Shown here: positions 1 through 64,000 of the stretch, piece by piece
How the letters are laid out: each line of letters starts with the position of its first letter
How positions within the stretch are numbered: position 1 is the stretch's first letter
From: Oscillospiraceae bacterium
GTDB taxonomy: Bacteria; Bacillota; Clostridia; Oscillospirales; Oscillospiraceae
Reading direction: 5' to 3'
Assembly: GCA_017410425.1 (NCBI GenBank)
Contig: JAFQQV010000060.1
Location: 921-64,920 of the forward strand
DNA: 64,000 bases
Made by a program: the position numbers and the translations under genes
Notes under the pieces: model-generated
What the model was told of the DNA's origin: nothing
The model's input: only the letters and a program-made list of their open reading frames with translations
The model's database searches: none

Positions 1-680
1 ATGGCGGAAATATAATCTGCATGAAAAAACGCCTGGAGTGGCGCGGCATAAAAGCAGAAATTACAAATCTAAAAATTGGTGAGAATAGTTCTCTTGCAGA
101 TTTTGACTTGTTCTTCATGGGCGGTGGCCAGGACTTTGAACAGGAGGTGCTGCTTGCTGATCTGCACAGAGGAAAAGACAAAAGTATTATCTCTGCCATT
201 GAGGATGGAAAAACATTCCTCACAGTATGCGGCGGATATCAGATGCTGGGCTATTATTATGAAAATCAGGCAGGAGTCCGTTGCGAATTTTTGGGTGCAA
301 TAGATTTTTATACAAAGAGCAAACCAGGCAGATTGATTGGAAACTATTCTTTCCGTTGCTACCAGATTTCGGGCGGAAGTACTGTGCTTGGCTTTGAAAA
401 CCATAGCGGAAGAACTTACCTTGGCCCGGATGCATCTCCGCTTGGAAAAGTTATAAATGGATTTGGTAATAACGGAGAGGATAAGACCGAGGGCGTAAGA
501 TATAAAAATGTGTTTGGCACCTACAGCCATGGCCCGGTATTACCGAAAAATCCGGAATTGTGCGATTTTATACTGAAAACAGCCCTTGAGCATAAATACG
601 GTAAGTGCCAGCTTTCAAGCCTTGACGATGATGCAGAGCACCGTGCTCATGCGGCTATCGCCAGAAAGATGATGTATTAA
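1..680 (+). CDS. gatD: Lipid II isoglutaminyl synthase glutaminase subunit GatD (CobQ-type glutamine amidotransferase); 5' end lies off the window
   Basis: ORF 21..680, but the frame stays open back to base 3 (..GNIIC-MKKRLEWRG), so the real start is upstream. Carries the GATase nucleophile elbow TVCGGYQMLG plus GFENHSGRTY and GTYSHGPVLPKN motifs typical of MurT-partner GatD. Confidence 0.75.
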   Translation, partial: GGNIICMKKRLEWRGIKAEITNLKIGENSSLADFDLFFMGGGQDFEQEVLLADLHRGKDKSIISAIEDGKTFLTVCGGYQMLGYYYENQAGVRCEFLGAIDFYTKSKPGRLIGNYSFRCYQISGGSTVLGFENHSGRTYLGPDASPLGKVINGFGNNGEDKTEGVRYKNVFGTYSHGPVLPKNPELCDFILKTALEHKYGKCQLSSLDDDAEHRAHAAIARKMMY

Positions 681-698
681 GCATATAAATTACATAAG

Positions 699-737
699 AA
701 AAGCCCTATCCAAAAGGATAGGGCTTTTCAATTTGGT
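699..737. repeat. Distal copy of a 39 bp perfect direct repeat (aaaagccctatccaaaaggatagggcttttcaatttggt); putative att site of the ssrA islet
   Basis: Read directly: 699..737 is identical to 3179..3217. The flanks diverge upstream; downstream, after a 1-nt offset, both copies continue with ggag. Confidence 0.9.
702..729 (+). terminator. Rho-independent terminator hairpin after gatD (lies inside the repeat)
   Basis: agccctatcc-aaaa-ggatagggct stem followed by TTTT; A-run on the other side. Confidence 0.65.
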
Positions 738-807
738 CGGAGTGTAATTATGGGGTTTAAATAAACCCAGTAAAATCAATGGTTTACAGGTTTTTAGTTT
801 GAGGGGA

Positions 808-2592
808 TTAGTATAGTAAATATTTGTCTAACAAATTAGATATCGATTCATAGGTGTTATATGTATATTTTATTTCAATCAGCTTAAAACCGAGTTTTTT
901 TGCAAAGCTATGTTTTCTGCGGTCGTGCTCTACTTGTCTCTTGAATTGAATTTCACCACCAAAAAAATCACATGCTTGAAAATGTTGAATACCTTGATAT
1001 TCGATAAGAATGTATGTGTTTTCCCCGGTTGGGATAGCAAAATCATATGATAGCAAACCATTGCGCGTGCCATACAATGAATCAAAAGTTTTTTGATAAA
1101 AATACTTTATTTTATGATTATCTAAATATTTTCTAACAAGTTGTTCACCGTTGGATTGCTCTATGTATGGACAGCCAGCGTTGTTATATGTGCGGTCAAT
1201 GATTGACGCTTTCCATTCAAAAGTATAGTGTTCTCCTGTTTTAGGGTTAGTGTATGGTAACAGCCACCAAACCTTCTTATTGCTTCCCGCTGTAACATTT
1301 GTCGGTTTCAAACTTTGATTTTTTTCAAAATGCCATTCTTTTGCGAGTTCCGGATGAGTAGTTGACAAATCATTAAAGCCCTCTAAAACCGCTTTTCCGG
1401 AAATATATGGACATCCTGTGTTATCAGCCGTTCGATATGCAATTCTAGCTTGCCACTCAAAATCAAAGTGCTTTCCCGTTTTAGGATCATCATATGGCAA
1501 ATACCACCAAACGTTGTTCATACTATATTCGAGGACGTGGCTTGGTAATAGTTTTCCATTTTTCCGTGGATGCCATTGAGCTGCTAAACTAGGTCTTCTT
1601 GTTAATAAATCGTTGAAACCAGGCCATGCTGCGGCGTTATTTAGAAAAGGACAGTCTGCAGATTTGTTTGCCCTGTTATTGATGTTGGCTTCCCATTCAA
1701 AGTCAAAATGTTTTCCTGAAATTGGGTCATCATACGGTAACATCCACCAAACTTTTTTATTCATACCAGCTGAGACATCACTTGGGGTTAGACCGTGGTT
1801 TTTGGTGGGATGCCATTCTTTGGCTAGCTCTGGATGGGTTGTTGCTAAATCATTATATCCTATGAATAATGCTTTTCCTGAAATGTAAGGACAATTCCGC
1901 CCCTCGCTTCTATGTACAATGGTATCCTCCCATTCAAAATCAAAGTGTTTTCCTGTTTTTGAGTCATCATAGGGAAGGTACCACCAGACTTTTTTTCTGC
2001 TTCCTGCTGAAAAATTTATTGGCTTTAGCTTTCCGTTCTTAGTAGGATGCCACTGCTTAGCAAGTTCGGGATGAGTTGTTTCCAAGTCGTTAAAACCATT
2101 CCATACTTCTTTTCCTACTAGGTATGGACAAGTGTGTCCGTTGGTACGATAATAAACTTTAGCTTCCCATTCGAAATCAAAGTGCTTTCCAGTTGTTGGG
2201 TCATCATATGGCAACAACCACCATACTTTTTTTGCACTTTTTGATGTAACATCAGATGGTTGCAAAGTTCCGTTTTTGGTAGGGTGCCATTGCTTGGATA
2301 CTTCAGGAAATCGGGTTTGAAGATCATTAAACCCACGCCAAAGTGCTCTGCCAGAAAGAAACGGACAATTCTGGTTATGCTTTGTTCTATTTATTACTGC
2401 CATTTCCCATTCAAAATCAAAATGATTTCCTGTGATAGGATCGTCATAAGGGAGATACCACCAGACTTTTTTTCTACTTCCAGAAGTAATTTCTGTTGGT
2501 TTAAGATTCCCGTTTTTAGTAGGATGCCACTCTTTTATCAATTCTGGGTTTGTAGTGGACAAATCATTGAAACCGATCTCAATCCTAGTCAT
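808..2592 (-). CDS. Six tandem degenerate treble-clef (DUF4379-like 'probable zinc-ribbon') repeats fused to a C-terminal Vsr/DUF559-like PD-(D/E)xK nuclease-fold domain
   Basis: ORF 808..2655. Preferred start is ATG 2592 (MTRIEIGFNDL), with AGGAGA at 2605-2610. Six 74-80 aa repeats follow the pattern (F/Y)NDLxTxxPxLxxxWHPxKNxxLxP..KKVWWxLPYDDPxTGKHFDFEWE..CP(Y/F). The C-terminal ~115 aa carry GEQLVRKYL..LSYDF..ILIEYQGIQH..HDRRK..KLIEIKY. Confidence 0.8.
   Translation of the reverse strand: MTRIEIGFNDLSTTNPELIKEWHPTKNGNLKPTEITSGSRKKVWWYLPYDDPITGNHFDFEWEMAVINRTKHNQNCPFLSGRALWRGFNDLQTRFPEVSKQWHPTKNGTLQPSDVTSKSAKKVWWLLPYDDPTTGKHFDFEWEAKVYYRTNGHTCPYLVGKEVWNGFNDLETTHPELAKQWHPTKNGKLKPINFSAGSRKKVWWYLPYDDSKTGKHFDFEWEDTIVHRSEGRNCPYISGKALFIGYNDLATTHPELAKEWHPTKNHGLTPSDVSAGMNKKVWWMLPYDDPISGKHFDFEWEANINNRANKSADCPFLNNAAAWPGFNDLLTRRPSLAAQWHPRKNGKLLPSHVLEYSMNNVWWYLPYDDPKTGKHFDFEWQARIAYRTADNTGCPYISGKAVLEGFNDLSTTHPELAKEWHFEKNQSLKPTNVTAGSNKKVWWLLPYTNPKTGEHYTFEWKASIIDRTYNNAGCPYIEQSNGEQLVRKYLDNHKIKYFYQKTFDSLYGTRNGLLSYDFAIPTGENTYILIEYQGIQHFQACDFFGGEIQFKRQVEHDRRKHSFAKKLGFKLIEIKYTYNTYESISNLLDKYLLY
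1156..2571 (-). repeat. Coding tandem repeat array, six units of about 237 bp
   Basis: Protein-level periodicity of 80, 79, 79, 80, 80 and 74 aa, counted from the ORF translation. Confidence 0.85.
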
Positions 2593-2691
2593 AAAAATAA
2601 TGGTTCTCCTTATTGGTAGAGCATAAATTTTCCTTATTGCAAGAAACAACAACATCAGCTTTCAAAATATTATCTAATGTTATATTTAATA

Positions 2692-2719
2692 ATTATAACA
2701 AAACACGACAAATCGTCAA
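2692..2719 (-). promoter_or_regulatory. Sigma-A-type promoter for the repeat-nuclease gene
   Basis: Minus strand reads TTGACG (2719-2714), a 16 nt spacer, then TATAAT (2697-2692), about 100 nt upstream of ATG 2592. Confidence 0.5.
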
Positions 2720-2837
2720 CAGAATCAATTAGATGAACAAAAAGATGTTTTTTGTTCGACATAGAGTAAAATTGAAAGTCTGTTCGTAGAAATAAAGTGT
2801 TAGTTGTTTTTTCTTTGATAACAATAATGTAACACAG

Positions 2838-3155
2838 TGGGGAATCGACCTGCGCTGCGGCGCAGGCCGGGTCGCGGCTCTGATATCCGCTTTGCCACAA
2901 TTACCATTTCTGCTTCACTTTCGTTCGCCGAAATGGTGTGGCTGCAGAAATTGCCCGTCGGCTCAATCTGCCACTGGCAGTGCCAACAGGCAATTCCCCC
3001 GGCACGTCATTCACTACCGCTCGTGTTTGAGCAGACGAGATGGGAGGGAATCGCTTGCATTCTTTTTGCAAACAAAAAGAATATATGTATTCACCGGTGT
3101 GGGCACCGGTTCATGCAAGCCCCACCGGGGCTTGCGGACATGATTCGATTCCCCA
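2838..3155. ncRNA. Candidate structured RNA or DNA element of unknown family (strand undetermined)
   Basis: A GC-rich block inside the AT-rich islet. An 11 bp closing stem pairs tggggaatcga (2838-2848) with tcgattcccca (3145-3155). At least seven internal hairpins: 2849-2866, 2904-2936, 2949-2995 (inner 2968-2980), 3020-3039, 3059-3082, 3093-3110 and 3115-3135. The only ORFs here have improbable composition. Confidence 0.4.
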
Positions 3156-3178
3156 GCACCCCTGTCTATGCCAAATCA

Positions 3179-3217
3179 AAAAGCCCTATCCAAAAGGATA
3201 GGGCTTTTCAATTTGGT
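3179..3217. repeat. ssrA-proximal copy of the 39 bp direct repeat
   Basis: Identical to 699..737. It covers the last 4 nt of tmRNA (ACCA) and the ssrA terminator. Confidence 0.9.
3182..3209 (-). terminator. ssrA rho-independent terminator
   Basis: Same hairpin as at 702-729. On the minus strand it is followed by TTTTTGATTT. Confidence 0.7.
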
Positions 3218-3562
3218 GGAGATGGGGGGAGTCGAACCCCCGTCCGAAAGCACTTTAACAGAAACTTCTCCGGGCGCAGACGGTTATTTACATTCCCTCA
3301 TCCAGGCGGGAATCGTCACCCTCAAGGAATCAGTAGCTTCATGATGCGTGGAACGCTCAAAGCTTTGCGAACTCACGTTCACCACTAATCGACGCCCCAT
3401 CCCGGGCCGTGGTACTCCCGGGTGGAACGCTCGCTATTATGCAGCGAGGAGAACAGACTTGTTGTTGTTCTTTAATTTATAAGTTTTACCCATTTTAAGG
3501 ATGTTAGGCGCATCCGCCCGCTATTCCTGCCTCCACACCCCCGTCGAAACCTTTACATCCCC
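3214..3562 (-). ncRNA. ssrA: tmRNA (transfer-messenger RNA)
   Basis: The minus strand starts GGGGATGTAAAGGTTTCGACGGGGG and ends GGGGGTTCGACTCCCCCCATCTCCACCA. The internal tag frame GGT AAA ACT TAT AAA TTA AAG AAC AAC AAC AAG TCT GTT CTC CTC GCT GCA TAA TAG gives (A)GKTYKLKNNNKSVLLAA. smpB lies upstream on the same strand. Confidence 0.93.
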
Positions 3563-3633
3563 ATATAGCCCACCGCGAACTGCGGTGGGGGATAGATAAG
3601 TCAGGACGCTGATATATCAGCAGTGTATTGAAA

Positions 3634-4152
3634 TCAGACCTTCTCAGGTTCAGGATACTCCATGCCGAAAGTCTCAACAGTGACTTTCTTCATGACCTGG
3701 GGAGTACGGGGCTTGTCGTTGTAGTCGGTGCGGACGCGGCAAATCTGGTCCACAACTTCGATACCCTCAATGACCTTGCCGAAGGCTGCATACTGACCGT
3801 CCAGGTGGGGGGCATCCTCATGCATTACAAAGAACTGGCTGCCGGCGCTGTTGGGCATCATGGAACGTGCCATGGACAGGACGCCGCGCTCATGCAGCAG
3901 GGGGTTGTTGAAGCCGTTCATCTTGAACTCGCCGCGGATGGAGTATTCGGGACCGCCCATGCCGTTGCCGAGGGGATCGCCGCCCTGAATCATGAAGCCG
4001 GGGATAACGCGGTGGAAAATCAGACCATCGTAAAAGCCCTTGGAAACAAGGGAGACAAAGTTGTTGACGGTGTTGGGAGCAAGCTCGGGATAGAGCTCAG
4101 CCTTCATGATGCTGCCATCTTCCATTTCAAAGGTAACAATAGGATTGCTCAT
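3634..4152 (-). CDS. ppiB: Peptidyl-prolyl cis-trans isomerase, cyclophilin type
   Basis: FHRVIPGFMIQGGDP and SMARS..NSAGSQFF cyclophilin signatures; 172 aa. Confidence 0.9.
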   Translation of the reverse strand: MSNPIVTFEMEDGSIMKAELYPELAPNTVNNFVSLVSKGFYDGLIFHRVIPGFMIQGGDPLGNGMGGPEYSIRGEFKMNGFNNPLLHERGVLSMARSMMPNSAGSQFFVMHEDAPHLDGQYAAFGKVIEGIEVVDQICRVRTDYNDKPRTPQVMKKVTVETFGMEYPEPEKV

Positions 4153-4628
4153 CAGTAGTTCCTCTCTTTCATAGCTCTGTCGATATCGCGCTTGGACTGG
4201 CGGTCAGCCTCGCTGTCCCGCTTGTCATGCAGCTTTTTGCCCTTGCACAGGCCCAGCTCAACCTTTACACGGCTGTCCTTGAAGTACAGGGACAGGGGGA
4301 TGAGAGCTACGCCGTCCTGCATGACGCGGGCGTGAAGCTTAAGAATCTCACGCTTGTGCATCAGCAAACGTCTGGGGCGCACAGGGTCTTTGTTGAAGAT
4401 ATTGCCGTGCTCATAGGGGCTTATGTGCATGCTGCGCAGGAAAAGCTCACCATCCTTAACGGTGCAGAAGCTGTCCTTCATGTTCACCTGGCCGGCCCTG
4501 ATGGACTTGACCTCGGTGCCTGCAAGCTCAATACCGGCTTCATAGCGCTCCAGCACGAAATATTCATGAAAAGCTTTGCGGTTTTTTGCTATTTCTTTTG
4601 TTCCGCTCTGTTTGGCCACCGGTCTCAC
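4152..4628 (-). CDS. smpB: SsrA-binding protein SmpB
   Basis: KNRKAFHEYFVLERYEAGIELAGTEVKSIR and the C-terminal basic tail are typical of SmpB. Its stop overlaps the ppiB start. Confidence 0.92.
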   Translation of the reverse strand: MRPVAKQSGTKEIAKNRKAFHEYFVLERYEAGIELAGTEVKSIRAGQVNMKDSFCTVKDGELFLRSMHISPYEHGNIFNKDPVRPRRLLMHKREILKLHARVMQDGVALIPLSLYFKDSRVKVELGLCKGKKLHDKRDSEADRQSKRDIDRAMKERNY

Positions 4629-4894
4629 TTCCTTTGCCTGCCTGCATTATTTGCCGCACCTTGGCACAGCGGGATTCATTATATCACAGCCATGACCATA
4701 ATGAAAGAATAATTTGTAAAATCTTGGCCGGAGGCTGCCAGACGGGGCTGCAAGAGGGGGGTGCGGACTATATTTCAAAAATAATTTAATTCTACTTACA
4801 AAAATGGTGGAAATCCTCAAAAGCCTGTGTTATACTAAATTACCGAATTATGTAAATCAAATTGCTTATATAGATTGGAACGGAGTGTTGCTCT

Positions 4895-5437
4895 ATGGAA
4901 CTTGTTGAAACCAAGGTATCAAGCGAACTTAAGTTCAGCGGAAAGATTCTTAAACTCACTGTTGATGATGTGCTGCTGGCTGACGGAAGCCCTGCAAAGA
5001 GGGAAGTGATCCATCATCCCGGCGGTGTGGGCATTCTGCCTGTCGATGATGAGGGTATGTGCTACATGGTGCGCCAGTTCCGTTATCCCACTGAGCAGGC
5101 TGTGCTGGAGATCCCTGCCGGAAAGCTGGAGTGGGGTGAAGACCACTATGCCTGCGCTGTTCGTGAGCTGTCTGAGGAGACGGGTTTCAGCGCTGATAAT
5201 TATGTGTATCTGGGCTATTTTTATCCCACTCCCGCCTATGATACCGAGCGTATCCATGTCTACCTTGCCACCGGCCTGCATGCAGGTGAGCGCCATCTGG
5301 ACGAGGGCGAATTTCTGAACATTGAGAAGATCAGCCTTGATGAACTTCACGCAATGGCTATGGAAGGCTCCATCATCGATGCAAAGACTCTTGTTGCTGT
5401 GCTGAAAGCACGCCTGTATCTTGAGGCTAAGAAATAA
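4895..5437 (+). CDS. NUDIX hydrolase (ADP-ribose pyrophosphatase-like)
   Basis: Nudix box GKLEWGEDHYACAVRELSEETGF. Confidence 0.8.
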   Translation: MELVETKVSSELKFSGKILKLTVDDVLLADGSPAKREVIHHPGGVGILPVDDEGMCYMVRQFRYPTEQAVLEIPAGKLEWGEDHYACAVRELSEETGFSADNYVYLGYFYPTPAYDTERIHVYLATGLHAGERHLDEGEFLNIEKISLDELHAMAMEGSIIDAKTLVAVLKARLYLEAKK

Positions 5438-5527
5438 AACAGTTGCCATTTATACATATATGTGGTAACATTTTAACTTGGTGAGTCCTGTTCAGGCCTT
5501 GCCTTAAGTCATTGAAAGGTGTTTATC

Positions 5528-6832
5528 GTGGAAAAATATGTTATAAACGGCGGCAAGAAACTGCAGGGTGAGGTAGAAATCAGCGGTGCAAAGAACGCAG
5601 CTGTTGCCATTATCCCCGCAGCTCTCCTGGTTGACGGAGTCTGCTGCATTGAAAATATGCCTCAGATAAGCGATACTGATATGCTCCTTACCATCCTGAA
5701 GGATCTGGGCGCAAAGGTCAGACTTATCAATAAATCCACTGTTGAGATTGACTGCACTGACGTGCATAATGGTGATGCTCCATACGATCTTATGCGTAAG
5801 ATCAGAGCATCCTACTACCTTATCGGTGCAATGCTGGGCCGCTTTGGTGCAGCCAAGACCACTATGCCCGGCGGCTGCAATTTTGGCGTTCGTCCCATTG
5901 ACCAGCATATCAAGGGCATGACCGCGCTGGGCGCAGAAGTGGAAGTCAAAAACGGCTTTGTCTATGCTGAGACCCGCGACGGCAAGCTCCATGGCACCCG
6001 TATTTATCTTGACAAGGTTTCCGTTGGTGCAACCATGAATATCATAATTGCTGCTGCTCTTGCACAGGGCCGCACCATTATTGAGAATGCTGCACGCGAG
6101 CCCCATATTGTTGACCTTGCAAATTTCCTCAACTCCATGGGTGCAGATATTCGCGGCGCCGGCACTGATACTGTTAAGATCAACGGCGTTGAAAAGCTGC
6201 ATGGCGGTACTTATGCCATTATCCCTGACCAGATTGAAGCCGGCACCTATATGGTTGCAGCAGCAGCCACCGGCGGTGAGGTTCTGGTCAAGAACGTTAT
6301 CCCCCGTCATCTGGAGTGCATCAGCGCAAAGCTGCGTGAGACAGGTACCATTGTCCAGGAATACGGCGATTCTGTCTACATCAAGGGTGCAAGCAATCTG
6401 CGCCGCACCAATGTGAAGACCCTGCCTTACCCCGGCTTCCCCACGGATATGCAGCCCCCTATGTGCGTGCTGCTTGCCTTGGCAGAGGGCACCTCTGTTA
6501 TGACTGAGGGCGTTTATGATGACCGTTTCAAGTACGTTAACGAACTGCGCAAGATGGGCGCTGAGGTAACTGTGGACGGCAGAGTTGCAGTTATTGAGGG
6601 CGGCAAGCCTCTCACCGGTGCTCCTGTCCATGCCTGTGACCTGCGCGCAGGCGCTGCCATGGTAACTGCGGGCCTTTGCGCCAGCGGCACCACCGTGGTT
6701 GAGGATATTCACTTTATTGAGCGCGGCTATGAAAACTTTGTGGGCAAGCTCAGGGCTCTCGGCGCTGATATCAGCCTCGTGAACTTCCCTGAAGAGCCTG
6801 ACAATGCTGATAAAGTAATTGCTATAGGATAA
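5528..6832 (+). CDS. murA: UDP-N-acetylglucosamine 1-carboxyvinyltransferase (paralogue 1)
   Basis: [10 protein letters not shown] and the active-site loop [14 protein letters not shown]. The ORF opens at GTG 5519, but GTG 5528 sits behind GAAAGGTG and gives MEKYVINGG. Confidence 0.9.
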
Positions 6833-6835
6833 AAA

Positions 6836-7621
6836 ATGAAGATTGCTGTTTTTGCCAGTGGTTCCGGCGGCAACTGTATGTTGCTTTCCCATAAGGATTC
6901 TCATATTTTGATCGACGCCGGAATCTCAATGCGCAGGATTGAAACATCTTTGCGCAGCCAGGGCCTTACAGTTAATGACATCGGCGGAGTGCTCATAACA
7001 CATGAGCACTCCGATCATATTTCAGGGCTTAAAATGCTTCTCAAGCACCATGGGGTTGAGGTTTTTGCACCCCGCACCGTGGCGGCAAGACTTCGCGGCA
7101 TGCTTCCTGAAATCGAGGATCATCTTACTGTTCTGCCTGTGGGCATAGAATTTAAGCTTGGAGAATTTACTGTCAGGGCCTTCCACACACCCCATGACAC
7201 GGATGAGAGCGTGGGTTACAGGATTGAGGGAGGCGGCAGCTTTGCCCTTGCAACGGACATGGGCTGCGTTACTGATGAGGTGCTCTCCGGGCTCCTGGGC
7301 GCTAATACTGTACTAATAGAGTCAAATCACGATGTTGCAATGCTCTGTGACGGGCCTTATCCGGTGCAGCTTAAGCGACGTATTCTGTCAAACCACGGTC
7401 ATCTTTCCAATGTGGACTGTGCAAGACTTGTAAGGCACCTTGCCGACAGGGGAACCCGCCGCGTTATATTGGGGCATCTGAGCAAGGAAAACAATCGCCC
7501 CGGTATTGCCATGGCGGAAAACGGCCATGCGCTTATGGGCAGCGGAGCAGAGCTTTTCTGCGCGCCGGTGTTCGGCTGTCTGGAACTTGAAACTGAGGAG
7601 GATTTGCAATGCTTGCTGTAA
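6836..7621 (+). CDS. MBL-fold metallo-hydrolase (YycJ-like)
   Basis: THEHSDH (HxHxDH) motif; 261 aa. Confidence 0.8.
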   Translation: MKIAVFASGSGGNCMLLSHKDSHILIDAGISMRRIETSLRSQGLTVNDIGGVLITHEHSDHISGLKMLLKHHGVEVFAPRTVAARLRGMLPEIEDHLTVLPVGIEFKLGEFTVRAFHTPHDTDESVGYRIEGGGSFALATDMGCVTDEVLSGLLGANTVLIESNHDVAMLCDGPYPVQLKRRILSNHGHLSNVDCARLVRHLADRGTRRVILGHLSKENNRPGIAMAENGHALMGSGAELFCAPVFGCLELETEEDLQCLL

Positions 7622-8091
7622 AGTTTATCTGCGTTGGTCGCATGAGAGAAAAGTTTTATATCGAGGCTTTTTCTGAATATACAAAGCGGCTGCAGAGCCT
7701 TTGCAAGTTTGAAATTGTTGAGCCTGCGGAGCAGCGCCTGAGCGAGAATCCCTCCGACAAGGAGATAAAATCCGCACTTGATAGGGAGGCTCAGGACATC
7801 ATGAAGGCCATTCCCAACGATGCTTATGTGGTTGCCATGTGCGTTGAGGGCAAGCAGATGCCCAGCGAAGGTATGGGCGAGCTTATCGCTGCCAGGGAGA
7901 ACTCAGGCAAGCCCAGACTTTGCTTCGTTATCGGCGGCAGCTTTGGCCTTGCCGACAGTGTAAAGGCCAGAGCAGACATGAAGCTCAGTATGTCCCAAAT
8001 GACATTTCCCCATCATCTGGCCCGTGTTATGCTCATAGAGCAGCTGTACAGAGGCTTCAAAATTAACGAAGGCTCCAGATACCACAAGTAA
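7609..8091 (+). CDS. rlmH: 23S rRNA (pseudouridine1915-N3)-methyltransferase
   Basis: About 160 aa, SPOUT family, with KFICVGRMREKF..YTKRL and a C-terminal knot region; typical RlmH size and sequence. Confidence 0.88.
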   Translation: MLAVKFICVGRMREKFYIEAFSEYTKRLQSLCKFEIVEPAEQRLSENPSDKEIKSALDREAQDIMKAIPNDAYVVAMCVEGKQMPSEGMGELIAARENSGKPRLCFVIGGSFGLADSVKARADMKLSMSQMTFPHHLARVMLIEQLYRGFKINEGSRYHK

Positions 8092-8184
8092 AATTTCGTG
8101 CATTTTGCCTTGAAAGTGGAAGTAACTGGTGCTATACTAGCAATGATATTATGCACAATAGCGCAGACTGGAGGCGAGGCAATT

Positions 8185-8496
8185 ATGCAGAACGAATTTA
8201 ACTGGGGAAGCAAGTTGCCCGGTGAACTGTTCGAACGCTGGCCCAAGGATGAAAACGGCAATCCCGAGGAGCCCAAGCTTTTGGCAACACTTGCAAATAA
8301 CAATATGTTTGATGAGCTTACAGTCAATATGCTTGAAGCCTATGGTATACCCTGCCTTAAGGTCTATCCCGGTTACGGTGGATTCGGCAAGGTAATGCTT
8401 GGTATGAGTGGTGAAGGAACTGAGATTTATGTTCCATCGAGCCTTCACGCTGATGCTCTTGCTCTCTGCACGGAGGGCGATTTTGACCTGTTTTAA
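8185..8496 (+). CDS. Small hypothetical protein (DUF2007-like fold suspected)
   Basis: ORF 8098..8496. ATG 8185 follows GGAGG. The family call is only by resemblance (MLEAYGIPC..IYVP..ADALAL). Confidence 0.4.
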   Translation: MQNEFNWGSKLPGELFERWPKDENGNPEEPKLLATLANNNMFDELTVNMLEAYGIPCLKVYPGYGGFGKVMLGMSGEGTEIYVPSSLHADALALCTEGDFDLF

Positions 8497-8582
8497 TCAG
8501 TTTATTTTTGCCGCGGAGAATAACTCCGCGGACTGGCAATAGATCACATCCCGGAATGAAAATACGAAAGGAAGTTATTATT

Positions 8583-10313
8583 ATGACCAGAAGCTATAAG
8601 GAAGAGTATCAGCATTGGCTGGAGAGCCCCGCACTGTCTGAGCAGGAGTGGGCAGAGCTGGATGCAATCAAGGACGATGAAAAGGAAATCGAAAGCCGTT
8701 TCTTCGCTCCTCTGGAGTTCGGCACCGCCGGTCTTCGCGGCACCATGAAGCTGGGCCTGAACCACATGAACATCCACATTATCCGCCACGCTACTCAGGC
8801 TTTTGCAAATGTTATCTGCGCTGAGGGTGAGGAAGCCAAGAAGAAGGGCATCGCTGTTGCATACGACTGCCGTCTCAACGGTGCTGACTTTGCTCGTGAG
8901 GCTGCCTGCGTCATGGCTGCAAACGGTATCCATGTCCGCCTCTTCGATGCACTGCGTCCCACTCCCGAGCTGAGCTTCGCTGTCATCCACTATGGCTGCG
9001 CTGCCGGTATCAATATTACCGCCAGCCACAACCCCAAGGAATACAACGGCTACAAGGTTTACTGGTCTGATGGTGCTCAGCTTCCTCCCGAGCCTGCAGC
9101 AGAAATCGCAAAGCAGATGGAAGCTATCGACATCTTCACCGGCTTCAAGTCCATGGACTTCGACAAGGCAATGGCTGAAGGTCTGATCGAAATGCTGGGC
9201 GAAGAGACTGACGAGGCATTCCTTGCAAACGTTATGACTCAGGCTATCGACAAGGAGACTGTTGCAGAGGTCGCAGATGACTTCCGTATCGTCTTCACTC
9301 CCTTCCACGGCACCGGTCACAAGCTGGTTCCCGAAGCTCTGCGCCGCCTGGGTATCAAGCACATCTATCCCGTTGAGGAGCAGATGGTTATTGACGGCAA
9401 TTTCCCCACCGTTGTCAGCCCCAACCCCGAAAATCCCGAAGGCTTCTATCTGGCAGTTGATCTGGCCAAGAAGGTTGACTCTGACCTGATCATCGGAACC
9501 GACCCCGACGCTGACCGTATCGGCACCATGGTCCGCACCGGCGATACTTACACCACCATCACCGGCAACCAGATGGGCGTTCTGCTTCTGGACTATGTTA
9601 TCAAGGCAAAGAAGGCTACCGGCACTCTGCCCGAGAATCCCGGCGCAATGAGCTCCATCGTTTCCACCGGCATGGCAAGAGTAGTTGCCGAGAAGAACGG
9701 TGTCCACTTTGAGGACACCCTCACCGGCTTCAAGTTCATGGCTGAGCGCATCGCCAGCTGGGAAGCTGCCAACAGCTACAAGTGCATCTTTGCATTTGAA
9801 GAGAGCTACGGCTACCTGATGGGCGACTACGTTCGCGATAAGGACGCTGTCACCGCTTCCATGGTTGTTGCCGAGATGGCTGCACATTACCACAAGAAGG
9901 GCATGACCCTTATGGATGCAATGAACGCTTTGTACGAAGAGTACGGCTGCTTCAAGGAGAAGACCCTGAACCTGGTTATGCCCGGTCTGGACGGCCTGCA
10001 GAAGATGAAGAAGCTTATGGACGATCTTCGCGCCAATCCTCCCAAGGAAATCGGTGGTCAGGAAGTTCTGCGCCTGAGAGACTACAAGGACAGCAGCATC
10101 TGGGTTGCAGGTCTCGGCAAGGTTGGCACTACTCCCTTTGGCGGCTCCAACGTTCTCTACTTCGAACTGGCTGACGGCTCCAACTTCATCGTAAGACCCT
10201 CCGGCACCGAGCCCAAGGTCAAGGTTTACCTGCTTGTCCGCGGCGAAAGCATGGAGCAGTGCGATGAGCGTATGGCCAAGTACATGGAGTTTGCAGATAC
10301 TCTCAAGCAGTAA
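8583..10313 (+). CDS. Phosphoglucomutase/phosphomannomutase (alpha-D-phosphohexomutase family)
   Basis: Active-site TASHNPKEYNGYKVY and metal loop GTDPDADR. ATG 8583 follows GAAAGGAAG. Confidence 0.9.
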   Translation: MTRSYKEEYQHWLESPALSEQEWAELDAIKDDEKEIESRFFAPLEFGTAGLRGTMKLGLNHMNIHIIRHATQAFANVICAEGEEAKKKGIAVAYDCRLNGADFAREAACVMAANGIHVRLFDALRPTPELSFAVIHYGCAAGINITASHNPKEYNGYKVYWSDGAQLPPEPAAEIAKQMEAIDIFTGFKSMDFDKAMAEGLIEMLGEETDEAFLANVMTQAIDKETVAEVADDFRIVFTPFHGTGHKLVPEALRRLGIKHIYPVEEQMVIDGNFPTVVSPNPENPEGFYLAVDLAKKVDSDLIIGTDPDADRIGTMVRTGDTYTTITGNQMGVLLLDYVIKAKKATGTLPENPGAMSSIVSTGMARVVAEKNGVHFEDTLTGFKFMAERIASWEAANSYKCIFAFEESYGYLMGDYVRDKDAVTASMVVAEMAAHYHKKGMTLMDAMNALYEEYGCFKEKTLNLVMPGLDGLQKMKKLMDDLRANPPKEIGGQEVLRLRDYKDSSIWVAGLGKVGTTPFGGSNVLYFELADGSNFIVRPSGTEPKVKVYLLVRGESMEQCDERMAKYMEFADTLKQ

Positions 10314-10316
10314 GAA

Positions 10317-10859
10317 ATGAAAATACTTCTCGAGCTATTCATTGCTTTTGCGCGAGTTGGAGTAATGACCTTTGGTGGCGGTTATGCCATGCTTCCCATA
10401 ATTGAACGGGAAATTGTGGATAAGCGCCACTGGGCCGAGCTCGATGAAATAATGGACTATTACGCCGTGGGTCAATGTACCCCCGGCGTAATCGCTGTGA
10501 ACACAGCTACTTTCATCGGCTATAAGCTTGCAGGCGTTCCCGGCGGCATTGCTGCCACCATTGGCGTGGTTTTCCCCTCGCTGATAATTATCACTGTCAT
10601 TGCAAGCGTGCTCACCGCTTTTGCTGAGGTTCCTGCTGTAAAGAGTGCCTTTGCAGGAATCCGCGTCTGCGTTTGTGTTCTCATTTTCAACTCCGTAATG
10701 AAGCTTTATAAAAAGGCAATTGTGGATAAGGCCAGCCTTGCCTTGTTTATCATTGTATTCATCCTTGCTGTGCTGCTGGATGTGTCACCGGTGGTATTTG
10801 TTATCATTTGTGCCCTTGGCGGTATTTCCCTTACAAGACTGGGGGTGCGTGGTAAATGA
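10317..10859 (+). CDS. Chromate transporter family protein (half-size, first of a pair)
   Basis: VGVMTFGGGYAMLPIIE.. CHR-family signature; 180 aa, multi-TM. Confidence 0.85.
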   Translation: MKILLELFIAFARVGVMTFGGGYAMLPIIEREIVDKRHWAELDEIMDYYAVGQCTPGVIAVNTATFIGYKLAGVPGGIAATIGVVFPSLIIITVIASVLTAFAEVPAVKSAFAGIRVCVCVLIFNSVMKLYKKAIVDKASLALFIIVFILAVLLDVSPVVFVIICALGGISLTRLGVRGK

Positions 10860-11434
10860 TGCTTTATCTGCGCCTCTATTTTGAGTTTTTTAAAACCGGC
10901 CTTTTTTCTGTTGGCGGTGGTATGGCAACTTTGCCTTTCCTCTATGCCATTAGCGATAAAACCGGCTGGTTCAGCCATGAGCTTCTGGCAGACATGGTGG
11001 CGGTTTCTGAGTCTACTCCTGGCCCTATCGGTGTCAACATGGCCACCTATGTAGGCTATGTTACTGGTGGTATTCCCGGGGCATTGATTGCTACGGCAGG
11101 ACTTGTAACTCCATGCTGTATTATCATCCTGCTCATTGCAAAGGCTCTCAAGGCTTTCCGCCAGAACAAGTATGTGGATGCTGCATTCTATGGCCTGCAG
11201 CCCTGCTCTGTCGGCCTTATCGCTGCAGCGGGCATGCTGGTGCTGAAGATTTCCCTTTTTGATTTCGGCCTGTTTGGTGAGACAGGAAAGCTTATTGACC
11301 TTTTTAACTTCAAAGCTATTGTCCTTGCGGCTATCCTGCTTATTTGCACGAGGTATGTAAAAAAACTCAAAGGGCTTCATCCAATTGTGTTTATCGCAGC
11401 CTCTGCCTTGGTTGGCATAGTGTTTGCTTTCTAG
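10856..11434 (+). CDS. Chromate transporter family protein (half-size, second of a pair)
   Basis: TGLFSVGGGMATLPFL.. signature. Its start overlaps the upstream stop. Confidence 0.85.
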   Translation: MMLYLRLYFEFFKTGLFSVGGGMATLPFLYAISDKTGWFSHELLADMVAVSESTPGPIGVNMATYVGYVTGGIPGALIATAGLVTPCCIIILLIAKALKAFRQNKYVDAAFYGLQPCSVGLIAAAGMLVLKISLFDFGLFGETGKLIDLFNFKAIVLAAILLICTRYVKKLKGLHPIVFIAASALVGIVFAF

Positions 11435-12390
11435 AACAGGGACACAAAATACATCAGAATAAATGCGATTGTCGCACTCAGAAGGCGGCCTGCCAGATGC
11501 AGGCTGCCTTTTATTTTGCTTTCGGATAGGACAGCAAGGGTCTGAAAATGTACGCTGAGCCCACCCCAACTGAGTATGGCAGCGGCAAGAGCCATATTTA
11601 ACGGTTTTGCCTCGAGCCCTGACATGCAGCCTGCCGCGCTGCCAAGCTCCAGAATACCGGTGAAAAGTGCTTTGGCAAACTGTGGGGGCTGACCGGTAAG
11701 ACTACTGAACATTCCGCAGAGTTTAGATAAAACATCGCCAGAATCCATAAGCGAAAGCAGCACGGAAAAGCTTATGACAAAAGCACAGACATTGATAATT
11801 GAGTTTGTGGCCTGCTTTATGGATGCAACGACAGCCTCTGCTGTCTTTGTCTCATCAAGCCTGTGTGGCTGTACTGTGTTGGAATATTCGTTTGTTCTGA
11901 AAAACAAAGCTGCTATCAGAGCTGATACAATGTGCACCGCATAGAGCTCAAGCCCTGTCTTAACAGAGCCGAATATACTGCTGCCCATGACGCCGATTAT
12001 AAAAGCCGGGCCTGAATTGTTGCAGAAGGCTATAAGCCGTTCTCCCTCACCTGTGTTTATCAAGCCCTCTTTTTCCATGTCCGCAATATAGGAAGCTCCA
12101 GCCGGGTAACCGCCCACAAATCCCATCACCAGCGCTGAGGCACCTGCTGGGCTTATACCGTAAAGCCGGCAGAAAAAAGGGGAGATAATTCTTCCAAGAC
12201 TAGCCGGCAAACCAAGCTTTGTCATGAAAGCAGAGAGCACAAAGAATGGAAAAAGCGAGGGGATTATCATCCTTCCGCAGAGCAGCAGCGCATCAAAGCA
12301 CGAGGCCTTGACTTTGTCTGCGGAGAAAACCAGCAGTATCAGCAAGGAAACTGCGAATATAATTTTTATGTTGTTGGTGTATTTTTTCAT
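11431..12390 (-). CDS. ylbJ: Sporulation integral membrane protein YlbJ (nucleoside-recognition-domain family)
   Basis: Multi-TM, with LLCGRMIIPSLFPFFVLS.. ATG 12390 follows GGAGG at 12399-12403. Confidence 0.7.
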   Translation of the reverse strand: MKKYTNNIKIIFAVSLLILLVFSADKVKASCFDALLLCGRMIIPSLFPFFVLSAFMTKLGLPASLGRIISPFFCRLYGISPAGASALVMGFVGGYPAGASYIADMEKEGLINTGEGERLIAFCNNSGPAFIIGVMGSSIFGSVKTGLELYAVHIVSALIAALFFRTNEYSNTVQPHRLDETKTAEAVVASIKQATNSIINVCAFVISFSVLLSLMDSGDVLSKLCGMFSSLTGQPPQFAKALFTGILELGSAAGCMSGLEAKPLNMALAAAILSWGGLSVHFQTLAVLSESKIKGSLHLAGRLLSATIAFILMYFVSLF

Positions 12391-12475
12391 TTTCCAGCCT
12401 CCTTGTCCGTGTATCAAGCTATGAGCCTGAGCATAGGTTTATACAAAACATTAAGCGGAAAATGAGGTGCTGCCT

Positions 12476-12748
12476 TTGAAAAAAATCAGGGAATTACCTT
12501 TTGAACTGGCTGAAAAACTGGAGCTGCCTGGAGAAGTGCTTCCGGGCGCGGGAAGCATATGTATCACTGGCGGGAGAAACGCATTGGTTGAGGGGCACCG
12601 GGGAATACTTGAGTATTCTGAGGATAGAATTGTGCTGGCTTTACGGCGGGGAAAGATTACATTATCAGGCGCGGGAATGCAGCTCAGGGCCATGAATGGG
12701 GGAGAGCTTCTTGTCAGCGGCAGGATACAGAATGTGGAGTGGGGCTGA
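12476..12748 (+). CDS. yqfC: Sporulation protein YqfC
   Basis: About 90 aa with ..LPGEV..ITGGRNALVEGHRGILEYSEDRI.. resembling Bacillus YqfC, followed by yqfD. The start could be TTG 12476 or GTG 12467. Confidence 0.8.
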   Translation: MKKIRELPFELAEKLELPGEVLPGAGSICITGGRNALVEGHRGILEYSEDRIVLALRRGKITLSGAGMQLRAMNGGELLVSGRIQNVEWG

Positions 12749-12750
12749 TT

Positions 12751-13911
12751 ATGAATATTAAAGAAAAAAGCGGGCAGGGCAGAATAAGGCTGCAGATTTT
12801 TGCGGCACTGCCGGAAAGCTATATTAATGCTGCCGCAGCTTCCGGAATTGAAATCTGGCGGCTTAAACGTATTGATTCAAATACCCTTTGCTTTGATGCC
12901 TTTGAGAGCAGCCTTGAAATGCTGGAGCAACTTGCAAAGGCCTGCTCTGCTGAGATTGAGGTTTTCAGATACAGGGCAGTACGCCGTAGAATACTTAAAT
13001 CGCGCTGGCTGCTTTTGCTGCTTTGCCTCGGAATGGGGACTCTGTTGCTTATATCATCACTTTTTATCTGGAAGGTAGAAGTTCATGGAAACAGTCATCT
13101 AAGCAAAGGGGAGATACTAAGGGTTCTGGAGGACAGCGGTATTTATGTTGGTCGCTTCTGGCCCGGGATAAAGGCTGATGATGTGCGCGGCGAGTTTATG
13201 CCGAAGCTTCCCGACGTGGGATGGATGACCGTTAATATCAGCGGTTCAAGAGCGGTAGTGCTCATAAACGAGCGACAGCAAAAACCGGAAATATATGACG
13301 AGGCTGCAGCCGCGGATCTTATTGCATCAAAAACCGGCCTTTTGCGACGTGTGTCTGTACTCAATGGCAAAGCTGCTGTTGAGCCGGGGCAGGCTGTTGT
13401 GGTCGGAGAAAAACTTGCCGATGGCAGGCTTGAGAGCATAATGGGCAGCGAACGCCTGGTGCGGGCCCGGGGTTCCGTGATGGCGGATACCTGGTATGAG
13501 ATTGACTCTGTATGTCCTGAGGAGATGGAGTTAAAAAGCCAGCGGGGAATAAGCCGACACCGCTTTGCGCTGGTTCTTGGAAAAAGACGGATAAATTTCT
13601 ATATTAGCAGTGGAAAAGCTATTGACGAGTGTGATAAAATCATTAATGATTATACTCTGGGTGTAGAAGGCCATTTTGCTTTGCCGCTGCGGCTTGTGCA
13701 TGAAGTTATCATTCCGTACGAAAGCACTGCCGGCAAGGGCTATGATACTGAGGAGATGGGCCGTTCACTGCTGGCCACGCTTGACAGCAGCGTTGAGGGG
13801 CAGATCCTTCAGTCCAGTCTTACCGAAAGCTTTGCCCGGGGACTTTATGTGCTCACTCTTAGAGCGCACTGCATAGAAAATATTGCCCAGACTCAGGAAC
13901 TTACAGGCTGA
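12751..13911 (+). CDS. yqfD: Sporulation protein YqfD (stage IV)
   Basis: Single central TM segment, correct size, and conserved position after yqfC and before phoH. Confidence 0.8.
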   Translation: MNIKEKSGQGRIRLQIFAALPESYINAAAASGIEIWRLKRIDSNTLCFDAFESSLEMLEQLAKACSAEIEVFRYRAVRRRILKSRWLLLLLCLGMGTLLLISSLFIWKVEVHGNSHLSKGEILRVLEDSGIYVGRFWPGIKADDVRGEFMPKLPDVGWMTVNISGSRAVVLINERQQKPEIYDEAAAADLIASKTGLLRRVSVLNGKAAVEPGQAVVVGEKLADGRLESIMGSERLVRARGSVMADTWYEIDSVCPEEMELKSQRGISRHRFALVLGKRRINFYISSGKAIDECDKIINDYTLGVEGHFALPLRLVHEVIIPYESTAGKGYDTEEMGRSLLATLDSSVEGQILQSSLTESFARGLYVLTLRAHCIENIAQTQELTG

Positions 13912-13931
13912 GCGGGCTTGAAAGGAATAAC

Positions 13932-14936
13932 ATGATAGATAAAAGCATTGAAGTTGAAAGAATGGAGCATGTGATAAGCGTGTTTGGCTCTTTCGACCAG
14001 AACCTGAGAATTATTGAAAACGAGCTTAGTGTTAAGGTTCTCAACAGGGACGATATGATCCATATCTGCGGCGAGGCTGAGAATGTCATGCTGGCAGAAA
14101 AGGCTATCAATGCCCTGCTGACCCTTGCAGCCAAAGGCGAGAATATTGACGCCCAGAATGTGCGTTATATCCTGAAGCTTGTTTCCGAGGGCAAGGAGAC
14201 CAAGATAAACGAGCTTGCCGGTGATGTAATCTGCGTAACTGCCAAGGGTAAGCCCATCAAGCCCAAAACTCTGGGCCAAAAGGAATACTGTGACGCTATA
14301 CAGAAAAATACCGTTACTCTGGGCATAGGCCCTGCCGGAACCGGTAAGACCTATCTTGCAGTTGCCGCGGCTGTTGCGGCCTTCCGCGCCGAGGAAGTAA
14401 ACCGTATCATCCTGACCCGTCCCGCTGTTGAAGCAGGCGAGCGCCTGGGCTTCCTGCCCGGCGACCTGCAGAGCAAGGTCGACCCCTATCTGCGTCCTCT
14501 ATATGATGCTCTTTTTGATATGCTGGGCCCCGACACCTACCAGAAATATCTTGAGCGCGGCAATATAGAGGTTGCCCCTCTTGCCTATATGCGCGGCAGA
14601 ACTCTGGACGACAGCTTTATCATTCTGGACGAAGCCCAGAATACCTCCCGCGAGCAGATGAAGATGTTCCTGACCCGTATAGGCTTTGGTTCCAAGGTGG
14701 TTATCACCGGTGACATTACGCAGATAGACCTGCCTGAGGACAAAGTCAGCGGCCTGAAGGTGGCAATGAAGGTGCTGCAGGATGTTGAGGATATAGCTAT
14801 CTGCAAGCTCAGCGGCGCTGACGTTGTACGTCACAGACTTGTACAGAAGATAATTGAGGCCTATGAGGTCTATGATAAAAAGCATCCGCCCGAGGAGACA
14901 AAGAAGCTGCCTCCCAGAAAATATAAGAAGGGGTAA
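13932..14936 (+). CDS. phoH: PhoH family ATPase
   Basis: Walker A GPAGTGKTYLA, LDEAQN, and conserved phoH-ybeY synteny. Confidence 0.92.
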   Translation: MIDKSIEVERMEHVISVFGSFDQNLRIIENELSVKVLNRDDMIHICGEAENVMLAEKAINALLTLAAKGENIDAQNVRYILKLVSEGKETKINELAGDVICVTAKGKPIKPKTLGQKEYCDAIQKNTVTLGIGPAGTGKTYLAVAAAVAAFRAEEVNRIILTRPAVEAGERLGFLPGDLQSKVDPYLRPLYDALFDMLGPDTYQKYLERGNIEVAPLAYMRGRTLDDSFIILDEAQNTSREQMKMFLTRIGFGSKVVITGDITQIDLPEDKVSGLKVAMKVLQDVEDIAICKLSGADVVRHRLVQKIIEAYEVYDKKHPPEETKKLPPRKYKKG

Positions 14937-14941
14937 GCCGG

Positions 14942-15421
14942 ATGAAACATGAAGTTTATATTTCCCGCGAAGTGATCGGTCTTGGTCATAATGAATCTGC
15001 GGCTCTTATCAAAAAGGCAATCAATATGGCGCTGGATGCAGAGGGGATTGATGTTCCCTGCATTATAAGCGTTATGTTAACCGATGACGAGGGCATACAG
15101 ACCGTAAACAGAGATTTCCGCGGTGTGGACAGAGCAACCGACGTGCTCAGCTTCCCCATGAACGAACTTGTACCCGGGGAGTTTGACGAGGACATGTGCG
15201 AGCATGATATGGACTCCGGCGCTGTATTGCTGGGTGATATGATGATTTCCATACCCCGCTGTGAGGAGCAGGGGGCAGAGTTTGGCCACGGCTATAAGCG
15301 GGAGATAATGTATCTCACCGTACATTCAGTGCTCCACCTGCTGGGATATGACCATATTGATGAAGGTGAAATGAAAGCACAGATGAGAGCCCGTGAAAAA
15401 GCCATCATGGGCGATGATTAA
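14942..15421 (+). CDS. ybeY: rRNA maturation endoribonuclease YbeY
   Basis: Zinc motif HSVLHLLGYDH. Confidence 0.92.
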   Translation: MKHEVYISREVIGLGHNESAALIKKAINMALDAEGIDVPCIISVMLTDDEGIQTVNRDFRGVDRATDVLSFPMNELVPGEFDEDMCEHDMDSGAVLLGDMMISIPRCEEQGAEFGHGYKREIMYLTVHSVLHLLGYDHIDEGEMKAQMRAREKAIMGDD

Positions 15422-15434
15422 GGAGATAAATAAA

Positions 15435-16322
15435 ATGACTAAATCAGCAATGATAACCATATGTGGCAGACCCAATGTGGGTAAGTCCACCCTCACAAAT
15501 GCTCTTGTGGGTGAGAAGATTGCCATAGTTTCCAATAAGCCTCAGACCACCAGAAACCGTATTACCGCCATCGTTACAAGAGATGAGACTCAGTTTGTGC
15601 TCATGGACACTCCGGGCTTCCATAACCCCAGAACCCGGCTTGGCGACTATATGGTGAATGTCGTCAAGGAGAGCGTTGCAGACGTGGACTGTGTCCTGCT
15701 GCTGGTTGAGCCTATTGCCAACATCGGCCCTCAGGAGGAGGCCCTTATCGCCAGAATCAAGCAGGTTGATGTGCCCGCGGTTCTGGTTATAAACAAAATT
15801 GATACCATTGAGAAGGAAAAGCTTCTTGAAGTTATCGCAGTCTACAGCGCAGCCTGTGACTTTGATGCCATTATCCCTATTTCTGCAAGAAAGGGCGATG
15901 GACTGGAGCAGCTCTTTAGACAGCTTGATACTTATGCGGTTGAAGGTCCTCACTTTTTCCCGGATGATATGATCACTGACCAGCCTGAGCGCCAGATCTG
16001 CGCAGAGCTTGTGCGCGAAAAGCTGCTGCGCTGCCTTGACAAGGAAATTCCTCACGGCACCGCCATCGAAGTGACAAAATTTTCCGAGCGCGACAATGGT
16101 ATAATTGACCTGGAAGTTACCATTTTCTGCGAAAGAGACAGTCACAAGGGTATTATTATCGGCAAGAAGGGGGCTATGCTCAAGAAGATTGGCGAGCAGG
16201 CCAGACATGATATCGAAGCCTTTATGGGCACCAAGGTAAATCTGCAGACCTGGGTAAAGGTCAAGGAAAACTGGCGCGATTCTACTGTTTCCCTGAGAAA
16301 CTTCGGCTTTACCAACGAGTAA
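15435..16322 (+). CDS. era: GTPase Era
   Basis: G1 GRPNVGKST, G3 DTPG, G4 NKID, and a C-terminal KH domain. ATG 15435 follows AAGGAG. Confidence 0.93.
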   Translation: MTKSAMITICGRPNVGKSTLTNALVGEKIAIVSNKPQTTRNRITAIVTRDETQFVLMDTPGFHNPRTRLGDYMVNVVKESVADVDCVLLLVEPIANIGPQEEALIARIKQVDVPAVLVINKIDTIEKEKLLEVIAVYSAACDFDAIIPISARKGDGLEQLFRQLDTYAVEGPHFFPDDMITDQPERQICAELVREKLLRCLDKEIPHGTAIEVTKFSERDNGIIDLEVTIFCERDSHKGIIIGKKGAMLKKIGEQARHDIEAFMGTKVNLQTWVKVKENWRDSTVSLRNFGFTNE

Positions 16323-16379
16323 TATTTTCCAACCATATGTGCCCCGTCTCTGACAATACTAATGTCAGAGGTGATGCAT

Positions 16380-16499
16380 ATGAGTACAGACCCCATCTGG
16401 AAAGCATTTGCGGACTCCGGCGACCCATTGTACTATCTTCTCTACAAGGCAGTCACAATGGGCGAGCAGGGTGAAGAGAAAGACAGCGGCCCGACATGA
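16380..16499 (+). CDS. yqzL: YqzL-family small protein (39 aa); not in the supplied ORF track
   Basis: Own translation: MSTDPIWKAFADSGDPLYYLLYKAVTMGEQGEEKDSGPT. GAGGTG lies 5 nt upstream. It sits between era and recO exactly as Bacillus yqzL does. Confidence 0.65.
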   Translation: MSTDPIWKAFADSGDPLYYLLYKAVTMGEQGEEKDSGPT

Positions 16500-16533
16500 A
16501 ATGCGGGCGCGCTAGCCTGAGAGACGTACATAT

Positions 16534-17280
16534 ATGTTTAACACCACAAACGCGCTGGTACTGCGCGAGACACGCTATAAAGAGGCTGACCGTATTCTGA
16601 CGCTGCTCACCGATAAGGAGGGCAAGATCACCGTCAAGGCCCGTGGTGCACTGCGCAAGAGCAGCAAAACCGCTGCCGCCACCCAGCAGCTGACCTATTC
16701 TGAAATGACCTTGTTTGGCAACAGAGGCCGATGGACGGTGAACGAGGCTTCCGTAAAGGAGGCCTTTTCCGGCTTGCGCATGGATATGGAGGCATTGTCT
16801 CTGGGCAGCTATTTTGCTGAGTGCATTGAGGCCTTTGCCATTGAAGATCAGCCCGAGCCTGCACTTTTGCAGCTGGTGCTCAATAGCCTCTATGCTTTGA
16901 GCAACAAAATGTATCCGCAGGAACACATTAAAGCAGCATTTGAGCTGAGGCTCATGTGCATCTGCGGCTATGCTCCGGAGCTTTCAATCTGCGCCGGATG
17001 CGGCTGTGAAGAGCCTGAACAGCCGGTTTTGAGTATTGGCAGCGGCGCCGTCTACTGCCGAAGCTGCTCCTATGGTGCGGGGGACACGGTGTCACTGTGT
17101 GATAGCTCCCTTGCGGCGCTGCGCTATATTTGCTCAGCTCCTGCAAAGCAGCTCTTTTCTTTTTCCGTCAGTGATGAAGCAATGAAGCGCCTTGCCAACG
17201 CCAGCGAACGCTATCTTCTCCGCCATGCGGAGCGCAGTTTTTATACCCTTGATTACTGGAAGAACATCAGAATCATATAA
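16534..17280 (+). CDS. recO: DNA repair protein RecO
   Basis: N-terminal OB region ALVLRETRYKEADRILTLLT, a central Cys cluster CAGCG..CRSC, and synteny after era. Confidence 0.9.
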   Translation: MFNTTNALVLRETRYKEADRILTLLTDKEGKITVKARGALRKSSKTAAATQQLTYSEMTLFGNRGRWTVNEASVKEAFSGLRMDMEALSLGSYFAECIEAFAIEDQPEPALLQLVLNSLYALSNKMYPQEHIKAAFELRLMCICGYAPELSICAGCGCEEPEQPVLSIGSGAVYCRSCSYGAGDTVSLCDSSLAALRYICSAPAKQLFSFSVSDEAMKRLANASERYLLRHAERSFYTLDYWKNIRII

Positions 17281-17301
17281 TGAGATATATTGGTGACTGA
17301 T

Positions 17302-19683
17302 ATGAGTTTTTTTGAAAAATCACTTTTAACATTGGAGCTGCCCACAGTTCTTGCAATGCTGGCTGCCGAGGCGGTGAGCGAGCCTGCCAAGGAGCTGGCA
17401 GCACAGTTGGAACCTTCTCCCTATGAAGGTGAGGTTCTGCGCCGTCTGGGCGAAACTACAGCGGCAAAGACGATGATGATCGTTCGCGGCAGCCCTTCCT
17501 TCTATGGTGTTAAGGATGTGCGCCCCTATCTTGCAAGAGCGGATCTGGGCGGTGCGCTGAACACAAGGGAGCTTCTGGCCATTGCATCTGTTCTGCAGTG
17601 CGCAAGGCTGGTGCGCGCTTATATTGCCGAGGACAGCGTGGGCAAAACTCCCATTGACTATTTGTTCTATGCACTGCACGCCAATAAGTTCCTTGAGGAA
17701 AAAATCAGTTCCTCCATCGTCAGTGCTGACGAAATTGCTGACGCCGCCTCCAGTGAACTGGCATCCATCCGCCGCCATATGCGCGCTGCGGCCTCCAGAG
17801 CCCGTGATTCCCTGCAGAAGATAATTTCTTCTCCCAGCTATGCCAAGGTGCTGCAGGAGCCCATAATCACTATGCGTTCCGACCGCTATGTTGTGCCTGT
17901 CAAGGCCGAGTGCAAGGGTTCCATTCCCGGCCTTGTGCATGATATTTCTGCTTCCGGCGCCACAGTTTTTATTGAGCCTATGGCTGCCGTCAAGGCCAAT
18001 AATGAGCTGAGAGAGCTGGCGGCAAAGGAAAAGGCGGAGATTGAACGTATTCTCGCAGAGCTTTCTGCCGAATGTGCCGCTCACAGAGACGATATCAGCG
18101 CTGACTATGAGGTGCTGGTGGAGCTGGACCTTATCTTCGCCAAGGCAAAGCTTTCCTATAAGCTTAATTGCCAGCAGGCCGGTATTGAAGGCAAGGGCAT
18201 TGTTCTGCGCCGTGCCCGCCATCCGCTGCTGGATCAGGCCAAGGCAGTGCCCATCGACCTTGAACTGGGCGACAGCTTTGACACCCTTGTTATCACCGGT
18301 CCCAACACCGGCGGTAAGACTGTATCTCTCAAAACCATTGGTCTTCTGGCTGCAATGAACCAGTGCGGCCTGCATATCCCGGCAGACGATGGCAGCAATA
18401 TACCTGTTTTTACACACATCCTCGCTGACATCGGTGACGAGCAGAGCATTGAGCAGAGCCTGTCCACCTTCTCTGCACATATGACCAATATAGTTAACAT
18501 AATATATGAGTGTGACGATAAGTCACTGGTACTCTTTGATGAGCTTGGCGCAGGTACAGACCCCACGGAGGGTGCGGCTCTGGCTATCTCCATTATAGAG
18601 TATGCCCGCCAGAAGGGCGCAGTAATTGCAGCTACAACCCACTATGCTGAGCTTAAGGTATATGCCACCAATGAACCCGGTGTTATGAATGCCTCCTGCG
18701 AGTTTGATGTGGAGTCTCTTAAACCCACCTACAGGCTGCTTGTGGGCATACCCGGCAAGTCCAATGCTTTTGCAATTTCAAAGCGCCTTGGCCTTGGCGA
18801 TGATATAATTGAGGACGCCAAAAACCGTGTCAGCACCGAGAGCGCAAGCTTTGAAGCTACCATTGAGAAGCTGGAGAAAACCAGAGTTTTAATGGAGAAG
18901 GACAGAAACGAAGCTGCCATGAAGCTTCGTGAGGCTCAGGAATGCGCCAAGAAGGCCGCTTTCCTCAGGGCGGAGCTGGAGGTTCGCCTTGAGAAGGCGG
19001 ACGTCAAATCCCGTCGCGAGGCTGAACGTATCATAGCTGAAGCCCGCGAAACTGCCGAGCAGGTGTTCAAAGAGCTGGATGAGATGCGTAAAATGGCGGA
19101 CGAGGATGAGGATGCAAGCCGCGTAAATGAGGCCCGTGCCCAGCTGCGCCGTAAGCTGAATCTCTCTGAACAGTCCTTCCAGAAGGACATTGCCGCAGAG
19201 CTGGAAGATAAGAAGTCCGCCAGACCTGTACAGCCCGGCGATACCGTACAGATAAAGTCCATGGGCATGAAGGCCACTGTTGTCTCCAAGTCACCTGACG
19301 GTGTGCTCTCTCTGCGCGCAGGCATTATGAATGTGACTGCCAAGGAAGACGAAGTTTTGCTGCTTGAAGGCGAAAAAGTCACCTTGCCCAAGAACAAAAC
19401 CCCCAAAGGCGGTGGAGGCGGCCAGATGCACAGCATGAGTATCGCTTCTGAGATCGATCTTCGCGGTATGGAGGCCATTGATGCTGTCATGACGGCAGAG
19501 AATTATATAGACTCAGCAGTTATGGCAAAGCTCAAAACCATCACCATAATCCACGGTAAAGGCACTGGTGCGCTCAGGGCTGCAATACAGCAGATGCTGA
19601 GAAAGAACAAGAGCGTCAAGAGCTTCCGTCTGGGCCGATATGGTGAAGGCGAGGCCGGTGTTACCGTTGTAGAACTGAAATAA
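17302..19683 (+). CDS. mutS2: Endonuclease MutS2
   Basis: Walker A GPNTGGKT, MutS domain V, and a C-terminal Smr domain (IIHGKGTGALR). Confidence 0.92.
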   Translation: MSFFEKSLLTLELPTVLAMLAAEAVSEPAKELAAQLEPSPYEGEVLRRLGETTAAKTMMIVRGSPSFYGVKDVRPYLARADLGGALNTRELLAIASVLQCARLVRAYIAEDSVGKTPIDYLFYALHANKFLEEKISSSIVSADEIADAASSELASIRRHMRAAASRARDSLQKIISSPSYAKVLQEPIITMRSDRYVVPVKAECKGSIPGLVHDISASGATVFIEPMAAVKANNELRELAAKEKAEIERILAELSAECAAHRDDISADYEVLVELDLIFAKAKLSYKLNCQQAGIEGKGIVLRRARHPLLDQAKAVPIDLELGDSFDTLVITGPNTGGKTVSLKTIGLLAAMNQCGLHIPADDGSNIPVFTHILADIGDEQSIEQSLSTFSAHMTNIVNIIYECDDKSLVLFDELGAGTDPTEGAALAISIIEYARQKGAVIAATTHYAELKVYATNEPGVMNASCEFDVESLKPTYRLLVGIPGKSNAFAISKRLGLGDDIIEDAKNRVSTESASFEATIEKLEKTRVLMEKDRNEAAMKLREAQECAKKAAFLRAELEVRLEKADVKSRREAERIIAEARETAEQVFKELDEMRKMADEDEDASRVNEARAQLRRKLNLSEQSFQKDIAAELEDKKSARPVQPGDTVQIKSMGMKATVVSKSPDGVLSLRAGIMNVTAKEDEVLLLEGEKVTLPKNKTPKGGGGGQMHSMSIASEIDLRGMEAIDAVMTAENYIDSAVMAKLKTITIIHGKGTGALRAAIQQMLRKNKSVKSFRLGRYGEGEAGVTVVELK

Positions 19684-19829
19684 AAAAACGATTTAGCACC
19701 TTAAATAAATGTACAAAGTGACGAATGAGTCGAAACTTGTTGACGATTGAGCAAAAAAATGGTACTCTAACATCACAAAATTATTTTGTTTGTACTATTC
19801 TTAATTAATAGGAAGAAGGAGTGGCAAGT

Positions 19830-20093
19830 ATGATAACCAAAGAGGTAGTCATTAAAAATCAGGTAGGTCTGCACGCAAGACCCGCGACTTTTTTCATTCA
19901 GAAAGCCAATGAGTTCAAGAGCAGCATTTGGGTAGAAAAAGAAGAGAGACGTGTAAATGCAAAGAGCCTTCTGGGCGTTCTGTCTCTTGGTATCGTGAAG
20001 GGTACTGCAATCACCATCATTGCCGACGGCGCCGATGAGGACGAGGCAATCGCTACTCTGGCAGAGCTTATTGACTCTGACTTCTCCGAGTAA
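19830..20093 (+). CDS. ptsH: Phosphocarrier protein HPr
   Basis: GLHARPA (His15 site) and KSLLGVLSLG (Ser46 site). ATG 19830 follows GAAGGAG. Confidence 0.9.
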   Translation: MITKEVVIKNQVGLHARPATFFIQKANEFKSSIWVEKEERRVNAKSLLGVLSLGIVKGTAITIIADGADEDEAIATLAELIDSDFSE

Positions 20094-20108
20094 TTCTTAG
20101 CACAATCT

Positions 20109-20139
20109 GAGCCGTGTGATTTTCACACGGCTCTTTTTT
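20109..20139 (+). terminator. Rho-independent terminator after ptsH
   Basis: gagccgtgtga-ttt-tcacacggctc followed by TTTTTT. Confidence 0.8.
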
Positions 20140-20164
20140 AGTATTAGTATTAAGAGGTGCCGAT

Positions 20165-20734
20165 ATGGGACTTTTGGATAAAATAAACAGATGGCGCGGC
20201 TTTTATGATGAGAGTATTGAGCCTTGTCAGGAATTTGCTGCCTTCCCTATAAAGTTTACATGCTTTGAAGATTTTGCAGATCCCTTTGCCCGCTCCATGA
20301 GCATGGAAATTTTCAAAGCCATGGGCAAGGAAAAAGAAATTGAGAACGGAGTTCCCTATGTGCTTTGGGGTGATCGCCCCGCCGCGGATGAGTATGTCTA
20401 TATTCTTCGCTGCGAGACTTTGACAGACGAGCTGTTGGAAAGCTTTGAAGAAGCCCAGCAGGCATTTTTGGAATCCGTTACCGATGAATATAAGCGTTCT
20501 CTCATTACTCTTGTATGCGTGGAGAATGGATCTTCCGCCTTTGAGCGCTATTGTGAGCGCAAGCCCCGCATGGAAGGCTTTGAATTACAGGAGCTTGTTG
20601 TGGGCATAAACTTTGCCGAGCAGACTATGCACACCGGAATCCTTTCCAATTGTGTAGGTGAGAAAAATGCCGCCGTACTGCGTAAGGAATTTCTGCGCAT
20701 GATAAGAGCAGCGGAAAACTGTTTTAACGGATGA
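20165..20734 (+). CDS. Hypothetical protein
   Basis: 189 aa ORF with coding-like composition and no motif I recognise. Translationally coupled to the downstream EamA gene. Confidence 0.5.
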   Translation: MGLLDKINRWRGFYDESIEPCQEFAAFPIKFTCFEDFADPFARSMSMEIFKAMGKEKEIENGVPYVLWGDRPAADEYVYILRCETLTDELLESFEEAQQAFLESVTDEYKRSLITLVCVENGSSAFERYCERKPRMEGFELQELVVGINFAEQTMHTGILSNCVGEKNAAVLRKEFLRMIRAAENCFNG

Positions 20735-21603
20735 TTAAAATGAATAAAGAACGTATTGCAATAGTTCAGATGCTGGTCTGTGCTTCGTTCTGGAGTATTG
20801 CGGGAATTTTCATAAAGCTTATACCCTGGAATGGATTTGCTATCGCTGGTATGCGCAGCCTTATTTCCGGCATTACTATTTTTATCTGCATGAAACTTAT
20901 GGGAATAGACTATGTTCTCAATAAGAAAACCTTTATGACCGGTCTGTTTACAGCCTGCGTCTATATCTGCTTTGTCTGCGCCAATAAGCTTACAACCGCG
21001 GCAAACGCTATTGTCATTCAGTACACTTGCCCGGTGTTTATCGTTATATTTGAGGTTCTGTTTTACGGCAAGAAGGCTCGTAAGCAGGATGTCACAGTGG
21101 TGCTGCTGACGCTCGGCGGCATAGCCCTGTTCTTCTTTGACCAGCTTGAGGGCGGATATATACTGGGAAATATTGTTGCAATTGTCGCCGGAATGTTTAT
21201 GGCAGGCATGTTTGTCACCATGGGTGAGCTGGAGGAAAACCAGCGCTTTTCCGGAATTCTCAATGCCCAGATTTTGACTTTCCTTGTGGGCTTGCCGTTT
21301 TTCGTTTTTGGAGGAACCCAGATTACAGGCACATCAGTCCTGTGCATACTTATTCTTGGCGTTATACAGCTTGGCCTTCCTTATGTACTTTATATCAAGG
21401 CTACAAAGTACTGCCCGCCTCTGGCCTGTAGTCTGCTCAGTACTATTGAGCCCTTGCTAAACCCTGTATGGGTATTTATCTTTGATGGCGAACGCCCGGG
21501 TATGTATGCCCTTATAGGCGGCGTGGTAGTTATTGTTTCAATCACCGTCTGGTGCATCTTCGGTCAGGAGAAAGCACCGCAGGAAAAATTGCTTGAGGTA
21601 TAA
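20731..21603 (+). CDS. DMT superfamily (EamA-like) transporter
   Basis: About 10 hydrophobic segments in two EamA-like halves. Confidence 0.8.
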   Translation: MIKMNKERIAIVQMLVCASFWSIAGIFIKLIPWNGFAIAGMRSLISGITIFICMKLMGIDYVLNKKTFMTGLFTACVYICFVCANKLTTAANAIVIQYTCPVFIVIFEVLFYGKKARKQDVTVVLLTLGGIALFFFDQLEGGYILGNIVAIVAGMFMAGMFVTMGELEENQRFSGILNAQILTFLVGLPFFVFGGTQITGTSVLCILILGVIQLGLPYVLYIKATKYCPPLACSLLSTIEPLLNPVWVFIFDGERPGMYALIGGVVVIVSITVWCIFGQEKAPQEKLLEV

Positions 21604-21608
21604 ACCAT

Positions 21609-23429
21609 ATGCTTGATTCCCTGAGGGAAAAAGCGAATAATCTGCCCCTGCTTCCGGGCGTGTATATAATGCTGGATGAACAGTCTGAGGTTATATACGT
21701 GGGCAAGGCAAAGAAGCTGAAAAACCGTGTCAGCTCTTATTTTCATGGAGAGCATCTGCCAAAGGTGGCCGCCATGGTGGAGAAGGTGCGGGATTTCAAC
21801 GTAATTGTTGCCGCCAGTGAGTTTGAGGCCCTGGTGCTGGAAAACTCTCTTATCAAGCGGCATAAGCCCAGGTATAACATCCTTCTCAAGGACGATAAGG
21901 GTTATCCCTTTATCAGGCTCGATATGCGGGAGGAGTATCCCGCAATGAGTCTGCAGAGCCATGCTGCCAAGGATGGCGCAAAATATTTCGGACCCTTCGG
22001 CGGCAGAAGCCAGACAAGGGATATTATCAGCACCATATCAAAAGCCCTGCTGCTGCCTGATTGTTCCAGAAAATTTCCCAGGGACATCGGTAAGGAACGG
22101 CCCTGCCTGAACTACCACATGGGCACCTGTGCAGGCTGGTGCCTTAAGGACTCCAGTGCAGAAGACTATCGCCAGCGCATGATGCAGGCGGCCTTGATAC
22201 TGGACGGCAGAAGCCGTGAGCTTGTGGAAGAGCTTAAGGAAAAAATGGAGGCCGCGGCAGAGGAGCTTCGCTTTGAAAAAGCCGCTGAGCTTCGTGACAG
22301 GCTGCGCGCCATAGAAGGCGTTGCAAATAAGCAGCGAGTAATTGCCACCGCCTTTGCGGATACCGATGCCGTTGGTTTTTGCCGCGGCGCAAAAAGCTGT
22401 TTTACTCTGCTCCATTTTGTTGAGGGCAGCCTTGTGGTCAAAGAAGTTATTATGATTGAGGAACCTCTTGAAAATGACAGCGAAGCCATGTCAGAGTTTC
22501 TCCACCAGTATTACGGCAACCACCGGGGCGGCTGGCCCAAGAGTGTGCTGCTGCCCTGCGACATTGAAGACCGGGCAGAGCTGGAGGATTTTCTCAGCCA
22601 GCTTTCCGGCCGGAAAATGTATATAGAAACTCCCAGAAGGGGAGAGCGGCTACGTCTTGTGGAGAGCGCCGGGCTTAACGCCAGGGAGGAAATCCAACGC
22701 CGCACAACCGCGGCCCAGAGACGAAGCAAAACTCTGGAGTGGCTGCAGAAGGCTTTGGGGCTTGAAAACTTTCCTGAGCGTATCGAAGCTTTTGACATTT
22801 CAAACCTTGGTGCCACAGGCATAGTTGCTGCCATGACCGTGCATGTGGACGGCAAGCCCCTCAAGCGTGATTACCGCAGATTCAGGATAAAGGAACTTGA
22901 TAACCCTGACGACTATGCCAGCATGTATCAGGCGGTCTACCGCAGATTCAGGCACTACTGTGAGGGAGACGAAAAGTTTTCCACACTGCCGGATCTGCTG
23001 CTGATAGATGGCGGCGACAGCCATGCTGCCATGGCGGAAAAAGCACTTTCTGAGCTGGGGCTGAGCATACCGGTCTATGGTATGGTAAAGGATGACAGAC
23101 ACCGCACAAGGGCGCTCATAGATTCCGATGGCCATGAGGTTGGCATTAACACCAATCAGGCGGTTTTTGCGCTGGTGGGCAATATTCAGGAGGAAACCCA
23201 CCGCTTTGCAATTGAGTATCAGCGTTCGCTGAGAAATGAAAGCTACGCATCTGAACTGGAAAAGATACCGGGCGTGGGCGAAAAGCGGCGGCAGGATCTT
23301 ATAAAAGCCTTCAAATCCCTCAAAGCCATACGCGAGGCTGAGCTTACGCAGCTTGAACTGGTAGTACCCAAAAACACTGCCAGAGCAATATATGATTATT
23401 TTCACAGTGAAAAAGGTGATAAAAAATGA
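21609..23429 (+). CDS. uvrC: Excinuclease ABC subunit C
   Basis: GIY-YIG N-terminus (PGVYIMLDE..VIYVGKAKKLKNR), UVR domain, and a C-terminal (HhH)2. Confidence 0.93.
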   Translation: MLDSLREKANNLPLLPGVYIMLDEQSEVIYVGKAKKLKNRVSSYFHGEHLPKVAAMVEKVRDFNVIVAASEFEALVLENSLIKRHKPRYNILLKDDKGYPFIRLDMREEYPAMSLQSHAAKDGAKYFGPFGGRSQTRDIISTISKALLLPDCSRKFPRDIGKERPCLNYHMGTCAGWCLKDSSAEDYRQRMMQAALILDGRSRELVEELKEKMEAAAEELRFEKAAELRDRLRAIEGVANKQRVIATAFADTDAVGFCRGAKSCFTLLHFVEGSLVVKEVIMIEEPLENDSEAMSEFLHQYYGNHRGGWPKSVLLPCDIEDRAELEDFLSQLSGRKMYIETPRRGERLRLVESAGLNAREEIQRRTTAAQRRSKTLEWLQKALGLENFPERIEAFDISNLGATGIVAAMTVHVDGKPLKRDYRRFRIKELDNPDDYASMYQAVYRRFRHYCEGDEKFSTLPDLLLIDGGDSHAAMAEKALSELGLSIPVYGMVKDDRHRTRALIDSDGHEVGINTNQAVFALVGNIQEETHRFAIEYQRSLRNESYASELEKIPGVGEKRRQDLIKAFKSLKAIREAELTQLELVVPKNTARAIYDYFHSEKGDKK

Positions 23430-23965
23430 GAGTTATAACCGGCACTGCCAGAGGCAGAAAACTTAAAACTCCCGAGGGAATGGATATCCGCCCTACCACT
23501 GATAACGTAAAGGAGTCCATTTTCAACATCATTCAGTTTGATATTGAGGGCAGAAGGGTGCTGGACCTTTTTGCAGGCACCGGTCAGCTGGGCATAGAGT
23601 GTCTTAGCCGCGGCGCAAGCGAAGCTGTTTTTGTGGACAGCAGCCGCGACGCTATAAAGATAGTCAAGGATAATCTCAAGACCTGTGGCTTCAATGCTCC
23701 CGTCCTGCAGATGGACGCTTTGAGCTATCTCAGAAGCTGCGGTAAGTTTGATCTTATCCTTATTGACCCTCCTTATGATTCCGGCGTGTATGAGAGTGTA
23801 CTGGAAACTATCAATTCGGTTGACATATTGTCGGATGGTGGTATAATAATGTGCGAATCCCGGCGGGAAAAGCCTCTGCCGGAGATGCAGGCTCCTTACA
23901 GAAAAGTCAAGGAGTATAATTACGGCAAGGTTAAGCTTTGCCTGTATACTAAGGAGAACGCGTGA
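23426..23965 (+). CDS. rsmD: 16S rRNA (guanine966-N2)-methyltransferase
   Basis: MRVITGTARGRKL.. and the LILIDPPY motif. Confidence 0.9.
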   Translation: MRVITGTARGRKLKTPEGMDIRPTTDNVKESIFNIIQFDIEGRRVLDLFAGTGQLGIECLSRGASEAVFVDSSRDAIKIVKDNLKTCGFNAPVLQMDALSYLRSCGKFDLILIDPPYDSGVYESVLETINSVDILSDGGIIMCESRREKPLPEMQAPYRKVKEYNYGKVKLCLYTKENA

Positions 23966-24456
23966 TGAAAACCGCGATTTGTCCCGGCAGCTTTGATCCC
24001 ATTACTTTGGGTCATCTGAACATTATTCGCCGCGCTGCGAATATTTTTGACCATGTTGTTGTGTGCATTATGTGTAACCCCAGCAAGACATCTCCCATGT
24101 TCACCATCGAGGAAAAGCTGGAGATGGCACGCAAGGCCACTGCAAAATACAAGAACGTCACTGTCGAGACTTATGAAGGCTGGCTTGCAGACTATGTCAA
24201 ACATTTTGACGGCGCTGTTATAATCAAGGGGCTCAGAGCGGCATCTGACTTTGATTATGAGTTCCAGATGGACATAATCAACAAGCGTCTCAACTCTGAT
24301 ATTGAGACAATGTTCCTGCCTTCCGACCAGAAGTATACCTTTATCAGTTCCACAATGGTCAGAGAAATGGCCCGCTACGGTGCTGATCTCGACGGCCTTG
24401 TACCTGATGAGCTGATAGATTTTATCAAACAAAAAGCTGAGCAATGGAGGAAATAA
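23962..24456 (+). CDS. coaD: Pantetheine-phosphate adenylyltransferase
   Basis: CPGSFDPITLGH (T/HxGH) and ISSTMVRE motifs. Confidence 0.93.
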   Translation: MMKTAICPGSFDPITLGHLNIIRRAANIFDHVVVCIMCNPSKTSPMFTIEEKLEMARKATAKYKNVTVETYEGWLADYVKHFDGAVIIKGLRAASDFDYEFQMDIINKRLNSDIETMFLPSDQKYTFISSTMVREMARYGADLDGLVPDELIDFIKQKAEQWRK

Positions 24457-24459
24457 ACG

Positions 24460-25101
24460 ATGGCCAACAACGATATTATTGAACTGCTGGACATCCTTTA
24501 CGGCATGGTCAATGAGGCATGGAGTGTGCCCCTTGGCAATGACAAGTGCATAATTGAGCGTGAGAAGGCCATTGAAATCATCAATGAGATCAAGGTCAAT
24601 CTTCCCACCGCCATTGCTGAAGCACAGCGTCTGGTTTCTGCAAGGGATGAATTCATCGGCAACGCCAAGCGTGAGGCTGAGGCCATGCGCAAGAACGCCG
24701 AGGAGCAGGCCCGCCTGATGATAGAGGAGCAGGAAGTTGTCCGTGTTGCCCGTGCAAAGAGCAACGAGATGATTACTTCTGCCGAGGCCAAAAGCAAGGA
24801 GCTTCGCCGCGTTGCCAGCGAGTATGTTGAGCAGATTATGAGCGAGACTGAAAGAAGCATGCAGGAAGCACTGGCCACTATCCAGACTGCCCACAATTCT
24901 TTCAAGGCACTGGGCGGCGGCCTGCCTGCAGCTCAGCCCAAGGCAGAAGCCCAGCAGCCCAAGGCAAAGGAAGAGCCCAAGGCAAAAGCCCAGCCCAAGG
25001 CAGACGGCAAGCAGGCTCAGTCTGCTCCCAAGCAGAAGGCCGAGCCTAAGCCCAGACCTCAGGGCCCTGCAAAAATCCAGCGTATCCAGCGCGAGGAATA
25101 A
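24460..25101 (+). CDS. Coiled-coil protein with a Lys/Pro/Ala/Gln-rich tail (ATP-synthase-b/V-ATPase-H-like annotation class)
   Basis: Heptad-rich AEAQRL..REAEAMRKNAEEQARL.. and a low-complexity tail PKAEAQQPKAKEEPKAKAQPKADGK. Confidence 0.5.
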   Translation: MANNDIIELLDILYGMVNEAWSVPLGNDKCIIEREKAIEIINEIKVNLPTAIAEAQRLVSARDEFIGNAKREAEAMRKNAEEQARLMIEEQEVVRVARAKSNEMITSAEAKSKELRRVASEYVEQIMSETERSMQEALATIQTAHNSFKALGGGLPAAQPKAEAQQPKAKEEPKAKAQPKADGKQAQSAPKQKAEPKPRPQGPAKIQRIQREE

Positions 25102-25126
25102 TGCAAACACAATATACATAGTACAA

Positions 25127-25167
25127 GTTCCCACTCAGGACACAAGACCTTGAGTGGGAACTTTTTT
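25127..25167 (+). terminator. Rho-independent terminator ahead of the dcw cluster
   Basis: gttcccactca..tgagtgggaac stem followed by TTTTTT. Confidence 0.75.
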
Positions 25168-25214
25168 GCCTAAAAAAGCGCAAGAAAAAGTCAAAATATA
25201 ACAAAAAGTTTCTC

Positions 25215-25243
25215 TTGCTTTTTGAGAAAAGCCCCCCTATAAT
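25215..25243 (+). promoter_or_regulatory. dcw (mraZ) promoter
   Basis: TTGCTT (25215-25220), a 17 nt spacer, then TATAAT (25238-25243). Confidence 0.55.
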
Positions 25244-25253
25244 GAAAGACGAA

Positions 25254-25278
25254 GTGGTTAAAAGTGGGGCTAAATGGG
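25254..25278 (+). promoter_or_regulatory. Putative MraZ operator: three GTGG(G/T)-type repeats at 10 bp phasing
   Basis: GTGGT at 25254, GTGGG at 25264 and ATGGG at 25274, each followed by an A-rich spacer, between the -10 element and the mraZ start. Confidence 0.5.
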
Positions 25279-25309
25279 TTAAAAACCCACAATTGGGGGA
25301 GGACACACA

Positions 25310-25726
25310 ATGACAGGCGAGTATCAGCACTCTCTTGACAGTAAGGGAAGGCTGTTTATACCTGCCAAGCTCAGGGATGAGCTGGGTGAGGTTTTTTATA
25401 TAACCATATCTATGGACCGTTGTCTCTGCGCGTACAGCAGCGATAACTGGGACGCTCTGTCAGCACGTGTCAACGCCATGCCATACGTAAAACAGCGTAA
25501 AATGCGTCCGCTTTTTGCCCACGCCGCAAGGTGTGAGCTGGACAGCCAGGGCCGTGCACTTATTCCCATGAATCTCAGGGAATACGCAGGCTTCAGGAAA
25601 AATGTCACCGTTGTCGGCTGCAACAACCATGCCGAACTCTGGGACAGCGAAGCCTGGGAAGCTGTCTTCAAGCTTGAGACCACTCCGGAGAATATTGCCG
25701 CTGTTATGGAGGAACTTGAGTTTTGA
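25310..25726 (+). CDS. mraZ: Transcriptional regulator MraZ
   Basis: Two SpoVT/AbrB-like halves with DSKGRLFIP and DSQGRALIP. Confidence 0.93.
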   Translation: MTGEYQHSLDSKGRLFIPAKLRDELGEVFYITISMDRCLCAYSSDNWDALSARVNAMPYVKQRKMRPLFAHAARCELDSQGRALIPMNLREYAGFRKNVTVVGCNNHAELWDSEAWEAVFKLETTPENIAAVMEELEF

Positions 25727-26676
25727 CACACGAAACTTTCTCACAGGATCCAAGACACTATTCTGTGCTCCTTTATGAGTGCATTGAAAACCTTAATATA
25801 AAGCCCGACGGGATTTATCTTGACGGAACTCTCGGCATGGGCGGACATTCTTATCAGATCGCCTCCCGGCTCACCACCGGTCGGCTCATCAGTATTGACA
25901 GAGATGAGACGGCTATAGAGCGTGCCGGAAGGCGTCTTGCGCCTTTTATGGACAGGGTAACGCTGGTTCACGGTAACTTTTCCGATGCCGCAGCCATACT
26001 TGATCAGCTTGGTATTGATAAAGTTGACGGCATGCTGTTTGACCTGGGCGTATCTTCTCCCCAGCTTGATGAGATAGAGCGCGGCTTTTCCTATATGGGC
26101 GATGCCCCTCTGGACATGCGCATGGATGCAAGCGACGCACTTACTGCTTATGATGTTGTGAACACTTGGGACGAAAATCGCCTTAACCGTATTCTCTGGG
26201 ACTATGGCGAGGAGCGCTATGCCAGGCGTATTACCGCCGCTATACTCAAGCACCGCGCGGTAAAACCAATTGAGACCACGCTGGAGCTGGTTGATATTAT
26301 CCGCAGCGCTATGCCTGCTGCGGCGCTCAGAGAGAAACAGCATCCTGCAAAGCGAACATTCCAGGCAATCCGAATCGCCGTAAACGACGAGTTGGGCGCA
26401 ATCTCCAATATGATGGAAAGCGCTCCTGATAAGCTCAATGAAGGCGGCAGACTTTGCGTGATAAGTTTCCACTCTCTGGAGGACAGAATTATCAAGTCCG
26501 GTATAGCGGCCCGTGAAAACGGCTGCACCTGCCCCAGAGAAGCCCCCATCTGCACTTGCGGCTTTGTCAGAACTCTCAAGAGCGTAAGCCGCAAGCCTAT
26601 TCTGCCCTCTGCTCAGGAACTGGAGGAAAATCCCCGCTCACGCAGCGCAAAGCTGAGAGTGGCCGAGAGGGTATGA
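25723..26676 (+). CDS. rsmH: 16S rRNA (cytosine1402-N4)-methyltransferase
   Basis: HYSVLL.., DGTLGMGGHS, DLGVSSPQLD. TTG start overlaps the mraZ stop. Confidence 0.92.
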   Translation: MTHETFSQDPRHYSVLLYECIENLNIKPDGIYLDGTLGMGGHSYQIASRLTTGRLISIDRDETAIERAGRRLAPFMDRVTLVHGNFSDAAAILDQLGIDKVDGMLFDLGVSSPQLDEIERGFSYMGDAPLDMRMDASDALTAYDVVNTWDENRLNRILWDYGEERYARRITAAILKHRAVKPIETTLELVDIIRSAMPAAALREKQHPAKRTFQAIRIAVNDELGAISNMMESAPDKLNEGGRLCVISFHSLEDRIIKSGIAARENGCTCPREAPICTCGFVRTLKSVSRKPILPSAQELEENPRSRSAKLRVAERV

Positions 26677-26963
26677 AAATAAAGAAAAACCAATCCAATA
26701 ATTTCTTCAGGGCAGTTTGTCTTTGCTTTTCACTGGTTCTGCTTATGCTTTTGATCAATTCTCACGTGCAGCTAATGACTGTGGACAGAGAGTTGCTGCG
26801 GCTTGAAGAAGAACTTGCCAAGGCAGAGGATGAGATAGAAATACTGCGTGTACGCAATGAAAACAGAATAAGCCTTGAACAGCTTGAAAATCTGGCGCTG
26901 AACAGCCTTGGTATGCATAGGCCCGGCGTCGGACAAGTGTATTTTGGAATACTTCCGGGATAA
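26673..26963 (+). CDS. ftsL: Cell division protein FtsL-like
   Basis: 96 aa, one TM segment followed by a coiled coil (LRLEEELAKAEDEIEILR). ATG overlaps the rsmH stop, and the dcw position is conserved. Confidence 0.7.
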   Translation: MKIKKNQSNNFFRAVCLCFSLVLLMLLINSHVQLMTVDRELLRLEEELAKAEDEIEILRVRNENRISLEQLENLALNSLGMHRPGVGQVYFGILPG

Positions 26964-27015
26964 AAATATGAGCCCCCGAATATGATTTTCATATATTGAA
27001 TGGCGGGGGACAACT

Positions 27016-29337
27016 ATGCGAAATCTCAAATACCCGGATTATCCGGATAACAAGCCGGGCAGGCAGATGCTCCGCCGCTGTGCGGTGCTGTCTGCACTGT
27101 TCGGCATTGCTGCTTTTGCGCTGCTTTTTGCAAGACTGTATAAGCTGCAGATTATTGACCATGAAAAGTATGAAGCTATGGCCATTGAGCAGCAGCTGCG
27201 TTCAACACCAAGTTCAACATCCAGAGGAATAATCTATGACCGGAACATGAATGTGCTGGCTATCAGCGCTTCGGTAGATAATGTATATCTGAGCCCTGCG
27301 GAAATAGAAAACTATGGCGAAGACAGAGAACTAATAGCCCGTGGCTTGTCAGAAATTCTGGATATTGACTATGATGATGTCTATGAAAAGACCGGGCGTC
27401 GCGGCAGCTGGTATGTAACGGTGGCCCGTAAGATAGAAAGTGAAAAGGCGGATCAAGTCCGCGCTTTCAAGGCGGAGCATGGTTTGCGCGGGGTTCGGCT
27501 TGAAACCGACACCAAGCGCTATTATCCCAATTCGGAGCTTGCATGTCATCTTATTGGCTTTGTAGGCACTGATAATTATGGCCTTGAGGGAATTGAGGCC
27601 AGATACGATGAGCTTCTCTCCGGCACAGCCGGCAGCACATTGAGAGCCACCAATGCCTATGGAACTGAGTTACTTTTTACTCAGTATGAGGAATATGTTC
27701 CCGGCCAGGACGGCTGTGATATAATCACCACCCTGGACTCCACGATCCAGTATTATGTGGAAAAGCATCTGAAACAGGCCGTGGAGGATTACGATATTCA
27801 AAACGGAGCCGGCGCCATAGCCATGGATGTAAATACCGGTGAAGTACTGGCCATGGCCTCTCTTGGCGGCTATGACCTGAACAATTTTCTCGCCGTAAGC
27901 GATGAGGCACAAAGCCTTATTGACGCGGCGGAAAGCGATGAGGAAAAGCAGGAGCTGCGCACCCAGGCTCAGACCAGACAGTGGCGCAACAAGGTCTTGT
28001 CAGATACCTATGAGCCGGGCTCAACCTTCAAGATAATTACTCTTGCTATGGCACTGGAGGAAGGTGTCACCAGCCTTAAGGATAGCTTCTACTGCGGTGG
28101 AAATGTGAGCGTGCTGGGGCGCACAAGTCCGATCCGCTGCTGGAAAACCGAAGGCCATGGAAGCCAGAATCTGACACAGGCGGTGCAGCATTCCTGCAAT
28201 GTGGCCTTTGTCAATATAGGCCAGCGTGTGGGCGCAGAACGCTTTTATGAATACTGTGAAGCCTTTGGCTTTCTTAATCTCTCCAGCGATCCTGACGCAA
28301 ATCTCAGCGCCAGAACCGGCATTGATCTCTCCGGTGAGAGCGGCAGCATCTGGTGGAGCAAGAATACCTTCTGCTCGGAGAAAAACCTGTCTCAGCTTGC
28401 CGCGGCATCCTTTGGACAGACCTTTACAATAACCCCGCTGCAGCTTGTCTGCGCTGTAAGCGCCTGTGTAAACGGCGGCCATTTGATGGAGCCATATGTG
28501 GTAAAGCAGGCTGTGGATGAGGATGGGAGCCTTGCATATGAGCGGGAGCCCAAGGTGCTTCGGCAGGTTATCAGTGAGAGCACCAGCCGGACAGTGCGCG
28601 AAACGCTGGAGCAGGTGGTAGGCGACCCCAATGAGGGTACAGGCAGAAATGCCGCTGTTTCAGGCTTTCGCATCGGTGGCAAGACCGGTACCAGTGAAAA
28701 GGTCAGCCTTGAAGCCCAGACCGGGCAAAAGGAATATATCGTTTCCTTTATTGGTTTCGCTCCGGCAGATCATCCTGAAATTGCTCTGTTGGTATTTCTC
28801 GATACCCCAAGCAATGCTTCCGGCATATATGTAAGCGGGGGACAGATGGCAGCTCCGGTAGTTGGGAAAATGATGGCGGATATTCTGCCATACATGGGTG
28901 TTGAGCCTGAGCGGAATGAAGCAGAGACTGAAGCTGTAATGCCCATGACAATGGGTAAGAGCCTTGATCAGGCCAGAAAGATAATTGAGGAATCCGGTCT
29001 TCGCTGCAGAACCATTGGCAATGGCAGCACGGTTACAAATCAGCTGCCTGCAGCAGGCAGCTCTATTGCTGCCAACACTCAGGTAATTCTATATCTGGAC
29101 GCGGAGATTTCTCAGGATATTGAATATATGCCCGAGCTTACGGGGATGAGCTATGAAAAGGCGAGGGAGACTTTGTCTTACTATGGCTTGTATATAAATT
29201 CTCTGAGCACTGTGACGGATGCCGGAAAACAAACCGTAAACAGCCAGAGCCTGCCAGCAGGTGCGGAGCTTGAACACGGAACGATTGTTGAAGTTACTCT
29301 TGTGGATCAGGATGAGTCCATGCTGGGCAAATACTGA
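27016..29337 (+). CDS. Class B penicillin-binding protein (FtsI/SpoVD type) with two C-terminal PASTA domains
   Basis: SxxK (GSTFK), SxN (HSCN) and KTGT motifs, an N-terminal TM segment and dimerisation domain, and two PASTA-like repeats at the C-terminus. Confidence 0.9.
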   Translation: MRNLKYPDYPDNKPGRQMLRRCAVLSALFGIAAFALLFARLYKLQIIDHEKYEAMAIEQQLRSTPSSTSRGIIYDRNMNVLAISASVDNVYLSPAEIENYGEDRELIARGLSEILDIDYDDVYEKTGRRGSWYVTVARKIESEKADQVRAFKAEHGLRGVRLETDTKRYYPNSELACHLIGFVGTDNYGLEGIEARYDELLSGTAGSTLRATNAYGTELLFTQYEEYVPGQDGCDIITTLDSTIQYYVEKHLKQAVEDYDIQNGAGAIAMDVNTGEVLAMASLGGYDLNNFLAVSDEAQSLIDAAESDEEKQELRTQAQTRQWRNKVLSDTYEPGSTFKIITLAMALEEGVTSLKDSFYCGGNVSVLGRTSPIRCWKTEGHGSQNLTQAVQHSCNVAFVNIGQRVGAERFYEYCEAFGFLNLSSDPDANLSARTGIDLSGESGSIWWSKNTFCSEKNLSQLAAASFGQTFTITPLQLVCAVSACVNGGHLMEPYVVKQAVDEDGSLAYEREPKVLRQVISESTSRTVRETLEQVVGDPNEGTGRNAAVSGFRIGGKTGTSEKVSLEAQTGQKEYIVSFIGFAPADHPEIALLVFLDTPSNASGIYVSGGQMAAPVVGKMMADILPYMGVEPERNEAETEAVMPMTMGKSLDQARKIIEESGLRCRTIGNGSTVTNQLPAAGSSIAANTQVILYLDAEISQDIEYMPELTGMSYEKARETLSYYGLYINSLSTVTDAGKQTVNSQSLPAGAELEHGTIVEVTLVDQDESMLGKY

Positions 29338-29378
29338 TACTTGTGATATAATAGAAAAACTACTTCGGAGGTAAGGGT

Positions 29379-30836
29379 ATGAAGCTTAAAGATTTACTGA
29401 AGAATATAGATATAATCTCCTGCAGTGCAGATCTTGAAACCGAAATCAGTGGCATAAGCTATGACTCCCGCAAGACCAAGCCTGGCGATCTTTTTGTCGC
29501 GGTGAAGGGGCTTACTGTGGATGGACACAAATTTATTCCCAAGGCCATGGAACTTGGCGCTGCGGTCGTGCTCTGCCAGGACCTTCCTTCCGGTAGTGTG
29601 CCTTATGTCCAGATTTCTGACTGCCGTCGTGGCCTTGCCTATGCAAGCAGGGAGTTTTACGGCAACCCTGCCGCTGAGATGAAAGTCATCGGCTTTACCG
29701 GTACCAGCGGCAAGACCAGCTCTACATATATTATGAAGCATGTTCTGGAAGCTGCCTGCGATGCCAGGGTTGGCCTTATCGGCACCAACGGCAATATGAT
29801 AGGCGACGAGCATATTCATTCCGAATTTACCACTCCTGAGAGTCTTGAACTTCACGCCCTGTTTCGCCGTATGGCAGATGCAGGCTGCACCCATGTGGTG
29901 ATGGAAGTATCTTCCCACTCTCTGGCTCTGCATCGTGTGGCAGGCATCAACTTTGATGTTGCAGTGTTTACCAATCTCTCCCAGGACCATCTGGACCTGC
30001 ATGGCACTATGGATGAATATGCTGCCGAGAAGAGAAAGATATTCTCTCAGTGTAGCCTCGGCTGCATAAATGCAGATGATGCAAGGGCCGGATTTATGGC
30101 TCAGGGCGCGGCCTGCCCTGTTATGCATTATTCCATTGACAAGAACGATGCCCAGCTTGTTGCCAAAGATATACGCCTGAGCGCTGACGGCGTGCGTTTT
30201 GCAGCGGTGTACGGCGGCGAGATTGCAATCACAAAGCTTGCAATTCCAGGTATGTTCTCAGTCCATAACGCTCTTGGAGTTATGGCAGCAGCGCTTTCTC
30301 TGGGCATAAGCCTCAATGACTGTGCTCAGGCTATTTCCAGCGCAAAGGGCGTCAAGGGACGCATGGAATCCGTTCCCACAGATGGGGATTATTCCATTAT
30401 CATTGACTATTCCCACAAGCCTGATGCGCTTGAGAATGTGCTTGAAACTTTAAGACCTGTCACCAGGGGCAGGCTGATGGTGCTCTTTGGCTGCGGCGGT
30501 GACCGTGACCGCGGAAAGAGACCAATTATGGGCAAGATCGCCGCTGATAATGCTGACCTTGTAATAGTCACCAGTGATAATCCGCGCACCGAGGAGCCGC
30601 TGTCTATCATTGATGAGATCGTGCCCGGTGTGAAGCAGGGCAATGCCGAGTATGTGGTTATCCCCGACAGGATCGAGGCCATCGGCTGGGCTATTGACAA
30701 TGCAGCCTCCGGTGATGTAATATTATTGGCTGGGAAAGGTCACGAAGATTATCAGATAATCGGCCATGAGAAGATTCACATGGATGAGCGTGAGATAGTT
30801 GCTGACTTTCTCAAAAAAAGAAAAACCGGCTGCTGA
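29379..30836 (+). CDS. murE: UDP-N-acetylmuramoyl-L-alanyl-D-glutamate--2,6-diaminopimelate ligase
   Basis: GTSGKTS P-loop and the DNPR meso-DAP specificity motif. Confidence 0.92.
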   Translation: MKLKDLLKNIDIISCSADLETEISGISYDSRKTKPGDLFVAVKGLTVDGHKFIPKAMELGAAVVLCQDLPSGSVPYVQISDCRRGLAYASREFYGNPAAEMKVIGFTGTSGKTSSTYIMKHVLEAACDARVGLIGTNGNMIGDEHIHSEFTTPESLELHALFRRMADAGCTHVVMEVSSHSLALHRVAGINFDVAVFTNLSQDHLDLHGTMDEYAAEKRKIFSQCSLGCINADDARAGFMAQGAACPVMHYSIDKNDAQLVAKDIRLSADGVRFAAVYGGEIAITKLAIPGMFSVHNALGVMAAALSLGISLNDCAQAISSAKGVKGRMESVPTDGDYSIIIDYSHKPDALENVLETLRPVTRGRLMVLFGCGGDRDRGKRPIMGKIAADNADLVIVTSDNPRTEEPLSIIDEIVPGVKQGNAEYVVIPDRIEAIGWAIDNAASGDVILLAGKGHEDYQIIGHEKIHMDEREIVADFLKKRKTGC

Positions 30837-30848
30837 CGCTCCGGTTTT

Positions 30849-31874
30849 ATGATGGAGAGACCTATGACAATAAAGCTGATAACCGCCTTTGTGCTGGCAT
30901 TCCTTTTTGCCACAGCCTTCGGTAAATATTATATTCCCTGGCTCCGTAAGCAGAAAATGGGTCAGCAGACCAAGACCGAGGTGCAGCAGCATCTCAGCAA
31001 GAGCGGCACCCCCGGTATGGGCGGTGTGATGTTCATTTTTGCAGTCACCCTTGTCTGCCTCACCGTGGGCTTTGAGGGTATGCTCAATGGCCGCTTTGAG
31101 CACATATTTGTGCTTCTGTTTGCCTGGGTCTACGGCATTATCGGCTTTCTTGATGACTGGGAGAAGCTCAAGAAAAAGCAGAATACCGGCCTTACCGCAA
31201 AGCAGAAGTTCCTGCTCCAGCTGGCAGCAGCGCTGGTATTCATCCTTGTGCTTCGCCATACCGGCTTTGTAAACACCAGCCTTTATGTGCCTTTCTTCAA
31301 TACCACTATCCACATGCCTGAGTGGCTGTACTTTATCTTTGCAGCCTTTGTAATCGTAGGTACCGTAAACGCCGTAAATATTACCGACGGTATTGACGGT
31401 CTTGCAACCGGAACATCTCTGCCTGTTGTGTTTTTCTTTGTGGTGATGAATATGTTCTGGGGCGACAAGTACAATGAACTGGGTATATTTGCCTCCGGTC
31501 TTATGGGCGGCATGATGGGCTTTCTTGTATATAACTTCAATCCTGCCAAGTGCTTCATGGGTGATACCGGCTCCCTGTTTCTGGGCGGCGCGGTGGCAGC
31601 TCTTGCTTTTGCCTATGATATGCCCCTGATCCTTGTCACTCTGGGATTTATATACATAATCGAGACTCTTTCCGATATTATTCAGATCGGTTATTTCAAA
31701 CTCAGCCACGGTAAACGAATCTTCAAAATGGCTCCTTTCCACCACCACCTTGAGCTTGGCGGTTGGACGGGAAAAAAGTGGAAGGAAAAAGAACTTTTTG
31801 TTCTGTTTACCGGAATATCTCTGGCTATGGCCATCATATCATTTATTGGGGTATACAATCGTTTCCCCATGTAA
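30849..31874 (+). CDS. mraY: Phospho-N-acetylmuramoyl-pentapeptide-transferase
   Basis: NAVNITDGIDGLA and GDTGSLFLGG motifs; multi-TM. Confidence 0.93.
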   Translation: MMERPMTIKLITAFVLAFLFATAFGKYYIPWLRKQKMGQQTKTEVQQHLSKSGTPGMGGVMFIFAVTLVCLTVGFEGMLNGRFEHIFVLLFAWVYGIIGFLDDWEKLKKKQNTGLTAKQKFLLQLAAALVFILVLRHTGFVNTSLYVPFFNTTIHMPEWLYFIFAAFVIVGTVNAVNITDGIDGLATGTSLPVVFFFVVMNMFWGDKYNELGIFASGLMGGMMGFLVYNFNPAKCFMGDTGSLFLGGAVAALAFAYDMPLILVTLGFIYIIETLSDIIQIGYFKLSHGKRIFKMAPFHHHLELGGWTGKKWKEKELFVLFTGISLAMAIISFIGVYNRFPM

Positions 31875-31907
31875 TGATGATTGACTAAAAGTCGGGGAGG
31901 TGGGAGA

Positions 31908-33065
31908 ATGCGTTATGACAGCGCCCGCCTCGCCGACTTTTCTGATGCTTCCGCTGTAAAACAGCGTTCTGTATTTGACGGCCCGTTTTTTTCGGTTTCC
32001 ATGCTGCTTCTGGCAATAGGCGTTATAATGGTGTTTTCATCAAGCTACGCCCGTGCATGGTATGATCCAGGAAATGTGACCGGTGGAAATGCAGCATATT
32101 ACTTTGTGCGGCAGCTTGTTTTTGCCCTCATGGGAATTGCGGCAATGCTTGTGGCCTCCCGCATCCCTATGGAGCTTTACCGCCGCTATGCATTTAGCTT
32201 CCTTGTCTTCACCATTTTGCTCTTGATGCTGGTCCCTGTTATCGGTGTCAAAGCCAATGGCTCAAGGCGCTGGCTGGGTGTAGGCGGACTTACGCTGCAG
32301 CCCTCTGAGCTTGCTAAGCTTGCGGTTATATTATCCTTTTCAGTGATGATATGCCGGGCAAAAGGGAAGATGCGGACTTTCAGGCATGGCATAGTTCCGT
32401 TTGCCGGAATACTGGGGCTGATTGTGGGCCTTTTGATTCTGGAACCGCATTTTTCGGCCTCTATTATTATCCTTGGCCTTGGAGCGGTGATGCTTTTTCT
32501 GGGCGGGGTGAGCCTTGGCTGGTTTGCTGCAGCATTCGGCGTGGCAGGCGGCGGTCTTGCCGTACTGCTTACATTCTTCCCTTACGCATCATCCCGTATC
32601 AATACCTGGCGGGATCCTTTTTCCGACATAAGCGGCCGTGGCTATCAGATAGTTCAGTCACTCTATACAATAGGTTCCGGCGGCCTGAGCGGTCTTGGGC
32701 TTGGCGGCAGCCGGCAGAAGTTTCTCTACCTGCCAGAGGAGCATAACGATTTTATCTTCTCTGTAGTCTGTGAGGAACTGGGCTTTATCGGCGCTGCGCT
32801 TATCCTATGCCTGTTTTCTATGCTGATTCTGCGAGGCTTCTGGATAGCTCTGCACTGTCGGGACAGATTCAGTTTTCTTGTATGCAGCGGAATAAGTTCG
32901 CTGCTTGCCATACAGGTTTTTCTCAATGTGGCGGTGGTCACAAACCTCATGCCCTGTACCGGGATTTCCCTGCCCTTGTTCAGCTATGGCGGCACTGCTT
33001 TGCTTATCCAGCTCTTTGAACTGGGTATAATCCTAAGCGCATCGAGGTCTATACTTGAAAAATAA
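31908..33065 (+). CDS. ftsW: SEDS family protein FtsW/SpoVE
   Basis: SEDS signatures (QPSELAKL, PEEHNDFIF, GISLPLFSYGG) and dcw position. Confidence 0.88.
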   Translation: MRYDSARLADFSDASAVKQRSVFDGPFFSVSMLLLAIGVIMVFSSSYARAWYDPGNVTGGNAAYYFVRQLVFALMGIAAMLVASRIPMELYRRYAFSFLVFTILLLMLVPVIGVKANGSRRWLGVGGLTLQPSELAKLAVILSFSVMICRAKGKMRTFRHGIVPFAGILGLIVGLLILEPHFSASIIILGLGAVMLFLGGVSLGWFAAAFGVAGGGLAVLLTFFPYASSRINTWRDPFSDISGRGYQIVQSLYTIGSGGLSGLGLGGSRQKFLYLPEEHNDFIFSVVCEELGFIGAALILCLFSMLILRGFWIALHCRDRFSFLVCSGISSLLAIQVFLNVAVVTNLMPCTGISLPLFSYGGTALLIQLFELGIILSASRSILEK

Positions 33066-33100
33066 ATCTGCCAGATATAATCCGAAAGGAATGTACATAT

Positions 33101-34219
33101 ATGAAATTTATCTTTACCTGCGGCGGAACTGCCGGACATATCAATCCTGCCATTGCTGTTGCCGGAAGGCTAAAGGAGCTTATGCCAGATACCGAGGTTC
33201 TTTTCATCGGCGCCAACAACAAAATGGAGATGGAACTTGTTCCCCGTGAGGGCTATGAAATAAAGGGCCTGACTGTCAGCAATCTTCGCCGCAGTCTAAG
33301 CCCCAAGGCAATTATCCACAACATTAATTCTGTAAAGAATGTTATCACTTCCCGCATGGAAGCCAAGCGCATCATAAAGCAGTTCAAGCCCGATGCCGTC
33401 ATCGGTACCGGCGGATATGTCTGCTACCCCGTGCTTAAGGCTGCAGCAGACCTGGGTATTCCCACTCTTGTGCATGAGAGCAATGCTGTGCCCGGTCTTA
33501 CCACCAAAATGCTGGCTGACAAGGTTGACCGTGTGCTTGTAGGCTTTGAGGAAAGCCGCCAGCACTATAATCATCCTGACAAGGTTGAGGTCACAGGCAC
33601 TCCTGTGCGCGGTGCCTTTGACCGCTTTACAAAGGCAGAGGCCAAGGCAAAGCTGGGCCTCAAGCCTGATGAAAAGCTTGTTGTCTCTGTCTGGGGCTCT
33701 CTGGGTGCTCAGCACATGAATGATACTATGCAGCAGCTTATCCCCATGCTGGACGGCAAGCAGGGCTTCAGATTCCTTCATGCCGCCGGCAGCAGATACT
33801 ACAAGGGGATCACCGAGGCTCTTGCAGACAAAGCGGACCAGTTTGAGGCCATGGGTGTGGAAGTCCGTGAGTATATTTATGATATGCCCTGTGTTATGGC
33901 AGCGGCCGATCTTATCCTTTGCCGTGCCGGTGCATCCACCATTTCCGAACTCTGCTACATGGCAAAGCCTGTTATAATGGTGCCTTCTCCCAATGTCACC
34001 AACGGCCATCAGGAGAAAAACGCCCGCGTGCTGGAGCGTGCAGGCGGTGCCAAGGTTCTGCTGGAGGGTGAGTTTGACGCAGCGTCCCTGTTGGAGGAGA
34101 TAAAGAGCCTGCTTTGTGATGAGGATAAACTTTCCGCCATGTCTGAGGTTATGGCAGCTTTGGCTGTGCGTGAGGCTACAGACCGAATCTGTGATATTAC
34201 TCTCAGCCTTATAAACTGA
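33101..34219 (+). CDS. murG: Undecaprenyldiphospho-muramoylpentapeptide beta-N-acetylglucosaminyltransferase
   Basis: GGTAGHINPA N-terminal motif and a C-terminal glycosyltransferase-28 region. Confidence 0.92.
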   Translation: MKFIFTCGGTAGHINPAIAVAGRLKELMPDTEVLFIGANNKMEMELVPREGYEIKGLTVSNLRRSLSPKAIIHNINSVKNVITSRMEAKRIIKQFKPDAVIGTGGYVCYPVLKAAADLGIPTLVHESNAVPGLTTKMLADKVDRVLVGFEESRQHYNHPDKVEVTGTPVRGAFDRFTKAEAKAKLGLKPDEKLVVSVWGSLGAQHMNDTMQQLIPMLDGKQGFRFLHAAGSRYYKGITEALADKADQFEAMGVEVREYIYDMPCVMAAADLILCRAGASTISELCYMAKPVIMVPSPNVTNGHQEKNARVLERAGGAKVLLEGEFDAASLLEEIKSLLCDEDKLSAMSEVMAALAVREATDRICDITLSLIN

Positions 34220-34281
34220 AAATAGCAAAAATCAACCCCCCCGCATATGATGTACTGATTTGATCATACGGGGGTTTTTTT

Positions 34282-35586
34282 ATGGATATATGGAAAATAC
34301 GGGGAGGCAGCAGACTGGAAGGCGCTTGCTTTGTGCAGGGCTCAAAAAACGCCTCACTCCCCATCATTGCGGCGTCCCTTATTAGCCCGGCAGAGACTGA
34401 GCTTATGAATGTGCCCCGACTCCGCGATGTGGACTCCGCCCTGCGCATTCTGAGGCATCTTGGCTGCAGCGCCCAACAGCAGGGCAATGATGTGTACATA
34501 AACTCCACGGGCATTTCCGAAAATAAGATACCCCATTCCCTTATGCTTGAGATGCGCTCGTCCGTGATATTCATGGGCGCATTGCTTGCCCGCTGCGGAG
34601 AGGCAAGGCTCAGCCTACCCGGCGGCTGTCAGCTTGGCAAAAGGCCAATAGATATACATATTTCAGCCTTTCGCCAGATGGGGGCGGAGATTGAGGAGGA
34701 CGGCAGCAATATCCGCTGCTCTGCCGCAAGGCTCAGGGGCTGCGAACTTCGTCTGCCTTTTCCCAGCGTTGGCGCTACAGAAAATATCATGCTGGCAGCC
34801 TGCGCTGCAGAGGGAGAGACTGTGATAAAAGGTGCGGCTCGTGAACCGGAGATTTCGGCCCTGGCTGAATATCTTCGCCGCATGGGCTGTGATATAGAAG
34901 GTGAAGGCAGCGATACTATTGTCATTGGCGGCTTCACACCGAAGGGGCAGCTGAGTTACAGGGTAATATCCGACAGGATTGTTGCGGCTACCCTTGCATG
35001 CGCTGCGGCCTGCACCGGCGGTGATGTGGAGCTTCGTGCTGTGGAGCCTGAGCATTTTTCTACAGTTCTCTACTTCCTAAAACAGGCAGGCTGTGATATA
35101 ATATCCGACAAATATACTGTAAGGCTCCGTTCTGACGGGAAACTCAGGGCGGTGGGGGATGTTTGCACCCAACCGTATCCAGGCTTTCCTACGGATGCAC
35201 AGCCGGTACTTATGGCGGCGCTGCTCAAAGCACATGGGCGAACACATATTACCGAAAATATTTTTGAAAACCGCTATCGTCAGGTGGAGCAGCTTTGCCG
35301 CTTGGGTGCTGATATCAGCGTCAATGGCAGGGTGGCAGATATAAATGGCGTAGATATGCTTTATGGCAGCAGCCTTGAGGCCACCGACCTCAGAGGTGGT
35401 GCGGCGATGATAGTTGCCGGGCTTAGCGCTGAGGGTGAAACACTCATCCATGATGAAGGGCACATAAAAAGAGGCTATGAGGATCTGGATCAGGTTCTCT
35501 GCTCTCTGGGCGCTGATGTAAAGCTGGAAAAAATGAAAGGAACTGCAAATGGCTTTCAATACACGTACGAGAAAACACAGAATTGA
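34282..35586 (+). CDS. murA: UDP-N-acetylglucosamine 1-carboxyvinyltransferase (paralogue 2, embedded in the dcw cluster)
   Basis: QGSKNASLPI and the active-site loop PGGCQLGKRPIDIH. This is the second MurA-family gene in the window. Confidence 0.88.
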   Translation: MDIWKIRGGSRLEGACFVQGSKNASLPIIAASLISPAETELMNVPRLRDVDSALRILRHLGCSAQQQGNDVYINSTGISENKIPHSLMLEMRSSVIFMGALLARCGEARLSLPGGCQLGKRPIDIHISAFRQMGAEIEEDGSNIRCSAARLRGCELRLPFPSVGATENIMLAACAAEGETVIKGAAREPEISALAEYLRRMGCDIEGEGSDTIVIGGFTPKGQLSYRVISDRIVAATLACAAACTGGDVELRAVEPEHFSTVLYFLKQAGCDIISDKYTVRLRSDGKLRAVGDVCTQPYPGFPTDAQPVLMAALLKAHGRTHITENIFENRYRQVEQLCRLGADISVNGRVADINGVDMLYGSSLEATDLRGGAAMIVAGLSAEGETLIHDEGHIKRGYEDLDQVLCSLGADVKLEKMKGTANGFQYTYEKTQN

Positions 35587-36331
35587 CAATACAGACCGCT
35601 TTAGTTTGAGAGACTATCTCAACAGCTTCAGCGGCCCGCTTATGTTCTTTGTGGTCATCGTCTCTGTCATCTTTGTGTTGAGTGTTTTTATCCGTGTCTC
35701 CGACATTCAGGTGGAGGGAAACGTTCACTACACTGACGATGAAATCATCCAGGCCATCGATATAGAAGAGGGCGACAACCTGTTCTTCTTTGACAGATTT
35801 GCCGCCCTTAGCCGGGTTTTTGCAAAACTCCCCTATGTCAGGGAGGTTTCTGTGGAAAGAAGTCTGCCAAATAAGGTAATAATAACCGTTGAGGAGAGTC
35901 AGGCCCTGGCCTATATTGTTCTCGGCGGTGAGGAGTGGACCATTGACCAGAGCTGCAAAGTGCTGGGCAAGGCTACAGAGGAAGAGCTGGGAGGTCTTAT
36001 ACCCATCATCGGCGTAAACCCCGGCACACTTATGATAGGCGAGGATCTGACAACTGCAGACGGCGATGTAAAGATTGTTGCATATATTGCAGAGGTTCTC
36101 TATCAGCTGGAGGAGCGCGGCCTTTATACTCAGGTTGGAACCATTGACTTTACTGATCCTAAAAACGTCAGCTTTGATTATGGGGACAAGTTCACAGTAA
36201 TCTTGGGTGACAGCTCCAAGGTTGAGTATAAGTTTGGCATGCTGGTTTCCGTGCTGCAGCAGCTTCTGGTGGGCGATGTAGGCATCATTGATGTAAGCAG
36301 CGCTTCGGTTGCGCGCTTTATGCCGAAATGA
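35549..36331 (+). CDS. ftsQ: Cell division protein FtsQ/DivIB
   Basis: N-terminal TM segment followed by a POTRA-like region (IQVEGNVHYTDDEI..). Located directly upstream of ftsZ. Confidence 0.8.
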   Translation: MAFNTRTRKHRIDNTDRFSLRDYLNSFSGPLMFFVVIVSVIFVLSVFIRVSDIQVEGNVHYTDDEIIQAIDIEEGDNLFFFDRFAALSRVFAKLPYVREVSVERSLPNKVIITVEESQALAYIVLGGEEWTIDQSCKVLGKATEEELGGLIPIIGVNPGTLMIGEDLTTADGDVKIVAYIAEVLYQLEERGLYTQVGTIDFTDPKNVSFDYGDKFTVILGDSSKVEYKFGMLVSVLQQLLVGDVGIIDVSSASVARFMPK

Positions 36332-36479
36332 TATAAGTTACAAAGAAATTACAAAAAGTTTTCACTAAAATGAAAAAACCTATTGACTCTTGCGAAAAAA
36401 TGTAATAAAATACCGACTGTAGAATTATTGTTATTAACTGCATTTTTGGCAAGGAAAATATATGGGGAGGCACAAATAT

Positions 36480-37694
36480 ATGGATTTTAAAGTTGATGGA
36501 CCCGAAAACGTGGTCAATATAAAGGTAATTGGTGTCGGCGGCGCCGGCAACAATGTTGTCAACAGAATGGTTAAGGCAGGAACTCAGGGTGTTGAGTTTA
36601 TTGCCATCAATACTGACAAGCAGGCTCTGGCTGTCTCCAATGCAGACCAGAAGCTTCAGATAGGTGAGAAGATCACCCGCGGTCAGGGCGCAGGCTCCGA
36701 CCCCGATATCGGCAAGCGCTCCGCTGAAGAGAGCCGCAACAATATTGCCAAGGCAATCGAGAATGCTGACATGGCATTCATTACCGCCGGTATGGGTGGC
36801 GGCACCGGCACCGGCGCTGCTCCTGTGGTGGCTGAGATTGCCCGCGACGCAGGTCTGCTGACCGTTGGCGTCGTAACCAAGCCCTTCAAGTTTGAAGGTA
36901 AGCGTCGTATGGATCAGGCTAATGCCGGTATCAAGGAACTGCTCAGCCGTGTGGACTCTCTGCTCATCATCCCCAATGACAGACTGAAGAACGCCACCGA
37001 TCAGAAGGTCACCCTGGCAAACGCCTTTGAAATTGCTGACGATGTTCTGCTCCAGGCAGTTACCAGCATTTCCGGCCTTATCAAGAACACCGGTTTTATT
37101 AACCTTGACTTTGCTGACGTTACCTGCATCATGAAGAACGCTGGCTTTGCTCACATGGGTGTTGGCCATGCTGCCGGTAAGGGCAAGGCTGAAGAAGCTG
37201 CCCGCATGGCAGTTGCAAGCCCCCTGATGGAGACCTCCATCAATGGCGCCCGCGGCGTTCTTATCAACATCACCGGTTCTGAAGACATGGATCTGGACGA
37301 TGTCGAGACTGCAGCAAACCTGGTTCAGGAGGCTGCACACCCCGAAGCCAACATCATCTTCGGTGCATCCTTTGATGACAGCCTTGAGGACGAAATCCGC
37401 GTTACTGTTATTGCTACCGGTTTTGAGGATGCCAGCGTTGCAGCAGCTGCACCTGCCGCTCCCGCTGCCAATCCCTTCACTCCTGTACGTCCCGCAGCAC
37501 CTGCCGCTCCCGCTGTAAGACCCCAGGGTCTGTTCTCCGGCGCTGCTGAGAAGGCTGCAGCTGCAGCTCCCGTACTTCCTGTTGCACCTGCAACTCCTGT
37601 TGTCCCCGTTGCACCCGTAACTGAGACTCCCGCAGCACCTGCAGCAGAGGAAGATCCTTTTGACAGCATCTTTAAGATCTTCAACACCAAGTAA
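36480..37694 (+). CDS. ftsZ: Cell division protein FtsZ
   Basis: [12 protein letters not shown] and [10 protein letters not shown] tubulin signature, a long Ala/Pro-rich linker, and the C-terminal peptide [13 protein letters not shown] 36480 follows GGGGAGG. Confidence 0.95.
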
Positions 37695-37727
37695 TTGAAT
37701 CAAAGGCCTCTGTTAGAGGAATAATAA

Positions 37728-37759
37728 GAACTCCCCGGTATTTCGGGGAGTTCTTTTTT
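37728..37759 (+). terminator. Rho-independent terminator after ftsZ
   Basis: gaactccccg..cggggagttc stem followed by TTTTTT. Confidence 0.8.
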
Positions 37760-38569
37760 GTGGTGTTGGCAGTGAAATTTATAAAATTATTTTTTACGCT
37801 TTTTTCTGAAAATAGAATAACTCAGGCCTCAGCCGCACTGTCATATTATCTGACCATGACATTTTTTCCTCTGCTTATCATAACTTACTCCTTCCTTGGA
37901 GAAAGCTATGCACGCACAGAGCAGCTTCTGGAGCTTGCAGAGTGGCTGCTGTCTGAGGAGCTTATTGCTTTCATTCATGATTTTTTTCTGTATGTGGATT
38001 CCGGCGACAGGAGTATTATGCTTCCTGTGGGTCTTTCAGTTCTGCTGGCCTATGCATCCTCCGGCCTGCGCTGTGTGCAGAGCACTATCGGCAGTATTCA
38101 GGGCGGCGCTGAGCATAAAGGCCTTGGCGCTTTTTTGTTCAGCTTTGTGTATTGCCTGGCTTTGCTGGCGCTGGTCTATTTTGCGGTGATACTGATGCTA
38201 TCAGGGCCGGAGCTTATTGAGAGGATTATTGGCTTTTTTCCATACAGCACAAAGATTGCTGAGCTGATTCCCATTCCTTATATTTTGTTGACCTTGATTC
38301 TATTTTTATTTTTGCTGGGCCTTTATCATGTGCCCAAAAGAAGGCAGGATAAGTACCGTGTTTTGCCCGGGGCGACAGTTGCAAGCATTGCGGTTCTTTT
38401 GATGAGCCCTATATTTTCTTTTGTGATCAACAGCTCGATCAAGTACTCACTTGTCTACGGCGCAATAGCATCCGTCATACTGCTGATGCTCTGGATTTAT
38501 ATGTGCTGTGTGCTGATATACTCCGGCGCAATATTGAATGTGACGCTATATGCAGTGAAAAATAAATAG
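37760..38569 (+). CDS. YihY/BrkB family membrane protein
   Basis: QASAALSYYLTMTFFPLLI.. signature; 6 TM segments. Confidence 0.8.
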   Translation: MVLAVKFIKLFFTLFSENRITQASAALSYYLTMTFFPLLIITYSFLGESYARTEQLLELAEWLLSEELIAFIHDFFLYVDSGDRSIMLPVGLSVLLAYASSGLRCVQSTIGSIQGGAEHKGLGAFLFSFVYCLALLALVYFAVILMLSGPELIERIIGFFPYSTKIAELIPIPYILLTLILFLFLLGLYHVPKRRQDKYRVLPGATVASIAVLLMSPIFSFVINSSIKYSLVYGAIASVILLMLWIYMCCVLIYSGAILNVTLYAVKNK

Positions 38570-38599
38570 TTCTTTGATATGTTCAAGCAAATCTGTGTT

Positions 38600-39286
38600 T
38601 CATTCTTTCAGATTTACCGGGACAGGCTCTGCAATACTAAGCCCATCTCTTGTAACATCGCAGTCGAAGGCCAGCACTTTTACACCGGCTTTGACAGCTT
38701 CCTGCAGACTAATGCCAAACTCTTTGTGTTTGTCCCAGGCGGGGCGGAACTCATCAATGTGCCTCATCTGGATTATAAACACCGCATAGGCTTCATAGCC
38801 TTGCTTTACGCATTCCATCAGCCCACGCAGATGCTTTATGCCGCGCTCGGTGGGGGCATCAGGAAAAAGGGCGATGTTGTTATCCTCAAGGGTAACTCCT
38901 TTGACTTCAGCAAAGGCTTTTACGCCATCATGCTCAAAGTAATAGTCGAAACGGGAATCACCATGGGTATATTCTGCCTTGACATGGTCCGGAACAAATC
39001 CAAGCCCACCGGCTTTCAGAAATTCACCGAAAACCGCATTGGGCGCGTTTGAATCCATATTCACAAGGCGCTCGCCTTTGTAGACTTTGACAAGGTCAAA
39101 TTTTGTCTTGCGCTGGGGATTGGCTGATTTTTCAAGCAGTACCTTTGCTGCCGGAACCAGCAGCTCCCGGCAGCGTCCGGTGTTCTTTACATGGCAGACG
39201 GTAGGCACACCGTCCACAAGTACATTTGCGATGAAGCGATTGGGGCGATCAATGAATATGCCCTCATGAATATCTGAATACAACAT
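38600..39286 (-). CDS. sfsA: Sugar fermentation stimulation protein SfsA
   Basis: FIDRPNRFIANV..CHVKNTGRCRELL.. is typical of SfsA. Confidence 0.88.
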   Translation of the reverse strand: MLYSDIHEGIFIDRPNRFIANVLVDGVPTVCHVKNTGRCRELLVPAAKVLLEKSANPQRKTKFDLVKVYKGERLVNMDSNAPNAVFGEFLKAGGLGFVPDHVKAEYTHGDSRFDYYFEHDGVKAFAEVKGVTLEDNNIALFPDAPTERGIKHLRGLMECVKQGYEAYAVFIIQMRHIDEFRPAWDKHKEFGISLQEAVKAGVKVLAFDCDVTRDGLSIAEPVPVNLKE

Positions 39287-39287
39287 A

Positions 39288-40073
39288 TTATGTAAACCTT
39301 GCGAAACTCTCCGGCATGCAGATTCTTACCTTGTCATTATAGAGGCTGGATATATCAACATCAATGCCGTAGAGCTGACTTATTACATCACTGGTCATGA
39401 TTTTCTGGGGTTCACCGTGGCAGAGCACACGTCCATCCTTGATGGCCAGAACCTTGTCTGAAAACATATAAGACTGTTCGGGATTATGGGTGGTCTGGAT
39501 GATGGTATAGCCTTCGTCGGCCAGGGCCCGCGCCTGCTCCTGCACCAGAATCTGGTTGCCAAAGTCCAGGCTTGCGGTAGGCTCGTCCAGCATAAGCAGC
39601 TTTGCTTCCTGTACCAGGGCCCTTGCAATTACAGCCAGCTGTCTTTCGCCGCCACTGATGTGGTGGAAGCAGCGTTTACGAAGGTGGGAGATTCCGATTT
39701 TATCCAAAGCCCATTCCACACGCTCAAGCTCCTTTTTGCCGGGGCTACGCAGCAGGTTCAGACCTGATGTGGTGCCCATGAGAACCACATCCTCAACGCT
39801 GTAATTGAAAGTAGGGGAGCAGTTCTGGGGAATATATGCAACCAGCTTTGCCATTTTTGAGGGAGGAAGCTTTCGGGTATCAACTCCGTTTATAAGCACC
39901 TGGCCGCTATAAGTGTCCAGCAGACCCAGTACGCAGCGAAACAGGGTGCTTTTACCAACACCGTTGCAGCCGAGAATGGAGAGAAATTCACCATCGTCCA
40001 CATTGAAGCTGATATCGTGCAGCACCTGATGACTGCCATAAGAGAAGGAAAGATTTTTTACTAAGACGCTCAT
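39288..40073 (-). CDS. ABC transporter ATP-binding protein (iron-chelate/cobalamin FecE type)
   Basis: Walker A GCNGVGKST, signature ISGGERQ, Walker B LLMLDEPT. Confidence 0.88.
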   Translation of the reverse strand: MSVLVKNLSFSYGSHQVLHDISFNVDDGEFLSILGCNGVGKSTLFRCVLGLLDTYSGQVLINGVDTRKLPPSKMAKLVAYIPQNCSPTFNYSVEDVVLMGTTSGLNLLRSPGKKELERVEWALDKIGISHLRKRCFHHISGGERQLAVIARALVQEAKLLMLDEPTASLDFGNQILVQEQARALADEGYTIIQTTHNPEQSYMFSDKVLAIKDGRVLCHGEPQKIMTSDVISQLYGIDVDISSLYNDKVRICMPESFARFT

Positions 40074-41120
40074 TCAGGAATCCCCCCTTCTGGTAATAAG
40101 CAGCAGGAAAAAGGGTGCGCCAATGAAGGCGGTGAGAATGCCAATTGGAATCTCTGTGCTGGAAATGCTTCTGGACACATTATCCACCATCAGCAGAAAC
40201 AGGCCGCCGCCAAGAATTGACGCGGGCAGCAGATAGCGGTAGTCTGAACCAACAAGCCGGCGCATCATATGGGGAATAACGAGTCCGACCCAACCGATCA
40301 TGCCGGATACAGATACAGAAGCTGCGGTTATAAGAGTTGCGCAGACCACTGCCACAAGGCGGGTTCTGCTTGCATCCACACCAAGGGCGCGGGCTTCATC
40401 GTCACCAAGGGTAAGTATGTTCAGTCGCCAGCGTAAAAGCAGCAGGGGAATGATGCCTAACATTATAGGCCAGATTACAAAGCCCAGCTCCTTATTTGTG
40501 GCGCCGACAAATGAGCCCATAAGCCAGTATGTAATGGCAGGAAGCTTGTTGCCCGGATCCGCCACAAGCTTAATGAAGTTTGTACCGGCCTGGAACAGAG
40601 AGCTTACCATTATGCCGGCTAGAATAAGCCCCATGACTCTTTCTCCCTTTGTGCGCTGGCTGATAAAAAATACCATTGCAACTGTCACAAGGCTCATAGC
40701 AAAGGCCAGAACGGTTATGCCGTTACTGTGAAAGTCAACGAGTATTGCAAGGGCGGCACCAAAACCTGCGCCGGCAGACGCACCCAGAATATCAGGTGCT
40801 GCCATAGGATTCTGGAACACGCCCTGATAGCAGGCGCCTGCGGCGGAAAGAGCAGCGCCTACGAGCACAGCGATTAAGATTCTGGGCATACGCACATTCC
40901 ACACGGCAATTTCCTGCGTGTTTTCCCAGAACACGGGGATATTCACAAAGGGGATACGGTCAAGAATTATGCAAATAAGCTCCTTGAGCGGGACGGGGTA
41001 GCGGCCCAGTGTGAAGCTGAGCAGGATACCCAGCACGAGCAGGAGGAAAAGCAAGGCTATAACAGCCGGGCCGGAGAGCAGCCGTTTCTCTCTGTCTGCA
41101 ACAACAATATTATCTGACAT
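40074..41120 (-). CDS. FecCD-family ABC permease
   Basis: Multi-TM, with GAALSAAGACYQGVFQNPMAAPDILG typical of the BtuC/FecCD family. Confidence 0.88.
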   Translation of the reverse strand: MSDNIVVADREKRLLSGPAVIALLFLLLVLGILLSFTLGRYPVPLKELICIILDRIPFVNIPVFWENTQEIAVWNVRMPRILIAVLVGAALSAAGACYQGVFQNPMAAPDILGASAGAGFGAALAILVDFHSNGITVLAFAMSLVTVAMVFFISQRTKGERVMGLILAGIMVSSLFQAGTNFIKLVADPGNKLPAITYWLMGSFVGATNKELGFVIWPIMLGIIPLLLLRWRLNILTLGDDEARALGVDASRTRLVAVVCATLITAASVSVSGMIGWVGLVIPHMMRRLVGSDYRYLLPASILGGGLFLLMVDNVSRSISSTEIPIGILTAFIGAPFFLLLITRRGDS

Positions 41121-41700
41121 TGATATATTCCTTAGCCCACTGTTCTATCGCAGCCCTGACCTTAAGGTCACCGGCTTTTTTCATTTCAACTATCTGAGTA
41201 TCCGGATCATTTGCCAGTACGGTTCTGACAATATCCACGGTCTGAGTAAAACGTGGACCCAAATGGAATTTCTTTTTTACTTCCTTTACATTGGAGCTGT
41301 TTTTCAGCACCGCAATGATTGGGGTATCAAGACTGAATACATCAGCTATGGCGTTTCTGAATTGGGGAATGAGTACGTCAAATCCACCAAACTCATCAAT
41401 GAGAATGAAGGGATAATACTGCGCTTCAGTCAGAAGCTGAACGCCATAGTTTCTGAATACCTCGGTATCCTTTGTAAGGCCCAGTGCGCTTCGGCTTATA
41501 AAGCGCTGTCCAGTATATGAATCCTTGTCGGCAGCTGCGGCGGCGGGGTAGAGATCAAAGCCTTCAAGCTCGCCTTTTTCATCAAGCGCGCGCTCGGTGA
41601 TGATTCCGCCGGCATATGCTATGGAGGAACCAAGTACTTCGCGGATGAGGGTGGTTTTGCCACAGCCGGAAGGACCAGTTATAATCAGGTGTTTTTTCAT
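41110..41700 (-). CDS. P-loop NTPase (THEP1-like)
   Basis: Walker A GPSGCGKTT, Walker B ILIDEFG. The ATG at 41700 gives MKKHLIITG. Confidence 0.7.
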   Translation of the reverse strand: MKKHLIITGPSGCGKTTLIREVLGSSIAYAGGIITERALDEKGELEGFDLYPAAAAADKDSYTGQRFISRSALGLTKDTEVFRNYGVQLLTEAQYYPFILIDEFGGFDVLIPQFRNAIADVFSLDTPIIAVLKNSSNVKEVKKKFHLGPRFTQTVDIVRTVLANDPDTQIVEMKKAGDLKVRAAIEQWAKEYINVR

Positions 41701-41760
41701 ATTGTGCTCCGATCTGCCGTGGAATTTGGCTTTATTCACGCGGCATGGAATATTAGGCTG

Positions 41761-41789
41761 ATTATACATTTTTAAAAGCAATTTGTAAA
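41761..41789 (-). promoter_or_regulatory. Sigma-A promoter of the NTPase-ABC-sfsA operon
   Basis: Minus strand reads TTTACA (41789-41784), a 17 nt spacer ending in TG, then TATAAT (41766-41761). Confidence 0.6.
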
Positions 41790-41909
41790 GAAAAATAACT
41801 TGCTCTGTGCAGGTATATGACGAAGCATAATTTATTGTAAAATAATAGTGCTATTATGAGCGAACTGTGTTATAATATCCAGATAGAATTGATAATGGAG
41901 TAGTTTGAC

Positions 41910-42455
41910 TTGAATAAAAAGTTTTTATCTCTTATAATTGCGCTGCTTTTTATGGTGGTGCTCACAGGCTGCATTGAACGTGTGGAGGAAATTGACCCCA
42001 CAAAGCCACTTGCAGCGGCGGATTCTTCTTTGAAAATTGCAAACCCCATAAAAGAAATGAGCCGCGAGGAGCTCATTGAGAAGACCGGTTTAGACCTGGG
42101 TTCCCCTGAAGGTGCCGAGGACATGGTCTACAGTGTGATTGAATTGAGCGAGGGCAGACCGATTGCCCAGCTTCGCTTTAAGCTTGAAGGGCATGAGCTG
42201 TGCTTCAGAGCTCAGACTGTTAATGGAAAATCCGCTGCTGGCGATATATCAGGGCTCTACTATAATTGGGCCTATACCCGTAATACCTTTGTTGCAAGGC
42301 TTTATGCCGTTGTAAATGTTTCAGGAGATGTTGGCTACATTAAGTGGATTGATGCAGAAAATGGAGTGCAGTACAGCCTTTCCATGACCGAGGGGGCAGA
42401 CGAAAAGCTTCTTGTCGAACTTGCTGATAAGGTTTTTGCCTCAATTCTTGCTTGA
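41910..42455 (+). CDS. Putative lipoprotein, function unknown
   Basis: Signal peptide with lipobox LLFMVVLTGC; TTG start after GGAG. Confidence 0.6.
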   Translation: MNKKFLSLIIALLFMVVLTGCIERVEEIDPTKPLAAADSSLKIANPIKEMSREELIEKTGLDLGSPEGAEDMVYSVIELSEGRPIAQLRFKLEGHELCFRAQTVNGKSAAGDISGLYYNWAYTRNTFVARLYAVVNVSGDVGYIKWIDAENGVQYSLSMTEGADEKLLVELADKVFASILA

Positions 42456-42482
42456 ATAATTTGATTATTGGAGATTTTGGAT

Positions 42483-43568
42483 ATGCCGGGTTTTGAAAAT
42501 AAAACCATATTTGTTACCGGTGCGGCCGGTTTTATAGGAGCGTTCCTTTCTGCGGAGCTTCTTGAAAAGAACGATAATGTCCATGTTGTGGGCATTGACA
42601 GCATGAACGACTATTATGAAGTATCTCTCAAGGAGTACAGGCTTGACATGCTGGAGAAGCTTGCCAAAAAGCGTGAAAGCGCCGGCTGCAAGTTCAGCTT
42701 TATCCGTGGCAACATGGCGGATAAGGCAGTTACCGATGCTGCTTTCAGAGAATATCAGCCTGACATTGTGGTAAACCTTGCCGCTCAGGCCGGCGTGCGT
42801 TATTCCATAGACCACCCCGATGTTTATATTGAGTCAAACCTTATCGGCTTTTACAATATCCTTGAAGCCTGCCGCCATTCATACGACAATGGTGCAAAGG
42901 GCGTGGAGCATCTTGTATACGCCTCCAGCTCCTCTGTTTACGGCAGCAATAAAAAGGTTCCCTATTCCACCGACGATAAGGTCGATAATCCTGTCAGTCT
43001 CTATGCCGCAACGAAAAAATCTGATGAGCTTTTGGCCCATGCCTATTCCAAGCTCTATAATATTCCCAGCACCGGACTTCGCTTCTTCACTGTCTATGGC
43101 CCTGCCGGCAGACCTGACATGGCATACTTTGGCTTTACCAACAAGCTGAGAGCCGGCCAGACTATTGAGATTTTCAACTACGGTAACTGCAAGCGGGACT
43201 TTACTTATATCGACGATATTGTTGAGGGTATAGTCCGCGTCATGGGCAAGGCTCCTGAGCGTAAAACCGGCGAAGATGGTCTGCCTGAGCCCCCTTATAT
43301 GGTATATAATATCGGCAACAGCAATCCCGAGAATCTTTTGGATTTTGTGCAGATTCTTTCGGAGGAACTGGTGGACGCTGGTGTTCTTCCTGTCGATTAT
43401 GATTTTGAGTCCCATAAAAAGCTTGTACCAATGCAGCCCGGCGATGTGGAGATTACATATGCAGATACTACACCGCTGGAGCGGGATTTCGGTTTCAGGC
43501 CCCATACAGCTCTGCGCGAAGGTCTGCGCCGCTTTGCCCGCTGGTACAGCGAGTATTATATGAGCTGA
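42483..43568 (+). CDS. NAD-dependent nucleotide-sugar epimerase (UDP-glucuronate 4-epimerase-like SDR)
   Basis: VTGAAGFIG Rossmann motif and YAATK catalytic motif; adjacent to ugd. Confidence 0.85.
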   Translation: MPGFENKTIFVTGAAGFIGAFLSAELLEKNDNVHVVGIDSMNDYYEVSLKEYRLDMLEKLAKKRESAGCKFSFIRGNMADKAVTDAAFREYQPDIVVNLAAQAGVRYSIDHPDVYIESNLIGFYNILEACRHSYDNGAKGVEHLVYASSSSVYGSNKKVPYSTDDKVDNPVSLYAATKKSDELLAHAYSKLYNIPSTGLRFFTVYGPAGRPDMAYFGFTNKLRAGQTIEIFNYGNCKRDFTYIDDIVEGIVRVMGKAPERKTGEDGLPEPPYMVYNIGNSNPENLLDFVQILSEELVDAGVLPVDYDFESHKKLVPMQPGDVEITYADTTPLERDFGFRPHTALREGLRRFARWYSEYYMS

Positions 43569-43580
43569 GGAGGAAAACAT

Positions 43581-44786
43581 ATGAAAATTGCAGTAGCAGG
43601 CGTTGGATATGTTGGCCTGTCCCTTGCGGTGCTCTTCTCCCGGCATCATGAGGTCTATGCTGTCAGCACCACCCAGAGAAAGGTGGACATGATAAACAGC
43701 GGCAAGTCTCCCATCGTTGATAAGGAGATTGAAGCTTACCTTGCCAAGGGCGGCCTTAATCTCACCGCCACCACCAACAAGGAACTGGCATACAAGGAAG
43801 CGGAGTTTGTGGTTATCGCGACCCCCACAAACTATGACCCTGACAAAAATTATTTTGACACTTCTGCTGTTGAGGATGTTATAAGAACTGTCCTCAAGGT
43901 AAACCCTGAGGCTGTCATGGTAATCAAGTCCACTGTGCCTGTTGGCTATACCGAGCGTGTAAGAGCAGAGTTCAATACCGAAAATATTCTTTTCTCTCCT
44001 GAGTTCCTGCGTGAAGGCAGTGCCCTTTACGACAATCTCTATCCTTCCCGCATTATTGTGGGTGCTTCGGAGGAAAATGAATACCTTATGGAAAAGGCCC
44101 GCGTCTTTGCTGAGCTTCTTAAAGAAGGTGCCGAAAAGAAGGATGTTGCGGTTCTGTTTACCAATCCTACCGAGGCTGAGGCAGTCAAGCTCTTTGCCAA
44201 TACATACCTCGCACTTCGCGTCAGCTTTTTCAATGAGCTGGACACCTATGCCGAGGCCCGAGGGCTGAATACCCGCCATATCATTGACGGCGTTTGCCTT
44301 GACCCCCGCATCGGCTCCCACTACAATAATCCCTCCTTTGGCTACGGCGGCTACTGCCTGCCCAAGGATACAAAGCAGCTGCGCGCAAACTATAAGGATG
44401 TTCCTGAAAACCTTATCTCCGCCATTGTTGAGAGCAACTGCACCCGCAAGGACGTTATTGCTGACAGTGTGCTGAGAAAGGCCGGTTTCTTTGACGGCAA
44501 GCGTGACTGCATTGTAGGTGTCTACAGGCTCACAATGAAATCCGGCTCCGACAACTTCCGCGCCTCCAGTATTCAGGGGGTTATGAAGCGTGTAAAGGCC
44601 AAGGGCGTTGAGATGGTAATCTACGAACCCACTCTGAAGGAAGACAATTTCTTCAATAGCCGCAAGATAGAGGATCTGGCTGAGTTCAAGAGTGTGTGCG
44701 ATGTTATAATTGCAAACCGCATGAGCCAGGAACTTTCCGATGTGGCAGAAAAGGTCTACACCCGTGATCTGTTTTCAAGAGACTGA
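43581..44786 (+). CDS. ugd: UDP-glucose 6-dehydrogenase
   Basis: AGVGYVGL N-terminus and catalytic [11 protein letters not shown]. Confidence 0.92.
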
Positions 44787-44796
44787 TGAAACAAAC

Positions 44797-44830
44797 AAAG
44801 CCCTACAATTGTAGGGCTTTATTTGTTGCG
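44797..44830. terminator. Bidirectional terminator between ugd and the convergent gene
   Basis: aaagccctaca..tgtagggcttt palindrome flanked by A and T runs. Confidence 0.7.
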
Positions 44831-44835
44831 GCACA

Positions 44836-45630
44836 TCAGCGCATGTTTCTGTATTCGTCACACTCACATATGCTGTCAGGCGGGAAAAATTCCTCCACCG
44901 GGAAGCGGATACGGCTGAAGAGGGAACAGGGATCATCCTCGGTGATACAGCCGGGGCACTCCTTCTCGGGCAGGCAGTAGTCATATGCCGGGATTAGCAG
45001 CTGGGTATCCCGCTCAAGCCGGATAATTGAGAACTGACCTATGGTAGCAAACCAGCGGCGTGCGGTGTCCGTGAGCACCAGGCTTTCAGGGAAAACTGCA
45101 GAAATGGCAGCGGGGATGCTGCGCTGCTCAAGCTCTGTAGGCAGCAGACACTCTGCATCAACAAGCTTTGAGTGCAGATGGATGGGATCCACAGAGTCTA
45201 CAACCGCAATGGGCAGATCGTTGAGCCCCACAGTGGGAATATTGTTTTCTGAGCTATAGGTTTTCACACTTCCCATGCTGCCAAAAAGCATGACCCGCTT
45301 ATCAAATACACAGAGGCCTGTAACGATCTGGCCGCCGGGGAAAGTTTCACCGGTGACCATATAGAAGTAAGTGCAGTCTACAGTGTAATAGCCCCGGTTG
45401 AAGCCCACCGGCGCCACGCTTACATCCACATAGAGCAGCTCTGCCGTTTTGGGACGGATGCTCAGAGCGTTTTCTATGTATGACTGGGAGGAAAGGGTGG
45501 GGTAGACTCTCAGATCGTCCACACAGTCTTTATCTCTGCAGCTGTCGAATATCTTTCTTGTATTGATGCATACGGCTTCACGAATACTTGCCGAGCTTTC
45601 CACAGGCCCGGGAGCGACTCTGTCGGCCAT
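44836..45630 (-). CDS. Cys-rich hypothetical protein
   Basis: ORF 44836..45906. ATG 45630 (MADRVAPG) follows AGGAGG at 45643-45638. Cys clusters CINTRKIFDSCRDKDC and CPGC..C..CEC. Confidence 0.6.
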   Translation of the reverse strand: MADRVAPGPVESSASIREAVCINTRKIFDSCRDKDCVDDLRVYPTLSSQSYIENALSIRPKTAELLYVDVSVAPVGFNRGYYTVDCTYFYMVTGETFPGGQIVTGLCVFDKRVMLFGSMGSVKTYSSENNIPTVGLNDLPIAVVDSVDPIHLHSKLVDAECLLPTELEQRSIPAAISAVFPESLVLTDTARRWFATIGQFSIIRLERDTQLLIPAYDYCLPEKECPGCITEDDPCSLFSRIRFPVEEFFPPDSICECDEYRNMR

Positions 45631-45778
45631 AGAAATACCTCCTGTTGTTGTGATTGAAAAAATGACTTCGATACAGTTTATGCCGGCGAAGCCGAACTGT
45701 GTTAAAAAAGGCTTGAAAAAGCTATGAGCCCAAGTGTATAATATTCTAATAAGAGCTAAGCCGGAGGGAGGCAATAGT

Positions 45779-46294
45779 ATGGAGCGGCACGGATTTATAC
45801 ATGAAAAACTGGATATCAAGATTCTTATTCTCTTTATTCTGCGCCGTCTGCCCGGCGAGGTTGATCCCCATACTCTTGCTGAACTTTGCCAGTGTGATGA
45901 AGGCATAGGCTATTTTGACTACAGTGATTGTCTGGCTGAACTGGTAGAGACTGATCATATCTCTGAAAGCCCCGACGGCTATACCATTACTGAGAAGGGC
46001 GCTCGTAATGCCGACACTGTTGAAAGCAGTCTGCCCTATTCTGTCCGCAGCAAGGCCCTGAAGCTTATAGCTCCTGTTGAAGAGAAAATGCGCCGCGCCG
46101 CAATGATCACCGCAAAACACAATATTAGTGATGATGGCTGTTTTGTGCAGCTTGCAATGTCGGACGGCAAGGGTGAGATTATCAATCTCAGCTTCCTTTG
46201 CGCCGATGAGGAGCAGGCTAAAAAGATCGAGAAGAATTTCCGCCGCGATGCGGAAAACTATTATCTCAAGATTGCAGAGCTTCTCAGCAAATGA
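45779..46294 (+). CDS. DUF4364-family protein
   Basis: MERHGFIHEKLDIKILILFILRRL.., a winged-helix-like N-terminus typical of this clostridial family. ATG follows GGAGGG. Confidence 0.6.
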   Translation: MERHGFIHEKLDIKILILFILRRLPGEVDPHTLAELCQCDEGIGYFDYSDCLAELVETDHISESPDGYTITEKGARNADTVESSLPYSVRSKALKLIAPVEEKMRRAAMITAKHNISDDGCFVQLAMSDGKGEIINLSFLCADEEQAKKIEKNFRRDAENYYLKIAELLSK

Positions 46295-46356
46295 AAATTA
46301 CAGCTGCCGGGTGCAGAGCCCGGCAGACTTTATTGTACAGTGATATTGGAGCACAT

Positions 46357-47370
46357 ATGAAAACCTATATTCCCGAAAACTACAAAAGCCTTCTCTCTAT
46401 ATATGATACTCAGAAGGCTATAAGTCTGCTCAAACGCCTGTTTGAGGATAACCTGGGTGCAAAGTTGAACCTGCACCGTGTTTCCGCACCTCTCTTTGTG
46501 GGCGAAAATTCCGGCCTCAACGATAACCTCAACGGCTATGAAAGACCTGTTTCCTTTGACATCCTTCACGCGGCCCAGCATGCGGAGGTCGTTCAGTCTC
46601 TTGCAAAGTGGAAACGCCTTGCACTCAAACGCTACAGCTTCTATCCCGGTAAGGGTATCTATACCGATATGAATGCAATTCGGCGTGACGAGGATGAACT
46701 GGATAATCTCCACTCTGTCTACGTTGACCAGTGGGACTGGGAAAAGGTGATTCTCGCAGAAAACAGAAATATTGACTATCTCAAGTTTACTGTTATGGAC
46801 ATCGTCACCGCTATCTGTGATACCCAGGATACCATGCAGGCTATTTATCCGCAGCTTTCCGTGCTGCCAAAGCTTAACCGACGTGTCAGCTTTGTTACAT
46901 CCCAGCAGCTGGAGGATATGTATCCCGAGCTCAGCCCCAAGCAGAGAGAGTATGAGTTTGTCAAGGAATACAAGACAGTTTTCATTATCGGTATAGGCGG
47001 CGCGCTCAAGTCCGGCAAGCGCCATGACGGCCGCGCTCCCGACTATGATGACTGGAGTCTTAACGGCGATATAATGTTCTGGGATGACCTGCTGGAGTGC
47101 CCTATGGAGATTTCCTCCATGGGTATAAGAGTTGATCCGGAGACCCTGGAAAATCAGCTTCGTATCTCCGGTTGTGAGGACAGACGAGAACTGCCTTACC
47201 ATAAGGCACTGCTTTCCGGCGAGCTGCCTCTGACCATCGGCGGCGGTATCGGTCAGTCCCGTCTCTCTATGCTCATTCTGGGCAAGGCCCATATTGGCGA
47301 GGTTCAGGCTTCCATCTGGGACGATGAAACCATGGACATTTGCCGTGAAAAGGGTATTATTCTTCTTTAA
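46357..47370 (+). CDS. asnA: Aspartate--ammonia ligase
   Basis: The ATG at 46357 gives MKTYIPENYKSLLSIYDTQKAISLLK.., with class-II-synthetase-like motifs (GIGQSRL). Confidence 0.9.
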   Translation: MKTYIPENYKSLLSIYDTQKAISLLKRLFEDNLGAKLNLHRVSAPLFVGENSGLNDNLNGYERPVSFDILHAAQHAEVVQSLAKWKRLALKRYSFYPGKGIYTDMNAIRRDEDELDNLHSVYVDQWDWEKVILAENRNIDYLKFTVMDIVTAICDTQDTMQAIYPQLSVLPKLNRRVSFVTSQQLEDMYPELSPKQREYEFVKEYKTVFIIGIGGALKSGKRHDGRAPDYDDWSLNGDIMFWDDLLECPMEISSMGIRVDPETLENQLRISGCEDRRELPYHKALLSGELPLTIGGGIGQSRLSMLILGKAHIGEVQASIWDDETMDICREKGIILL

Positions 47371-47377
47371 TAATATG

Positions 47378-47407
47378 GGCAGACAGAAAATTTCTGTCTG
47401 CCTTTTT
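47378..47407. terminator. Bidirectional terminator (asnA / DUF4830 gene)
   Basis: ggcagacagaaa/tttctgtctgcc palindrome followed by TTTTT. Confidence 0.75.
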
Positions 47408-47408
47408 G

Positions 47409-47867
47409 CTACTGTTTTTCGTTCTTTTTAAGTCCGTGCATGAAGCCGTTTACTGCAGTGGTATGTATGTCGGCAGCGATAAGCTTTCCGTCCTGAACAT
47501 AGAGTGTGACGATTACCGTGCCGTCGCTGTCGGTGTAGTTTGTCAGCTCATAGCTGTATTGGCTGCAGCTTTCGCCCAGATGCATGCTCAGATCGTAGCC
47601 CTGGGCCTGCTGCATGCGGTTGTACTGGGCCATTATGCCGTCAAGCTTGTCGGGCACGATGACTGTCCTGAATGATTCACTGTCAGGCTTGATTTCCCAG
47701 CCCAGTGAATTTAGATATGCCTCACGCCCTTCGCTTGTGCTGAGGTCAAATTCTGTTCCGGGCAGGAAAATACTGCGTGCCATTATAAGTAAAAATATTA
47801 TTGCTCCACATATGAGCACTGTGAGCAAGGCTTTTCTTCTGCTGGTCTTTACGGTTCTTTCTGCCAT
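47409..47867 (-). CDS. DUF4830 domain protein (membrane-anchored)
   Basis: N-terminal TM segment and LNSLGWEI..YNRMQQAQGYDL.., typical of this family. Confidence 0.65.
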   Translation of the reverse strand: MAERTVKTSRRKALLTVLICGAIIFLLIMARSIFLPGTEFDLSTSEGREAYLNSLGWEIKPDSESFRTVIVPDKLDGIMAQYNRMQQAQGYDLSMHLGESCSQYSYELTNYTDSDGTVIVTLYVQDGKLIAADIHTTAVNGFMHGLKKNEKQ

Positions 47868-47981
47868 AATTTCCTCCGATTTGATTCTGTTAAAATCTAT
47901 CCTCTGAAGATAAGCTATTCAAATTGAAGACAAAGTATGTTAAACTAAAATTTAATTGCAAAGAAAATGGGGGAATATCTC

Positions 47982-48707
47982 ATGGCTTTGAAAAGACTTG
48001 ACAAATTGCTTGCTGATATGGGCATTGCAAGCCGCAGTGAGCTTAAACAGATAATAAAGAGCGGGCGTGTGACTGTTGACGGCAGGGCAGTAACGGTTCC
48101 GGATGCTAAGTTTGACAGCGAAAGCTGTGACATTGCCTTGGACGGAAAAAGCCTGACAGTGCAGAAGTTCAGATACTATATGATGGATAAGCCTGCGGGA
48201 GTACTTAGCGTTACAGAGGATCGCAAACAGAAGACGGTTCTTGATCTGCTGCCTCAGGAGCAGCAGCGTATGGGGCTTTTCCCAGTGGGCAGGCTGGATA
48301 AAGATACCAGTGGCCTGCTGTTGCTGACAAACGACGGAGATTTTGCACATAGGGTAATATCACCAAAATCCGGCGTGGAGAAGCTTTACCTTGCCGTAGT
48401 GGATGGAGAACCCAATGAGGCTGACGTTCAGGCATTCCGCGAGGGAATAGTTCTTAAGGATGGTACTGAATGCCTGCCTGCAAAGCTTGAGCTGTTGGGA
48501 AACAGCTGCTGTCTTGTAACAGTTATGGAAGGAAAGTACCATCAGGTCAAGCGTATGCTTGCCTCCCGGGGAAAACCCGTGCTTGAACTGCGCCGCCTTG
48601 CGGTTGGAGAGCTTGAAGTGGGAGAAAATCTTGGGCCCGGTGGATTTGTTGAGCTTGACGAAAAGGATTTGTGCAAGGTGATAAAGGATTTCGTTATGGA
48701 AAAATAG
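47982..48707 (+). CDS. Pseudouridine synthase, RsuA/RluB family
   Basis: S4 domain RLDKLLADMGIASRSE and catalytic GRLDKDTSGLLLLTNDG. Confidence 0.9.
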   Translation: MALKRLDKLLADMGIASRSELKQIIKSGRVTVDGRAVTVPDAKFDSESCDIALDGKSLTVQKFRYYMMDKPAGVLSVTEDRKQKTVLDLLPQEQQRMGLFPVGRLDKDTSGLLLLTNDGDFAHRVISPKSGVEKLYLAVVDGEPNEADVQAFREGIVLKDGTECLPAKLELLGNSCCLVTVMEGKYHQVKRMLASRGKPVLELRRLAVGELEVGENLGPGGFVELDEKDLCKVIKDFVMEK

Positions 48708-48792
48708 TTAAAAAACAATAAAATTTTCGAGCTATTTTGCACGTAAGCAACACAAATTTAAAAAAGTTCACAAAAAAACCTTATTGTTTCTA

Positions 48793-48821
48793 TTGAAAAT
48801 TACAAAAAAATGAGTTATTAT
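48793..48821 (+). promoter_or_regulatory. Promoter ahead of a ~200 nt leader for the PucR/CdaR-type regulator
   Basis: TTGAAA (48793-48798), a 17 nt spacer, then TATTAT (48816-48821). Confidence 0.5.
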
Positions 48822-49030
48822 GTATGCTAGGATTATGGGGAGTACGGCAATTTTGCCGGAAACTCTTGCAAAATTGCATATATCACTTTGCAGGGGCGGG
48901 TTTCTGCTCCTGCATGCATATGGTTTCGGGACAAAAATAGCCCTACCGCAGGCTTGATATGCGGAAGCCGGCTGGCCGGAAGTGATTGACCCGGCGAAGG
49001 CCGCATTTGAGGAAGAGTGAGGAGATAAAT

Positions 49031-50128
49031 ATGTCCAGCAGAATTTTTCAGAATGTCATCATTCAGATGAAGGACTCCATTGACAGAACCTTGGGCGTCG
49101 TGGATGAACAGGGTTTTGTTGTAGCCAGCAGCGAGCTTGCAATGATTGGCTCCCGTCTTGACGATTTCCATCAGTGTGAGTTTGACGATCCTGATCGCCC
49201 TGTGTGCACCAGCAGCAGAACCTACTGTGCCCTGTCTTCTCCCGGTGCAAGGTTTGACTATGCCTGCTTTACCGACGGTACAGATTCTATGAGCCGTACC
49301 ATCTGTGCTATTTCTGCAGTCACCTTCAACGAAGCAAAGACCAATTATGAGGAAAAGCACAACAAGGCTGCATTTATCAAGAACATTATCTCTGACAATA
49401 TTCTGCCCGGTGATGTCTATGTCCGCGCTAAGGAACTGCACTTCGTCACCGATGAAACCCGCGTTGTCCTTCTGGTCCGCCAGATGGAGAATCCTGATGT
49501 GGCAGCGGTTGAGGTTATCCAGCATCTCTTCCCCGATAAGCAGAAGGATTTTGTTCTGAACATAAACGAGTCCTCCATCGTGCTTGTCAAATCTCTTCCC
49601 GGCCCCAACTGTCCTGAGGAAGTACATAAGGTTGCCCACAATATTGAGACTGCCCTCAAGGATGAGCTTGGTATCAAGTGTGTTATTGGCATCAGCACCA
49701 ATGCCCGCCACCTCAGAGAGCTTGCCGACAAGTACAAGGAAGCACAGATTGCAATCGATGTGGGCCGTGTATTTGAAAGCGAGAAGACCATCATCAATTA
49801 TGAGAATCTGGGCCTGAGCCGTATTATCTATCAGCTGCCCACCACCCTGTGTGAGATGTTCCTTAACGAGGTCTTCAAAAAGAATTCCATTGAAACTCTG
49901 GACGAGGATACTCTTGAAACTATCAACAAGTTCTTCGAGAATAACCTCAATGTTTCCGAGACTTCCAGAAAGCTTTATGTCCATCGTAACACTCTGGTCT
50001 ACCGCCTTGAGAAAATCAAGAAGCTCACTGGCCTTGATCTGAGAGAGTTTGACCATGCAATTGTCTTTAAGGTCGCTATGATGGTAAAGCAGTATCTCGA
50101 CTCCCTTAATATCACCAGCAAGTACTGA
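49031..50128 (+). CDS. PucR/CdaR-family transcriptional regulator
   Basis: C-terminal HTH ETSRKLYVHRNTLVYRLEKI. ATG 49031 follows GAGGAG. Confidence 0.8.
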   Translation: MSSRIFQNVIIQMKDSIDRTLGVVDEQGFVVASSELAMIGSRLDDFHQCEFDDPDRPVCTSSRTYCALSSPGARFDYACFTDGTDSMSRTICAISAVTFNEAKTNYEEKHNKAAFIKNIISDNILPGDVYVRAKELHFVTDETRVVLLVRQMENPDVAAVEVIQHLFPDKQKDFVLNINESSIVLVKSLPGPNCPEEVHKVAHNIETALKDELGIKCVIGISTNARHLRELADKYKEAQIAIDVGRVFESEKTIINYENLGLSRIIYQLPTTLCEMFLNEVFKKNSIETLDEDTLETINKFFENNLNVSETSRKLYVHRNTLVYRLEKIKKLTGLDLREFDHAIVFKVAMMVKQYLDSLNITSKY

Positions 50129-50219
50129 GTTGAGGTTTTTAGGCATATTTAAAATTGCCTTGGTATTATACTCGGCGAAAGCTGTTATTTTATAAAACCT
50201 TTGGAGGTTAATTGATTCT

Positions 50220-50900
50220 ATGGTACTGATGGAAAATGTCCGCAAGGTTTACGACAGCAGCAATACTATTGCGCTGGACAATGTAAGCCTTAACATAAAT
50301 GAAGGCGAGTTTGTTTTCCTGGTCGGCCCCTCCGGCTCCGGCAAGACAACTTTGATGAAACTTATTACCGGTGAATTACGTCCTACTTCCGGTACCGTCA
50401 TTATCAATGACTATGACATGAGCACTATAAAGCGCCGCAAGCTGCCTAAAATGCGCAGAACTCTGGGCGTTGTTTTCCAGGATTACAGACTTATTGAGAA
50501 TATGAGTGTCTATGACAATGTGGCTTTTGCCATGCGTGTTGTCGGCGCACCCAATAAGGAAATCAAGAAGCGCGTGCCCTACATACTTGAGCTTGTCGGT
50601 CTTGACGGCTGTGAAAAGCGTATGCCTACCGAACTTTCCGGTGGTGAACAGCAGCGTGTTGCAATTGCAAGAGCTCTTGTCAACAGCCCCCGTATGATCG
50701 TGGCAGATGAGCCTACCGGCAACCTTGACCCTGCACGCAGCCTTGAGCTTATGCTCCTGCTGGAGAAGATCAATGAAATGGGCACCACCGTTCTTGTGGT
50801 CACTCATGAAAAAGAGCTGGTCAACGCTTTCAACAAGCGCGTTATCACTATTGATAGCGGCAATATGGTCAGCGATGGAATGGAGGGCTATTACGTATGA
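50220..50900 (+). CDS. ftsE: Cell division ATP-binding protein FtsE
   Basis: [28 protein letters not shown]; followed by ftsX. Confidence 0.92.
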
Positions 50901-51781
50901 TCAGCAGATGGCTTTACCTTATACGCGAAGGTTTCCGCAGCATTACCACTCACGGCTTTATGTCCTTCGCATCCGTAACAATTATTATGGCCTGCCTCAT
51001 TATCATGGGTATCGTCTCTCTTCTGTCTGTTAACATTGATGCACTTATCAAGGACCTTGAGGACCAGAATGAGATCGTTGTTTTCGTTGACGAGGATATT
51101 GCCGATGAAAATGAAGCCATGGCTATTCAGGGAAGCATTGAGGCTCTGGAGAACATTTCTTACGCAGACTTTGTCTCCCGTGAAGAAGCAATGGATAACT
51201 TCATGAGCAAGTACGATGAAAGCCTGATGGAAGGTATTGACGAATCCGTCTTCCGCCATCGTTTTGTCGTTCATCTGACTGACATTGCCCTCATGTCCCA
51301 GACCCAGGCAGAGCTTGAGGCTCTTGCTGGTGTTGCAAAGGTCAATGCTCACCTTGAGTATGCAAAGACCTTTGTTACCATCAGAAATGTTGTCAGTGTT
51401 ATTTCCATGGTGCTTATTGCCATGCTGGTGTTTGTGTCCATATTCATTATGACCAATACCATTAAGCTTGCCACCTTTGGCCGTCGTGAAGAAATCGCCA
51501 TTATGAAGATGGTTGGTGCAACCAACGGCTTTATCCGTATGCCCTTTGTCATTGAGGGCCTTGTGCTCGGTATGCTGGGCGGCGGGCTTGCATTTATCGC
51601 AGTTTGGGGCCTTTACAACGTGATTACCGGTAAACTTGTCGGTACCCTTACCGGTAACTTCATTTCTGTTGTACCCTTCAGCCACGTTGGCTTTGAAATA
51701 TTCGTTGTTTTCATGGCCGTCAGCGTTATGGTCGGCGTCTTTGGCGGCGTCAACGCTATCAGAAATTATCTAAAGGTCTGA
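50897..51781 (+). CDS. ftsX: Cell division permease-like protein FtsX
   Basis: Four TM segments with a large first extracellular loop; overlaps ftsE. Confidence 0.9.
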   Translation: MISRWLYLIREGFRSITTHGFMSFASVTIIMACLIIMGIVSLLSVNIDALIKDLEDQNEIVVFVDEDIADENEAMAIQGSIEALENISYADFVSREEAMDNFMSKYDESLMEGIDESVFRHRFVVHLTDIALMSQTQAELEALAGVAKVNAHLEYAKTFVTIRNVVSVISMVLIAMLVFVSIFIMTNTIKLATFGRREEIAIMKMVGATNGFIRMPFVIEGLVLGMLGGGLAFIAVWGLYNVITGKLVGTLTGNFISVVPFSHVGFEIFVVFMAVSVMVGVFGGVNAIRNYLKV

Positions 51782-51812
51782 GGAACAAAGCCCCTAGTTA
51801 CAGGAGTTTTTA

Positions 51813-53162
51813 ATGAAAAGAAGAAAAAAGTTTGTATCGTTTGTCGCGGTCCTCATGGCGATCCTGATGCTTTTGTCTCTGGTTTTCAGCGTGGTTCCCG
51901 TTTCCGCCTATGCGGACGAACTGGATGAACTGAAAGCTCAGAAAGAAGAGCTTTCAAAGCAGGTAAGAGACATCAAGGAACGTATTGAGCTGCTGGAAGA
52001 ACAGCAGGCAAATGTATTGGACAAGAAGGCTGCCCTTGAAGTTCAGACAACGCTTGCTGAAGAACAGATGAAAATCGTTCAAAAGGAAATCGACAACTAC
52101 GATAAACTGATCGAGGAAAAAGCAAAAGAAGTGGCTGCTGCCAGAGACAGAGAAGCCATTCAGCTTGAAAAGTACAGGACCAGAGTCCGTGCAATGGAAG
52201 AAAACGGCGGCTTCAATATTCTGGCCCTTATTCTCCAATCCGATAATTTTTCCCAGCTCATAACAGCAATGGATGATATGGGTGAAATTATGGAGAGCGA
52301 CAGAGTCCTTCAGGAGCGTTATGAGGACGCCCGTGAAGAGACTGAGGAGATCAAGGCCCAGTATGAAATTGAGAAGGCCGGCTATGAAGAAAAAAAGTCT
52401 GAACTTCAGGCCGAGCAGGAGCAGCTTAAAAAGGACATTGAAGAAGCAGCAAAGCTTCTTGAAAGTCTTGAAGCTGATATCCAGTCTGCCATTGCTGAAT
52501 ATGAAGCAGCTGAAGCAGCTGAAGCTGCAGCCGCAGCGACAATTGCAGGTGTTATTGCCCGCAACAATGCAATCAAGGCCCAGCAGCAGGCTGAAGCTCT
52601 GGCTAATGCCCAGAATGCCGCAGCCCAGCTTGAGCAGATGAATCAGGCCAATGCAGAGGCGGAGGCTGCAGGTAATGAACCTCCCTATTCTCAGGAGCAG
52701 ATTCAGGATATGCAGAACCAAAGCAATGTTGGTAATGTGGGTGGCAACGAAGGCTTTGTGTGGCCTGTACCCTGCAGCACCAGGGTAACCAGCCGATATG
52801 GCAACCGTTCCGACCCCTTTACCGGTGAAACCCGTTATCACAGCGGCATTGATATAGACGGCTTCAACAATGCAGGTCAGCCTATTATCGCCGCAGCATC
52901 CGGCACTGTTATCACTGCTTCCTATGACGGCGGCTATGGTAACTACGTAATCATTGACCATGGCAGCACTTCCACCGTGTATGCTCACTGCTCTTCTCTT
53001 GCTGTGTCCCAGGGTGAGTACGTCAGCCAGGGTCAGACTATCGGTTATCTTGGAGATACCGGCCGTGCAACCGGTGTGCACCTCCATTTTGAGGTGTATG
53101 TAGGAGACAGCAGGGTAGACCCCACCCAGTATTTCTCCGGTATTTCCTACTACAATTGCTAA
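51813..53162 (+). CDS. Coiled-coil M23 family metallopeptidase (EnvC/PcsB-like), copy 1
   Basis: Signal/TM segment, a long coiled coil, and LytM motifs YHSGIDI and HLHFEV. Confidence 0.88.
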   Translation: MKRRKKFVSFVAVLMAILMLLSLVFSVVPVSAYADELDELKAQKEELSKQVRDIKERIELLEEQQANVLDKKAALEVQTTLAEEQMKIVQKEIDNYDKLIEEKAKEVAAARDREAIQLEKYRTRVRAMEENGGFNILALILQSDNFSQLITAMDDMGEIMESDRVLQERYEDAREETEEIKAQYEIEKAGYEEKKSELQAEQEQLKKDIEEAAKLLESLEADIQSAIAEYEAAEAAEAAAAATIAGVIARNNAIKAQQQAEALANAQNAAAQLEQMNQANAEAEAAGNEPPYSQEQIQDMQNQSNVGNVGGNEGFVWPVPCSTRVTSRYGNRSDPFTGETRYHSGIDIDGFNNAGQPIIAAASGTVITASYDGGYGNYVIIDHGSTSTVYAHCSSLAVSQGEYVSQGQTIGYLGDTGRATGVHLHFEVYVGDSRVDPTQYFSGISYYNC

Positions 53163-53182
53163 GGCAGTTCAAGGTATAGCTT

Positions 53183-54421
53183 ATGAATAGAAAGATAAAA
53201 TCCTTACTTGCGCTGATGCTTTGCTTTGCAATGTGTTCTGGCCTTGTGCTTGAAACTGTCCCAGTAGCTGCCGAAGCAGTTACCCAGGCGGAGATTGACG
53301 CACTCAAGGCCCAGCGTGATGCAATAAAAGCCCAGCGTAAGGAGAAGCAGGCTGTGGTTGAACAGCTTGAGTCTGAAAAGGCCAGTGTTGTTGAGAAGAA
53401 GAGAGCAATGGATGAGCGTAATGCCTACACTCTCATACAGATTCAGCTTAACAACGACGAAATTGCAATCTATGACGAGATGATTGCCGATAAGGAAAAG
53501 GAGCTTTTCCACGCCCAGGAACTGGAGCAGGAACAGCTTGAGCGCTATCGCTCCCGTGTCCGCGCAATGGAGGAAAACGGCAATCTCAACTTTTTCGCTA
53601 TGATATTCAAATCCAATAATCTGGGCGAAATGCTCACTGCAATGGATGATATCGGCGAGATTATGGAGAGCGACAAGGCCCTTCAGGACGCTTACACCAA
53701 GGCCCGCGAAAATACCGAAGAGGTTAAGCTTGAGTATGAGGCTTACCGCGAGGACATAGAGGCAAAGCAGGAGATCCTCCGCCAGGAGCAGGAGGAACTG
53801 CAGAAGGATATTGAAGAGGCAACCCAGCTTATCCTTGACCTTGAGAAGGATATTGAGAACAAGCAGGCTGAATACGAGGCAATCTCTGCTCAGGAAGATG
53901 CTGCAAACTCAGCTATTGATGCGCTGGTTGCCAAGCTTGAAGCTGAAAAGGCTGCAGCTGCCGTTGGCCCTGCAGGTGGTGGCGGTGGTGTTTCCGGCAC
54001 CGGCAGCTTCGTCTTCCCGGTTGCGTCCTATGCTTACATATCCAGCCGTTTCGGCATGCGTGTGCACCCCATTACCGGCCAGTACAAAAGCCATACCGGC
54101 ATGGACATTGCATCAAATCAGGGCACGGCGGTTTACGCATGTGACTCCGGTACTGTTGTTTTAGCCTCCTGGAATGGCGGCTATGGCAACTGCATTATGA
54201 TTGACCATGGCAACGGATACAAGACCCTCTACGGTCATCTTTCCGTCATCTCCGTTTCCAACGGACAGACTGTCTCACAAGGTGAGACTATAGGCCAGGT
54301 AGGCAGCACCGGCAATTCCACCGGTCCTCACCTGCATCTTGAAGTGTACAAAAACGGCACCAGAATTGACCCTGAGCAGTTTTACTCCGGATTGGTCATT
54401 TCTCAGGATGCCGGCGTATAA
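53183..54421 (+). CDS. Coiled-coil M23 family metallopeptidase, copy 2
   Basis: Same architecture as copy 1, with SHTGMDI and HLHLEV. The two share blocks such as YR(T/S)RVRAMEENG and AMDD(M/I)GEIMESD. Confidence 0.88.
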   Translation: MNRKIKSLLALMLCFAMCSGLVLETVPVAAEAVTQAEIDALKAQRDAIKAQRKEKQAVVEQLESEKASVVEKKRAMDERNAYTLIQIQLNNDEIAIYDEMIADKEKELFHAQELEQEQLERYRSRVRAMEENGNLNFFAMIFKSNNLGEMLTAMDDIGEIMESDKALQDAYTKARENTEEVKLEYEAYREDIEAKQEILRQEQEELQKDIEEATQLILDLEKDIENKQAEYEAISAQEDAANSAIDALVAKLEAEKAAAAVGPAGGGGGVSGTGSFVFPVASYAYISSRFGMRVHPITGQYKSHTGMDIASNQGTAVYACDSGTVVLASWNGGYGNCIMIDHGNGYKTLYGHLSVISVSNGQTVSQGETIGQVGSTGNSTGPHLHLEVYKNGTRIDPEQFYSGLVISQDAGV

Positions 54422-54521
54422 GAACGCTTTTTAACAGATATTTATCGCTACCGGACGGTCGTTTACGGCTGTCCGGTAAAGCGCGATATAATGACAAAAA
54501 ATTTTTCAACAGGAGCTTATA

Positions 54522-55766
54522 ATGGGCATCGGAAGCAGACTATTAAACGCAATATTTAATATTATTGCGGCAATTTTCAACATTCCCATCAAAAGCAAAT
54601 ACGTTGTGCTGGTACTGATCCTTTCTGTCAGCGGATCCATCTGGTATACAAGGCGTGACATGCTCAATAGTGTAGGCGGTAAGGACGAGTATAACGAGGC
54701 CATGCGCTACATTGAAATCAAGGATGTTGTAGACAATCAGTACATTGATGCTGTCAACCGTGAGACCATGGGCGACAATGCTGCCGCTGCAATGATATCC
54801 GGACTTGGCGACAGCTGGAGCTATTACATGTCTCCCAATGAATACAAGGCATATCAGCTGAACTCAACCAACGAATATGCGTCCATCGGTATGGCAATTT
54901 CCAAGCTTGATAATGGCGGTTTTGAGGTTATCTCCGTAAACTATGAGTCACCTGCAGCCATCGCCGGTCTTACTCCCGGTATGGTAATTACCTCCGTAGA
55001 TGACATTGATCTGCGAGACAAGACCTTGGATGAAACCCGTGTACTTATCCGCTCCAGGCTTAACACCAAGTTTGTCCTGGGTATAGGCAACGGCAAAAAT
55101 ACCATTGAGGTAGACTGCACCGGAACTTACAAGAGCTCTGTTTACCACCGTCTTGAAAAGACAATGGCAGGCTATGTTCAGATCAAGAACTTTGAAGCAG
55201 GTACTGCTCAGGATGCAATCAACGCAATTGAAGAGCTGCTCAATCAGGGGGCAATTTCCCTGTGTATTGATGTACGCGGTAATCCCGGTGGTCTTGATAC
55301 TGAGCTTGCAGCTTTGCTTGACTACCTGCTTCCCAGCGGAATCCTCTTCATCGAAAAGGATAAGGAAGACAATGAACAAATCACCGAGTCTGACGGTATG
55401 TGCATTCAGCTTCCTACCTGTGTGCTGCTGAATGTTGAAACCTTTGGCGAAGCTGAGCTTTTTGCAGCTGTGCTCAAGGAGTACCAGTGGGCAACCCTTC
55501 TCGGCGAGGCAACTGTTGGCAAAACCAGAACTCAGGAGACCATCGCCCTTGCAGACGGCAGCGCGATCCGTCTCTCTACCGGCACTTATCTTACTGGTAA
55601 CTACACTGATATAAGCATCAACGGCGGCGTTGTTCCGGATTACATCGTTTATAATACCGACGCATCCGCCACCGGCACTACTGCCGGTACCACCGGTGAA
55701 AGTACTGGCGCCGGTGCGACTTCAAATGATGAACAGCTCATGCAGGCTCTTAAGCTTTTGAGTTGA
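54522..55766 (+). CDS. S41 (C-terminal processing peptidase) family homologue; nucleophile Ser apparently replaced
   Basis: TM anchor, PDZ (IGMAISKLDNGGFEVISV..), and DVRGNPGG. Where S41 enzymes carry SASASE, this protein has TFGEAE. The Lys (TVGKTRTQ) is retained. Confidence 0.8.
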   Translation: MGIGSRLLNAIFNIIAAIFNIPIKSKYVVLVLILSVSGSIWYTRRDMLNSVGGKDEYNEAMRYIEIKDVVDNQYIDAVNRETMGDNAAAAMISGLGDSWSYYMSPNEYKAYQLNSTNEYASIGMAISKLDNGGFEVISVNYESPAAIAGLTPGMVITSVDDIDLRDKTLDETRVLIRSRLNTKFVLGIGNGKNTIEVDCTGTYKSSVYHRLEKTMAGYVQIKNFEAGTAQDAINAIEELLNQGAISLCIDVRGNPGGLDTELAALLDYLLPSGILFIEKDKEDNEQITESDGMCIQLPTCVLLNVETFGEAELFAAVLKEYQWATLLGEATVGKTRTQETIALADGSAIRLSTGTYLTGNYTDISINGGVVPDYIVYNTDASATGTTAGTTGESTGAGATSNDEQLMQALKLLS

Positions 55767-55855
55767 CATATACAGCATAAATCACTATAATATATAGGCT
55801 AAATTCAGATTTCCCACTATAAAATGCCCGACTTGGGCAGAAGGAGTCAGTAAAA

Positions 55856-56338
55856 ATGGCAAACATGAGCAGATTTAAAATGAGCCAGGAGCGCCTTGAC
55901 GCAATCAAGGAAGAGCTTAACTATCTGGAAACCGTTAGAGAAAAAGAAGTAGCAGAACTTATCAAGGAAGCCAGAAGCTTTGGTGACCTTTCTGAAAACA
56001 GTGAGTACGATGAGGCCAAGACCGAGCAGGGTAAGCTTTACTCCAAGATTGCCGAGCTGAAGGTTCTCATTGAGAATGCTGAGATTGTTGATAATATGGA
56101 TACCGACGCACCCAAGGACACCGTCACTCTGGGCAGCGTTGTAAAGGTTCTGGATGAGGACTTTGAGGAGACTTATGAGATCGTTGGTTCTCAGGAAGCC
56201 AACCCCCGTATGGGTCGCATCTCTGATGACTCTCCCGTGGGCCGCGCACTCCATGGTCACCGCGCAGGCGATGTAGTCACCGTTATGGCTCCTGCTGGTG
56301 CAATCCAGCTTAAGATAATTTCCGTAGAAAATAAGTAA
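55856..56338 (+). CDS. greA: Transcription elongation factor GreA
   Basis: N-terminal coiled coil with GDLSENSEYDEAK, and a C-terminal FKBP-like domain. Confidence 0.93.
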   Translation: MANMSRFKMSQERLDAIKEELNYLETVREKEVAELIKEARSFGDLSENSEYDEAKTEQGKLYSKIAELKVLIENAEIVDNMDTDAPKDTVTLGSVVKVLDEDFEETYEIVGSQEANPRMGRISDDSPVGRALHGHRAGDVVTVMAPAGAIQLKIISVENK

Positions 56339-56354
56339 TTAGGTGGAACAGGAT

Positions 56355-57854
56355 ATGAGCGAAGAAAAGAATGTTCAGCAGGCTCCCGAGATGGAGCTGT
56401 CCGAGATTCTGCAGGTACGCCGTGATAAGCTGGCTGCTCTGCAGCAGGAGGGAAGAGACCCCTTCCATCAGACCAAGTTTGAGAGAAGCGCATGGTCCCG
56501 TGAAATCAAAGAAAACTACGAAGCTTTTGAAGAAAAGCCCGTTTGCGTAGCAGGCCGTATCATGTCCAAGCGCGGCATGGGTAAGGCAATCTTCTGCCAC
56601 ATCAAGGATGATAAGGGCCAGATCCAGCTTTATATCAAGAAGGACTCTGTCTCTGAGCAGGAGTTTGCAGATTTCCGCAAGTACGACATTGGTGATATCG
56701 TTGGTGTTTCCGGCTTTGTTTTCAAGACCAAGACTGAGGAAATCTCTGTCCACGTTGAGAAGGTTGTTCTGCTCTCCAAGTCCCTGCGTCCTCTGCCTGA
56801 GAAGTTCCACGGCATGACCAATACCGAGCTTAAGTACCGCCAGCGCTACGTTGACCTTATTGTCAATGATGAGAGCCGCCGTAACTTTGAGATCCGCTCC
56901 AAGTTTATCTCCTATGTCCGCCGCTTCCTTGAAAACCGCGGCTACATGGAGGTTGAGACTCCTGTTCTCAACACCATTTCCGGTGGTGCTACTGCACGCC
57001 CCTTCATTACTCACCACAATACTCTGGATATTGACATGTATCTCCGTATTGCTACTGAGCTGCCCCTGAAGCGTCTTATTGTTGGCGGCATTGAGCGCGT
57101 TTACGAAATCGGTCGTATTTTCCGTAATGAAGGTATGGACACCAAGCACAATCCTGAGTTTACTACTGTTGAACTCTATGAGGCTTATGCAGACTTCAAT
57201 GATATGATGGATCTTTTTGAAGATCTTCTTTCCGGCGCCGCCATGGAAATCCTCGGCACCTATGATGTCGAGTGGCAGGGCAAGCAGGTTTCTCTCGCTC
57301 CCGGCTTCAAGCGCATGACTATGGCTGAGGCTGTCAAGGAATATGTCGGTATCGACTTTATGGCTATCGAGGACGATGCAGAGGCTGTTGCCGCTGCAAA
57401 GGCTGCCGGTGTTGACATGGATAAGATCGAGCCCACTTGGGGCCACGCCCTGTATGAATGCTTTGACCAGAAGGTTGAAGAGAAGCTTACCCAGCCCACC
57501 TTTATCACCATGCATCCCGTTGATGTTTCTCCCCTTGCAAAGCGCAGCCCCAGCTTCCCCAAGCTGACCGAGCGCTTCGAGCTGTTCATCTGCTCCAGCG
57601 AGATGGGTAATGCCTTCTCTGAGCTCAATGACCCCATTGACCAGAAGCAGCGTTTCCAGAAGCAGGTCGAGATGCGCGCCAAGGGCGACGATGAAGCCGG
57701 CATGATGGACGATGACTTCATCAATGCTCTGGAGTATGGTATGCCTCCCACTGGCGGCCTTGGCATCGGTATTGACCGCTGCGTAATGCTGCTTACCGGC
57801 TGCAACTCTATCAGAGACGTTATTCTCTTCCCCACCATGAAGCCCATGGACTGA
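56355..57854 (+). CDS. lysS: Lysine--tRNA ligase (class II)
   Basis: OB anticodon domain, class II motifs ([16 protein letters not shown]), and greA-lysS synteny. Confidence 0.94.
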
Positions 57855-58030
57855 TTTGAAACCCGGAGAGCATTGAAAATGCTTAGGTTTTAAGACAGTC
57901 AAAACTATAAAATTTACGCCAATACGCCACGCTTACGCCAAACGGTGCAATAGTTTGTATAACAAAAAATGCACGGAAAAGGGTGTTGCTCCAATGGCTT
58001 ATGTCGTAAGAGAGATTTATAAGCGTATAC

Positions 58031-58061
58031 AAAAAGCTGACCAACTCTGGTCAGCTTTTTT
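58031..58061. terminator. Bidirectional terminator (downstream of lysS and of the convergent CBASS-like operon)
   Basis: AAAAAgctgacca-actc-tggtcagcTTTTTT. Confidence 0.75.
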
Positions 58062-58101
58062 GCTTTTAAATTTTATTTTTTAGTGCAGATGGGATATGGT
58101 T

Positions 58102-58899
58102 TCAAGATAAAATTTCAAATCTTTTTTGAAGTTTGGCCCACTCTTTTGTTTTTTCATCATTGATTTTTTTAAAACACTTTGAATCAAGCATAATAGATGC
58201 ATAAGCGAGTGCGGTTTCGTATCTGATGAGTTCCCTGCTGATTTTTCCTATAATATGAGAAGATGAACAGTTTTTATCAGAGAGGCTTGACCATAAAGCT
58301 TTGCAGTTTTCACTGACTCTTTCTAAAGACTTCTTGAGATACAAAATATTTATAAAATCTTGTAAAGTGTGCAGTGAAATGAGAATATTTGCTATCCCTA
58401 ATAAGATCTTGTTCCCGGAGACATTATAAATTATGCATATAAGCAAAAGAAACAAAATGATACAAGAACGTATGAAACTTTTTTTACACATGAGGCTGAC
58501 TATGGACAAAGAAAAAAAGCAGTTTTCATGAAGATTTGCCAAAGCCTTTTTAGTGCTAGGGTTAATAGCATCGTTGCTAAAATAACCAATTGATTCTTCA
58601 TCAGAAAGCAGGCAGCCAAAAGAATTGTCGGCAAATGAATCTCTGCGAATATCTTCAGCACGACGATATACAAAAGTATATGCTATAGAAAGAACGATTA
58701 TTAAGATGGTGCCCAAAAGTATTGTTGGACTAAGTAATGGTCCAATTTTTCCCCAAAAAGGTTTTTCAGATAAGTTGGTACAGTCATATATTATTTGAAC
58801 AATAGACATAATTGTAGTGAAAAGTGTTATAAAGCCAATCGAGGCATTCAATTTCCCAGCGATATGAAATTGTTCACGGTGAGGAACTACACTATCCAT
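58102..58899 (-). CDS. Multi-TM putative effector (S-4TM-like, SMODS-associated)
   Basis: ORF 58102..58944. ATG 58899 (MDSVVPH) overlaps the upstream stop by 13 nt. Hydrophobic segments: SIGFITLFTTIMSIVQIIY, LLSPTILLGTILIIVLSIAYTFV, SCIILFLLLICIIY, ILLGIANILISL. The C-terminal tail is helical and soluble. Confidence 0.6.
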   Translation of the reverse strand: MDSVVPHREQFHIAGKLNASIGFITLFTTIMSIVQIIYDCTNLSEKPFWGKIGPLLSPTILLGTILIIVLSIAYTFVYRRAEDIRRDSFADNSFGCLLSDEESIGYFSNDAINPSTKKALANLHENCFFSLSIVSLMCKKSFIRSCIILFLLLICIIYNVSGNKILLGIANILISLHTLQDFINILYLKKSLERVSENCKALWSSLSDKNCSSSHIIGKISRELIRYETALAYASIMLDSKCFKKINDEKTKEWAKLQKRFEILS

Positions 58900-59573
58900 T
58901 TTCTGCGCTCCTGTCGTTTCTTGATGTTTTCGTAATATGTGCATAAAAGGTTTATAGCATCTTCTTTAAATTCCTCATAGTAAGGGGAACGTATATCTTG
59001 TATTAATTGGGTGCCGTGACAGTCTCGAAATTTTTGACCGGACCCACAAGGGCAACTACAGTGTCCCCGATATTTTTTATAGCCACTTAAAAATAACAGA
59101 AGTGTATTTAGCAAATGGTCATCATCAGTTCGATATCTTTCTTTATATGCTTCCCTTGTTCCTTTGATTCCATGTGAACGTTCTCCATAGGGAGCAATAC
59201 CATAAGTACGGTAATACTCAGCAGCATAAAGATAACTCATAAGGAGTTCATCAATAAACGCAGTAAGAGATGGCGTATGAGTTAAAAATGTTCTCAATTC
59301 ACACATGGCACCCAGACATAATTCTCCATCTACTAGAAAATGCTGAAAGCCTACGGGTATATCTTCTTTCGCAGCAAATACTTTTGGAATCTGATTAGGG
59401 AAGGCGTTGGGAACTTGTATTTCAATATTAAACTCATGATACAAAGGGACTTCATCGTAGGTTTTATTCATGACTAATATTCCCTTGAGGATATACCCAT
59501 CCTCTGTCTTTGAAATAGACAGGGATGGATATTTGGTAGACACTGCAACCACTTCTTGGTATAGGTTAATCAT
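58887..59573 (-). CDS. UBC-like (prokaryotic E2) protein with a C-terminal SEC-C zinc motif
   Basis: E2-like IQVPNAFPNQIPKVF (compare YPxxPPxv.F) followed by FQHFLVDGELCLG (compare HPN...G.ICL, candidate catalytic Cys). C-terminal CPCGSGQKFRDCHG is the SEC-C motif. Its start overlaps the cyclase stop (ATGATTAA). Confidence 0.65.
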   Translation of the reverse strand: MINLYQEVVAVSTKYPSLSISKTEDGYILKGILVMNKTYDEVPLYHEFNIEIQVPNAFPNQIPKVFAAKEDIPVGFQHFLVDGELCLGAMCELRTFLTHTPSLTAFIDELLMSYLYAAEYYRTYGIAPYGERSHGIKGTREAYKERYRTDDDHLLNTLLLFLSGYKKYRGHCSCPCGSGQKFRDCHGTQLIQDIRSPYYEEFKEDAINLLCTYYENIKKRQERRKWIV

Positions 59574-60780
59574 GATCGTACATTCTGCCCCAAGGTTTGA
59601 TTGGAGTTGTTATGGTACTCGTTGTGGTTGCACTGGGAGATAAGGGCAGTTTTTTTGTAACAAACTCAGTGCCGAAAGAACGTTGTAGCCCAGAAAGATA
59701 TTTTGCCTCGTTTATGGGGGATATATCTACCACATCGTTTTTAACAACTTCGATCCAACGGAAAAATTCTTCTGCAGTTTCATTTGTCCAAAACTCTGCA
59801 AAATTATCTTCATGGTCAACAGGGTTTTCAACCCACCACACACCATCACGCTTTTCGATTGCATTACAAGAAAGAGTTTGGTTTGGAGTACCCCCCTTCA
59901 ATAGTACAGCATAGTCACTTATACCTTGAACGACATGTGCAAGTAGGGCGTCTACACTGAGTGAGGCTGAGGCACTTACTGCAATTTTTGCAGCAAGAAC
60001 GGTTATAATGACCGACTCAGGACGTAAGTTATCTCTTCTTGATCTATGGTAATATAAATCTCTATGCCGTTTCAATAACTGCACAACACGCTGTAGGCTT
60101 GATTTTACAAGGTATGGATCTACAGATTCAACGGTGGCTGTAGCTGAAAAATGGGCACGATTGTTTTTGAAATACTTCTCTCTACGCTCGCTGTAATTAT
60201 AAGACTTGAAAGGTTTATTAATATCTTCAAACCAATCACCAAACCCTTTCGTATTGCTAGTCAGCCAAGAGTATTTCCCGTTTTCGCTTTTATCTGTAGC
60301 AGCTATTGTATTTACAGCATATTTAGTAGGTACGTCCTGTTTCATTATTCGTAAAACATGGGAAGAGCTTTCTTTGACTGAAGGCACAATGTCAAGCTTA
60401 AAGCCAATGCCATCAGAAACACCAGCATATTCTAAGGTCCAACACCGACTGTCTTCTGGTAGAAGTTTGTCCCTATAAATTGAGTTTGCTTCCAAAGCTA
60501 TGCCCACGGACTGTTTAACTTCACTTGGAAAAGTTTCATGTTTATCAACAGCAAGGGTACAAATAACATCTAAATCATAGTCGGTCTCAACGCCATTTCT
60601 CAAAGGCCGTACTACAGTGCCAGTTCTAAAGGAGCCTTGGGGGCTGAAGTCACCTTGGATTCCTCTGTCAAGTAAGTATTTCGAAATACCCATATATCTA
60701 TCAACAGCGTATGAGTACATAGTGTTGGAGATATCAAGGTTTTCTGCAAGTTTTTCTAAATCTTTTTCTTTATTTCTCAT
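59566..60780 (-). CDS. cGAS/DncV-like nucleotidyltransferase (SMODS / CD-NTase family)
   Basis: Pol-beta NTase core PQGSFRTGTVVRP..DYDLDVI, third acidic strand GFKLDIVPS, and a helical LQRVVQLLKRHRD segment as in CD-NTases. First gene of the overlapping operon. Confidence 0.75.
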   Translation of the reverse strand: MRNKEKDLEKLAENLDISNTMYSYAVDRYMGISKYLLDRGIQGDFSPQGSFRTGTVVRPLRNGVETDYDLDVICTLAVDKHETFPSEVKQSVGIALEANSIYRDKLLPEDSRCWTLEYAGVSDGIGFKLDIVPSVKESSSHVLRIMKQDVPTKYAVNTIAATDKSENGKYSWLTSNTKGFGDWFEDINKPFKSYNYSERREKYFKNNRAHFSATATVESVDPYLVKSSLQRVVQLLKRHRDLYYHRSRRDNLRPESVIITVLAAKIAVSASASLSVDALLAHVVQGISDYAVLLKGGTPNQTLSCNAIEKRDGVWWVENPVDHEDNFAEFWTNETAEEFFRWIEVVKNDVVDISPINEAKYLSGLQRSFGTEFVTKKLPLSPSATTTSTITTPIKPWGRMYDHD

Positions 60781-60805
60781 ATAAGACTCCGTTTCAAATC
60801 AAAAG

Positions 60806-60868
60806 GTCTTAGCACTCGGCACGCGCGAGTGCTAAGACTATAATAACACAAGTGTCAACACTTTTCAA
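60806..60868 (-). promoter_or_regulatory. Promoter plus a 13 bp perfect inverted repeat (operator or attenuator) upstream of the cyclase gene
   Basis: Minus strand reads TTGAAA (60868-60863), a 17 nt spacer, TATTAT (60845-60840), then the palindrome GTCTTAGCACTCG-n7-CGAGTGCTAAGAC (60838-60806) followed by CTTTTGATTT and GGAG. Confidence 0.5.
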
Positions 60869-60966
60869 GGCTAAATATATAGTGATTTCTAAAATAAATG
60901 TCACCAAATGCAACAAAATATTAATTTTCAGTGAACTTGATGAACAAATTATTAAGGAGGAACACA

Positions 60967-61818
60967 ATGAAATTCAATTACTACTACGGTGGGCAGGCGG
61001 AGATGTTTTCATTCTTCCGCGTGCCTCGAATTCTTTTCACCGCACCGGAGTTCAAAGACCTGTCCAACGATGCTAAGCTGCTCTACGGCCTGATGCTTGA
61101 CCGCATGAGCTTGTCAGCTGCCAACGGATGGTTTGACAGTCAGGGCCGGGTATATATCTACTTCACCATGAACGAGGTGATGGAGGTGCTCAGCTGCGGC
61201 CACGAAAAGGCCATCAAACTGCTTGCAGAGCTTGATACCAAGAAAGGCATCGGCTTAATCGAGCGTATAAAACAGGGTCAGGGGCGGCCTACGATCATCT
61301 ATGTAAAGCAGTTCACTGACACAAAATTACCCGACCTACCAAAACAGTCTTTGCAGAATCCTGTTTATCCGAGTTCAGTAAGGAGAGAAAGTATTTTTGC
61401 TGACTTCCCAAAAGCGGAGACTAATTATACTGATATAAATTATACTAATAATAGTTATACTTATCCATCAATCTATCCGGAGCCGGAGGCGATGGATGAG
61501 ATTGAGGAACGCATAGAGCTTGATATTTTGAAAGAAGAATATCCCTATGATGACCCTGAGAGCCTTGTTGAACTCATGGCAGAGGTTGAGCAATGCAGTA
61601 CACCCACTATCCGCATAGGGCGGCAAAGCATCCCGACACCATCAGTACAGCACCGCTTCCGGCAACTGGGGCGTGAACACATAGAGTACGTTCTGGACTC
61701 GATGCGCGACACCACAAGTAAAATTAAAAACATAAAGGCCTATCTGTTAACAGCGCTGTATAATGCGCCGATAACGATAGGCCCTTATTATTCCGCGATG
61801 GTGAGAAGCACCGCATGA
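60967..61818 (+). CDS. Replication initiator protein A (RepA_N) with a DUF6017-like C-terminus
   Basis: FFRVPRILFTAPEFKDLSNDAKLLYGLMLDRMSLSAANGWFDSQGRVYIYF.. matches the RepA_N pattern; C-terminus has IKAYLLTALYNAP. ATG 60967 follows AAGGAGG. Confidence 0.85.
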   Translation: MKFNYYYGGQAEMFSFFRVPRILFTAPEFKDLSNDAKLLYGLMLDRMSLSAANGWFDSQGRVYIYFTMNEVMEVLSCGHEKAIKLLAELDTKKGIGLIERIKQGQGRPTIIYVKQFTDTKLPDLPKQSLQNPVYPSSVRRESIFADFPKAETNYTDINYTNNSYTYPSIYPEPEAMDEIEERIELDILKEEYPYDDPESLVELMAEVEQCSTPTIRIGRQSIPTPSVQHRFRQLGREHIEYVLDSMRDTTSKIKNIKAYLLTALYNAPITIGPYYSAMVRSTA

Positions 61819-61927
61819 TTTTAATCTGCTCTTTCTCATCAGAAAAAAGTTGAAAAACCCCTTCCCTTATGCAATAATTTGTAAAAGCTTTTAGCAAAAG
61901 TGCGTAAATTAAAAGAGGAGAAAAGTA

Positions 61928-63034
61928 ATGGAAAAACATTTGTTGTTGGGAAATGGGATAAATATACAGTTTGGAGGTAGTGAATTTACTAGTGCGCATA
62001 TTATAAAAAGAATAAAAAATAATAGTGCTGCAAATAAATATGATAGTTTATTTGCAGATAAAATCTCAGGGACCGATATTATTTCAATTTTTGAGGGTCT
62101 TGTAGGTGTAGCTAATTCAATAATAGAAGGAAAACACAATGACAAAAGTTTTGATTTAGATACAACAGAAGCAATATGTGATTTTATGAAAAGATATACA
62201 AAAAAAGTTTCTGCGCTTCATGAAATCATGCTAGAGGACTGGCTGTTATTGCTTCATGTTTTTTTCTCCCTGAATAATGATTTGATGCCAATCTATCAAA
62301 CAGCTGTACAAGGGTTTGAACAACTTCTGTTGGACGCCATATATAACAATGGAGAAATACAAAAATTATATCTAAAGATGAACGACGAAATCAAAAATTT
62401 CTTCTTGGGTTATGAAAATATATTCACGCTTAATTATGATAACAATGTAGAAAGTCTAACAAACAGGAAAGTATACCATTTACATGGTGATTTTTCCGTT
62501 TTAGCAGATAGTGAAAATCCAGAAACAGCGCTGGGATATATCAGAACAGAAAACGGGGATACAGCTTGGATTGCGGAAATGAAACATTGTTATTGCAATG
62601 CTTTGCTAAACTATAGTGGTAGACTAAAATATAAAACTGCTATGAAAAAGTATCTGACAATCCTAGACTCGGAGACTTATCATAATAGGTACAAAAATGA
62701 TATTCTATTTAGAACCTCGCTTGAAATAAATAATTCTATAGAGGCACAGATGATACGTACAAAGATAATGCATCCAGAACTTAAAATGGCCACTGACTAT
62801 TATTTTTCAAAATTTGAGTCAATAAAAGGTGAATTAGATATAATAGGTTTATCTCCTAATAATGATCAACATATTTTCGATGGCATATTAAATAACAAGG
62901 ACCTAACAAAAGTTGTTTTTTATTACCATGACGGAAAGGAACGAGACTATATTGAAAGTCACTATCCTAATGAACTATTTGACTGCTTGAGTGTTCAAGA
63001 ACTATGGAAATCATTGAAGTGTGGCAAAGAATAA
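61928..63034 (+). CDS. AbiH-like / SIR2_2-like abortive-infection family protein
   Basis: N-terminal LLLGNGINIQFG, central IFTLNYDNNVE..VYHLHGD, and C-terminal LDIIGLSPNNDQHIF..VVFYYH match the AbiH block order. AT-rich cargo position. Confidence 0.6.
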   Translation: MEKHLLLGNGINIQFGGSEFTSAHIIKRIKNNSAANKYDSLFADKISGTDIISIFEGLVGVANSIIEGKHNDKSFDLDTTEAICDFMKRYTKKVSALHEIMLEDWLLLLHVFFSLNNDLMPIYQTAVQGFEQLLLDAIYNNGEIQKLYLKMNDEIKNFFLGYENIFTLNYDNNVESLTNRKVYHLHGDFSVLADSENPETALGYIRTENGDTAWIAEMKHCYCNALLNYSGRLKYKTAMKKYLTILDSETYHNRYKNDILFRTSLEINNSIEAQMIRTKIMHPELKMATDYYFSKFESIKGELDIIGLSPNNDQHIFDGILNNKDLTKVVFYYHDGKERDYIESHYPNELFDCLSVQELWKSLKCGKE

Positions 63035-63077
63035 AAATACATAGTAAATGTTGGGAAACAATATAGTGAGTCGCTTT

Positions 63078-63152
63078 CCGGAAATGTTTTTCACCGTGAA
63101 AAAAGTTTTAGGCGTGAGCAGAAATACATTTCACGGTGAAATGTATTTCCGG
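63078..63152. repeat. Related inverted-repeat units with core CATTTCAC(C/G)GTGAAATG
   Basis: Unit 63078-63101 (ccggaaatgtttttcaccgtgaaa) matches 21 of 24 positions of the reverse complement of 63129-63152. The segment 63121-63149 is itself a 14+14 palindrome. Confidence 0.8.
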
Positions 63153-63245
63153 GGCTTGGGTACTCCCAACACGGGGCGTTTGAGCTATCAAATGACATAC
63201 TTGCTCAACCCACGCCCACAACTGAAAATTTAATAAAATCATCCT

Positions 63246-63276
63246 AAAAATGCATTTCATGGTGAAATGCATTTTT
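63246..63276. terminator. Third member of the palindrome family; terminator-like (A-run, 14 bp stem, T-run)
   Basis: aaaaatgcatttca-tgg-tgaaatgcattttt, followed by further T residues. Confidence 0.6.
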
Positions 63277-63367
63277 TATTTTATGCCCCCGCAAGTATGG
63301 CATTTGGTAGCACACAAACGCCGGAGACTCAGGGACACCCTGAAACCCGTAACGCAAAGGAGGTACT

Positions 63368-63676
63368 ATGCGAAGAAGAAACCGACACATCAGTGTCTGG
63401 ATGAACGACAAAGAATATTCTAAACTCAAAAAGGAGGCCAAGGCTGCAGGTCTGGGCATTGACCCGTTTATACGCAATCTTGTAGCCGGGGTTGAAATCA
63501 AACCGAAGCCGCCGGAGGAATACGCAAAGCTTCTGCGGGAGCTATCCGCTATCGGCAACAACATAAACCAGATTGCCTATATTGCAAATTACAGAAAAGG
63601 CGTTTCCGATGCTGAGATACAGGAGGCGGCAGCTCTTACCCGACAGGCTTTTAGCTTGGTCAAAAAGTTCTTATGA
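63368..63676 (+). CDS. mobC: MobC-family mobilisation (relaxosome accessory) protein
   Basis: LLRELSAIGNNINQIAYIAN motif and an RHH-like N-terminus; 102 aa. Confidence 0.85.
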   Translation: MRRRNRHISVWMNDKEYSKLKKEAKAAGLGIDPFIRNLVAGVEIKPKPPEEYAKLLRELSAIGNNINQIAYIANYRKGVSDAEIQEAAALTRQAFSLVKKFL

Positions 63677-64000
63677 GTGAAGCCATTGAGATGCAGTTTG
63701 ACGCCTTTTGCAAAAAGGTAATAAAACACGCCTGCTTGGACGCCCATGCTCAACTGCGCCGTAAAGCCGAACGTGAGCAGCCCTTGGAGCTTGCTTATGA
63801 TATCCCGGCAGAGCCAGACGAAGCAGCCTACGGCCGCACGTGGCTGCACACCGACAGGTTTAGTGTCTGTATCTACGATCCGGAGCTTGCCGAGGCCATA
63901 CGCTCACTTGTGCCCAGGCAGCGAAATATAATACTGCTCTGCTATTTTGCGGAGTGCAGCGACAGGGAGACCGGGGATATCCTCGGTCTCCCTGTTCATG
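63673..64000 (+). CDS. Sigma-70 region-4-like HTH protein; 3' end off the window
   Basis: Own translation from ATG 63673 (which overlaps the mobC stop): MSEAIEMQFDAFCKKVIKH...PRQRNIILLCYFAECSDRETGDILGLPVH. The frame stays open to the window end. Confidence 0.55.
   Translation, partial: MSEAIEMQFDAFCKKVIKHACLDAHAQLRRKAEREQPLELAYDIPAEPDEAAYGRTWLHTDRFSVCIYDPELAEAIRSLVPRQRNIILLCYFAECSDRETGDILGLPVH

Follow-up and report, generated by a model that had tools for sequence, protein, structure and literature searches.

A tandem array of ligand-depleted DUF4379-type units joined to an EDxHD/Vsr-like nuclease in a small islet at ssrA

What is the role of a gene that encodes six zinc-ribbon-like repeats followed by a nuclease-like tail, and that lies in an islet which begins where ssrA ends and is bounded by a perfect direct repeat? 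The gene is located in a window of 64,000 nucleotides (the whole stretch of DNA that was analysed), on the minus strand, where its reading frame is intact and open over 808..2655. The ATG at 2592, judged from the sequence, is the likely start of the 594-aa protein; it is also the start used in the NCBI entry MBQ2960724.1, an identical protein named 'zinc-ribbon domain-containing protein [Oscillospiraceae bacterium]'. NCBIfam gave no match to the window protein. We regard this protein as, on balance, probably a selfish, homing-endonuclease-like enzyme that stands free, cuts DNA at specific sites and joins a treble-clef-derived array to an EDxHD/Vsr-like nuclease. The features of the locus are listed in Table 1.

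Table 1 Features of the nuclease gene and its islet, in window coordinates
Feature	Position	Strand	Remarks
CDS, 594 aa + stop codon	808..2592	-	six DUF4379-derived units, then EDxHD/Vsr-like nuclease domain
Repeat unit 1 (aa 7-86)	2335..2574	-	ligand-equivalent positions L47, F60, C76, L79
Repeat unit 2 (aa 87-165)	2098..2334	-	sole Cys C155
Repeat unit 3 (aa 166-244)	1861..2097	-	sole Cys C234
Repeat unit 4 (aa 245-324)	1621..1860	-	sole Cys C314
Repeat unit 5 (aa 325-404)	1381..1620	-	sole Cys C394
Repeat unit 6 (aa 405-484)	1141..1380	-	sole Cys C474; PYTNP replaces PYDDP
PD-(D/E)xK nuclease domain (aa 475-594, 120 aa)	811..1170	-	E483, D517, E531/Q533, H537, D557, K560 fit E-D-x-H-D
Shine-Dalgarno-like AGGAG	2606..2610	-	13 nt 5′ of the ATG at 2592; read from the sequence
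Sigma-70-type promoter (predicted)	2692..2719	-	TTGACG, 16-nt spacer, extended TG, TATAAT; 11/12 matches
Promoter+gene cassette, 2.0 kb	756..2748	-	copy of 93% nucleotide identity in unrelated flanks (L004, L041; two samples)
Structured non-coding spacer, 419 nt	2760..3178	-	~49% GC; outside the mobile cassette
tmRNA gene (ssrA), full length	3214..3562	-	islet begins at its 3′ end
Direct repeat copy 1	3179..3217	-	last 4 nt of ssrA, AATTG, terminator-like hairpin
Direct repeat copy 2	699..737	-	100% identical over 39 nt; 44 nt with one indel

Repeat units and their zinc ligands

The Pfam DUF4379 profile (PF14311) matches six stretches of the protein with an E-value of 4.7e-69 and 228.9 bits, against a gathering cut-off of 24.5. 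Each unit is 79–80 aa long, and the six agree with the consensus given in a first-pass annotation. The units share 51–66% identity in pairwise protein comparisons, and the corresponding DNA repeat (family D1) has a period of 237–240 nt with 64–75% identity. Neither recent duplication nor misassembly was accepted as the origin of the array, because identities between units are no higher than this and several independent samples contain the identical ORF. The final 10 aa of the sixth unit overlap the beginning of the nuclease profile.

Canonical DUF4379 units, classed as a 'probable treble clef zinc finger' and including that of mt-SAF33 from Trypanosoma brucei (6sga chain Fd), read WW.C..(C/GH).W ... 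CP.C. When the window units are aligned to canonical ones (WW.C..GH.W ... CP.C), the first Cys is replaced by Leu, the second Cys/His by the second Phe of FDFEW and the fourth Cys by Leu or Ile, whereas the third Cys, that of CP, is retained in six of six units. Three of the four ligand positions of the C-x2-C/H ... C-P-x-C pattern are thereby lost, and the place of the first knuckle is taken by a 12-residue β-hairpin extension (PYDDPxTGKHFD). The whole protein contains seven Cys residues, one in each unit and one in the tail. The His of KHF was considered as a surviving canonical ligand and rejected: MAFFT places the canonical GH on the 'DF' just before EW, and the hairpin register of the model puts the canonical positions at L41/F54, with H51 at the hairpin tip opposite D44.

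The same loss prevails in the 120 closest relatives. Both outer Cys are absent from 917 of their 998 units, with L/Y/F and L/I as the respective substitutes, and Cys is found at both positions in only 34; the third Cys is still present in 891 of the 917 ligand-depleted units. The alignments, this count and the hairpin of the AF2 model all agree with the earlier proposal that an inserted loop replaces the first knuckle and that one Cys of the second survives. The ligand-depleted unit is thus dominant among the closest relatives, and no description of such a DUF4379-type unit was found in the literature; the gene type itself is widespread and has a recent description.

The AF2 model of units 2 and 3 (pLDDT 97.3, pTM 0.83) displays a long hairpin at 37–45/52–60 and implies that the geometry between the two units is fixed. 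The sole Foldseek matches of this model were DUF4379 proteins whose structures had been solved within assembly intermediates of the trypanosome mitoribosome, namely 6sga_Fd (E 2.6e-4, probability 1.00, TM 0.58 on the target), 7pua_Fd and 6yxx_E2, and a model of repeat 6 with the nuclease domain matched a DUF4379 structure at 5.2e-4 with a TM of 0.64 on the target. The window units match the DUF4379 fold, and their sequences place them in the family well above threshold. A single-sequence PDB search with the window protein returned just mt-SAF33, at E 0.22.

As hydrophobic residues (L, F, L/I) occupy three of the four ligand positions, the units of the array are probably metal-free, with a small hydrophobic core standing in place of the zinc site. 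A rewired metal site, in which the retained Cys (column 70) would still bind a metal together with His51 and/or His17 and a hairpin Asp/Glu, appears unlikely to us. It would account for the persistence of the Cys despite three lost partners, and H17 and H51 are each found in ~86–87% of units, all three residues occurring together in 697 of the 917 ligand-depleted units and in all six units of the window. The losses of H17 and of H51 are also weakly associated (odds ratio 2.5, Fisher p 8.5e-4), but this association may stem from unit subtypes of shared ancestry, and at least one of the three residues is missing in 24% of units. H17 is common in canonical four-ligand units too (24/34) and therefore does not represent a compensating change, while H51, as inferred from the DSSP register of the model, would pair across strands with D44 on the face opposite L41/F54, where the old site lay. 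The hydrophobic nature of the replacements at the old ligand positions is, moreover, that expected of a core standing in for a metal.

Makarova, Ponomarev and Koonin are said to have described in 2001 a 'recurrent disruption of Zn-ribbons', with ribosomal proteins in Cys-containing and Cys-less forms. In those Cys-less ribbons the fold is likewise kept and the metal ligands are gone, but they are single-domain proteins tied to zinc economy, whereas here the ligand loss is accompanied by an insertion and by arrays of 5–13 units in a nuclease. The family would offer a clear, datable example of a zinc site converted into a hydrophobic core plus an insertion and then amplified into arrays.

The nuclease domain and its relatives

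The tail of the protein reads E...SYDF...IEYQGIQH...EHDRRK...LIEIKY, exactly as noted in the first-pass annotation for the motif E...SYDF...IEYQGIQH...RRK...LIEIKY, and the catalytic residues on which a nuclease assignment depends are conserved: E483, D517, E531, G534, H537, D557, and K560 do not vary among 19 relatives. Alignments A1 and A2 show no or almost no variation at E483, D517, Q533 (the x position), H537, and D557, in keeping with the EDxHD composite motif as defined in PMC3239194. The prototype of this class, I-Bth0305I (PDB 3R3P; PMC3239194), has a homologous C-terminal catalytic domain with the E, D, x, H, and D conserved; hhalign matched the two with 72.7% probability (E 3.2e-5) over the catalytic domain of I-Bth0305I (167–247), pairing its E170, D196, N208 (with Q), and D222, although its H213 falls one residue out of register and the window domain has ~11 additional residues between the His and the last Asp. 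In both proteins the N-terminal region precedes a C-terminal nuclease, and in I-Bth0305I it is the DNA-binding region. I-Bth0305I, however, binds DNA via two NUMOD2/HTH motifs and its gene lies inside a recA group I intron, whereas the N-terminal region of the window protein lacks NUMOD2/HTH motifs and consists of DUF4379 units alone. NUMOD-like modules, which are characteristic of homing endonucleases, occur only in some relatives, at whose end lies an I-HmuI-NUMOD-like or NUMOD1 module.

Profile searches of the PDB with the nuclease domain returned T7 endonuclease I and, weakly, 3r3p (E 0.43). The model of this domain together with repeat 6 (pLDDT 91.5) matched PD-(D/E)xK enzymes in the Foldseek search of the PDB, namely TnsA (8.6e-4), MspJI, the R2 endonuclease domain, McrC, and Exo5; Vsr and 3r3p were absent among the top 50 matches. 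A viral structure library gave 115 matches at E<=1e-3, some of them named 'Group I intron protein', 'Homing endonuclease' or 'Group I intron-associated VSR homing endonuclease', and PHROG 9084, 'homing endonuclease', was matched at 4e-26. In Pfam, which includes DUF559 (PF04480), DUF2726 (PF10881), and Vsr, the window domain matched no family at E<=10; among the 19 relatives, seven matched DUF2726 (best 3.7e-6) and two DUF559 (0.0018). These results support the tail as a Vsr-superfamily PD-(D/E)xK domain that has kept its catalytic residues and is predicted to cleave; EDxHD-type is a more fitting label for it than the DUF559 of the initial 'Vsr/DUF559-like' assignment. In the profile and structure searches that had been suggested as a check, the repeat matched DUF4379 and the tail PD-(D/E)xK enzymes.

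The gene belongs to a very large family noticed only recently: similar proteins number >8,000, clusters with the nuclease domain ~42,000, and many Clostridia of gut and rumen carry the scaffold (Lachnospiraceae and Oscillospiraceae MAGs). Arrays of CapR/DUF4379/DUF723-like modules with an EDxHD/Vsr-like nuclease were described in 2025 as a large homing-endonuclease outgroup of group I and II introns in phages (PMC12350094, NAR), and relatives of the window nuclease domain carry DUF4379, CapR, and DUF723 domains. The window protein has the architecture of this outgroup, with the same order of parts, small treble-clef-type modules and then a C-terminal nuclease of ~100–120 aa. It differs in having six units of 80 aa instead of three to five of ~60 aa, in the loss of three of the four metal ligands, in the 12-residue hairpin extension and in its gene, which is free-standing in a bacterial chromosome islet and not in an intron. 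Thousands of 'zinc-ribbon domain-containing protein' entries are probably neither zinc-binding nor simple ribbons and would be better handled as EDxHD-type homing-endonuclease-like nucleases.

Among annotated proteins, those closest to the nuclease domain are encoded in intervening sequences of phage genes. In the Herelleviridae, ORF13 of Staphylococcus phage Stau2 ('group I intron protein') shares 49% identity with this domain over 121 aa, and gp184 of Bacillus phage vB_BceH_LY2 ('homing endonuclease') shares 37%; ORF13 is flanked by two terminase-large-subunit CDSs, and the same layout is found in vB_BceH_LY2. Both carry N-terminal DUF4379/CapR-type modules, as does the window protein, but they are only 245–313 aa long, possess one or two weakly matching modules and interrupt an essential phage gene. 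Rfam at its gathering threshold detected no intron RNA at the two phage terL loci. The early suggestion of a reader coupled to a cutter, or of a homing nuclease, gains from these relatives, annotated as phage homing endonucleases and in some cases splitting terminase genes.

Other properties of the family count against homing. In about one-third of the close relatives a canonical zinc unit takes the place of the nuclease domain at the end of the protein, tandem paralogues, which are unusual for homing endonuclease genes, are present at two loci, and arrays of 480–1000 aa far exceed the known DNA-binding regions of homing endonucleases. Tandem paralogues and a variable number of units would suit the diversifying specificity of a single-gene defence or restriction-like nuclease, whose array would recognise phage or plasmid DNA for degradation by the PD-(D/E)xK domain and which would be kept for host protection rather than for self-copying. 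Such a function would fit a solitary gene with its own promoter, the structural relatives in giant viruses and phages that bear the name 'restriction endonuclease' or 'restriction enzyme' (PMC5513546), and neighbourhoods of accessory genes such as Fic, MUG113/T5orf172, ADP-ribosylglycohydrolase, and IS605 TnpB. We nevertheless consider it distinctly unlikely. Neighbour genes differ wholly from locus to locus, PADLOC-DB 2.0 gave no significant match (best HEAT_CxxC_PD-DEXK, E 0.023, 12 bits), no methyltransferase, immunity or partner gene is present in the islet, and the position of the closest annotated relatives within phage genes also speaks against defence.

Proposed mode of action

For a selfish homing-type endonuclease, we infer DNA binding by the array, metal independence, cleavage and homing, as follows. 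The six 80-aa units, each keeping the DUF4379 fold with the hairpin extension in place of the first zinc knuckle, would form a rigid tandem array lying on a long DNA target. The C-terminal domain would then cut DNA in a Mg2+-dependent manner via E483, D517, H537, and D557, plus K560, and may work as a dimer, like I-Bth0305I. The only solved DUF4379 domains belong to ribosome-assembly complexes; RNA is therefore a possible ligand of the array, which weighs against the reading of DNA.

A further proposal, which we regard as a long shot, is that the ligand-depleted units constitute a metal-independent modular DNA-reading scaffold, each unit covering a fixed number of base pairs via variable surface positions. 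If so, the length of the array (5–13 units) and the order of its units would set the target, as in TALE and zinc-finger arrays, and the Clostridia of gut and rumen would be a source of thousands of natural 'array + nuclease' enzymes whose specificities could be read. Units that fold without zinc and read DNA in this way would provide a new natural array scaffold for sequence-specific binding, with the nuclease already attached.

The islet at ssrA and the mobile cassette

The islet is 2.44 kb long, has a low GC content (38%, against 48% for the window) and is flanked by a perfect 39-nt direct repeat, one copy of which overlaps the final 4–8 nt of the tmRNA gene; the other abuts the 3′ end of a convergent GATase_3 (PF07685) amidotransferase gene at 21–680. 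The predicted empty site, as reconstructed, would consist of the ssrA 3′ end, one repeat copy and the amidotransferase-side flank (...CTCCACCAAATTGAAAAGCCCTATCCTTTTGGATAGGGCTTTTCTTATGTAATT...). No integrase or remnant of one was found in the islet: apart from the nuclease gene no ORF matches a family, the five others tested between the repeats being without a Pfam match. In appearance the repeat is one left by an integrase, not by homing, although the islet has no such gene.

Islands that integrate at tRNA or tmRNA genes can leave att-flanked remnants without an integrase (CIME-like elements). The islet resembles them in its direct repeat over the ssrA 3′ end and in the foreign GC content between the copies, but it is just 2.44 kb in size with neither integrase nor remnant, and its one gene is also found as a cassette elsewhere without the 39-nt repeat. 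In this second context (L004/L041) the 2.0-kb segment lacks ssrA, the structured spacer and the repeat, and the near-consensus promoter is kept in L004. The moving unit thus appears to be the promoter+gene cassette and not the whole islet, and the selfish endonuclease gene would travel with its own promoter in this form. An att-flanked islet with a sole ORF and a good promoter, as first annotated, is correct as to the repeat, the promoter and the only family-matching ORF, and has to be amended as to what moves. The contigs that bear cluster members are merely ~2–2.8 kb long, and those identical to the window stop near the distal repeat copy.

Two further findings count against homing. Rfam, run on the islet and on the whole window, detected the tmRNA alone, with no intron or intein around the gene and no known RNA in the 419-nt spacer. 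An empty target site was not found either: a scan of JGI metagenomes with a 38-nt repeat sequence for empty or occupied sites gave 0 matches, and an exact-protein look-up of the neighbouring PPIase for islet-free strains returned the same two contigs alone.

The proximity of ssrA and of the 419-nt segment, whose fold z-score is -7.1 and which has no blastn match among phages and plasmids, could also be read in terms of RNA. The protein would then be a domesticated RNA-binding or processing factor, its array binding structured RNA and its nuclease processing RNA, with the structured RNA beside ssrA as a possible target. The ribosome-assembly role of the only solved DUF4379 proteins is consistent with this, and the title of PMC11879112 speaks of the recruitment of the Vsr-like fold for RNA metabolism. 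This is the least probable of the functions considered here and very doubtful, since the copy in the second context is associated with neither ssrA nor the structured segment, the closest relatives of the nuclease are DNA homing endonucleases, and the GC content is foreign and the family distribution patchy. Relatives have arrays of 5–13 units and lie among accessory genes, and a link of the family to tRNA or tmRNA sites was rejected, no such gene being located within 6 kb at 19 of the 20 genome loci; at the remaining locus, a tRNA-Gln lies ~1.2 kb upstream of the match.

The array protein and its nuclease domain

The array-nuclease gene is a single long ORF, for which the ATG at 2592, with AGGAG 13 nt upstream, is the likely start, giving a product of 594 aa; NCBI lists the same product as MBQ2960724.1, 'zinc-ribbon domain-containing protein [Oscillospiraceae bacterium]'. 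DUF4379 ('probable treble clef zinc finger') is found in it six times (Pfam, E 4.7e-69), while a search of NCBIfam gave no match. The six units are 79–80 aa long and pairwise 51–66% identical in protein, with a DNA period of 237–240 nt at 64–75% identity; identities this low mark the repeats as old rather than freshly duplicated or produced by misassembly. The whole protein has seven cysteines, one per unit and one in the tail. The first-pass annotation had accurately described six repeats followed by a tail. The 64-kb window contains no further copy of the repeat unit or of the nuclease domain.

Seven residues of the nuclease domain, E483, D517, E531, G534, H537, D557, and K560 (window protein numbering), are invariant in 19 relatives. 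A PDB profile search gave weak matches to T7 endonuclease I (E 0.33) and I-Bth0305I (3r3p, E 0.43), and when an alignment of 84 sequences was compared by hhalign with full-length I-Bth0305I, the catalytic domain of the latter was matched with 72.7% probability (E 3.2e-5). Of the EDxHD motif, defined in PMC3239194, the E, D, x, and final D are paired in that comparison, and the His is shifted by one residue. The AlphaFold2 model of unit 6 plus tail (pLDDT 91.5) matches, besides mt-SAF33, the PD-(D/E)xK enzymes TnsA, MspJI, the R2 endonuclease domain, McrC, and Exo5 in the PDB. Predicted viral structures yielded 115 matches to this model, with names including 'Group I intron protein', 'Homing endonuclease', 'Group I intron-associated VSR homing endonuclease', and giant-virus 'restriction endonuclease'. 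The tail had been called a Vsr/DUF559-like PD-(D/E)xK nuclease: a Vsr-like PD-(D/E)xK fold is probable, but the window's own domain has no Pfam match, DUF559 included; among the 19 relatives, seven match DUF2726 and two DUF559. The last unit plus tail also matches the PHROGs families 'HNH endonuclease' (1e-28) and 'homing endonuclease' (4e-26). A PADLOC search of the protein returned noise only (E 0.023), and we consider it improbable that the gene encodes a single-gene defence nuclease.

Zinc-ligand positions in the array units

The canonical DUF4379 unit reads WW.C..(C or GH).W ... R ... CP.C. Its ligands were mapped by three alignments: HMMER against the solved mt-SAF33, hmmalign of 998 units taken from the 120 closest relatives, and MAFFT of unit pairs including canonical units. 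All three place the first canonical Cys at L of unit column 41, retain the third Cys at column 70, and replace the fourth by L/I at column 73. MAFFT sets the canonical 'GH' on the 'DF' just before EW, so that the second F of FDFEW takes the place of the second ligand. In the very confident AlphaFold2 model of units 2–3 (pLDDT 97.3, pTM 0.83), nine-residue strands (KVWWLLPYD and HFDFEWEAK) form a two-stranded hairpin joined by the loop DPTTGK, in whose register PYDDPxTGKHFD is an extension of the hairpin. As judged from DSSP of this model, L41 lies opposite F54 at the place of the former knuckle, and the conserved His of KHF is at the hairpin tip, facing D44 on the other face. Hydrophobic residues thus occupy three of the four ligand positions, and, judging by the register, the first knuckle has probably been turned into a longer hairpin. 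These data bear out the earlier proposal that an inserted loop replaces the first knuckle and that one Cys of the second is left.

Both outer cysteines are absent from 917 of the 998 units and both kept in 34; the lone Cys persists in 891 of the 917 ligand-depleted units. The units are probably metal-independent. A metal site re-wired onto the lone Cys, H17, and H51, an alternative that concerns the metal question only, would fit the joint presence of all three in 76% of ligand-depleted units and the weak link between their absences (odds ratio 2.5, p 8.5e-4); we nevertheless hold it to be unlikely, as H17 is common in canonical units too and a quarter of units miss one of the three.

The ssrA islet and the cassette

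The islet, 2.44 kb between two perfect copies of a 39-nt direct repeat, has the nuclease gene as its sole ORF with a family match and no integrase. The repeat consists of ACCA (the ssrA end), AATTG, and a 14-bp hairpin, and extends to 44 nt if one indel is allowed. GC content is foreign, at 38% in the gene versus 48% in the window, and the promoter, TTGACG-16-TATAAT with TG, scores 11/12; the first description, of a gene with its own good promoter in an islet at ssrA, is supported. The flanking genes are ordinary core genes.

Coordinates of features in the window and at related loci
Feature	Sequence	Coordinates	Strand
Long ORF of the array nuclease	window	808-2655	-
tmRNA gene (ssrA)	window	3214-3562	-
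39-nt direct repeat, perfect	window	3179-3217 and 699-737	
Non-coding segment, 419 nt	window	2760-3178	-
Flanking genes: GATase_3 (PF07685) amidotransferase (21-680), then peptidyl-prolyl isomerase, SmpB, NUDIX protein, EPSP_synthase-family (PF00275) enzyme, others	window	1-12600	
Stau2 terminase locus: terL interrupted, leaving two CDSs, by an ORF that carries DUF4379/CapR modules and this nuclease domain	L037	703-3727	
Bacillus phage vB_BceH_LY2 terminase locus: same split-terL layout, modules, and nuclease domain	L038	776-3810	
Adjacent paralogous DUF4379-array genes	L033	3229-5190 and 5977-7830	
Adjacent paralogous DUF4379-array genes	L006	2550-3977 and 3877-6063	

Window positions 756-2748 recur at 93% nucleotide identity in two contigs from independent other samples, with sharp edges, flanks that bear no relation to the window, and another terminator-like hairpin downstream (GTACAGCGGTCTTG...CAAGACCGCTGTAC). 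Promoter and gene have therefore moved as a unit; comparison of these copies with the window revealed no terminal inverted or direct repeats at the cassette ends.

Inside the islet, a 419-nt non-coding segment (GC ~49%) separates the ssrA terminator from the nuclease promoter; as RNA it folds at -167 kcal/mol (z = -7.1 versus shuffles) with several long perfect hairpins. It is absent from the second-context cassette copy, has no Rfam match at E<=1, and gave no blastn match in phages and plasmids; over the whole window, Rfam finds no RNA family besides tmRNA. In a 97%-identical strain, ~113 nt of the segment (2884-2996) are missing and one hairpin carries a compensatory change, CCGGTG/CACCGG to CCAGTG/CACTGG.

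Relatives, function, and distribution

Relatives occur in 317 phage records (tblastn), including Staphylococcus phage Stau2 (49% identity over 121 aa). In Stau2 and Bacillus phage LY2 the relative lies between two CDSs, each annotated as terminase large subunit. Such a layout classically marks an intervening sequence that encodes a homing endonuclease; Rfam at the gathering threshold found no group I intron RNA at these two loci. Neighbours of the other relatives are unrelated accessory genes, with a tRNA nearby at one of 20 genome loci. Two loci, on an IMG/VR contig and in a Firmicutes MAG, carry tandem paralogues, which are unusual for homing endonuclease genes. Some relatives have a canonical zinc unit in place of the nuclease, and at four loci (L008, L016, L018, L034) the array proteins end instead in ~45-aa tails matching I-HmuI_NUMOD-like (PF22083, E 7e-6 to 5e-3, narrowly below threshold) and NUMOD1; both are DNA-binding modules that homing endonucleases typically carry.

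On balance, we somewhat favour the view that the gene encodes a selfish, free-standing DNA endonuclease that is site-specific and belongs to the treble-clef-array plus EDxHD family, and in whose units a hydrophobic core and an extended hairpin have taken the place of the zinc site. An array of such units would bind DNA, and the nuclease would cleave it and home; a domesticated RNA-binding factor is far less probable. Ligand loss, intact catalytic residues, and phage homing-endonuclease relatives support the original view of a metal-ligand-depleted array coupled to a nuclease. The gene would be of greater interest should the units turn out to form a modular scaffold that reads DNA and needs no metal.

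The novelty implied at first is reduced. Excerpts of PMC12350094 (NAR 2025), a paper on phage group I and II introns and their homing endonuclease genes, describe arrays of CapR/DUF4379/DUF723-like domains plus an EDxHD/Vsr-like nuclease as 'a large unrecognized outgroup', with UniProt hits in the thousands, and those of PMC5513546 report four DUF4379 domains with a restriction-endonuclease domain in Marseilleviridae; the architecture of array plus nuclease is thus already known. It is also very common: a word-indexed protein search saturated at 8,000 candidates, at least 7,993 of them significant, and exhaustive HMMER with the nuclease profile returned 41,889 clusters (50% identity) at E<=1e-3 and 22,982 at E<=1e-10, sampled members carrying DUF4379, CapR, and DUF723 domains upstream. 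What is new is the ligand-depleted, hairpin-extended, six-unit array; in excerpts of the scarce literature mentioning DUF4379, we found no discussion of the ligand-depleted unit. It is found mainly in rumen and gut MAGs of Lachnospiraceae, Oscillospiraceae, and other Clostridia, and canonical units occur in relatives from Nitrospiraceae, Opitutales, and Peribacillus.

Follow-up and report, generated by a model that had tools for sequence, protein, structure and literature searches.

Behind the tmRNA gene of a 64,000-nt stretch of Oscillospiraceae DNA (hereafter the window) lies a 318-nt block, positions 2838-3155, that is dense in hairpins, and the question raised by this locus is what kind of element the block represents. 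It had been taken, from the letters alone, for one structured non-coding RNA or possibly a recombination or replication site, travelling with a neighbouring repeat-nuclease gene. The block is composed instead of two adjacent small hairpin cassettes, designated M and N, of widespread and seemingly undescribed families, and no description of such cassettes was found in the literature, including under the core string.

Composition of the block behind the tmRNA gene

The original prediction described the block accurately as non-coding, strongly structured and unmatched in Rfam. None of the overlapping ORFs, which are all short or extend into the tmRNA gene, is credible. Compared with dinucleotide shuffles, the 318-nt block folded with z = -6.7 on the plus strand and z = -9.3 on the minus strand, and 0/100 shuffles folded as well. 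The Rfam comparison it had proposed was run on the window and left the block unmatched; with Rfam 15 (4227 models, gathering threshold), the block and 12 canonical loci had no match inside the module, and L139 had no module match at E up to 10. The matches around the modules (tRNA, SRP and THF riboswitch) all lay outside them.

The predicted pairings were found at their coordinates, namely the 11-bp pairing of the ends (TGGGGAATCGA at 2838-2848 with the complement TCGATTCCCCA at 3145-3155) and the hairpins CCTGCGC/GCGCAGG (2849-2855 and 2860-2866), ATTCTTTTTG/CAAAAAGAAT (3059-3068 and 3073-3082), ACCGGTG/CACCGGT (3093-3099 and 3104-3110) and GCAAGCCCC/GGGGCTTGC (3115-3123 and 3127-3135). The reported switch to GC-rich sequence holds relative to the upstream DNA, with a GC fraction of 0.50-0.53 in the block versus 0.28-0.40 in windows over 1-2800, but the block merely has the GC level of the downstream host DNA and forms no separate island. 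The likeness of the block ends to tRNA-like ends is apt, as they are copies of the tmRNA T-loop/T-stem, one inverted and one direct. What does not stand is the single closed 318-nt unit: the supposed terminal stem pairs the inverted copy in the 5' arm of M with the direct copy in the 3' arm of N, while the partner that closes the canonical M module is another, internal instance of this motif, CGATTCCCT, within 3037-3058. The features are collected in Table 1.

Table 1. Features of the tmRNA locus and its cassettes (window coordinates)
Feature	Position	Strand	Basis or remark
Direct repeat copy 1: ACCA and terminator, distal array end	699-737	.	39-nt repeat
CCCCATAATTACACTCCGACCA, candidate 3' remnant of last direct copy	734-755	-	compare tmRNA CCCCCATCTCCACCA
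AT-rich insertion with DUF4379-repeat/nuclease-like gene (808-2592) and promoter region	756-2836	-	
Cassette N	2837-3023	-	homologous units in L102, L120, L101
N 3' arm TCGATTCCCCAC, direct T-loop/T-stem copy	2837-2848	-	pairs with 3145-3155
N terminal hairpin, CCTGCGC CGCA GCGCAGG	2849-2866	-	conserved
Cassette M	3037-3162	-	family covariance model
M 3' junction GCAAG and direct diverged tmRNA copy CGATTCCCTCCCATCTC	3037-3058	-	
M hairpin 3, ATTCTTTTTG TTTG CAAAAAGAAT	3059-3082	-	
M hairpin 2, ACCGGTG CCCA CACCGGT, GA/GA at base	3090-3112	-	
M hairpin 1, GCAAGCCCC GGT GGGGCTTGC	3115-3135	-	
M 5' arm GGGGTGCTGGGGAATCGAA	3144-3162	-	diverged inverted tmRNA 3'-end copy
Spacer TGATTTGGCATAGACA, terminator to cassette M	3163-3178	-	
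Terminator, between tmRNA gene and M 5' arm	3179-3213		
Direct repeat copy 2: tmRNA ACCA and A-run/T-run terminator hairpin	3179-3217	.	39-nt repeat
Segment 'Y', tmRNA T-loop to CCA, CGACTCCCCCCATCTCCACCA	3214-3234	-	sequence; analogy to family repeats
tmRNA gene (ssrA), host gene of the cassettes	3214-3562	-	Rfam RF00023, 150.2 bits, full length; ARAGORN

Both cassettes are encoded on the minus strand straight after the tmRNA terminator, and the 39-nt direct repeat (3179-3217 = 699-737) is perfect. TTTGGCATAGACA of the spacer also occurs in the syntenic copy behind the L015 tmRNA gene. By analogy with the T-loop-to-CCA repeats of 21-25 nt in most M family members, the arms of M and N would be copies of the segment 'Y' kind of sequence. 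The array reads tmRNA, terminator, M, N and a last copy of the 3' end, the last copy having presumably been split later by the unrelated AT-rich insertion carrying the DUF4379 gene; judging from its resemblance to the tmRNA end, the segment at 734-755 is probably the leftover of that copy, parted from 2837-2848 by the insertion. In related metagenome-assembled genomes (MAGs), tmRNA 3' ends are often contig break points.

Cassette M is recognized by the R1 covariance model, built from 49 copies, at 3041-3158(-) with 114.6 bits and an E value of 1.7e-26; this match spans model positions 1-131 of 131 and is the only one in the window. M carries the closing helix P1, the three hairpins and the invariant GAATCATGTCC of its family, and it occupies the family's position after the tmRNA terminator, in the same orientation and with diverged arms derived from the gene's 3' end. 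Its 5' arm comprises the acceptor 3' strand, the T-stem 3' strand and the T-loop in inverted and diverged form, and the direct copy in the 3' junction, which covers the T-loop, T-stem and acceptor strand, is its canonical partner. The arms are diverged copies: the 5' arm matches 2838-2848 perfectly over 11 nt and pairs over 9 bp with its partner, the 3' arm inside 3037-3058. Folded alone, M forms the 9-bp P1 and a 6-bp outer helix with z = -6.4 on the tRNA-sense strand, compared with -4.0 on the other strand.

A second copy of M was sought in 2838-3040; R1 found none there, and nhmmer and blastn revealed family N instead. The N unit is made up of the core CGAGCGGTAGTGAATG..., an expanded internal hairpin region (~2883-2995), CAGAGCCGCGACCCGG, the conserved terminal hairpin and the 3' arm, and its membership follows from the alignment of the core blocks and from the CCTGCGC-CGCA-GCGCAGG hairpin abutting the T-loop copy, in a family defined from four copies only. 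The terminal hairpin is identical in L102 and L120 and reads CCTCCGC/GCGGAGG in L101, a compensated pair, and an exact 22-mer is common to the window N, L102 and L120. The window N is without the family's own terminator and 5' arm. N also adjoins M elsewhere, at loci with a tRNA-Ala or tRNA-Gly gene upstream; L102 has an N unit, equipped with a terminator of its own, between the tRNA-Ala gene and a unit of terminator, arm and M, the latter unit occurring alone in L139. The block itself has a copy number of 1 in the window, where repeat search and the M covariance model found no further repeat of the block or of M.

The repeat-nuclease gene is a separate insertion unlinked to the cassettes. Its product, in which Pfam DUF4379 matches six stretches (E 4.7e-69), is the sole gene product of the segment 738-3178, the score of Arm-DNA-bind_1 there being only sub-threshold, and a promoter-like site of the insertion lies at 2719-2692. 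The proposed joint travel of block and gene was checked by co-occurrence, and the two were found apart: a 95%-identical copy of the gene in L011 sits in other DNA, where homology with the window runs only from ~757 to ~2770 and ends outside the block. Among the M-bearing loci searched by tblastn, the only other place encoding a relative is L126/L200 (same flanks), with a distant one of 26-32% identity located ~5 kb from the module; L159 holds only a 53-residue fragment.

The M family behind tRNA and tmRNA genes

An exact-pattern scan of metagenomes returned at least 123 matches on at least 120 loci, with at least 77 distinct copies bearing the hairpin signature, in a sample biased to the conserved 5' part of M, as the pattern was taken from M itself. 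The cassettes occur in gut and rumen Clostridia. ARAGORN located tRNA genes ~50-55 nt upstream of the modules for Ser, Ala, Gln, Arg, Thr, Lys, Gly, Pro, Leu and Glu, so that at least 10 kinds of tRNA gene have M behind them, in addition to tmRNA, which takes the upstream position in the window and L015. The orientation of M is always that of the upstream gene.

Every copy follows the same plan, in which the 3' end of the host gene and its terminator are succeeded by an inverted copy of that 3' end, the three-hairpin core and a direct copy. The copied stretch runs from the T-loop to CCA, and the distal direct copy often comes with a terminator. Over 10-21 nt, the 5' arm reads as the reverse complement of the 3' end of the adjacent gene; in L210, arm and tRNA 3' end make up a perfect palindrome that runs through the terminator. 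The T-loop-to-CCA segment recurs in the 3' arm, with family repeats of 21-73 nt; the long ones, which include the terminator, belong to young copies (73 nt in L189, 68 nt in L204). When the inverted and direct copies pair, they form the closing stem of a four-way junction that holds the core of ~100 nt (~115 nt), in which GAATCATGTCC is invariant and the three hairpins covary. The T-run of the terminator stops ~20 nt before the core, and in most copies the terminators on the two sides differ.

Several observations, the long repeats of young copies among them, are signs of mobility. Units stack in tandem behind one gene, as in L125, and L154 and L168 are two copies on one contig. Distal partial units, consisting of an arm and 3-20 nt of M, and 3'-truncated copies were found, and the copy in L191 is interrupted by an IS3 element. 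Copies at different tRNA types share alleles of hairpin 1. Among 66 distinct tRNA loci, in fetched DNA sampled through M, there were no arms or repeats without a module. The 5' arm tracked the proximal copy at 23 sites and the distal copy at 30, no clear preference. In the 40 copies inspected by eye, the genes downstream of M vary in kind and orientation and are apparently ordinary and mutually unrelated; an IS30-like transposase (L111) was the only one among them that resembled an integrase, reverse transcriptase or transposase.

The collection of homologues and the covariation check suggested by the original prediction yielded relatives of M with compensatory changes in their stems. In the M family, 98.2% of the cells of 37 pairs are paired, with 327 compensated cells; 0/500 shuffles matched this pairing, and slid controls were paired at 33-49%. 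Compensatory changes affect 5/9 pairs of hairpin 1, where one-sided changes affect none (49 copies), and covariation was found at 9/10 pairs of hairpin 3. Variant copies have Watson-Crick pairs in place of the tandem G-A under hairpin 2. That the closing stem itself is kept is indicated by L097 and L101, whose arm and distal copy have departed from the tRNA by co-variation. The inner helices contain almost no G-U pairs, with 4 G-U versus 5 A-C among 1243 cells, and the comparison of the two as a test for an RNA strand gave no asymmetry. A reading of M as a peptide gene was rejected, as loop-length changes between copies shift the frame.

Possible origins of the cassettes

Judged from their sequences, M and N are multi-copy hairpin cassettes, and with a confidence slightly better than even we regard them as non-autonomous mobile elements behind t(m)RNA genes. 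Such elements would use the T-loop region of these genes as an insertion site or as a template for copying and would restore the gene's 3' end and terminator. Their arms may be templated locally, by fold-back copying at the terminator hairpin and a subsequent template switch at the conserved TTCGAATC T-loop, a route reconstructed from the junction anatomy of a handful of young copies. Alternatively, a putative T-loop-specific recombinase might move the cassettes in trans; the hairpins would serve as cis-acting structures on the tRNA-sense strand. Since the terminators on the two sides are mostly unlike, an element-borne terminator, and hence site-specific integration, fits better than target duplication. 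The classical integrase model does not explain the near-identical cores whose arms match more than 10 genes, nor does it explain the inverted arm. A more doubtful variant is a selfish element without fixed ends, which would copy its 'terminal repeats' from each t(m)RNA gene it lands behind, either by fold-back priming at the terminator and a T-loop template switch or by reverse transcription from the tRNA 3' end. A hairpin cassette closed by a tRNA minihelix could then colonise any tRNA gene, and stems re-copied strand from strand would account for the near-absence of G-U and A-C pairs.

The strong conservation of both single-stranded segments and hairpins could equally fit a functional RNA. 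It is possible, if on the whole unlikely, that the cassettes are structured small RNA genes that work as RNA and are transcribed together with the t(m)RNA gene or by read-through from it. The closing tRNA 'top-half' minihelix (acceptor plus T-stem, CCA) could recruit tRNA-processing or CCA-recognising enzymes, and spread would be secondary, a reading that leaves room for mobility in the manner of a transcribed SINE-like or retroelement-like RNA. Such a function is consistent with the four-way junction, in which the invariant single-stranded GAATCATGTCC, GAATAC and TGCAAGC accompany covarying helices, with the co-variation that maintains the closing stem in L097 and L101, with the constant orientation relative to the upstream gene, with the strand-specific tandem G-A, Watson-Crick in variants, with the terminator-like hairpin after each unit and with the better fold of the window M on the tRNA-sense strand. 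However, the module lies downstream of a terminator, only ~20 nt away, and the balance of G-U and A-C pairs in the inner helices is unusual for a selected RNA fold. Nor does the window M have a convincing promoter of its own, the best -35/-10 pair scoring 9/12 (AATCAT as -10, with the -35 in the spacer); promoter-like counts in this region are below shuffle expectation, and the weak enrichment of -35 sequences among 73 copies is due to the terminator T-run.

Direct T-loop-to-CCA repeats and tandem stacking are classic for islands at tRNA and tmRNA genes, and both features, together with the frequent contig breaks at tmRNA 3' ends in related MAGs, would also suit inert scars, that is, attL-side leftovers of integrase-borne islands or prophages deleted from the t(m)RNA gene. 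In the window, both ends of the array carry the 3' segment of the gene as a direct repeat, and the segment bounded by the repeats has no integrase gene. This origin is very unlikely, as a ~115-nt core with compensatory changes and matched arms recurs behind at least 10 tRNA types, an inverted arm is foreign to known att sites, and no integrase or phage gene is evident beside the inspected copies that have downstream sequence. Phage and plasmid records gave only chance matches of 30-40 nt in distant-mode blastn of the block, and 2.9 million viral contigs held no exact M-pattern match with the family hairpin and no N-pattern match. Still less probable is a decayed tandem duplicate of ssrA. In the permuted-tmRNA model, the tmRNA 5' consensus aligns with GGGGUGCUGGGGAAUCGA, the 5' end of the block on the minus strand, the 3' parts of the block are similar to the T-arm and acceptor strand of tmRNA, and the ACCA and terminator segment is duplicated; yet the tmRNA models (RF00023, RF04321) found nothing independent in 2838-3155 at E up to 10, the permuted model merely absorbing 18 nt of the block into an alignment anchored on the real tmRNA, and ARAGORN, run on the block and on chimeras of the block with the distal 3' remnant, detected no tmRNA. 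The same core also stands behind ordinary tRNA genes, so the tmRNA-like ends are the family's usual copies of the neighbouring 3' end. Barely credible is the single 318-nt RNA, or a replication or recombination site of the repeat-nuclease cassette, which the position next to the nuclease gene and the excellent fold of the whole block had suggested: that gene exists at 95% identity without the block, and the halves of the block are found separately, elsewhere and without the gene.

Relation to known systems

Islands and prophages classically land at the ends of tRNA and tmRNA genes, and this landing pad is occupied here by gene-less structured cassettes of 0.1-0.2 kb, which are abundant in gut and rumen Clostridia and missing from the RNA and repeat catalogues searched. 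If the cassettes are mobile, how a conserved core gains target-derived ends becomes a concrete mechanistic question that is relevant to programmable insertion or insertion by template switching. If RNAs, they make up a large new class whose closing helix is tRNA-like. They also explain why MAG contigs break at t(m)RNA genes. They can be confused with pseudo-tRNAs, pseudo-tmRNAs or att sites, and should be masked or labelled by annotation pipelines.

The islands that tyrosine integrases place at T-loops share with M and N the position at the t(m)RNA 3' end, the T-loop-to-CCA direct repeat, the resupply of the gene's 3' end and terminator, tandem stacking and the use of both gene types. In contrast, the cassettes measure ~0.2 kb, have no integrase or other gene, are absent from the viral contigs scanned and add an inverted target copy that closes a conserved hairpin core, and one core family fits more than 10 genes. 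MITEs, REP/BIME, Correia, Rickettsia palindromic and BOX elements are likewise small, non-coding, multi-copy and hairpin-rich, located at intergenic 'safe' sites near terminators, with compensatory changes in their stems. The inverted repeat of the cassettes differs in being the 3' end of the neighbouring gene, so that the arms vary between copies and follow that gene, instead of a constant transposase-recognised sequence; the flanking duplication is 21-73 nt and not a few bases, and the cassettes stand strictly behind t(m)RNA genes in a single orientation. The origin of the closing inverted repeat of M in the neighbouring gene's 3' end also distinguishes it from the a1/a2 repeats of retron msr/msd, and no reverse transcriptase was recognised by eye beside the window copy or the 40 surveyed copies.

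Integron attC sites and the CTX-phage attP, which contains two inverted dif-like sites, carry inverted target-like copies that fold into a target-mimicking duplex, as the cassettes can, and they resemble the cassettes in conserving structure over sequence and in forming arrays. The cassettes have no R'/R'' or dif motifs and no evidence of an integron integrase or Xer, and their cores are conserved in sequence. The omega RNA of IS200/IS605 and the bridge RNA of IS110 similarly combine a structured scaffold with a flanking segment that matches the insertion target, whereas the cassettes are without a TnpB, IscB or IS110 recombinase gene and without a match to HEARO or other Rfam models, and their target-matching segments stand on both sides and pair with each other.

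The 'top-half' minihelix tags of tmRNA, viral tRNA-like structures and the Mauriceville retroplasmid consist, like the closing helix of the cassettes, of an acceptor strand and T-stem with a CCA end. In the cassettes, unlike these tags, a ~100-nt core replaces the T-loop, and the 5' strand complements the 3' strand exactly and is not the 5' strand of the gene: the tRNA-Ala units, for instance, have GACGGAGGG in place of GGGGGCG....

Two hairpin cassettes behind the tmRNA gene

The GC-rich hairpin block at window positions 2838-3155 is genuine, and its interest is greater than first supposed and of a different kind. Rather than a single RNA tied to the neighbouring nuclease gene, as originally proposed, it comprises two members, M and N, of widespread and uncatalogued hairpin cassette families lying behind tRNA and tmRNA genes, from which their ends are borrowed; this family assignment and the anatomy described here are held with high confidence. 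On the minus strand the genes run smpB, cyclophilin gene, ssrA, the block and a DUF4379-repeat gene, and everything from the block to the last of these is flanked by a perfect 39-nt direct repeat containing the tmRNA ACCA and the tmRNA terminator hairpin. Long terminator-containing repeats also occur at loci L189 (73 nt) and L204 (68 nt). Judged from the relatives of SmpB, the host is an Oscillospiraceae-type Clostridium.

Features of the window around the block and their order in the reconstructed array
Feature	Position	Strand	Array position	Remark
smpB	4152-4628	minus
Cyclophilin gene	3634-4152	minus
ssrA (tmRNA)	3214-3562	minus	first	Rfam, ARAGORN
ACCA + terminator	3179-3217		2
Spacer	3163-3178		3
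Cassette M	3037-3162	minus	4
Cassette N	2837-3023	minus	5
AT-rich insertion with DUF4379 gene	about 756-2836		6
DUF4379-repeat protein gene	808-2592	minus		nuclease-like C-terminus
CCCCATAATTACACTCCGACCA	734-755		7
Terminator, second occurrence	699-733		8
gatD			last	after terminator 699-733
39-nt direct repeat	699-737 and 3179-3217

The features from which the block was first recognized were recovered, including the four named hairpins, the GC content (about 0.50-0.53 versus 0.28-0.40 in the adjoining gene and promoter region) and the lack of a credible ORF, the overlapping ORFs being all spurious. Compared with dinucleotide shuffles, folding of the 318 nt gave z = -6.7 for the plus strand and -9.3 for the minus strand. 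The tmRNA gene was the sole Rfam or ARAGORN match, the block itself having none at E up to 10. The 11-nt complementary arms (2838-2848 and 3145-3155) do pair, both deriving from a tmRNA-type T-loop/T-stem, but they do not close one element: as the remainder of the block belongs to N, the supposed terminal stem joins the 5' arm of M to the 3' arm of N.

The tmRNA tag peptide assigned by ARAGORN, ASVPPGSTTARDGASISGEREFAKL (3214-3562), looks wrong. Reading by eye gave AAG AAC AAC AAC AAG TCT GTT CTC CTC GCT GCA TAA TAG, corresponding to a typical tmRNA tag, ...KNNNKSVLLAA, with two stops after it.

Spread, anatomy and covariation of the families

M occupies the tmRNA-proximal third of the block. 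In the related genome Ruminococcaceae RUG11086 (L015), the same sequence lies in the same place behind the tmRNA terminator, and its last 24 nt repeat the 3' end of that tmRNA perfectly; a second copy 2.3 kb away lacks part of its length. Scanning a metagenome collection with the shared-core pattern GAATCATGTCCGCA-N12-18-TGCAT uncovered at least 120 loci, and 77 distinct copies among the 123 matches listed carry the hairpin signature; in a viral collection three contigs matched this pattern, none of them a family member. The covariance model R1, built from an alignment (A3) of 49 non-redundant M copies, matched the window end to end at 3041-3158(-) with 114.6 bits (E 1.7e-26) and nowhere else in it. 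In most copies with enough flank, ARAGORN placed a tRNA gene 3' end about 50-55 nt upstream of the M core, the neighbours being tRNAs for Ser, Ala, Gln, Arg, Thr, Lys, Gly, Pro, Leu and Glu, with tmRNA taking this role in the window and L015.

The order of parts is invariant across M copies: the gene 3' end (...TTCGAATCCnnnnn...CCA), an A-run/T-run terminator hairpin, a 5' arm matching that gene 3' end in reverse complement, GAATCATGTCC, hairpins 1, 2 and 3, TGCAAGC, and a direct copy of the gene 3' end from T-loop to CCA. The 5' arm is preserved over no fewer than 10-11 nt. Apparently young copies such as L210 retain all 20-21 nt of it, with TGG facing CCA, which makes a single long palindrome of gene end, terminator and arm. 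The terminator T-run stops about 20 nt ahead of the core in most copies, the distance predicted if a full-length inverted copy directly adjoins the terminator. The arm of tRNA-Ala units (...GACGGAGGG) complements the 3' strand exactly and does not resemble the tRNA's own 5' strand, which rules out a deleted tRNA and indicates copying from the 3' end.

RNAalifold recovered four helices in M, namely P1 (the closing helix made by the 5' arm and the 3' copy) and three hairpins, with compensatory changes in 28 of the 37 pairs. Pairing was retained in 98.2% of 1782 alignment cells, whereas column shuffles gave 79% and slid partners 33-49%. Double changes were found in 327 cells, and none of 500 shuffles reached the observed covariation. 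The arms co-vary partly by construction, since both are copied from the neighbouring gene. The arm and the distal copy of L097 and L101, however, have diverged jointly from the tRNA sequence, so the closing stem itself is maintained. On its own, the window M unit folded as the family does and formed an additional 6-bp acceptor-like outer helix (GGGGUG/CAUCUC), with z = -6.4.

The window copy of N has several blocks in common with units at other loci: CGAGCGG.AGTGAATG, CAGAGCCGCGA...GG and the hairpin CCTGCGC-CGCA-GCGCAGG, directly abutting the T-loop copy (TCGA.TCC...). In L102 (tRNA-Ala) and L120 (tRNA-Gly) the N unit separates the tRNA from M; in L101 it comes after M, and its hairpin bears a compensated pair. 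All three units follow the M plan of terminator, inverted arm, core and direct 3'-end copy. From the window N, both the unit's terminator and its 5' arm have been lost, and the internal hairpin region is enlarged (about 2883-2995).

Further unit types were seen in such arrays (L194 1756-1930, L214 1639-1790, and L156 and L201, where they lie between tRNA and M). The repeat takes in the whole T-arm in L194 and L214. One type, whose arms and repeat both take in the whole T-arm, contains GCGAAGCGG motifs, and another is a repeat with ATCCGCTTCGCTCAAA...CCCCTCTCGCGCTC, ending ...TTTAGTGTAAAGGTTAGACA before a terminator.

The DUF4379 gene as a separate passenger

The original prediction that the block travels with the repeat-nuclease gene did not hold, as L011 carries the gene at 95% identity in unrelated DNA. 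The homology covers no more than about 757 to about 2770 (its ends lie at GGGTTTATTTAAA and near 2770); the promoter region is included and the block excluded. Just one other place among M-bearing loci (L126/L200, same flanks) encodes a DUF4379 relative, which is distant (26-32% identity) and about 5 kb from M, and L159 has only a 53-residue fragment. The product combines treble-clef zinc-ribbon repeats with a PD-(D/E)xK-like part and belongs to a very large family (E <= 1e-10 for 7989 of 8000 scored candidates). Gene and promoter behave as a separately mobile AT-rich cassette that seems to have inserted within a copy of the tmRNA 3' end, apparently splitting the last direct copy. CCCCA is found at both junctions and may therefore be a 5-bp duplication.

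Mobility, mechanism and the tmRNA flank

The cassettes are multi-copy, orientation- and position-specific, gene-less and structure-constrained, with ends that follow the neighbouring tRNA or tmRNA gene. Two M copies share one contig (L154 and L168), tandem copies occur in L125, and different families are stacked behind one gene. Hairpin-1 alleles are identical at different tRNA types, 3'-truncated copies occur, and there are distal partial units in which the arm and 3-20 nt of M give way to unique DNA (among L189, L204, L198 and L210). By eye, no integrase or reverse transcriptase was recognised among neighbouring genes, and one IS30-like transposase lies beside a copy (L111). Non-autonomous mobile DNA is the somewhat favoured reading. 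A putative role as a functional RNA competes seriously with this reading, or may add to it. The three inner helices of M hold 1229 Watson-Crick, 4 G-U and 5 A-C cells, with neither wobble tolerance nor strand asymmetry; the lone strand-specific feature is a tandem G-A at the hairpin 2 base on the tRNA-sense strand, replaced by Watson-Crick pairs in variant copies.

Islands targeting tRNA or tmRNA genes resemble the cassettes in position, repeat and stacking, but carry the integrase that defines them and that the cassettes lack. MITEs and REP-type elements are alike in size, copy number and hairpins, whereas their constant terminal repeats and short target duplication are missing here. Folded single-strand att sites and guide-bearing transposon RNAs share target-like segments around a structured core, but their motifs and genes are absent. 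Identity with tmRNA, a retron or any Rfam 15 family was rejected, and the literature searched contained no description of the cassettes, an absence of evidence within that literature alone.

For the mobile DNA reading, confidence in any specific mechanism is low. By one route, a unit of 3' end, terminator, arm and core would integrate at the T-loop as islands do, which is supported by minimal repeats of 21-25 nt (T-loop to CCA), by terminators differing on the two sides of most copies, and by L102 versus L139, since in L102 the tRNA and the terminator-arm-M unit are separated by an N unit that has a terminator of its own. By the other, replicative birth, a strand end would fold back on the terminator hairpin and copy the gene's 3' end into the arm, switch to a donor core at the conserved TTCGAATC, and switch back at the same microhomology, copying 3' end and terminator again. 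This would explain why the arms match their targets, why young copies have identical terminators and why L210 has a perfect palindrome, as well as the distal arm-only remnants and the 3' truncations. Each route fits part of the data, and both may operate, birth preceding spread.

In the related species at L014, L016 and L017, M and N are absent and a different structure directly follows the tmRNA terminator, with inverted CTTCACT.TTCACTCTTCAC / GTGAAGAGTGAAG repeats around a partial second terminator copy, which marks the 3' flank of tmRNA as a hot spot for small repeats of several kinds. Between the cyclophilin gene and tmRNA of L015 (7000-7400) lie three copies of a ~60-nt repeat (AAGAACGTAGGGGAGGGGCTTGCCCC.TCCCGTAC...), whose GGGGAGGGGCTTGCCCCCTCCC hairpin recurs beside modules in L114 and L186. 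L002 and L003 end at window 766 and 2868 and L005 at 3522; these breaks, in independently assembled sequences from the same or close strains, fall at the AT-rich cassette edge, within the N hairpin and within the tmRNA gene. Many MAG contigs stop exactly at the tmRNA 3' end. Such breaks are consistent with repeats or strain variation at this flank. In L191 (723-2190), an M copy is broken within hairpin 2 by about 1.35 kb encoding an IS3-type transposase N-terminus, past which its 3' end resumes at +1461.

Follow-up and report, generated by a model that had tools for sequence, protein, structure and literature searches.

Gene layout and genomic context

The locus lies in a 64-kb stretch of an Oscillospiraceae contig (the window), where three overlapping genes, ORF1, ORF2 and ORF3, are encoded on the minus strand between lysS and RepA_N/MobC mobile-element genes. 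The genes and their surroundings are as follows.

58031..58060, no strand assigned: bidirectional terminator-like hairpin separating the stops of the effector gene and lysS, with a 13-bp stem and runs of A and T on either side
58102..58899 (longest ORF to 58944), minus strand: ORF3, 4TM membrane effector, 265 aa (PADLOC CBASS 'Effector 4TM')
58887..59573, minus strand: ORF2, stand-alone E2 with C-terminal helical extension and SEC-C knuckle, 228 aa, UBC fold at residues ~1-130
59566..60780, minus strand: ORF1, CD-NTase (CdnG-like cyclase), 404 aa, catalytic G49-S50, D69, D71 and D130
60931..61818, plus strand: RepA_N/DUF6017 initiator, mobile-element context
61928..63034, plus strand: unknown protein of 368 aa with weak PDC-S21 matches
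63368..63676, plus strand: NikA/MobC, closing the mobile-element context at 60931..63676

Coordinates and start-codon reading confirmed that the three ORFs overlap, as an earlier note on this DNA had described, by 8 nt between ORF1 and ORF2 (ATGATTAA) and by 13 nt between ORF2 and ORF3. The latter follows from the choice of start for ORF3, whose longest reading (58102..58944) encodes 280 aa. An ATG at 58899, with a GGAG Shine-Dalgarno sequence 8 nt 5' of it, yields a 265-aa protein and the 13-nt overlap with the E2 gene; this start agrees with the public gene call (265 aa) and is consistent with the PADLOC effector alignment, which begins at residue 16 of the long ORF3. The GC content of 0.32-0.42 over positions 58000-61000, against ~0.50 in the flanking lysS and greA genes, and the RepA_N/DUF6017 and NikA/MobC neighbours likewise bear out the description of AT-rich DNA beside mobile-element genes. 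The reported lack of an E1 or JAB partner also held, with none in the part of the island visible within the window and none among the Pfam matches of 60 proteins that flank the operon in related loci.

PADLOC models match all three proteins (CD-NTase, stand-alone E2 and 4TM effector), in agreement with the original identification of the locus as E2-only CBASS. In relatives the three genes stay together as a conserved block, as the earlier note had expected of such an operon, with the cyclase directly upstream of E2 in 62 of the 66 related loci that could be assessed; effectors interchange between 4TM, SLATT_4, patatin and SAVED-HNH types. The locus is thus very probably a complete E2-type (type II-short) CBASS operon, carried as cargo by a mobilisable element downstream of lysS. 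Its place on low-GC DNA, where RepA_N and MobC genes are its neighbours, and the occurrence of relatives on megaplasmids, would also suit a cassette that chiefly serves addiction to, or stabilisation of, the mobile element and not phage defence. We regard this as extremely improbable, since the same block is found beside BREX and other defence genes, as well as at chromosomal sites that have no element genes, and since it is normal for CBASS to be carried by mobile elements. As a defence system the operon belongs to a known family and adds little to it: E2-CBASS has already been classified, is detectable by standard tools and has been biochemically dissected in one species.

The cyclase

ORF1 matches the PADLOC Cyclase model PDLC00780 (2.6e-87) and the Pfam DncV-like_NTFase family (28.2 bits, over the cut-off), and its sequence matches in the PDB comprise the cGAMP synthase 9woo (2e-26), SmCdnG (1e-13) and BdCdnG (3e-9). 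The AF2 model has a pLDDT of 92.6, with residues 380 to 404 disordered, and its best Foldseek matches are 8hsb_A and 7ljn, SmCdnG in the CdnG-E2 complex scoring 9e-16 and BdCdnG giving a TM of 0.78. All of the top 50 Foldseek matches are CD-NTases which, with the PADLOC score, places ORF1 inside the CD-NTase group as first proposed. The pol-beta/cGAS-type catalytic layout recognized in the initial reading (GS, DxD and a third Asp in LDIVP) is present as PQGSF (G49, S50), D69-x-D71 and D130, all invariant across 94 homologues. We infer that ORF1 is a clade-G-like CD-NTase, a label taken from its nearest neighbours (SmCdnG and BdCdnG) and not from a tree. E2-CBASS cyclases are characteristically long (~400 aa), belong mostly to clade G and have a conserved Gly close to the C-terminus, a description that ORF1 fits.

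The E2 protein and its SEC-C knuckle

ORF2 matches the PADLOC E2 model PDLC00871 (1.2e-48) over residues 7-219. Its AF2 model (pLDDT 96, pTM 0.88) retrieves UFC1, UEV and UBC folds in Foldseek with a probability of 1.00, confirming the proposed UBC fold, with the match in the N-terminal ~125-130 residues. At the sequence level the family profile finds eukaryotic UBC (1e-4) through residues 41-89, which hold the HxxxxGxxCL block, and both of the blocks picked out in the earlier note are present as written, P59-x3-P63-x-V-F followed by H78-x4-G83-x2-C86-L-G. Family alignments show little or no variation at H78, C86, H134 and G138, with C86, H78 and H134 each kept in 152 of 153 family members. 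In the characterised E2 of Serratia marcescens (SmE2), H87 and H152 lie beside the catalytic Cys and are specific to E2-only systems (10.1101/2022.05.25.493364; PMC12948482); H78 and H134 may be their counterparts in ORF2, although the two proteins give no sequence match by which they would align residue for residue.

The canonical zinc knuckle said to end ORF2 is also present, at the following position.

59013..59054, minus strand: SEC-C zinc knuckle, C174-P-C176-GSGQKFRD-C185-H186-G (Pfam PF02810)

The Pfam SEC-C model scores 27.2 bits here against a gathering cut-off of 20.4, predicting zinc binding, and the motif aligns to zinc-motif peptides from the C-terminus of SecA (1ozb, 1tm6 and 1sx0). 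The knuckle has the same CxCxSGxKxxxCH form as in SecA and YchJ (PF02810; PDB 1OZB, 1TM6, 9L6B), although here it is carried by an E2 and not by a translocase. The view that it is an unusual tail appended to this E2 does not survive comparison with relatives: all four zinc ligands are kept in 149 of 153 aligned E2 relatives, and 101 sequences show no exception at C174, C176, C185 or H186. A profile search (E<=1e-10) gave 1369 cluster representatives of the E2-SEC-C subfamily, the ligand count being made on the 153 aligned members. The knuckle lies within the alignments of six PADLOC 'E2' models, which are 216-241 positions long, the NCBI name for such proteins is already 'SEC-C (metal-binding) domain-containing protein', and the assembly collection has one family member (P0243) in ~2000 of its indexed blocks. 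On this conservation, the predicted knuckle defines a large E2 subfamily and is the norm of its clade, not an addition to this one protein. Its most likely role is that of a structural clamp in the C-terminal extension, or of an element of that extension by which the cyclase or another partner is docked.

Comparison with characterised systems

The operon resembles the S. marcescens E2-CBASS (SmCdnG-SmE2, PDB 8HSB) in pairing a stand-alone E2 with a CdnG-type cyclase of ~400 aa and no E1 or JAB. The likeness extends to the structure of the cyclase, for which 8hsb_A is the best match to the ORF1 model, to a conserved Gly near the cyclase end that is followed by removable residues and, probably, to a catalytic Cys flanked by conserved His residues. 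The two operons differ in the length of this cyclase tail (six residues here, one in S. marcescens) and in their effectors, a 2TM-SAVED protein and an exonuclease in S. marcescens and a 4TM protein here. SmE2 is a protein of ~18 kD with an unstructured C-terminus, construct numbering to R162 and only two conserved cysteines reported (10.1101/2022.05.25.493364; PMC12948482), and from this size and cysteine count it probably has no zinc knuckle. ORF2, in contrast, has 228 aa, including an extra folded helical extension of ~95 residues with its CCCH SEC-C knuckle, which would take the place of the short and unstructured SmE2 C-terminus. No E2-SEC-C relative was found in the PDB, leaving the zinc-knuckle E2 subfamily without a solved structure. 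The subfamily is very large and gut-abundant, and as the only characterised E2-CBASS enzyme apparently lacks a folded extension, current models may not cover most natural E2-CBASS systems.

Canonical type II CBASS (Cap2 E1-E2 and Cap3 JAB; E. cloacae CdnD-Cap2, PDB 7TO3) shares with this operon a UBC-fold enzyme that acts via the CD-NTase C-terminus, but its E1 adenylation domain and JAB peptidase are both missing here. An assignment to canonical Cap2/Cap3 type II was rejected, ORF2 being a 228-aa protein without an E1 part and no JAB being found in the visible part of the island or among the 60 flank proteins; PADLOC E1-E2 models that include the E1 part match ORF2 weakly, over residues 47-88 alone.

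The cyclase C-terminus

The C-terminal segment of the cyclase combines a conserved motif with a short tail, whose codons overlap the start of ORF2.

59569..59598, minus strand: K395-P-W-G398 motif (59587..59598), conserved, and tail RMYDHD (59569..59586)

The earlier note took the literal cyclase end, ...PWGRMYDHD, to lack the small Gly/Ala residue expected there. In fact G398 sits in the conserved KPWG, six residues before the end. An equivalent [KRQ]P[WYF]x is found near the C-terminus in 119 of the 120 nearest cyclase clusters, with tails of 0-8 residues, and position x is Gly in 79 of the 120 relatives. A cyclase with 96% identity to ORF1 has the same KPWG followed by a different tail. The S. 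marcescens E2 cuts after the conserved Gly before thioester or isopeptide formation, and removes even a fused MBP or GFP (10.1101/2022.05.25.493364; PMC12948482). Since the characterised E2 itself trims after Gly, RMYDHD offers no argument for a different chemistry here, and by analogy we predict G398 as the site of processing and conjugation.

These observations bear on the interpretation with which the earlier note ended, that of an atypical E2-only variant in which an appended zinc tail and a non-Gly cyclase end imply a different priming chemistry. The literal C-terminus, the apparent lack of a zinc knuckle in SmE2 and the failure to find a conserved E2 lysine anywhere in the family are in its favour, the last suggesting that a self-isopeptide of the SmE2 K159 type may not apply. 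Given the conserved KPWG with its variable tails (even at 96% identity), the fact that in E2-CBASS the E2 is itself the trimming protease, and a knuckle that is family-wide, we consider such a variant very unlikely. The E2-only CBASS part of the interpretation therefore stands, whereas neither of the two features singled out proves to be unusual.

In ~24% of related cyclases the Gly after PW is replaced by Arg, Lys or Cys. This operon has the Gly, but across the clade such PW-R/K/C ends are awkward for ubiquitin-like conjugation, and they put the idea of a strictly ubiquitin-like E2-CBASS to the test. They would be more readily accommodated if the E2-SEC-C protein were mainly a C-terminal processing protease, a thioester carrier or a zinc-knuckle sensor of a phage or ribosomal cue, and not a poly-cyclase ligase. 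The want of an invariant E2 Lys points the same way, as do natural cyclase-E2 fusions, which would require cleavage at PW[G/S]; one such cyclase-E2-SEC-C fusion (P0069) has QPWS at its junction. SecA SEC-C motifs, moreover, mediate partner binding. We nevertheless think a role of this kind unlikely, as the catalytic Cys lies in a canonical UBC context and, in the sole characterised E2-CBASS, one E2 performs both the protease and the ligase reactions.

The effector and a proposed mechanism

ORF3 matches the PADLOC 'Effector 4TM' families PDLC00726 (4.2e-48) and PDLC00719, and a 19-residue Kyte-Doolittle scan finds four hydrophobic segments in two pairs, confirming its initial description as a small multi-TM protein. 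It shares with known CBASS 4TM effectors the four TM helices, a length of ~260 aa and a place after E2, and shares 29% identity (3e-14) with its counterpart on a Ligilactobacillus salivarius megaplasmid. Pfam S_4TM (PF18159) gave no match to ORF3 at E<=1, and a Carnobacterium protein annotated as 'S-4TM family' showed no similarity to it (BLASTP E=31), which argues that ORF3 belongs to a 4TM family separate from S_4TM.

If the operon works like that of S. marcescens, the E2 would dock on the cyclase and Cys86/His78, acting as a cysteine protease, would cut after Gly398 and free RMYDHD. The E2 would then hold the cyclase as a thioester and pass it to lysines, giving cyclase-E2 or poly-cyclase conjugates, and conjugation would make the cyclase more active in an infected cell. 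Its nucleotide signal would activate the 4TM protein, which may permeabilise the membrane and kill the cell (abortive infection); judging from characterised CdnG enzymes, this signal is probably a cGAMP isomer. SmE2 was undetected from the ORF2 family by sequence even at E<=10, so the transfer of this mechanism rests on a common fold, a common logic of the operon, the pattern of His/Cys/His and the terminal Gly.

A predicted CIRCE operator at the promoter

Upstream of the cyclase gene we identified two putative regulatory features.

60840..60868, minus strand: sigma-70-type promoter-like site, TTGAAA, 17-nt spacer and TG-extended TATTAT, by consensus match only
60809..60835, no strand assigned: CIRCE element, TTAGCACTC-N9-GAGTGCTAA, 18/18 match to the HrcA operator consensus

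The promoter-like site agrees with the consensus at 10 of 12 positions, and a TG precedes its -10 box. Counted from the CIRCE element, this predicted -10 box is 4 nt upstream and the cyclase ATG 28 nt downstream; the match, with 0 mismatches, is unique in the 64-kb window, where 0 are expected by chance. With <=3 mismatches allowed, 510 kb of sequence contains the element in 9 distinct related loci, always at -1259 to -1288 from the E2 start, and at no other position; shuffled sequence expects 0.2. Each of these matches comes after a -10 hexamer. Equivalent -35/-10 pairs with 17-nt spacers stand directly upstream of the element in related loci, and the upstream neighbours of the CIRCE-bearing operons differ from locus to locus. 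Many related loci, among them L001, L002, L005 and that of L. salivarius, have no CIRCE.

The N9 spacer is self-complementary at this locus, and the palindrome at 60806..60838 can thus also be drawn as a 13-bp hairpin with a U-run. It could accordingly be an RNA element, either a 5' stabilising hairpin or a leader attenuator/terminator, and not an HrcA operator; the 13-bp stem is followed by CTTTTGATTT and was scored as terminator-like in the window. We find this possible though doubtful. Self-complementarity of the 9-nt spacer is not seen in the relatives, while the 9-mers keep the CIRCE sequence and the exact 9-nt spacing, and conservation of sequence without compensatory changes points to recognition by a protein and counts against an RNA element. 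Moreover, CIRCE, whose consensus is established, usually sits at or near the transcription start (PMC1676014), as the element would here on the predicted promoter.

The same element in the same place in 9 related loci suggests HrcA control of the operon via CIRCE. Otherwise, perfect CIRCE matches in viral and metagenome DNA stand upstream of groES, hsp20, htpG and hrcA. The site here resembles those of chaperone operons in lying just after the -10 box, but the downstream genes are those of an immune operon and not chaperones. No report tying CIRCE or HrcA to CBASS was found in the literature searched. Transcription would probably be repressed by HrcA at the operator, and repression relieved once heat, or phage structural proteins made in large amounts, had titrated GroEL. 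The hrcA and groESL genes of the host lie outside the window.

The interest of the operon is moderate and rests mainly on this CIRCE link. A perfect predicted CIRCE, conserved on a CBASS promoter, offers a testable idea of how an autotoxic immune operon might be silenced and then induced. If it is true, chaperone load would be a transcriptional signal of infection, the operon staying off until GroEL is titrated by a phage capsid burst or by heat, and proteostasis stress would be joined to phage immunity. Tentatively, we put forward as a real possibility that an E2-CBASS clade, this operon among them, is wired into the HrcA/CIRCE circuit and, in addition, that the zinc-knuckle E2 subfamily may differ from SmE2 in conjugation or processing chemistry, in view of the unsolved structure and of the PW-Arg/Lys/Cys ends in roughly a quarter of the partner cyclases. 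Among records derived from isolate genomes or plasmids, a CIRCE-less operon is found on a megaplasmid of L. salivarius and a CIRCE-bearing operon in Monoglobus pectinilyticus.

An E2-only CBASS Operon on a Mobilizable Element

The three minus-strand reading frames described in the earlier note were all found as stated there. The ATG of ORF2 lies inside the end of ORF1 (junction ...AAA CCT TGG GGC AGA ATG TAC GAT CAT GAT TAA), giving the 8-nt overlap, and the 13-nt overlap between ORF2 and ORF3 is obtained when ORF3 begins at the ATG at 58899. This is most likely the true start, because a GGAG 8 nt upstream, the public gene call (265 aa) and the PADLOC alignment agree.

Features of the operon
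60868..60840, predicted σ70-like promoter at the upstream end
60809..60835, CIRCE element, TTAGCACTC-GCGCGTGCC-GAGTGCTAA, between the -10 hexamer and the cyclase Shine-Dalgarno sequence
59566..60780, minus strand, ORF1, cyclase, 404 aa
58887..59573, minus strand, ORF2, E2 protein, 228 aa
58102..58944, minus strand, ORF3, 4TM effector, longest reading
58031..58060, predicted bidirectional terminator at the downstream end

The AT-richness noticed earlier was evident, with the GC content of the operon down to 0.32-0.42 compared with ~0.50 in lysS and greA. Mobile-element neighbors were also present as claimed, namely a RepA_N/DUF6017 initiator, a 368-aa unknown protein and a NikA/MobC protein. 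As these lie on one side and lysS and greA on the other, the operon is cargo of a mobilizable element.

PADLOC models for CBASS matched all three operon proteins end to end, with Pfam far weaker. ORF1 matched the cyclase model PDLC00780 (2.6e-87), whereas in Pfam DncV-like_NTFase was slightly above the cut-off and SMODS slightly under it. By sequence, its PDB matches were the cGAMP synthase 9woo (2e-26), the Serratia marcescens cyclase SmCdnG (1e-13) and the related BdCdnG (3e-9). The AlphaFold2 model of ORF1 (pLDDT 92.6) gave SmCdnG from the CdnG-E2 complex as the best Foldseek match (9e-16), followed by BdCdnG (TM 0.78), and the top 50 matches were all CD-NTases, in agreement with the original assignment. 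The catalytic layout read from the sequence also held, with G49/S50, D69/D71 and D130 unchanged across 94 homologues. ORF3 matched the 4TM effector model PDLC00726 (4.2e-48) and gave no match to Pfam S_4TM; the hydrophobic helices ascribed to it are four segments arranged as two pairs.

The three genes are kept as a block in relatives, the opposite of what the earlier note had said would count against its reading. The trio of cyclase, E2-SEC-C and 4TM effector also occurs in two genome loci (Muribaculaceae and Lachnoclostridium), the only two from the genome-contig scan, and a metagenome scan was added for statistics (80 loci). Among the 66 metagenome loci with enough upstream sequence, the cyclase ends no more than 80 nt from the E2 start in 62; in the remaining four no cyclase ORF ends that close to the called E2 start, and in at least two of these the cyclase ORF is split. 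More distant E2 relatives follow a cyclase and stand before or after other CBASS effectors: Monoglobus pectinilyticus and a very common gut contig have SLATT_4, Nitrohelix has a SAVED protein and one further genome a patatin. Flanking the related loci, 60 non-redundant proteins classified with PADLOC included 18 4TM, eight 2TM/SLATT_4, five to six patatin and five SAVED-HNH effectors; ThiF/E1 and JAB families were absent from this set, as the earlier note had claimed for the operon. Its assignment to E2-only CBASS is supported, but the two features that it singled out as unusual proved to be norms of the clade. Cultured relatives are found on Ligilactobacillus salivarius megaplasmids, adjoining BREX, and a Carnobacterium megaplasmid has a decayed copy, with genes that NCBI names "SEC-C metal-binding domain-containing protein" and "S-4TM family putative pore-forming effector." No E2-SEC-C homologue was found in the phage collection searched.

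This Carnobacterium effector (L211:3999-4820) has no detectable similarity to ORF3 (58102..58899; E=31), and both come after an E2-SEC-C gene. By this comparison, the clade uses two or more 4TM effector families that are unrelated to each other.

The SEC-C Knuckle Defines an E2 Subfamily

ORF2 matched the PADLOC E2 model PDLC00871 over residues 7-219 of 228 (1.2e-48), and in Pfam SEC-C was above the cut-off with Prok-E2_B at only 0.093. Its AlphaFold2 model is very confident (pLDDT 96, pTM 0.88). The N-terminal ~125-130 residues match UFC1, the Tsg101 UEV domain and classical UBC proteins (Foldseek probability 1.00), which confirms the proposed UBC fold, and the H-x4-G-x2-C-L block of the E2 family profile aligns with the eukaryotic UBC active-site block (E 1e-4). 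In the model, residues 135-228 form extra helices surrounding the zinc knuckle.

A single-sequence word-index search returned only three proteins and gave a false impression of rarity, which was overturned by a profile search. With a three-sequence E2 profile against 1.84 billion cluster representatives, we obtained 2097 matches at E<=1e-3, 1369 at E<=1e-10 and 230 at E<=1e-30, and the alignments of almost all of the top 150 extend through the SEC-C knuckle. All four of C174, C176, C185 and H186 are present in 149 of 153 aligned members, and each of H78, C86 and H134 occurs in 152. Six PADLOC E2 models (216-241 positions) cover the knuckle region, and the newer Pfam family E2-CBASS (PF26395) weakly matches some members. 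The retention of the four ligands and the size of the match set indicate, at the level of sequence, that the SEC-C knuckle is a defining feature of a large E2 subfamily; far from an unusual appended tail, as first supposed, it is nearly invariant there. In the literature searched, we found no report linking SEC-C to a CBASS E2.

The characterized E2-CBASS of S. marcescens differs at this protein. Its E2, SmE2, has a size of about 18 kD, an unstructured C-terminus and only two reported conserved cysteines (bioRxiv 10.1101/2022.05.25.493364; PMC12948482), whereas ORF2 has folded helices and a zinc knuckle. Two family profiles and one member sequence gave no link to SmE2 or Cap2 in the PDB at E<=10; the matches were SecA SEC-C peptides and eukaryotic UBC/UFC1 only, and these PDB searches returned no E2-SEC-C relative. 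SmE2 was likewise absent from the top 50 Foldseek matches of the ORF2 model. Transfer of the SmE2 mechanism to ORF2 would therefore rest not on sequence homology but on the fold, the logic of the operon, the His/Cys/His pattern and the terminal Gly.

The Cyclase C-terminus

The cyclase end had been read as unusual because it is not a small terminal residue, but its KPWG motif is conserved and the tails are variable throughout the clade. All seven cyclases in the first alignment share (K/Q)PW(G/S) followed by 1-6 variable residues, and [KRQ]P[WYF]x falls within the last 16 residues in 119 of the nearest 120 cyclase clusters. The residue x in these clusters is Gly (79), Arg (17), Ser (10), Lys (6), Cys (5) or Ala (2), and the tail beyond the motif has 0 to 8 residues (six or more in eight clusters). 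A cyclase 96% identical to ORF1 terminates in KPWGQNICS. Because the tail codons overlap the E2 start, the tail sequence is partly a by-product of the gene overlap; the last 25 residues of ORF1 are disordered in the AlphaFold2 model, which suits a tail of this kind.

In S. marcescens the conjugated Gly is likewise non-terminal, and SmE2 strips the residues after it, even fused MBP or GFP, via C101/H87, before forming a thioester, then an isopeptide, and then poly-cyclase chains that activate cGAMP synthesis (bioRxiv 10.1101/2022.05.25.493364; PMC12948482). We are cautious about regarding ORF2 as a plain copy of SmE2, because no lysine is conserved in the E2 subfamily and because in about one quarter of related cyclases the Gly is replaced.

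The C-termini of the relatives (P0258-P0377; L026, L033, L035, L038-L042, L056, L062, L064, L066, L085, L086 and L088) show Arg, Lys or Cys in place of Gly after (K/R)PW in this quarter of E2-SEC-C-paired cyclases, as in ...KPWRK. In the S. marcescens cyclase, conjugation was abolished by the bulkier residues of G406V and G406L, which makes the natural PW-Arg/Lys/Cys ends puzzling. This subfamily of zinc-knuckle E2s, not yet characterized, with its non-Gly cyclase variants, is one of two residual interests of the locus.

A natural single-chain fusion was also found, P0069 (616 aa, from the representative search), with cyclase at 1-377, E2-SEC-C at 388-600 and QPWS at the junction. Such a protein would need self-cleavage at the PW site, in the manner of a ubiquitin precursor.

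A CIRCE Element on the CBASS Promoter

The second interest is a conserved heat-shock operator on the CBASS promoter. CIRCE is the HrcA operator of the groESL and dnaK operons. The element in the operon leader is a perfect match to the consensus and the only match in the window at up to 3 mismatches, with 0 expected by chance; PMC1676014 quotes both the consensus and its usual place close to the transcription start. At <=3 mismatches, all CBASS loci retrieved (510 kb) contain 11 matches in nine distinct loci, against 0.2 expected from shuffles, and every one lies 1259-1288 nt before the E2 start, 4-8 nt after a -35/-10 pair and 20-30 nt or more ahead of the cyclase start. Besides the window, these loci are L007:3726, L014:2025, L015:926, L016:1498, L018:575, L020:2688, L058:2497 and L067:2697. 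Across the nine, the upstream neighbors differ (RepA_N, an AAA-type ATPase, an SRAP-like gene or nothing), as do the effectors, and E2 identity to ORF2 falls to about 33%; CIRCE therefore travels with the CBASS promoter.

The leader hairpin had also been considered as an RNA family or terminator. In the window, the spacer happens to lengthen the stem, which reaches 13 bp and is followed by a U-run. Rfam gave nothing relevant, only one STnc230 match below threshold, located at the lysS-side terminator, and the relatives show sequence conservation at fixed spacing, which led to the CIRCE reading instead. The spacer is variable between loci and usually not self-complementary, which favors a protein operator over an RNA hairpin.

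The natural reading of such an operator is that HrcA would hold the CIRCE-bearing operons repressed until GroEL is titrated, whereupon repression would be relieved. Many related operons, including the homologous operon of L. salivarius, lack CIRCE. In viral and metagenomic contigs, 120 perfect-CIRCE loci have groES, hsp20, htpG, hrcA and clpB as recognizable neighbors (by N-terminal sequence); the cyclase profile matched none of them (0/120), so the link of CIRCE to cyclases or defense genes is not general there. The literature searched yielded no report tying CIRCE or HrcA to CBASS.

Four E2-CBASS loci without CIRCE (L002, L022, L025 and L024) share another conserved leader palindrome, CACAAGAT(A/G)TTGTG, about 60-100 nt upstream of the cyclase start, which may be an operator for another regulator.

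Neighboring Genes

Several independent E2-CBASS loci (L001:34-1353(-), L016:43-1410(-), L020:1214-2557(-) and L067:1148-2524(-)) have a gene for a 440-460-aa protein immediately upstream of the cyclase and divergent from it. The protein is AAA-ATPase-like by its N-terminal sequence MFEY.KLKNFKSFG..., and the gene may be a co-travelling defense gene. In L005/L006, an AAA_21 gene and a 209-aa partner lie upstream on the same strand.

In the window, the 368-aa protein at 61928..63034 (+), encoded between the RepA_N and MobC genes at a GC content of about 0.30, has no Pfam match and weakly matches the PADLOC candidate system PDC-S21 (5.6e-7). By these searches it is not the missing E1 or JAB, and the gene may be a second defense cargo on the element. 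Far from the operon, a tmRNA gene called by ARAGORN at 3214..3562 (-), with tag peptide ASVPPGSTTARDGASISGEREFAKL, is consistent with the greater part of the window having an ordinary chromosomal setting.
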